Positions 1 through 20,000 of a DNA stretch of 20,000 bases are shown piece after piece. The DNA comes from Rhabdothermincola salaria (GTDB lineage Bacteria; Actinomycetota; Acidimicrobiia; Acidimicrobiales; Acidimicrobilacustridaceae). A program made the position numbers and the translations under genes. Under the pieces are notes generated by a model. It made no database searches, was not told the origin of the DNA, and saw nothing but the letters and a program-made list of their open reading frames with translations. Numbering within the stretch: position 1 is the stretch's first letter; each line of letters begins with the position of its first letter. The stretch is taken from the NCBI RefSeq assembly GCF_021246445.1, contig NZ_JAJQXW010000005.1, positions 239,390 through 259,389 on the forward strand, given 5' to 3'.

Positions 1-483
1 GTAGCCCGCCGCGCCCGGGAAGGGCTGGCGCCCGGCCCCCGATCCCATGACCACGAACTTCCCTCCCCGTTCGCCCAGGTGGGGTTCGGCGAGGCGGGCC
101 AGGGCGTGCACGCTCACGAGGTTCACGGCGAGCACGTCGGCGAAGTCGTCGATGGGGGAGCCGGGCCGTCGGGCCGTGACGGTGCCGGCGTTGGCGACCA
201 CCAGATCGAGACGGGACCAGGTCTCGACGGTGGTGTCGACCAGGGCCGCCAGGGCCTCGGGGTCGGCGACGTCGGTCGGCACCGCCCGGGCCGTGCCCCC
301 CGAGGCCTCGATCTCGGCCACGACGCCGTCGATCTCCGACCGGGTGCGGGCCGCCACGACCACGGAGGCCCCGGCGGCCGCGTAGGCCTGGGCGATGGCT
401 CGGCCGATGCCGCGACCGGAGCCGGTCACGATGGCCACCTTGCCGCTGAGGTCCACGTCGATGCCGGGCTGGGCGAGGGTCAT
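1..483 (-). CDS. SDR family NAD(P)-dependent oxidoreductase (3' end runs off the window)
   Basis: Not in the ORF track; translated by hand from ATG at 483: MTLAQPGIDVDLSGKVAIVTGSGRGIGRAIAQAYAAAGASVVVAAR...DLVVANAG...NLVS...GSGAG...GAAGY. Has the TGxxxGIG Rossmann motif and NAG motif, with the catalytic Tyr at the window edge. GAGGAGG RBS upstream. Confidence 0.93.
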   Translation of the reverse strand, partial: MTLAQPGIDVDLSGKVAIVTGSGRGIGRAIAQAYAAAGASVVVAARTRSEIDGVVAEIEASGGTARAVPTDVADPEALAALVDTTVETWSRLDLVVANAGTVTARRPGSPIDDFADVLAVNLVSVHALARLAEPHLGERGGKFVVMGSGAGRQPFPGAAGY

Positions 484-583
484 GGTCGCTCCTCCTCGAC
501 GGCGCCGGTCGCCGTCACCGGGGGCACGCTCCCACACACGGCGCGGTCACCGGCGGCCAGGCCCGGCCGGGCGGCTGCGCTGC

Positions 584-2212
584 TCAGCAGGTGGCGGTGG
601 TGCCGGGTGCCGTGGCGGTCGCCGCCGACACGCCGTCGACGTAGAGATCGACCCGGTACTCCACCGGCGCGCAGGCACGTGGCGTGCTCAAGGTGATGCC
701 CTGCCCGTCGGTGGGCAGGCCCACGTAGAAGAGCTCGGAGGGCTGGATCCACGATGCGCCGGGAGCGGGCCGCTCGTAGATGGCGATGATGACCTGGTCG
801 TCGTCCCCGACGCCGGCGATGTCGAGCTCGACGGTGGTGCGGTCGTCGGCGAAGGCGAGGGTCTCGATCGTGACCGATGCGTCGGGCGGCGGTGTTCCGG
901 CCGGCGCGAGGTCGACGCCGGGGGTCTGGTCGGCTCGGGCTTCGGCGACGAAGCGCATGCTGCGGGCCCGGAACTCCTCGACGAGGTCGGTCTGCTCGGG
1001 TGCGCGGTCCTCGACCCACTCGAGGGCGGTGAGGTACTGGGCCGCCAGAGCACGATCGACGTCGGAACCGGCGAGGGGTGCCATGAACTCGAGGGCTCGG
1101 CGGAGCCATTCTTCGGCCGTGGCCGCATCGCCCTCGGCGATGGCCACCGCCGAGCGGGTGAGGGCCAGGCCGGGTGTGCGCTGGTTCTCCCCGATGGCCA
1201 GCTCGAGCAGCTCCGCGGTGCGGGCCCAGTCGGCGCCGACGAGGGTGGCGAGGGCGGCGGTGGCCACGGTCGTGGGGTCCTCGTCGCCGCCTTCGCGAAG
1301 CGCCACCTCGAGCTGGGCGGCCGTGGTCCGCAGCAGGTCGGGGTCGTTGTCGGTGATGGCGAACGTGCGAAGGAGGTCCGGATTGGCCTCCACCAGCGTG
1401 GACAGGCCGAGGCCCCGGTGGGCGATCTGGTAGCCGTCGTCGGCGGTCACGGCGTCGGCGAACGCCGCCACGGCATCCGTCGCCCGGCCCTCGTCGAGCG
1501 CGACCTGGCCCGTGGCGCTGGAGGTGATGGCCTCGGGGGCGACGTCGGGGATGGGCTTGAGGTAGATCTGGATCGCCCAGCCGAAGCAGAACACCGCCAG
1601 GATCATGCCGGGCACCACGAACGGGGGTCGCAGGCCCCGCGACACCACCATGGTGAAGCCGACGAGGAAGATGGCCACCGCCAGCGTCGTCAGCACCGTC
1701 TCGTACTGCGAGGCCCGGTTGTTCCAGGTGATCCGTTCGGCGACCAGCTGCTTGTGCTCGAGGGCGAGAGCACGAGCCTCCTCGCTGATCTCGGTGGCGC
1801 GGACGGCGTCGCCGGTGAGCGCGCGCTCGACGACGGCGGTGGCCTCCTCGACCCGGCCTTGCTCGGCGTCGGGGTCGAGGGTGATGGCCCCCTCCTCGGC
1901 GGCGATCTCGGGCAGGCGGAAGCCGGGCCGGGACGCGAAGACCTTCATCTCGGCCTCTGTCTGATCGATGCCGGCCTTCACGCCCTGGTCGACGACGGCG
2001 GCCGTCTGGGACTCCGAGGCGAGGCGGGTGGCTTGGCGCGTCGTGCGCGACTCGTTGGTCCCCGCGTCGGTGGCCAGCACCGCGATCCACCCACCGAGCA
2101 GGGCGAGGACGGCGAGGGTGATGCCCACCCCGCGCCGGTAGCGCGCCTCGGTGCGGTCGTGGACCTCGGGCTCCTGGGCCGCCGAGTCGGTGGGGTCCGG
2201 TGGCGTCGCCAT
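584..2212 (-). CDS. Membrane protein (542 aa): DUF4337-like 3-TM N-terminal part, TPR-like helical region, C-terminal beta-sandwich
   Basis: Typical high-GC codon usage. Hydrophobic segments GVGITLAVLALLGGWIAVLA, VLTTLAVAIFLVGFTMVV and FVVPGMILAVFCFGWAIQIYL. TPR-like stretches (GQVALDEGRATDAVAAFADAV; AIAEGDAATAEEWLRRAL). Beta-rich C-terminus with YRVDLYVDG and two Cys. Family label is by resemblance only. Confidence 0.75.
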   Translation of the reverse strand: MATPPDPTDSAAQEPEVHDRTEARYRRGVGITLAVLALLGGWIAVLATDAGTNESRTTRQATRLASESQTAAVVDQGVKAGIDQTEAEMKVFASRPGFRLPEIAAEEGAITLDPDAEQGRVEEATAVVERALTGDAVRATEISEEARALALEHKQLVAERITWNNRASQYETVLTTLAVAIFLVGFTMVVSRGLRPPFVVPGMILAVFCFGWAIQIYLKPIPDVAPEAITSSATGQVALDEGRATDAVAAFADAVTADDGYQIAHRGLGLSTLVEANPDLLRTFAITDNDPDLLRTTAAQLEVALREGGDEDPTTVATAALATLVGADWARTAELLELAIGENQRTPGLALTRSAVAIAEGDAATAEEWLRRALEFMAPLAGSDVDRALAAQYLTALEWVEDRAPEQTDLVEEFRARSMRFVAEARADQTPGVDLAPAGTPPPDASVTIETLAFADDRTTVELDIAGVGDDDQVIIAIYERPAPGASWIQPSELFYVGLPTDGQGITLSTPRACAPVEYRVDLYVDGVSAATATAPGTTATC

Positions 2213-2213
2213 G

Positions 2214-2948
2214 TCAGAAGACCGTGACCACCGTGGTCACGACGACCGTCAGGGCCAGGGTGGAACCCAGGGCGGTGCCCACGCGGCGGGTGAGCACGCG
2301 ATCGGTGAGCTGGGCCGCGGTGTAGAAGACCACCGCGACCAGCAGCAGCAGCGTGGCCCAGCGAAGGTTGCGAACCCGGTCGCGGGTGTCGTCGGCTCGC
2401 TCCGCCCAATCGTCGGGGTTGGGGACGCCCGGCGAGGCGAGCCCGGTGGTCACCTCGGCCTGGAGCACCTCGATCTGTGCGTCGAGGTCGAACGACAGGG
2501 GATCGTCCGGAGCGGCCACGAGTTGGGTCAACAACGTCTGCTCGCCGAACAGCCCGGACGCGTACGCCAGGTCCGAGGCGGCGACCCTCTGCTCGTCGGC
2601 CTGGGTGGCGAAGGTGTCGGCGAGATCGTCGGCGCCCTGGTCCCGGAGGGTCGGGAGCAGCGCGTCGATGGCGTCGGCCTCGGCGTAGGCGGCCACGTAG
2701 CGGACGTAGGCCACGGCATCGGTGATGGCCGCCAGGGCGACCTCGGTCGCCTGCTGTTGCTGGACGATCGTCTGGCCCACCGACTGACGATCCTCGTACG
2801 CAGCCGTCGAGCCGAGCTGGCCGGCCCGCCACGTGAAGATGCCGGCGATGATCGTGATGACCCCGATCAGCAGCGGTAGGAGCCAGATCGGGATGTACCG
2901 GCGCGGAGGATCCGCCGGGCGGTCCTGTCCTGGGTCGTCCGCGGTCAT
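2214..2948 (-). CDS. Membrane protein (244 aa), DUF4337-like TM / helical loop / TM-TM architecture
   Basis: N-terminal TM (IWLLPLLIGVITIIAGIFTW), long amphipathic helical region, two C-terminal TMs. Its stop lies 1 bp from the ATG of the 542-aa gene. Confidence 0.75.
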   Translation of the reverse strand: MTADDPGQDRPADPPRRYIPIWLLPLLIGVITIIAGIFTWRAGQLGSTAAYEDRQSVGQTIVQQQQATEVALAAITDAVAYVRYVAAYAEADAIDALLPTLRDQGADDLADTFATQADEQRVAASDLAYASGLFGEQTLLTQLVAAPDDPLSFDLDAQIEVLQAEVTTGLASPGVPNPDDWAERADDTRDRVRNLRWATLLLLVAVVFYTAAQLTDRVLTRRVGTALGSTLALTVVVTTVVTVF

Positions 2949-3093
2949 CTGGGGTGGGGGGAGCCTTCCTCGTGCCGACCGGGCGCGCGGCGCCGGCCGT
3001 CTCGGCGGGGAGCACCCAGCACGATACGTGGTGCACGCCCCGGGGTCCGGCCATCGGCTCGTCGTGGCGGTCGGGTGTGCCCCGACGGATTCG

Positions 3094-5184
3094 TCACGGC
3101 TGGGGCGGGCGCGGCGGTGCGCTGGCCGCGAGGCGGACCGGGACCCCCGACTGCAGCACCATGCCGGTGAGGGGGTCGACGGCCTCGTCGGCGCTGGTCA
3201 GCGAGCTCACGTTCGGATCGTCCCAGCCGTGGGCCACCGTCACCGCGTCGGGATGGAGACGACCGTCGGCTCGGAGGGTGCCGGTCAGCTGGCCCCATGG
3301 CGAGGTCACCGTCACGCCGGTGCCGTCGGGTCCGATCGGGGTGGCGGCGCTCGGGTGAGCCATGACGAGCACCACCTCGGTGCGACCACCCGGGGCCGCC
3401 ACGTCACGCAGCTGCGAGTTCATGGTGCGCAGCTGGCGGTGGGGCACGAGGACGAGCCCGGGGGCGTGATGGGAGCGGGCCTCGGCCAGAGCCTCCTGGA
3501 GCTGGCCGAGCAGCACCTCGGGGGCCAGACGCCACCTCCCGTCGGGGAGGACCTTCTCGTGGACCCAACCGAACACGGCCCCCGAGGCGACGATGCCCGA
3601 GCGGGCACCCCGCATCGCCTCGGCCCCCACGGCGCTGCGGGCGAGCAACGGCTCGAGCAGGTCCTCGTCGGTCGCGTCCGCCACCGTCAGCCCCCGGGGG
3701 AGGGCGCTGAACCCGAGGTGTTCGGCCACCGTCCCCAGCGACCACCACACGGGCCGGCGCTCTGAGGTCGGTGCGACCACCGCCTCGGTGAACTGGCCGG
3801 CGACCGCGAGCTGGTAGGTGTCGAGCAGCCAGGTGGCGTCGGCCCGTTCGAGCTGGTCGACCGCAGGCAGGACGTGCGTGGCCAGCTCGGTGGTCTCCGT
3901 GGCCACCACGTCGAGCACGGCGAGGGTGGGCAGCGAGGCCAGCGCCCGGCGGGTGCGGGCGACGTCGGGGAAGGCCGTCACCGGGTTCCCGCCCACGACG
4001 ATCAGTGCGCCCACGTGGCCCGCTTCGATCTCGCTCACCAGCCCGGCGCAGGGCCATTCGCCGAAGCGATGGGGGAGCTCGGGCCGTGACGGCGGGCCGG
4101 GGCCCGGCGCGCCGCTCGACGCCTCCCACTGCCGGGTGTCCAACCGGGAGAGCAGCCCGGGGTTGAACCACATGCCGCCGGGTCGGTCGTAGGAGTCGGT
4201 GACCACGTGGAGGGCCCAGAGGAGGTGCTCGGTCACGTTGGCCGTGGCCGCCATCGAGGTGCCGGTGCCCGTGAGCGCGCTCACCCGCCCCGCCTCTCGC
4301 ACGGCGGCCAGGAGCCCGGCGAGATCCTCCGCGGCCAGGCCGGTGGCCCCGGAGACCAGCCCGTCCTCGAAGCCGACGAGCGCAGCGGCGAGCTCGGCGA
4401 TGCCCGCGGCCCGGCGTTCCGCGTCCGCCCGCACCTCCGCGTCGTCCAGGAGCCTCCGCACCAGCCACCCCAGGACGAGCCAGTCGGTGCCGGGTCGCAC
4501 CTGCAGGTGGTGGTCGGCCTGTGCCGCGGTCTCCGTGCGGCGGGGGTCCACCACCCACAGCCGGCCCCCGCGCGATCGGTGCTCCCGCAAGCGGTTCACC
4601 GGGTCGGGGATGGCGTTGGAGTGGCCGTGGGAGACGATCGGGTTGCTGCCGAAGAGCACCAGGAGCCGGCTGCGCTCGTGGTCCCACACGGGGGTCAGCC
4701 CGCTCCATCCACCGACCAGCTCGGCCACGAGGGGCTTGCATGGCGTGTCGATGGTGGTGGCGGTGTACTTCTGGCGCGAACCGAGGGCGCCGAGGAAGCG
4801 TTCGGCGGCCCGCCGCCCGGCGCTGTCGAAGGCCGACCCGCTGGCCAGGTACATGGCCACGCCGTCGGGGCCGTGCTCGTCCACGGTGGCGGTGATGCGG
4901 GCGGTCAGGTCGTCGAGGAGCGCGTCCCAGCCGACCGCCTGGCGGGCGGAGCCCCTGCCCACCTCGGGGCGGTCGAGCCGCTGCGGGCTGTGGTGCAGCG
5001 CCGGGAGGGCCCGGCCCTTGGGGCAGCTGTAGCCGCGTGAGAGGGCGTGCTCGGGGTCGCCTCGCACCTCGAGCACGCGGTCGCCCTCGGTGCGCACGAC
5101 GACACCGCACATGGCGTTGCAGATCCGACAGAACGTGCGGTGTTCGTCGGGGGCCACGTCGCCGTCGCCATCGTCGACCGTCAT
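3094..5184 (-). CDS. Molybdopterin (Mo/W-bisMGD, DMSO reductase family) oxidoreductase catalytic subunit
   Basis: N-terminal 4Fe-4S motif FCRICNAMCG...GYSCPKG; FGSNPIVSHG, VVDPRRTETA, GGNP and HVLPA motifs; C-terminal molybdopterin dinucleotide-binding domain ending in DPLTGM. No Tat signal. Confidence 0.93.
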   Translation of the reverse strand: MTVDDGDGDVAPDEHRTFCRICNAMCGVVVRTEGDRVLEVRGDPEHALSRGYSCPKGRALPALHHSPQRLDRPEVGRGSARQAVGWDALLDDLTARITATVDEHGPDGVAMYLASGSAFDSAGRRAAERFLGALGSRQKYTATTIDTPCKPLVAELVGGWSGLTPVWDHERSRLLVLFGSNPIVSHGHSNAIPDPVNRLREHRSRGGRLWVVDPRRTETAAQADHHLQVRPGTDWLVLGWLVRRLLDDAEVRADAERRAAGIAELAAALVGFEDGLVSGATGLAAEDLAGLLAAVREAGRVSALTGTGTSMAATANVTEHLLWALHVVTDSYDRPGGMWFNPGLLSRLDTRQWEASSGAPGPGPPSRPELPHRFGEWPCAGLVSEIEAGHVGALIVVGGNPVTAFPDVARTRRALASLPTLAVLDVVATETTELATHVLPAVDQLERADATWLLDTYQLAVAGQFTEAVVAPTSERRPVWWSLGTVAEHLGFSALPRGLTVADATDEDLLEPLLARSAVGAEAMRGARSGIVASGAVFGWVHEKVLPDGRWRLAPEVLLGQLQEALAEARSHHAPGLVLVPHRQLRTMNSQLRDVAAPGGRTEVVLVMAHPSAATPIGPDGTGVTVTSPWGQLTGTLRADGRLHPDAVTVAHGWDDPNVSSLTSADEAVDPLTGMVLQSGVPVRLAASAPPRPPQP

Positions 5185-5233
5185 CCGGGCAGTGTCGCGC
5201 GAGGCGGCTCCTGGGCCCGCTCGTGACGTGCGC

Positions 5234-6628
5234 TCAGGTGCTGTCGTTGACCTCGAGCGCCACGGGGTGCCGGACCACGAGGCGGAAGCGGCCGCGCCCG
5301 GTCTTCTCGATGCGCACCGGCGCCGAGCGCTCGTCGAGGCGGCGCTTCAACAAGATGAGCCGACTCTCGAGGTTGTCGCGGAGCTCGGGGAGCTCGAGCG
5401 ACGGGTCGAGGCGCACCTCCTTGTTGGTGAACTCGGTGCGCCCGTCGCGTTCGTGGCTGCGCAGCAGAGAGCACAGGACGCGTCCGGCAACGCCCTTGAT
5501 GAGGTACTCGCCGTCCACGAACACGCTGCCGTCGGCGGCGTAGGTCCGGACCACCGAGACGGGGGTGCCCGAGGCGCCCGGGGCCGGTCGGTTCGCGGCG
5601 GAGGGGCGACTCGGGGACTCCGGGTGGTCCCGGGCCTCCGCTCGGGCGGCCTCGATGCCGGCGGCGACCACGGCGGCAACGACCGCCAGGGCGGCCTCGT
5701 CGGCCGGACCGAACGCCACCTTGTCGCGGCTCTCGACGGCCAGCACCCCGACGAGCTGGCCGAGCACCTGCAGCGGGACGGCCAGCTGGCTCTCGGCGTC
5801 GTCGAGCACGGGCAGGGGCACGATCGGTCCGCTCAGGTCCTCACCCTTCGCCTCGAAGGAGCGTCGGACCGTGCGGGCGTACTTGCCCATCTGCCCCAGG
5901 TTCCCGATGCGGACCGGTGCGCATCGTTGACCGGCCAGGCCGATGGTGCCCTCCCCCAGGGCCAGCTCCGAACCCACGCCTTCGTCGGGGTAGCCGTGGC
6001 TGGCGATGGTGTAGAGCTGCTCGCCTTCTTCGTCGTGGAGGGCCAGGACGACGTGGTCGTAGCCGAGCACCGCCGACAGGCCTCCCACGGTGGCGTCGAC
6101 CAGCGCATCGAGGTCGCCACACCGGGCCAGCCGCCCGGTGAGCTCGGCGACGGCGCCGAGCTCGACCTCGGCGAGCGGCGCGGGTTCGGGGCAGGCGCCC
6201 TCGACCAGGTGCACGGCGGCGGGCACGTGCTCCACGGCGACCACCCGGTAGATGTCGGCCGCACGGAGACGGAACACGTCCTGCATGCCGCTGAGCGCGG
6301 CGATGGTGTCGACGTCCTCCCGGAGCCGGTCGAACACCGGTCCCCGCCGGTCGGTTCGCTCGTAGACGAGGGCGAGGCGGTACTCGTCGTAGTTGCGGGG
6401 GTCGAGCACCAGCACGCTGGCATGGGGGTTCTCGGCCAGGTTGCGGGCGGTCTTGGAGAGGAACTGGTTGGACAGCGCCACCCGCTCGCCGTCGACCATC
6501 CGCACCCGCGACAGGTAGGTGACGTTCGGTGTCCCGTCGGCCGCGGCGGTAGCGATCACTGCGGGGACCCCGCCCTCGAAGCAGATCGCCAGATCGGCGA
6601 GGGAGACGTCTCTCGACGGGGTGCTCAC
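5234..6628 (-). CDS. PNPOx-like (FMN-binding split barrel)-GAF-winged-helix putative transcriptional regulator (464 aa)
   Basis: Start reassigned to GTG 6628, a GTGA overlap with the upstream stop. N-terminus CFEGGVPAVIATAAADGTPNVTYLS...LSNQFLSKTARNLAENP is PNPOx-like. Central GAF (ASHGY...GEGTIGLAG...SQLAVPLQVLGQLVGVLAVES...F...DE). C-terminal wHTH-like region (DGSVFVDGEYLIKGVAGRVL...NLESRLILLKRRL...IEKTGRGRFRL). Confidence 0.88.
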   Translation of the reverse strand: MSTPSRDVSLADLAICFEGGVPAVIATAAADGTPNVTYLSRVRMVDGERVALSNQFLSKTARNLAENPHASVLVLDPRNYDEYRLALVYERTDRRGPVFDRLREDVDTIAALSGMQDVFRLRAADIYRVVAVEHVPAAVHLVEGACPEPAPLAEVELGAVAELTGRLARCGDLDALVDATVGGLSAVLGYDHVVLALHDEEGEQLYTIASHGYPDEGVGSELALGEGTIGLAGQRCAPVRIGNLGQMGKYARTVRRSFEAKGEDLSGPIVPLPVLDDAESQLAVPLQVLGQLVGVLAVESRDKVAFGPADEAALAVVAAVVAAGIEAARAEARDHPESPSRPSAANRPAPGASGTPVSVVRTYAADGSVFVDGEYLIKGVAGRVLCSLLRSHERDGRTEFTNKEVRLDPSLELPELRDNLESRLILLKRRLDERSAPVRIEKTGRGRFRLVVRHPVALEVNDST

Positions 6629-7098
6629 GAGCGCACCGGGGACAGCGGCGAACCGGCGTCGGGACCCGGGGTCTGGTCGAAGCGATCCTCGACCGCGACC
6701 GTGCAGGCGACGATCGCTCGTGGGCGCCAACGCTCGAGGATCGGCCGAGCGGCTCCGTCGGCGGTCTCGATGTCGGCGAACAGCGCGTCGATGTAGGCCT
6801 CCGCCGTGGTGAAGTCGGCCGGCCCGGCGGGTTCGATGCCGAGCGAGCGACCCTTGAGCTGCACCGACCGGAGCGTGGGGACGTCGGCCGCGGTCACCGC
6901 GACGGCTCCACCATCGCCCAGCTGCCGGCACAACGCGTGGTCGTCGCCGCTCACCAGGAGCCGCAGGCGGTCGGGGTCGTCGTCGAGCACGACGAGGCCC
7001 CAGCCGCGGCCCGCGTGGGGAAGGCCGTCGGGGCCGACCGTGGCCACGATGAGCGCTGCGCCGCCCTCGAGCAACGCCCTGGTGTCGGGGTCGAACAC
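6625..7098 (-). CDS. Pyridoxamine 5'-phosphate oxidase-like (split-barrel flavin-binding) protein (157 aa)
   Basis: C-terminal part of ORF 6625..8574. GTG at 7098 with GAAAGG upstream. Sequence MFDPDTRALLEGGAALIVATVGPDGLPHAGRGWG...VAVTAADVPTLRSVQLKG...FDQTPGPDAG. Confidence 0.82.
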   Translation of the reverse strand: MFDPDTRALLEGGAALIVATVGPDGLPHAGRGWGLVVLDDDPDRLRLLVSGDDHALCRQLGDGGAVAVTAADVPTLRSVQLKGRSLGIEPAGPADFTTAEAYIDALFADIETADGAARPILERWRPRAIVACTVAVEDRFDQTPGPDAGSPLSPVRS

Positions 7099-7120
7099 GG
7101 CGCGTCGGGCCTTTCGTCGG

Positions 7121-7184
7121 TTGAGTGAGCGACCGAGTAGCGATCGTGGGCTTTTCTTAGCATTTCGCGCCGGATCTCTGAGCA
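7121..7184. promoter_or_regulatory. Divergent promoter region with helically phased repeats, a putative binding array for the wHTH regulator
   Basis: Relatively AT-rich patch. TGAGC 7126, GTAGC 7137, TGGGC 7147, TTAGC 7157 and TGAGC 7179 are spaced about 10-11 bp apart (one 22-bp step). Includes the imperfect 11-bp direct repeat GAGCGACCGAG/TAGCGATCGTG. Confidence 0.4.
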
Positions 7185-7272
7185 ACGCCGCACGCGCCGA
7201 ACCCTCACGATGGCTCCGACGAACCCCGGCACCGGCCACCCCGGCGGTGTCGACACCTCGAAGGAGACCACC

Positions 7273-7995
7273 ATGACCATCACCGCATCCCCGTCGGCGA
7301 CCGCCGTCCCCGCCCCGTCGGACCTGGCGCCGATCGTCGTCGACCTGTACCGCGACATCCACAAGGGGATCCGTGCCGAGCTGTTCGCGGCCACCCTCGA
7401 CGCCGGTCGGGCCGATCCCGCCGACGACGCCGGCCGGACCGCACTCGATGCCCAGGTGAACGACCTCGTGCGCTTCCTCGGGCAACACGCCGAGCACGAG
7501 GACGGCGCCATCCAGCCGGTGCTCGAGATCGAGCTCCCGGACCTGGCCGAGCGGGTGGCGCGAGAGCACGTCGGCCTCGAGGGCCGCATGGTTCGCCTGG
7601 CCGAGATCGCCCAGGTGGCCCGGGTGGCCCCCGACCACCACCAGCGCCTCCGGGTGCACCAGCTCCACGTGGAGCTGGCCGCCTTCACCTCCGAGTACCT
7701 GGCCCACCAGGACCTCGAGGAGCGGGTCGTCATGCCGGCCCTCGAGCAGGCCGTCGGGGCGGAGGCGGTGGTGGCCATCCACGCGGCCATCGTGGGCCCG
7801 ATGCCCCCCGAGGAGCTCATGGCCAGCCTGGCGGTGATGGTCCCGGCGATGAACGTCGAGGACCGCGTGGAGCTGCTGACCGGCATGCGGGAGAGCGCAC
7901 CCCCCGAGGCGTTCGAGGCGGTGCTCGGCCTCGTGCGCAGCGTCCTCGAACCGGCCGGGGCTCGTGCCGTCTCCCGCCGTCTCGGCGTCGCTTGA
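7273..7995 (+). CDS. Hemerythrin-like (HHE) di-iron domain protein (240 aa)
   Basis: AAGGAG RBS before ATG 7273. Ligand pattern H...HxxxE...H...HxxxE in DIHKGIR / QHAEHED / REHVGLE / AHQDLEE, followed by a helical C-terminal extension. Confidence 0.9.
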   Translation: MTITASPSATAVPAPSDLAPIVVDLYRDIHKGIRAELFAATLDAGRADPADDAGRTALDAQVNDLVRFLGQHAEHEDGAIQPVLEIELPDLAERVAREHVGLEGRMVRLAEIAQVARVAPDHHQRLRVHQLHVELAAFTSEYLAHQDLEERVVMPALEQAVGAEAVVAIHAAIVGPMPPEELMASLAVMVPAMNVEDRVELLTGMRESAPPEAFEAVLGLVRSVLEPAGARAVSRRLGVA

Positions 7996-8128
7996 TCCTC
8001 GCCGGCAGCGTCCGGTGACCCCCGGCCAGGCCGGACGGGAACTCCCCAGGGAACTGGGATGTCCCCGTGTCCGACCGCTTCGTACCGTCACTTCGACACC
8101 CCACCCTTCCCCCACCGAGGAGATCCTC

Positions 8129-8734
8129 ATGTCCACGACCATCGCTCCCTCTCGTCGCCCCTCTCGCACCCTCTCGGCCCTGGCTGTCGTGGTCCTGCTC
8201 GGCCTCGGCGCCGTGGCGTGCGGTGACGACACGTCCGACGAGGTCGGGGCCGAACCCAGCGGCGAAGCTGCGACCTCGACGACCACCAGCACCGACGGGC
8301 GGACCGTCGAGGTCGTCGCCACCGACTTCGCCTTCGACGGGCTGCCCGAGGAGGTGCCCGTCGGCACCCAGGTCACGCTCGTCAACGACGCGGGCCGTGA
8401 GCTCCACGAGTTGGTGGCGTTCCGCCTCCCCGACGACGAGACCCGCACCGCCGAGGAGCTCATGGCCGATCCCTCGGCCCTGGGCGGTCTGCTCGCCGGG
8501 GCCGAGCCGACCATGGTGCTGCTGGCCGAGGCCGGCGCGCCCCAGATCGCTGCGGTCGGCGACGGGACCTTCACCGAGCCCGGTCGCTACCTCGTGATCT
8601 GCGCCATCCCCACCGGCGCCGACCCGGCCGAGTACCTGGCCGCCGCCGCCACCTCCGACGGGCCGCCCCAGGTGGAGGGTGGCGCTCCGCACTTCGCCCA
8701 CGGGATGTGGGGCGAGGTCGAGGTCGTGGCCTGA
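8129..8734 (+). CDS. Cupredoxin-like (type 1 copper) lipoprotein (201 aa)
   Basis: GAGGAG RBS before ATG 8129. Signal peptide with lipobox AVAC. Cupredoxin strands VEVVATDFAF...VTLVN...HELV...PGRYLVIC...PHFAHGMWGEVEV give His, Cys, His and Met ligands. Confidence 0.85.
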   Translation: MSTTIAPSRRPSRTLSALAVVVLLGLGAVACGDDTSDEVGAEPSGEAATSTTTSTDGRTVEVVATDFAFDGLPEEVPVGTQVTLVNDAGRELHELVAFRLPDDETRTAEELMADPSALGGLLAGAEPTMVLLAEAGAPQIAAVGDGTFTEPGRYLVICAIPTGADPAEYLAAAATSDGPPQVEGGAPHFAHGMWGEVEVVA

Positions 8735-8770
8735 CGCTGCTCGTGCGCGGACGGCCGCCGCGCCGACGAG

Positions 8771-8797
8771 GAGGCCCGGGGCGACGCCCCGGGCCTC
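8771..8797 (+). terminator. Hairpin after the cupredoxin gene, probable terminator
   Basis: GAGGCCCGGGGC-GAC-GCCCCGGGCCTC: perfect 12-bp stem 36 bp after the stop. No U-tract, which is common in Actinobacteria. Confidence 0.6.
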
Positions 8798-8855
8798 GTC
8801 GCGTGGACCGAGAGATCGACGACCGGGCATCGCCCTGGCGGTGAGGTACGGATGC

Positions 8856-8877
8856 ATGTCGCGGCGCGCCGCGACAT
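8856..8877. repeat. Perfect 22-bp palindrome upstream of the small secreted protein gene
   Basis: ATGTCGCGGCG|CGCCGCGACAT is its own reverse complement. Confidence 0.7.
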
Positions 8878-8978
8878 CGCGAGAAGAAAGCCGCGAGCGC
8901 GCGTAAGGACCTCGGCGTTCGACGGTCAGGAGGGGTGACGGGCCGGAGACGCCGGCCCTCACCCAGAGGAGAGATCCG

Positions 8979-9329
8979 ATGACCAGCATCCGCACCCGCA
9001 CCCTCCGCATCGTCGCCGCCACCGCCCTCACCGTGGGCCTCGCCGGCTCCAGCACGGCCGTCTACGCCCTCACCCCCGCGCCGGATCCCGGGCCGACCGA
9101 CCTGGCCCCGGGCGGCAACGGGCCGGACGATCCCGGCTTCGGTGGTCCCGACGACCTCACCACCCCGACGACCGAGCCCGAGTGCCACCCGTTCCTCGCC
9201 ACCTGCGACCTCGCCCCGAACCCGGAGGACCCCGGCGACCCCGGCGACCCCGAGGTCGACGACGGTGGCCCCGAGGTCGACGACGGTGCCGCCGTCCCGG
9301 TCGTGGTGCGTCCCACCTTCACCGGCTGA
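8979..9329 (+). CDS. Small secreted acidic, Pro-rich protein with C-terminal VRPTFTG (116 aa)
   Basis: AGGGGAG RBS. Sec-type signal peptide (RTRTLRIVAATALTVGLAGSSTAVYA). Low-complexity D/P/G body with a CHPFLATC Cys pair. Confidence 0.8.
   Translation: MTSIRTRTLRIVAATALTVGLAGSSTAVYALTPAPDPGPTDLAPGGNGPDDPGFGGPDDLTTPTTEPECHPFLATCDLAPNPEDPGDPGDPEVDDGGPEVDDGAAVPVVVRPTFTG
9228..9288 (+). repeat. In-frame tandem repeats (9-bp DPG units and 21-bp PEVDDG units)
   Basis: GACCCCGGC occurs twice plus a partial copy from 9228. CCCCGAGGTCGACGACGGTG occurs at 9248-9267 and 9269-9288. Confidence 0.85.
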
Positions 9330-9378
9330 ACGTGGACCCCCTCCCCCTGCTCGCCGGTCCGTGTGATGCTGGCTGACG

Positions 9379-11010
9379 ATGGCTCGACGCTTCGACGACG
9401 ACCCGGACTTGGTGCTCGCCGCTCGCTTCGGCGACGAGCAGGCCTTCACCACCCTCTTTCGACGGTGGTTCGCCCCCTGCGTCGACGTGGCTCGCCGGAT
9501 CGTGCGCGACGACGACACGGCCGCCGAGGTCGCCCAGGAGACGTTCCTGGTGGCCTGGCGTCAGCTGGGCACGCTCCGCGACCCGTCGGCCTTCGGGGGG
9601 TGGGTGCTGCGCACCAGTCGCAACAAGGCGCTCAACCGCCTCGAACGGGAGCGGCGCAGCATCGCCGTCGACCAGGACGAGTCACCGGTGCTGGCCGAGC
9701 TCGAGGCGGGTGGCGACGTGGCCGCTGACGTCGCCGCCCGCGACCAGCAGCAGCTGGTGTGGGCGGCGGCGGCGGCCCTGGGCGAGCGAGATGCCAGCAT
9801 CCTCGACCTCCACCTGCGCCACGAGCTCGATGCCGGTGAGATCGCCGAGGCCCTGGGCGTCACCCCCAACAACGCCCACCAGTTGCTCTTCCGCATGAAG
9901 GGTCGCCTGGCCTCGGGGATACGCGCCTGGGTGCTGTTCAAGGGCGGCGACCCCGCCTGCCCGGAGTTGGCGGCCGATCTGCGTCGGTCCGATGCCCTGC
10001 GCTTCTCGGCGGCCACCGTGAAGGTGGTCGGCCGGCACGTGCAGCGCTGCGACGACTGTGCCGACCGACAGGCCGCGGTGCTCGCCCCCGAGGCGCTGTT
10101 CGCCTCGGTGCCGCTGCTGCCGATCGGGGTCGGGCTGCGCGAGCAGGTGGCCGAGGGTCTGCGCCAGGCCGGTGTGCCTCTCGGCCCCGACGCCGCCGTC
10201 CCCGTGGAGCCGGCGGCCACGGAAGGCGCCGGCGCCCCCGACGCCGACCTCTCGGTCGACGGCGACCACGGCGCGGGCGAGGGGCACCCCGGTCCGGTCG
10301 CCGAGGCGCCGGCGCCGGACCGCGACAGCACCACCGCCCTCGCCTCTCCCGCCACCGTCGGGGTCGAGCCATCGGTCGGTGTCGGAGACCCGCCGTCGGG
10401 CGAACCGAGATCGTCCCGGGCCGCCATCGCCGTCGTGGCGCTGCTGTTGGTGCTGGCCGGCGGTGTGCTCTGGGCGCTGCGCTCCGGCGGCGACGACGAG
10501 GTCGAGGTGGTCGCGGCCTCCGAGCCCGGGTCCACGTCGACGGCTTCCCAGCCATCGAGCACCGCCCCACCCGCGCGGGAGCCCGAGCTGGTGATCGAGT
10601 TCGACCCGACGACGGACGTGTCGACCCCGGAGGCCCCCGTCGCACCCGTTCCGACCGACGCGCCACGGGTCCCGCCCTCACCGGCTCCGCCCGGCCCGGT
10701 GCCGCCCACCCCCGACACCACCGCTCCGCCCGCCCCACCCCCACCTCCTCCGCCGCCTCCGCCGGTGGTCGACGGCTTCGTGGCCACGCCGACGGCGCCA
10801 CCCGGGTCGTGCGCCCCGGGCCAGTTCCCCTTCGCCGTGAGTTGGGCCACGACGGGGGCCACGGCGGTGACCGTCACCAGTCCCGACGCGGTCGGACCGG
10901 TCGCCGGCGGCCCCGATGGCACGGCGACGGCGTGCGCCCTGACACCGAGCGGCACATGGACCCTCACCGCGACCGGACCGGGTGGTTCGGCGGTCGCCAC
11001 GGCCCCGTGA
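9379..11010 (+). CDS. ECF sigma-70 factor fused to a ZAS-type zinc finger, TM helix and Pro-rich extracellular extension (543 aa)
   Basis: Region 2 (DDDTAAEVAQETFLVAWRQL...FGGWVLRTSRNKALN) and region 4 (EIAEALGVTPNNAHQLLFR). C...HVQRCDDC matches HxxxCxxC. TM AAIAVVALLLVLAGGVLWAL, a poly-Pro linker and a C-terminal beta domain with two Cys. Confidence 0.9.
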   Translation: MARRFDDDPDLVLAARFGDEQAFTTLFRRWFAPCVDVARRIVRDDDTAAEVAQETFLVAWRQLGTLRDPSAFGGWVLRTSRNKALNRLERERRSIAVDQDESPVLAELEAGGDVAADVAARDQQQLVWAAAAALGERDASILDLHLRHELDAGEIAEALGVTPNNAHQLLFRMKGRLASGIRAWVLFKGGDPACPELAADLRRSDALRFSAATVKVVGRHVQRCDDCADRQAAVLAPEALFASVPLLPIGVGLREQVAEGLRQAGVPLGPDAAVPVEPAATEGAGAPDADLSVDGDHGAGEGHPGPVAEAPAPDRDSTTALASPATVGVEPSVGVGDPPSGEPRSSRAAIAVVALLLVLAGGVLWALRSGGDDEVEVVAASEPGSTSTASQPSSTAPPAREPELVIEFDPTTDVSTPEAPVAPVPTDAPRVPPSPAPPGPVPPTPDTTAPPAPPPPPPPPPPVVDGFVATPTAPPGSCAPGQFPFAVSWATTGATAVTVTSPDAVGPVAGGPDGTATACALTPSGTWTLTATGPGGSAVATAP

Positions 11011-11068
11011 CGCGGCCGGTCGCTCGGTAGGGTCACGTCCCACCGGGCCGAGTCGGCCGCCACTTCTG

Positions 11069-11121
11069 TGGTTCGGGATCCGGAGGCGCCGACGCCGGTC
11101 TTCTACGCCTACGCGTATCCC
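11069..11121 (+). pseudogene. Possible degraded fragment of a DUF5996-like gene
   Basis: With one frameshift at about 11077 it reads W-F-G/D-P-E-A-P-T-P-V-F-Y-A-Y-A-Y-P, resembling the recalled GFW(F/P)G...PAFY(A/S)YAYP motif. No intact ORF surrounds it. Confidence 0.35.
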
Positions 11122-11248
11122 ACCACGGTCCGGACTGGTGGGCCGACCGTTTCGCCTGATCGCCACGCCGGTTCGTCCCGGGTCCGGACCTCTGCGCGGG
11201 AGCTCGGCGCTCGGCACCCCCGTCCGGTGGCCGCTACGGTGCAACGCC

Positions 11249-13195
11249 GTGACAGGGGGAACTCGCAATCCACACGCCGGCCAGCCGTTCACGGACGACG
11301 ACGACGCCATCGCCGCCGCCCTCGAGGACGTGAGCATCCCGGCGCTCATGTGCTCGCTGGTCCACATGACCGGCGACCCCTCGTGGATCAGGGGCGACCT
11401 GCGACCGCAGGGCGCCATGATCAACGAGCACCAGGGGTACATGAGCGAGGAGGACAAGGCGGAGGTCCGCCGCCGAGCGCTCCCCGCCATCGCCGCCTTC
11501 CGCGACGGCGGCTGCGAGCTGCCGCCCCCGCCCTCGCCGGAGCTCATCCACGAGATGATGGCGTTCCTGGCCGCGGCCCCGGTCGACGAGTCGGTCGTGC
11601 CCCTCTTCTCCGAGGACCTCCACCTCGACGGCGCCGACGCCGGGGCCATCACCTGGGGCGACGAGATCCCGGCCGAGGTGCGCGATGCCGCCCACACCGT
11701 GGTGATCGGCGCCGGCGAGGCGGGCATCCTCGCCGGCATCCGCCTGTCCCAGGCCGGCATCCCCTTCACCATCGTGGAGAAGGCCGACGGGCCGGGCGGT
11801 ACCTGGTGGGACAACCGCTACCCGGGCGCCCGCGTCGACATCGGCAGCCACTTCTACTGCTACTCCTTCGAGCCGGCCGACCACTGGAGCGAGTACTACT
11901 GCCAGCAGCCCGAGCTGCGCGACTACTTCCGGCGGGTGGTCGACAAGTACGACCTCGAACCCCACATCCGGTACCGCACCGAGGTGGTGGCCGCCCGGTT
12001 CGACGAGTCGACCGACCGCTGGGACGTCGAGGTCCGCACCCCCGACGGGACCATCGAGCACCTCGACCCCCGCTTCGTGGTCAGCTGCGTCGGCGCCCTC
12101 AACCTGCCCCACCTGCCCGACATCCCCGGGCGCGACGACTTCGCCGGCCCCTCGTTCCACTCGGCCCGTTGGCCCGACGACCTCGACATCACCGGCACCC
12201 GCTTCGCCCTCGTCGGCGCCGGGGCCAGCGGCTTCCAGATCGCCCCCACCATCGCCGACGACGTCGAGCACCTCACCGTGTTCCAGCGCACGCCGCAGTG
12301 GATGTTCCCCAACATGAACTACCACCGCCAGGTGCCCGAGGGCGACGCCTGGGCCATGCGCCACCTGCCCTTCTACGGGCGGTGGTTCCGCTTCCTCATG
12401 TTCTATCCGGCGTCGGGTCTCACCAACGAGCACAACCGCGTGGATCCGGACTGGGACGACGGCGGGCGCAGCATCAGCGAGCGCAACGCCATGACCCGTG
12501 ACCTGTTCGGGCAGTGGATCTCCTCGCAGCTCGAGGACCATCCTGACCTGCTCGAGACGTGCATCCCCGAGTACCCGCCCTCGGCCAAGCGGATGCTGCA
12601 GGACAACGGGTCGTGGCTCACGTGCCTCAAGAAGCCCAACGTGGAGCTGGTGCGCACCGGCATCGAGAAGATCGTGCCCGAGGGCATCGTGACCGCCGAC
12701 GGTCGCCTCCACGAAGCCGACGTCATCTGCTACGCCACGGGCTTTCGCCACAACGACTTCCTGTCACCGATCCACCTGGTGGGGCGCCACGGGGTCGACC
12801 TCCACGAGCGGTGGGGTCACCGGCCCAAGGCCTACCTCGGCATCACCATCCCGGACTTCCCCAACCTCTTCTCGGTCTACGGGCCCGGCACCAACCTGGC
12901 CCACGGCGCCAGCCTCATCTTCCAGTCCGAGTGCCAGATCAACTACGTGATGAGCGCCATCCACGAGGTGCTGGCCTCCGGGGCCAGCACCATCGAGGTG
13001 CGCAAGGACGTCCACGACGCCTACGCCGAGCACTACCAGAGCGAGATCAGCCAGATGGTCTGGGCCCACCCCTCCGTGAAGCACAGCCACTTCAAGAACC
13101 CCGAGGGCGAGGTGTGGACGCTGTCGCCGTGGCCCATCCCCACCTACTGGGAGTGGACGCGGGCCGTCGACCCCGACGACTACGTGCTGGCCTGA
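11249..13195 (+). CDS. Type I Baeyer-Villiger monooxygenase, 4-hydroxyacetophenone monooxygenase-like (N-terminally extended)
   Basis: GAGEAG and GAGASG Rossmann motifs, GGTWWDNRYPGARVD, BVMO fingerprint FAGPSFHSARWP, ATGF. Has a ~150-aa N-terminal extension as in HAPMO. Start GTG 11249 is inferred from a TACGGT -10 element 8 nt upstream. Confidence 0.92.
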   Translation: MTGGTRNPHAGQPFTDDDDAIAAALEDVSIPALMCSLVHMTGDPSWIRGDLRPQGAMINEHQGYMSEEDKAEVRRRALPAIAAFRDGGCELPPPPSPELIHEMMAFLAAAPVDESVVPLFSEDLHLDGADAGAITWGDEIPAEVRDAAHTVVIGAGEAGILAGIRLSQAGIPFTIVEKADGPGGTWWDNRYPGARVDIGSHFYCYSFEPADHWSEYYCQQPELRDYFRRVVDKYDLEPHIRYRTEVVAARFDESTDRWDVEVRTPDGTIEHLDPRFVVSCVGALNLPHLPDIPGRDDFAGPSFHSARWPDDLDITGTRFALVGAGASGFQIAPTIADDVEHLTVFQRTPQWMFPNMNYHRQVPEGDAWAMRHLPFYGRWFRFLMFYPASGLTNEHNRVDPDWDDGGRSISERNAMTRDLFGQWISSQLEDHPDLLETCIPEYPPSAKRMLQDNGSWLTCLKKPNVELVRTGIEKIVPEGIVTADGRLHEADVICYATGFRHNDFLSPIHLVGRHGVDLHERWGHRPKAYLGITIPDFPNLFSVYGPGTNLAHGASLIFQSECQINYVMSAIHEVLASGASTIEVRKDVHDAYAEHYQSEISQMVWAHPSVKHSHFKNPEGEVWTLSPWPIPTYWEWTRAVDPDDYVLA

Positions 13196-13467
13196 TCGTC
13201 GTCCGGTTCGACCCGGAGCCTCGACCAGCGCCACAACCGGTCGAGGTCGACCACCCAGCCCGATGCCGCGCCGAGGCGCCGGTCGACGTAGGCGTCGAGA
13301 TCGCCCACGCGGACGTGCTCGAAGTCGGCGACATCCCCAGGCGTGCCGACCTCGGCGACGGGCACGTCCGAGGAGCCGCCGCAGCAACCGTTGCGGTGCG
13401 CCGCCCGCAGCACGAGCGCCCGGTCGCCGAGGTGGTGGCGCGCCCGAGCCGAGACGGTGAGCCTCAT
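13180..13467 (-). CDS. Small CCGG-motif protein (95 aa), HesB-like / CC-Se-motif-like, last gene of the ars operon
   Basis: ATGA overlap with the acr3 stop. Sequence MRLTVSARARHHL...NGCCGGSSDVPVAEVGTP...VGDLDAYVDRRL...RLRVE. Its 3' end overlaps the BVMO 3' end by 16 bp. Confidence 0.7.
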   Translation of the reverse strand: MRLTVSARARHHLGDRALVLRAAHRNGCCGGSSDVPVAEVGTPGDVADFEHVRVGDLDAYVDRRLGAASGWVVDLDRLWRWSRLRVEPDDDQAST

Positions 13468-14579
13468 GACGTGCGGGTGGCCGGGAAGGCCGAACGGGTG
13501 GCGTTGGCGTAGCGCACCAACAAGAGCATGACCGGCACCTCCACCAGCACCCCGACGACGGTGGCGAGCGCGGCGCCCGACTGCAGCCCGAACAGGGCGA
13601 TGGCGGCGGCCACGGCCAGCTCGAAGAAGTTACTGGCACCGATGAGCGCGCCGGGGGCGGCCACCGCGTGACGAGTGCGGAGCTTGAAGAAGACCCCGTA
13701 CGTCAAGAAGAAGATGACGACGGTCTGGATGGTCAGCGGCACGGCGATGAGCGCGATGTGGAAGGGCTGGTCGAGGATGACGTCGCCCTGGAACGCGAAG
13801 AGCACGACGAGCGTCACGATGAGCCCGGCGGGGGTCACGGGGGCGATGCGGGTGAGGAAGACGTCGTCGAACCAGCGCTGGCCTCGTCGCTGGATCAGCA
13901 GCACGCGGGTGGCGTAGCCGGCGGCGAGCGGGATGACGATGTAGAGGGCGACCGAGAGCAGGACGGTGTCCCAGGGCACGGTGATGTCGGAGATGCCGAG
14001 CAGGAACACCACGATGGGGGCGAAGGCGACCAGCATCACCAGGTCGTTCACCGCCACCTGCACGAGCGTGTAGGCGGGGTCGCCCTTGGTGAGGTAGCTC
14101 CACACGAACACCATGGCCGTGCAGGGCGCCGCCCCGAGGAGGATGGCGCCGGCCAGGTACTCCCGGGCCAGGGCTTCGTCGATGAACGGCGAGAACACCA
14201 CCAGCAGGAAGACCCAGGCGATGGCGTACATGGTGAAGGGCTTGACCAGCCAGTTCACGCCGGTCGTGACCACCAGCCCGACCGGTTCGCGACGGACGCC
14301 GACGACGGCCCCGAAGTCGACCTGGACCATCATCGGGAAGATCATCGCCCAGATGAGGACCGCCACCGGGAGCGAGACCGACGCGTACTCGTAGCGGGCG
14401 AGGGTCTCGGGGACGGCGGGCACCAACTGTCCGAGGGCGACGCCGGCGACGATGGCCAGCGCCACCCACAGGGTCAGGTACCGGCCGAAGACCCCGAGCC
14501 CGCCCCCGCCGGCGGCCTCGGCCGGCTCGGGGGCGGCCGGACCGGGGGGTGGGCTCGGCTCGAGGTCGTGGTCGGACAC
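13464..14579 (-). CDS. acr3: ACR3-family arsenite efflux transporter
   Basis: About 10 TM helices. Signature motifs RYLTLWV, NWLVKPFTM, GAAPCTAMVFVWS, GASNFFELAVAAAIALFG and VGVLVEVPVML. Confidence 0.97.
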   Translation of the reverse strand: MSDHDLEPSPPPGPAAPEPAEAAGGGGLGVFGRYLTLWVALAIVAGVALGQLVPAVPETLARYEYASVSLPVAVLIWAMIFPMMVQVDFGAVVGVRREPVGLVVTTGVNWLVKPFTMYAIAWVFLLVVFSPFIDEALAREYLAGAILLGAAPCTAMVFVWSYLTKGDPAYTLVQVAVNDLVMLVAFAPIVVFLLGISDITVPWDTVLLSVALYIVIPLAAGYATRVLLIQRRGQRWFDDVFLTRIAPVTPAGLIVTLVVLFAFQGDVILDQPFHIALIAVPLTIQTVVIFFLTYGVFFKLRTRHAVAAPGALIGASNFFELAVAAAIALFGLQSGAALATVVGVLVEVPVMLLLVRYANATRSAFPATRTS

Positions 14580-14580
14580 G

Positions 14581-15057
14581 TCAGCCGCAGCAGGCGCTGT
14601 CGGTCGAGCCCGCGGCGGCGACCGCGACCGGCTCGGGGGCCGACGACGGGGCGCAGCACGCGTCGCCTTCGCCGAGCGAGCGGTTGGTCATCTCCTCGGC
14701 GTCGCCCGTCTTCACGTACCACTCCCACTTGGCGCCGTCGGGGTCGGTGACCCAGGTCTCGGTCTTGGTGGCGTAGCAGCACATGGTGTCGTCGACGCCC
14801 GTCGTCTCGAGCCCGGTGTCGGAGAGGCGGGACTCGGCCGCGAGCACCTCGTCGGCGAGCTCGGTCTCGACGCCCAGGTGGTTGAGCGAGCCTCCTTCGG
14901 CCGCTTCGATGAGGACGAGCTTCAGCGGCGGGTCGGCGATCTCGAAGTTGGCGTAGCCGGGCTTGCGCTTGGCCACCTCGGTGCCGAAGAGCTTGGCGTA
15001 GAAGTCGACGGCGGCGTCGACGTCGGTCACGTTGAGGGCCAGCTGGACACGGGACAT
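14581..15057 (-). CDS. arsI: ArsI/CadI-family VOC metalloenzyme (putative C-As lyase), 158 aa
   Basis: ATG 15057 with AGGAG RBS. Sequence MSRVQLALNV...FYAKLFG...KPGYANF...LNHLGVE...CCYA...WVTDPDG..WEWY, including the vicinal Cys pair. Confidence 0.9.
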   Translation of the reverse strand: MSRVQLALNVTDVDAAVDFYAKLFGTEVAKRKPGYANFEIADPPLKLVLIEAAEGGSLNHLGVETELADEVLAAESRLSDTGLETTGVDDTMCCYATKTETWVTDPDGAKWEWYVKTGDAEEMTNRSLGEGDACCAPSSAPEPVAVAAAGSTDSACCG

Positions 15058-15081
15058 GTGTGGGCTCCTGGAGGTAGACTC

Positions 15082-15136
15082 ATCGATGTTCATCGATTGG
15101 TCGTCACTCTCGCAAACATATCGACAAGTGTCAATA
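15082..15136 (-). promoter_or_regulatory. arsI-acr3 promoter with two ArsR-type inverted-repeat operators
   Basis: Inverted repeats ATCGATG-TT-CATCGAT (15082-15097) and TATCGACA-AG-TGTCAATA (15119-15136). On the minus strand: TTGACA (15134-15129), 17 bp, GAGAGT (15111-15106). Confidence 0.8.
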
Positions 15137-15224
15137 CGTCGGCGCCGTCCGCGCCGAGTGCAGGAGTCCAGGGCGAGCGATGGTCGTGTCGCCGAGACGA
15201 GCGGCCCGACCGAGGAGGTCCAGC

Positions 15225-15581
15225 GTGGGGAACGAAGCGGTCGGCACCGAGGTCGCCCCGGCGGAGTGCTGCACCCCGGTGGTCGGCCGGGGCCTCGACG
15301 AAGCCGAGGCCGTCGAGTTGGCCGAGCTGTTCAAGGCCCTGGCTGATCCGGCCCGGCTCCGGGCCCTCTCGCTGGTGGCCAACGCCCCCGCCGGCGAGAT
15401 GTGCGCCTGCGACCTGGTGGAGCCCCTCGAGCGGTCCCAGCCCACGGTCTCGCACCACCTCTCGCTCCTCGTCGAGTCGGGCTTCCTGACCCGCGAGAAG
15501 CGCGGTCGCTGGGCCTGGTACCAGCTGGTCCCCGAACGGCTCGACCTGGTGCGCCAGGCCCTGGGCGTCTCGGGTCCCTGA
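15225..15581 (+). CDS. arsR: ArsR/SmtB-family As(III)-responsive repressor (118 aa)
   Basis: GAGGAGG RBS before GTG 15225. N-terminal CC pair, then FKALADPARL, EMCACDL, SQPTVSHHL and REKRGRWAWY. Divergent from arsI-acr3. Confidence 0.93.
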   Translation: MGNEAVGTEVAPAECCTPVVGRGLDEAEAVELAELFKALADPARLRALSLVANAPAGEMCACDLVEPLERSQPTVSHHLSLLVESGFLTREKRGRWAWYQLVPERLDLVRQALGVSGP

Positions 15582-15590
15582 CCCGCCGGC

Positions 15591-16034
15591 TCAGGAGAGG
15601 CGGTCGCCCAGCCGGGCGAAGTCCGCCAGCCAGTCGGGCATGCGGGCGGCCCGGCCGTCGGCGGTGACGCACCCGTGCACGGTCACCGCCGTGGCTCGCA
15701 CGGCGTCGTCGACGGTGAGCAGGTAGCCGACCTGGAACGTGGCCCGGGTGAGCTTGCCGATGCCCAGGTGGACGGTGACCTCTTCGTCGAAGGCCAGCGG
15801 AGCCCGGTAGCGCACGTACGCCTCGAGCACGGCGAAGTCGATGCCGTCGTCGCGCACTGACTGGTAGTGGTGGCCGAGGCTGCGCAGCCATGCCACCCGG
15901 GCCTCCTCGAGGTAGAGCACGTACGAGGAGTGGTGCACCACGGCCATGGCGTCGGTCTCGGCGAACCGGGTCCGGAGGCGGTGGGCGAACGCGTACGCGC
16001 TCGGGTCGAGAGGAGGGTCCAGTGACAGGCGCAC
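15591..16034 (-). CDS. Acyl-CoA thioesterase (4HBT/YbgC hot-dog family)
   Basis: RTRFAETDAMAVVHHSSYVLYLEEAR motif and YRAPLAFDEEV. Confidence 0.92.
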   Translation of the reverse strand: MRLSLDPPLDPSAYAFAHRLRTRFAETDAMAVVHHSSYVLYLEEARVAWLRSLGHHYQSVRDDGIDFAVLEAYVRYRAPLAFDEEVTVHLGIGKLTRATFQVGYLLTVDDAVRATAVTVHGCVTADGRAARMPDWLADFARLGDRLS

Positions 16035-16086
16035 AGGGGCCGAACCTACCGCCCGTGCTCGGCTCCCCGACGCCTACCGTCGGGGG

Positions 16087-16773
16087 ATGGACCTCATCGA
16101 GACGTTGCGCACCACGGGCGCCGTGCGCCAGTTCACCGACGAGGCCGTGCCCGACGCGGTGGTGGCCCGGGTCCTCGACACGGCCCGCTTCGCGCCCAAC
16201 GGCGGCAACCGGCAGGCGTGGCAGGTGGTGGTCGTCAAAGATCCGCAACGGCGGCGACGGCTCCGCGACCTCTACCTCGAGCAGTGGTACGACTACCTCG
16301 CCATGGGCGCGGCCGGCCTCACCCCGTGGTCACCGCTCGGCGACCGCGACGCCGAACGGCGAGCCATCGACGACGGGGCCGAGATCTGGCGGGCGGCCGG
16401 AGCCGAGGGCCCCGGGTTCGCCGAGCACCTCGACCAGGTGCCGGTGCTCATGGCCGTCTTCGGTGACCTGTCCCGGCTGGTGGGCACCGATCGTGACCAG
16501 GGCCGCTACACGTTCGTGGCCGGCGCGTCGCTGTACCCGTTCGTGTGGAGCGTGCTGCTCGCCGCCCGCGCCGAGGGGCTCGGCGGGGTGATGACGACGA
16601 TCCACGGGCGGGTCGAAGGGGAGGTCAAAGAGCTGCTGGGCGCACCCGAGCCGATGGCCCTGGCGGCGGTCGTGGCGCTCGGGCGCCCCGTGCACCAGCC
16701 CACCCGCCTGCGGCGCGAGCCGCTCGGCTCCTTCGCCACCGTCGACGACTTCGAGGGTCCCGTCCTGCAGTGA
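16087..16773 (+). CDS. Nitroreductase family protein (228 aa)
   Basis: MDLIETLRTTGAVRQFTDEAVPD...ARFAPNGGNRQAWQVVVV...LLAARAEGLGGVMTT. Start ATG 16087 follows a TACCGT -10 element. Confidence 0.92.
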   Translation: MDLIETLRTTGAVRQFTDEAVPDAVVARVLDTARFAPNGGNRQAWQVVVVKDPQRRRRLRDLYLEQWYDYLAMGAAGLTPWSPLGDRDAERRAIDDGAEIWRAAGAEGPGFAEHLDQVPVLMAVFGDLSRLVGTDRDQGRYTFVAGASLYPFVWSVLLAARAEGLGGVMTTIHGRVEGEVKELLGAPEPMALAAVVALGRPVHQPTRLRREPLGSFATVDDFEGPVLQ

Positions 16774-16843
16774 CTCGCCGGTTCCGGCCGGCAGCCATGG
16801 CCATGAGCCGCTGCAGTACGCCGGCTCCGCGGGCCTCCGCTGC

Positions 16844-17683
16844 TCAACGCGGGTCGTGGGGCGGCAGCTGCCGGGCCAGCTCCGTCATCGCCGTGTGGTC
16901 GTAGGGCGGCGAGAGCTGCAGGATCAACCGGTCGACACCGACGGCCTGGAGCCGGTCGTGCTCCTCGTGGCCGGGCGTGGCCCAACGGGGGTCGAAGTTG
17001 GCGAACACGGTCACGAGGAAGGCCTCGGCATCGCCGCCGGCGTCGGCGTGGGCTCGGCGGGCCACGTCGACGAGCTCGGCCAGCCGGGGGTGGCGGGCCT
17101 GGGTGTTGAGGCCGTCGCCGATGCGACCGGCCAGCTCGAGCGTGCGGGGACCGAAGCCCCCGACGATCACCGGCGGCGGGGGATCGGGCCGCAGGAACCC
17201 GTGCGCCCGACCGAGGTGGAACTGCTCGCCCTCCCACGGCTCGACCGCACCCGTCCACACCTGTCGGATCACCTGCACGGTCTCCTCGAGCTGGCGACGC
17301 CGCACGGGGTTGGACGGGACCTCGCCCCCGAGAGCGGTCTGCTCGGGCGGGTAGGGCGTGCCCTCGCCGCCGCCGGCGCCGATGCCGAGTAGCAGACGCC
17401 CGTCGGACACCTCCTGCAGCGTGGCGGCCATGGTCGCGAGCAGGCCCGGGCGACGGTTGGCCACGTTGAGCACGAGCGGGCCGAGCATGACCCGCTCGGT
17501 GACCGCGGCGAGCGACGACAGGATCGTCCAGCACTCGAGCACCCCATCGGCGCCGTGAGCCTGGCCGGCCAGGTGGTCCCAGGTCCAGATCCCGCCGTAA
17601 CCGAGCTCCTCGGCCAGCTGGGCGGCGGTGCGCATGTCGTTCCAACGGGCGCCGAACGGATCGAGCAGCAGGTCCACGTCCAT
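16844..17683 (-). CDS. LLM-class (luciferase-like) flavin/F420-dependent oxidoreductase (279 aa)
   Basis: AEELGYGGIWTWDH, ECWTILSSLAAVTERVMLGPLV, RRPGLLATMAATLQEVSDGRLLLGIGAG and PPVIVGG. Start ATG 17683. Confidence 0.92.
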   Translation of the reverse strand: MDVDLLLDPFGARWNDMRTAAQLAEELGYGGIWTWDHLAGQAHGADGVLECWTILSSLAAVTERVMLGPLVLNVANRRPGLLATMAATLQEVSDGRLLLGIGAGGGEGTPYPPEQTALGGEVPSNPVRRRQLEETVQVIRQVWTGAVEPWEGEQFHLGRAHGFLRPDPPPPVIVGGFGPRTLELAGRIGDGLNTQARHPRLAELVDVARRAHADAGGDAEAFLVTVFANFDPRWATPGHEEHDRLQAVGVDRLILQLSPPYDHTAMTELARQLPPHDPR

Positions 17684-17782
17684 GCCGCCGAACCTACCCA
17701 GGCCCTGCCCATGGCGCCCTCGTCGCTGAGGGTTCGGGTCCTCGGGGTCCCGGCGGGTCCTGTCCCGCACCAGAACCTGACG

Positions 17783-18055
17783 TGCTCGGTCGCTCAGAGC
17801 GGCGGCTACGTCGAGCTCGGGCGTGGGTCGACGAACCCTTCGTCGACCGCAGGCGGCGCCCGCCGAGCCGCACTCGCTCCCGTGCGCGCGTCAGAACCGG
17901 TGGTGCGGGCCACCCCCCGGAACCCACTCGGCCCCGAGTTGCTGGCGCAGGCCGTCAGCCGACTCGCAACAGGCGGAGGAGCGCCAGCGACGGAGCCTCA
18001 GCCAGGGCCCCGCGTTTCGGCGAAGCCGGCGGAGGGAGGCTTGCCGACCGGAGCA
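17783..18055 (+). ncRNA. Candidate structured non-coding RNA or folded element (~275 nt), family not recognised
   Basis: The ends pair (17783-17792 with 18045-18055, and 17803-17815 with 18016-18028). Internal perfect 10-bp hairpin at 17826-17848 plus further stems. G.U wobbles favour the + strand. No credible ORF. Confidence 0.4.
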
Positions 18056-18067
18056 AGATGTCGCGGC

Positions 18068-18361
18068 TCAGGCGGCTACCCGGTCGCGCTGTTGGCGGCT
18101 GTAGCCACCGCTGCCGTACGAGCTGAGGTCGAGCAGCAGCCCGATGACCACGAAGACCCAGCCGATGCCGGTGACACCGCCATCGGCCTCGGAGTAGGCG
18201 AGGGCGAAGAACACCGTGGTGAACGGCAACAGCAAGAAGCCGATGAGCCCGAACCAGAACGACTCGAACGCCACGGTGAGGCGGTCGGTGAAGATGAGGA
18301 GGATGACGATGGCCAGGCGCGGAGCCCCGGCCAGCACGACGGCGCCTGCGCAACAGCCCAT
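18068..18361 (-). CDS. Small integral membrane protein (97 aa), unknown function
   Basis: Three hydrophobic segments (APRLAIVILLIF; WFGLIGFLLLPFTTVFFALAY; IGWVFVVIGLLLDL). TAGCGT -10 element 7 nt before the ATG. Confidence 0.82.
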   Translation of the reverse strand: MGCCAGAVVLAGAPRLAIVILLIFTDRLTVAFESFWFGLIGFLLLPFTTVFFALAYSEADGGVTGIGWVFVVIGLLLDLSSYGSGGYSRQQRDRVAA

Positions 18362-18505
18362 GGCGCGAACGCTACTGCCCGGGCGGCCAGGGGTCCCGGG
18401 ATCCCCGAGCCGGAGCGACGCGGTGCCCGCGTGCCTCGTGTCACGCCCGGTCCCTCGGCACGGAGTACCTTCGCCGCTTCAGTCGATCGAACGGAGCCGC
18501 CACCG

Positions 18506-19831
18506 ATGATCCCAACTCGTCCCCGTCGCCACTGGGTCAGGGTGGCCGCGCTGCTCCTGTCCGGCACCCTGATCGCCACGGCCTGCGGTTCCGACGACGA
18601 CGACGCCGCCGGCTCGACGACGACGGACGCGTCGTCCGCCGAGGCCGGGTCCGCCGCCGAGACCGACCCGTGCGTGGCCGACGTCGCCACGGTCGTCGAC
18701 ACCCCGCCGAGCGAGGCGTCCACCACCGAGCCGCTCCCCGAGGACCTCGTCGCCGAGCTCGACGCGGCCGCCGCCGCCTCCTTCGCCGAGGCCGCCGCCC
18801 CCGGTGCCATCGTGGGGGTGCGCACCCCCGACGGCACGTGGATCGAGACCTACGGCGATGCCGATCCCGACGCCGGCGTGCCGATGTCTCCCGACATGCA
18901 CCAGCGGGTGGGGTCGGTCACCAAGACCTTCACCGGCACGGCGCTCATGCAGCTGGCCGAGGAGGGGCTCCTCTCCCTGGACGACCCGATCTCGGACTAC
19001 GTCGACGGTGTGCCCAACGGCGACGAGATCACGTTGCGCATCCTGGCCGACATGACGAGCGGGGTGGCCAGCTACACGACCGACGAGACCTTCGTCGACG
19101 CGTACTTCGCGGCCCCCGAGACCGTCTACGCCCCCGAGGAGCTGGTCGAGATCGGGTTGGCGGCCTCGCCGATCTTCGATCCGGGCGAGCAGTTCAACTA
19201 CTCCAACACCAACACCGTGCTGTTGGGCCTGGTCGTCGAGCAGGTGACCGGTCAGGACATCGGAGAGGTGTTCGAGCAGCGCATCTTCGAGCCGCTCGGC
19301 CTGGAGGGGACGTCGTGGCCCGGCGAGTCACCGGAGCTGCCCAGCCCTCATCCCCGGGGCTTCACCCTGCAGGGGGTCGACACCGACCCGCCGGAACCGG
19401 TCGACGCGACCAACTGGAACCCGTCGTGGACCTTCACCGCCGGGGGCATCATCTCCACCGTCGAGGACCTGTTGACGTACGGACGGGCCCTCGTCACCGG
19501 CCAGGGCCTGCTCTCGCCGGAGTCACAGACGGAGCGCCTGGAGAGCTTCCCCGCCCCCGCGGGCTACGGCATCGCCCTGGGCTGCATCGGCGGGTGGGTC
19601 GGCCACACCGGCGAGCTGCCGGGCTTCAACACGTCGGTGTTCCACGACACGACCCACGACACCACCGTCATCGTCGCCGTGAACAGCGACATCGCCTCGG
19701 GTGACTGCGAGGAGTCCCCCGTCCTGCAGGGCGACCCACGGGCGCTGCCGTGCTCGAACCCCGCCACCCGCGTGTTCGTGGGCGTGTCGGAGGCGCTGGG
19801 CAACCCCTTCCACCCGCAACCGGCCCGCTGA
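18506..19831 (+). CDS. Serine hydrolase lipoprotein (beta-lactamase class C / D-Ala-D-Ala carboxypeptidase-like), 441 aa
   Basis: ATG 18506 with GGAG upstream. Lipobox ATAC. SxxK (GSVTK), YxN (YSN) and HxG (GHTG) motifs, plus LSLDDPISDY. Confidence 0.92.
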   Translation: MIPTRPRRHWVRVAALLLSGTLIATACGSDDDDAAGSTTTDASSAEAGSAAETDPCVADVATVVDTPPSEASTTEPLPEDLVAELDAAAAASFAEAAAPGAIVGVRTPDGTWIETYGDADPDAGVPMSPDMHQRVGSVTKTFTGTALMQLAEEGLLSLDDPISDYVDGVPNGDEITLRILADMTSGVASYTTDETFVDAYFAAPETVYAPEELVEIGLAASPIFDPGEQFNYSNTNTVLLGLVVEQVTGQDIGEVFEQRIFEPLGLEGTSWPGESPELPSPHPRGFTLQGVDTDPPEPVDATNWNPSWTFTAGGIISTVEDLLTYGRALVTGQGLLSPESQTERLESFPAPAGYGIALGCIGGWVGHTGELPGFNTSVFHDTTHDTTVIVAVNSDIASGDCEESPVLQGDPRALPCSNPATRVFVGVSEALGNPFHPQPAR

Positions 19832-19869
19832 TCCAGCCGCCGGTGCGCCCCACGGGTCGGTGAGGAGAA

Positions 19870-19892
19870 GGGGTGGGCACGGGGCCCACCCC
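19870..19892. terminator. Hairpin between convergent genes
   Basis: GGGGTGGGC-ACGGG-GCCCACCCC, a 9-bp stem 5 bp downstream of the minus-strand stop at 19898. Confidence 0.6.
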
Positions 19893-19897
19893 GAGGA

Positions 19898-20000
19898 TCA
19901 GTGGGATCCGGCTCCTACGCAGTGGGGTCCTTCGGCTTCCTGGCCGGTGGTGTTGACCCCGATCGGGGCACCCTGGATGATCATGCCGGTGTTCACGGTG
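19898..20000 (-). CDS. 3' end of an unidentified CDS entering from the right edge
   Basis: Minus frame reads ...TVNTGMIIQGAPIGVNTTGQEAEGPHCVGAGSH-stop with GC3-rich codons, followed by a hairpin. Confidence 0.6.
   Translation of the reverse strand, partial: TVNTGMIIQGAPIGVNTTGQEAEGPHCVGAGSH

Follow-up and report, generated by a model that had tools for sequence, protein, structure and literature searches.

Within the 20,000-nucleotide stretch of Rhabdothermincola salaria DNA analysed here (the window), translation revealed four intact open reading frames, all of them genuine genes, that we refer to as S, R, H and C. R (5234..6628, minus strand) encodes a 464-residue predicted one-component activator composed of a split barrel, a GAF domain and an OmpR/PhoB-type winged helix, and is translationally coupled, through a GTGA overlap at 6625-6628, to S (6625..7098, minus strand), which encodes a split-barrel protein of 157 residues. 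A divergent gap of 174 bp (7099-7272) separates S from H (7273..7995, plus strand), which codes for a 240-residue hemerythrin-like protein and is the predicted direct target, and H is followed by C (8129..8734, plus strand), encoding a 201-residue likely cupredoxin-fold lipoprotein that is accessory and lies outside the core. The coupling and the divergent region had both been described in a sequence-only reading of this DNA and agree with the coordinates, as do the four genes. A molybdopterin oxidoreductase gene located 49 bp downstream of R was not among the neighbours recurring in at least three loci.

Linkage of S to R is near-universal. Among 80 related loci, which are the best 80 of 590, are rich in Acidimicrobiia and are therefore not independent, S lies upstream of R in 78, the remaining 2 being cut by contig ends, and S also precedes R in 13/13 evenly drawn Pseudomonadota loci. 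The junction is a -4 overlap in 43 of the 59 measurable cases, and 8 homologues (P0098 together with 7 among the 150 best representatives) carry S and R as one fused protein; linkers of 25-50 residues in these protein sequences make it unlikely that the fusions are frameshift artefacts. H adjoins the pair in 54/80 loci (31 divergent, 21 convergent and 2 codirectional) and in 10/13 evenly drawn loci, such that conservation of both linkages, which the sequence-only reading had put forward as a check on its proposal, was borne out by gene neighbourhood. A conserved four-gene module is ruled out by the rarity of C, whose family adjoins H in 2/80 loci (where it overlaps the H stop codon) and in 0/7 further loci, leaving the S-R pair as the core. 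C itself, placed 133 bp from H, is likely a cupredoxin-fold lipoprotein, judging from a lipobox at C31 and the pattern H93...C158...H188-x4-M193, in which the Cys-His loop is long, both read from the sequence; it has no Pfam or PDB sequence match (CopI falls below the cut-off, E 0.021), and Atlas leads are weak (scores of 0.84, with those to named families below 0.9). A C paralogue, 56% identical, is located elsewhere in the genome beside a gene judged by eye to be TetR-like.

In all likelihood R acts as a one-component regulator. Pfam places PNPOx_N at residues 23-86 and GAF at residues 172-324 (E 1.5e-10 for each), the structure model of R has a pLDDT of 91.2, and of 8000 scored candidates at least 5193 were homologues at E<=1e-20. 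The split beta-barrel (residues about 8-138; 6215..6607, minus strand), delimited from the predicted fold and conservation, is closest to the FMN-binding protein swol_0183 (3in6, Z 16.7), followed by HupZ (Z 14.9), FMN-bound YviC (Z 14.2) and the Desulfovibrio FMN-binding protein (Z 13.7); the F420-type model TIGR03618 and the HutZ model gave scores far under their cut-offs. Conserved in this barrel are N35, S40, Q55, K59, T60 and N63, which we take, from knowledge of the family, to make up the predicted flavin-phosphate side. The GAF domain (residues about 152-333; 5630..6175, minus strand) is of the PtsP/NifA type by fold and by profile (PtsP GAF 3trc, Z 19.6; profile match to 3ci6, E 6.5e-17). 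As GAF-winged-helix forms of about 300 residues exist that have no barrel, the GAF domain may be the true sensor. Comparison of homologues revealed no conserved cysteine in the GAF domain and, apart from C16 (60/75) and H192 (56/75), no set of conserved residues in R that could ligate haem or an Fe-S cluster.

The C-terminal winged helix of R (residues about 358-461; 5246..5557, minus strand) has no meaningful PDB or Pfam sequence match, and 0/41 C-terminal domains matched Trans_reg_C at E<=1. When its AlphaFold model (pLDDT 91.7) was compared with 48,161 chains, ranks 1-11 were all taken by OmpR/PhoB-type DNA-binding domains (BaeR, Z 10.6, rmsd 2.6 over 96 aligned residues; GlnR, Z 9.2; AdeR, Z 9.0), all with Z-scores of moderate size, and Foldseek returned the same families, weakly (best SaeR, E 0.019). 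No other stretch measured is as conserved as the predicted recognition helix (residues 418-433), which has 79% mean column identity versus 44% in the GAF domain. The receiver domain is absent from the N-terminus, where the split barrel and GAF domain are found instead. The GAF plus winged-helix layout proposed earlier thus gains backing from the Pfam assignment and from the fold of the predicted C-terminal domain. The R family escapes annotation, its members being labelled 'GAF domain-containing protein' or 'adenylate cyclase', since no profile recognises the DNA-binding domain; the second of these labels was rejected, as R has no cyclase domain.

S likely supplies the second half of the barrel dimer of R. 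Its sole Pfam match, PNPOx_N, is below the cut-off (E 4.9e-4), its profile matches the split-barrel structure 2htd (E 6e-4), and K82, Q142 and P144-P146 are invariant (66/66). Alignment of S with the R barrel (hhalign, E 2e-4, probability 45%) marks the two as distant paralogues, with complementary sets of conserved residues (N35, S40, K59, T60 and N63 in R; R31, Q80, K82 and Q142 in S). On the basis that split barrels act as dimers and that the residue sets are complementary, S would pair with the R barrel to share a single cofactor site, most likely for FMN.

H scores above the cut-off for the Pfam Hemerythrin family (PF01814, E 2e-7) and retains H30, H72, E76, H99, H145, E149 and E150 in 53/53 aligned homologues. 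The ligand set is H...HxxxE...H...HxxxE, the four-His/two-Glu type of FBXL5 and BRUTUS, set in a four-helix bundle, and a di-iron site is predicted; a conserved helical C-terminal extension of 70 residues presumably resembles that of BRUTUS. The hemerythrins of annelids and Methylococcus have a five-His/Glu/Asp ligand set, and this set of the O2-carrying proteins is absent from H (bacteriohemerythrin, E 0.49). H had been likened to YtfE and the mycobacterial hemerythrin-like proteins, but its nearest solved relative is instead the iron- and O2-sensing domain of FBXL5 (profile E 4e-10, versus 7e-4 for YtfE), and the YtfE/RIC model TIGR03652 gives only 15.4 bits against a cut-off of 204.7.

The gap between S and H, already suspected to be the regulatory region, contains a likely operator, which is predicted at 7144..7189 (plus strand) as four TTA(A/G)(G/C) repeats at 11-bp spacing. 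Repeats 2 (TTAGC, 7157) and 4 (TGAGC, 7179) are good, repeats 1 and 3 are degenerate, and two further repeat-like words read directly in the sequence (TGAGC at 7126 and TAGC at 7138; 7126..7141, plus strand) lie upstream of the array and off its 11-bp phase. A predicted -10 hexamer of the hemerythrin promoter, CACGAT (7206..7211, plus strand), begins 27 bp past the start of repeat 4, a distance that recurs in 48/49 hemerythrin promoters with a positive array score, and a ribosome-binding site, AGGAG, is found at 7262 before H. A generic sigma-70 scan of 5100-9000 detected no full promoter, as expected if an activator site replaces the -35 element, and a terminator scan of this region likewise detected nothing. 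No RNA holder is listed for 5234-8734, which says nothing either way about expression. The array occurs once in the 3.9-Mb genome: the match at 7144 scored 13.6 versus -4.2 for the next best with a model from 20 non-actinobacterial promoters, and 42.8 versus 6.3 with an Acidimicrobiia model. The next-best scores are background, and no wider regulon was found in this genome.

The array model was trained on 20 convergent promoters, in which the H promoter is distant from the S-R promoter, and when applied to held-out divergent promoters, 31/31 beat the best of 50 shuffles and 29 were positive. Across the 80 loci it is positive in 69; the other 11, some of them cut short, have no positive match. 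In the evenly drawn set of 13 loci, one (L146) has no array and one more is marginal, while rhizobial sites score from -4 to +3 under the rigid model. A plain IUPAC scan with 3 mismatches performed no better than its reversed control, returning 2-4 matches per genome versus 5-19. The core is a near palindrome (CTTAAG), so that the array reads partly on both strands, and in 4 loci it faces away from neighbouring E1 genes.

The array tracks the target gene and not the regulator. Convergent loci have positive matches before the target rather than before S (with the exception of L150), and general autoregulation of S-R was accordingly rejected. Unlinked H genes are preceded by the array in 2/3 R-bearing genomes, the third lacking it, whereas in the control set of genomes without R the array is absent before H in 3/3. 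At least six phyla retain it, with no shared regulator other than R seen in them, and a single repeat kept across phyla fits the OmpR/PhoB fold and near-invariant recognition helix of R. From these patterns H is a likely direct target of R, by way of the predicted site inside 7099-7272.

H is the commonest target and is not obligatory: of 23 genomes whose locus is without H, 21 contain nothing that matches this H family. Targets swap by lineage between H, a cytochrome c together with a lone E1 pair, a flavin monooxygenase, an FAD oxidase and a cupin-acetyltransferase-YceI set. In H-less loci the array precedes cytochrome c genes (10/14 clustered genes directly, plus L065) as well as genes for FAD-linked oxidases, cupins or a diheme protein, while TTAGG repeats precede flavin monooxygenases and the cupin-acetyltransferase-YceI operon, the acetyltransferase of which is an arylamine N-acetyltransferase. 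For the monooxygenases the nearest models are those of trimethylamine monooxygenase (E 1e-27) and for the FAD-linked oxidases BagK/FevA1 (E 8e-68), both matches lying below the cut-off; the thiamine-dependent E1 alpha/beta pair has no E2/E3 motif in 12/12 loci. The identified operator-led genes include no NO reductase, flavohaemoglobin or catalase, and the identified targets no iron uptake or storage gene.

Taken together, we think it probable that the hemerythrin gene is activated by R together with S, acting by way of the array, a claim that leaves the nature of the signal aside. The R winged helix would bind the 11-bp repeats at 7144-7189 head-to-tail, in the manner of OmpR/PhoB domains, recruit RNA polymerase from a site replacing the -35 element and thereby switch on the hemerythrin gene. 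The input would be a signal of redox type, with a flavin as its likely reader, and the output a small local cassette of redox enzymes or carriers whose makeup depends on the lineage. As to the signal, cellular redox or O2 state is plausible at less than an even chance, and a redox-active or nitrogen-containing organic compound destined for detoxification is equally so; NO is improbable, iron slightly more so, and any other signal the least probable of all.

The same circuit could respond to an organic compound (e.g. an aromatic amine, an N-oxide or a nitroso compound) bound in the barrel or GAF pocket, rather than to a gas or the general redox state, with H serving as an enzyme or as a trap for reactive intermediates, which we hold to be a tenable if tentative alternative. 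In its favour, the alternative targets are small-molecule-modifying enzymes (N-acetyltransferase, monooxygenases, FAD oxidases and the E1 pair), and the tiny regulon of one genomic site and the patchy distribution (5/151 and 15/401 genomes) are unlike those of global O2 regulators. E1 enzymes convert nitrosoarenes to hydroxamic acids, a conversion for which the full-text search returned nothing. On the other hand, the targets do not belong to any one pathway, transporters do not recur among them, and the commonest target is a predicted di-iron protein, from a hemerythrin-like family that is tied to O2 and peroxide responses (PMC4919030).

The sequence-only reading had envisaged a flavin-based O2 or NO sensor driving a joint di-iron and copper response, and we consider this version unlikely. 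The likeness of the barrel to FMN-binding proteins, the full di-iron ligand set of H, the coupling of C to H in two loci and the use of O2 by many targets are all in line with it. However, C is missing from 78/80 loci and has no operator of its own here, NO reductase, flavohaemoglobin and catalase are lacking among the identified operator-led genes, and R offers no conserved haem or Fe-S ligand set other than C16 and H192. The earlier proposal is thus supported in its S-R linkage, its very likely regulator and its likely hemerythrin target, and is not supported as it stood in its copper component, the YtfE likeness or an O2 or NO signal.

Less likely still is that R represses, or that another regulator reads an array that merely travels with S-R. 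A site lying over the -35 region is also able to obstruct polymerase, other proteins might be suited to the quasi-palindromic core, and binding by R is a prediction. Yet the promoters share no -35 consensus beneath the array in spite of its rigid spacing to the -10 hexamer, and the array is absent from the genomes examined that lack R and accompanies R, as the sole shared regulator seen, through at least six phyla. Finally, an iron-sensing loop, in which H would sense or buffer iron and feed back on R, accords with FBXL5 being the best solved match of H and with the sensing of iron and O2 by FBXL5 and plant BRUTUS domains (PMC12022348), but is very doubtful given that R works without H in the genomes devoid of the H family and has no iron uptake or storage gene among its identified targets.

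Activation of H by R and S, our preferred reading, resembles known systems in its parts. With OmpR/PhoB activators (PhoB, BaeR, AdeR and GlnR, and the receiver-less CadC, ToxR and AfsR) R shares the C-terminal fold, and its predicted operator, like pho boxes, which are tandem repeats with the last one at -35, has tandem repeats one helical turn apart ending at the -35 position. R differs from them in having no receiver or kinase partner, in taking its input from a split barrel, a GAF domain and a second small protein, and in carrying, without a Trans_reg_C match, its own conserved motif in the loop before the recognition helix. The N-terminal fold is like that of swol_0183, YviC, the Desulfovibrio FMN-binding protein and HupZ/HutZ (Z 13.7-16.7), which to our knowledge are stand-alone homodimeric enzymes or binding proteins, whereas here a DNA-binding domain is predicted to be wired to a pair of unequal barrels whose conserved residues complement each other. 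Similarly, the GAF domain is of the type found in PtsP and NifA/NorR-type regulators, but R lacks a sigma-54 ATPase, has a winged helix as output and has no conserved GAF cysteine for a bilin. H has the pattern of six His/Glu ligands in common with FBXL5, BRUTUS/HRZ, YtfE/RIC and mycobacterial hemerythrin-like proteins and, unlike FBXL5, is a stand-alone bacterial protein and the predicted output of a regulator instead of a ubiquitin-ligase domain. No paper on the S-R pair was found in a full-text search that covered main texts and few subscription journals.

R represents a widespread regulator family for which a predicted operator, a promoter geometry and a target list are now in hand, and cultured, harmless hosts for tests include Rhizobium etli CFN 42 (RHE_RS24895/RHE_RS24900), Variovorax species and Aquihabitans daechungensis. 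We tentatively propose that S and R may form a new class of bacterial sensor, in which two unequal split barrels would make up a heterodimer around one common flavin site, and which feeds a kinase-free OmpR-type activator and controls a plug-in redox or detoxifying cassette in at least six phyla, the commonest output being an uncharacterised bacterial counterpart of the iron-oxygen sensor domain of FBXL5 and BRUTUS. If this is true, the split-barrel heterodimer would join the known sensor domains, the tight single-promoter switch would be usable in biosensors, and the circuit would provide a handle on the role of FBXL5-like hemerythrins in bacteria.

The four genes lay as the sequence-only reading had placed them: S, for a small split-barrel protein (7098-6625, minus strand, 157 aa), overlaps R, for a predicted barrel-GAF-winged-helix regulator (6628-5234, minus, 464 aa), by the ORF junction GTGA, and a 174-bp intergenic gap separates S from the hemerythrin-like gene H (7273-7995, plus, 240 aa), which lies 133 bp from C, for a cupredoxin-like lipoprotein (8129-8734, plus, 201 aa). 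The window corresponds to C5:239390-259389 of the 3.9-Mb source genome, in which S, R and H are each present in one copy, and the names of the closest homologues indicate Acidimicrobiia affiliation. Among the best 80 of 590 confirmed S-R loci, S was directly upstream of R in 78 (the other two loci end inside R), with a 4-base overlap at 43 of 59 measurable junctions, and S was also found in each of 13 additional loci sampled evenly across Pseudomonadota, so that the S-R linkage is conserved as proposed. Eight homologues are fusions, with S in front of R and a linker of 25-50 aa. Gene order and fusions alike suggest that S and R belong together. A profile comparison identified S as a distant paralogue of the R barrel (E 2e-4, probability 45%): the R barrel conserves N35, S40, Q55, K59, T60 and N63, and S lacks the conserved helix motif of that barrel and keeps R31, Q80, K82 and a QTPGP tail, two residue sets that appear complementary. 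Because split barrels build their flavin site from both subunits, we infer that S and the R barrel form an unequal dimer with a single site.

Pfam assigned a PNPOx-type barrel and a GAF domain to R, and sequence searches with its last 105 residues returned no match. In a structure model (pLDDT 91.2, from a 75-sequence alignment), the nearest FMN-binding folds of the barrel were 3in6 (Z 16.7), YviC (14.2) and the Desulfovibrio FMN-binding protein (13.7), HupZ scored Z 14.9, and the GAF domain was nearest to that of PtsP (Z 19.6). The C-terminal domain modelled alone ranked OmpR/PhoB-type DNA-binding domains at positions 1-11, headed by BaeR (Z 10.6, rmsd 2.6, 96 residues aligned), with SaeR as a weak top Foldseek match (E 0.019), and the model thus favours the proposed winged helix. 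No other measured stretch is as conserved as its predicted recognition helix (79% versus 44% in GAF). R would resemble a receiver-less OmpR/PhoB activator in its way of working, but it has neither a sequence match to that family nor a receiver domain. The R family is large but patchily distributed: at least 5193 proteins among 8000 scored and, in a separate count, 422 clusters at 50% identity (E<=1e-30; some members shorter than full length), with R present in 6 of 40 relatives, 5 of 151 genomes of the same class, 2 of 401 of the phylum (both of the source organism's own family) and 15 of 401 Pseudomonadota genomes (two already in the earlier locus set). The Atlas also gave a match between the R barrel and a cluster of LuxR-type regulators.

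The proposed linkage of H to the regulator was likewise recovered: H, the most frequent neighbour, adjoins S-R in 54 of the best 80 of 590 loci, divergently in 31 (Acidimicrobiia), convergently and downstream in 21 (Betaproteobacteria, Acidobacteriota, Gemmatimonadota) and codirectionally upstream in 2 (Myxococcota), and three of the 26 H-less loci have no upstream DNA. It also lies beside S-R in 10 of 13 evenly drawn loci and beside R in all five class genomes carrying R; the relatives, best 80 loci and class genomes overlap in part, and their counts are not additive. Six predicted iron ligands are kept in 53 of 53 H homologues, and the H profile matched FBXL5 (E 4e-10) and YtfE (E 7e-4). The FBXL5 and BRUTUS domains are described in PMC12022348 as iron and O2 sensors; PMC4919030 distinguishes the FBXL5 site from that of O2-carrying hemerythrins and states that a link to O2 or reactive oxygen is frequent among HHE proteins.

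Eight aligned intergenic regions had common words in seven. At convergent loci, whose H and S-R promoters lie far apart, four TTA(A/G)(G/C) repeats with 11-bp spacing are found upstream of H. A matrix built from 20 of these H promoters scored each of the 31 held-out divergent promoters above the top one of 50 shuffles (29 scores positive). It beat shuffles at one of two codirectional promoters, both with negative scores, and failed to do so at H in the Thiomonas locus L084, where the site instead precedes the upstream cytochrome c gene. Scanning the whole source genome placed the top site at 7144-7189, upstream of H (13.6 versus -4.2 for the next; 42.8 versus 6.3 with an Acidimicrobiia matrix). 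In this predicted operator, repeats 2 and 4 match well and repeats 1 and 3 are degenerate, and two extra repeat-like words were read at 7126-7141. In 48 of 49 promoters with a positive array score, exactly 27 bp separate the start of the last repeat from that of a -10-like hexamer, which for H in this genome is CACGAT, at 7206; the last repeat would therefore cover the upstream edge of the -35 position, which is the layout of PhoB-type activators. The array was absent before H genes in three R-less genomes (-24 to -34) and present before two of three unlinked H genes in R-bearing genomes (28.9, 43.0), the third having none; a whole-genome pattern scan recovered one of the two, although at 3 mismatches the scan was overall no better than its reversed control. 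Against the operator, no positive score was obtained in 11 of the best 80 of 590 loci or in the evenly drawn locus L146, and rhizobial sites were found only with a looser model. The array core is also near-palindromic and hence readable in both directions.

Inclusion of the copper protein in the module did not survive: the C family occurs in 2 of the best 80 of 590 loci, there overlapping the H stop codon, and in none of seven other loci for which 1.5-3 kb of downstream sequence was available, which suggests that C is accessory to S-R-H. The H-C gap (7996-8128) contains no S-R array; it does carry a GC-rich inverted repeat, a pair of GGGAACT words spaced 12 bp apart and the hexamer TACCGT, which may form a separate promoter for C. 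The single C paralogue elsewhere (56% identity, G000:C3:395058-395656) adjoins a TetR-like gene, read by eye, and has an AT-rich inverted repeat upstream. A molybdopterin oxidoreductase gene (3094-5184, minus), 49 bp downstream of R and possibly co-transcribed with it, is no recurrent neighbour among the best 80 of 590 loci. Elsewhere in the window are two paralogous-looking membrane proteins (584-2948, minus), one of which has TPR-like repeats and weakly matches DUF4337; a small Pro/Asp-rich protein that looks secreted and, after it, an ECF sigma factor (8979-11010, plus) whose fused long C-terminal extension contains Cys/His residues, a membrane segment and an outer part rich in Pro; and an arsenic-type cluster (13464-15581) with an Acr3-like transporter and a glyoxalase-fold ArsI/CadI-like gene divergent from a gene that, by eye, is ArsR-like.

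At H-less loci the array lies ahead of a gene for an exported monohaem cytochrome c, present in 14 loci (array directly upstream in 10, before the first operon gene in 3; 1 incomplete). A distinct thiamine-dependent E1 alpha/beta pair follows it in 10 loci, and two evenly drawn loci have H itself at the head of such a pair; an E2/E3 motif was detected in none of the 12 E1-pair loci (L042, L043, L047, L052, L054, L065, L067, L069, L070, L078, L142 and L145). Further predicted targets are FAD-linked oxidases in Chloroflexota, cupins in Acidobacteriaceae, a diheme protein, flavin monooxygenases and, on Rhizobium etli p42e and one more plasmid, a cupin-arylamine acetyltransferase-YceI set. Of 23 genomes whose locus lacks H, many of them incomplete, 21 had no match to the H family, which argues that R does not need H; together with the variety of targets, this argues that the output of S-R would be a local redox or detoxifying cassette. 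At L077, L081 and L089, H shares the array region with two divergently oriented genes, one DUF1289 and one metallo-hydrolase-like; at L084 (6376-8475), cytochrome c is followed by two tandem hemerythrins, with several thioredoxin-fold genes around, by eye.

We propose that R, paired with S, probably occupies the repeats in head-to-tail order and brings polymerase to the promoter of H. The signal would most likely be read by a flavin in the shared barrel. The GAF domain could serve as sensor instead, since GAF-winged-helix forms of R of ~300 aa occur without the barrel; the barrel-GAF unit also precedes a Ser/Thr kinase (P0248, an R homologue). Redox state or O2, and equally an organic compound, are each tentative candidates for the signal; NO is unlikely and iron slightly more so, and no NO reductase, flavohaemoglobin, catalase or iron transporter was among the identified targets. 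A literature search at abstract level returned no description of the S-R system, and we regard S-R as a genuine regulator family, apparently unstudied, whose predicted operator can be tested.
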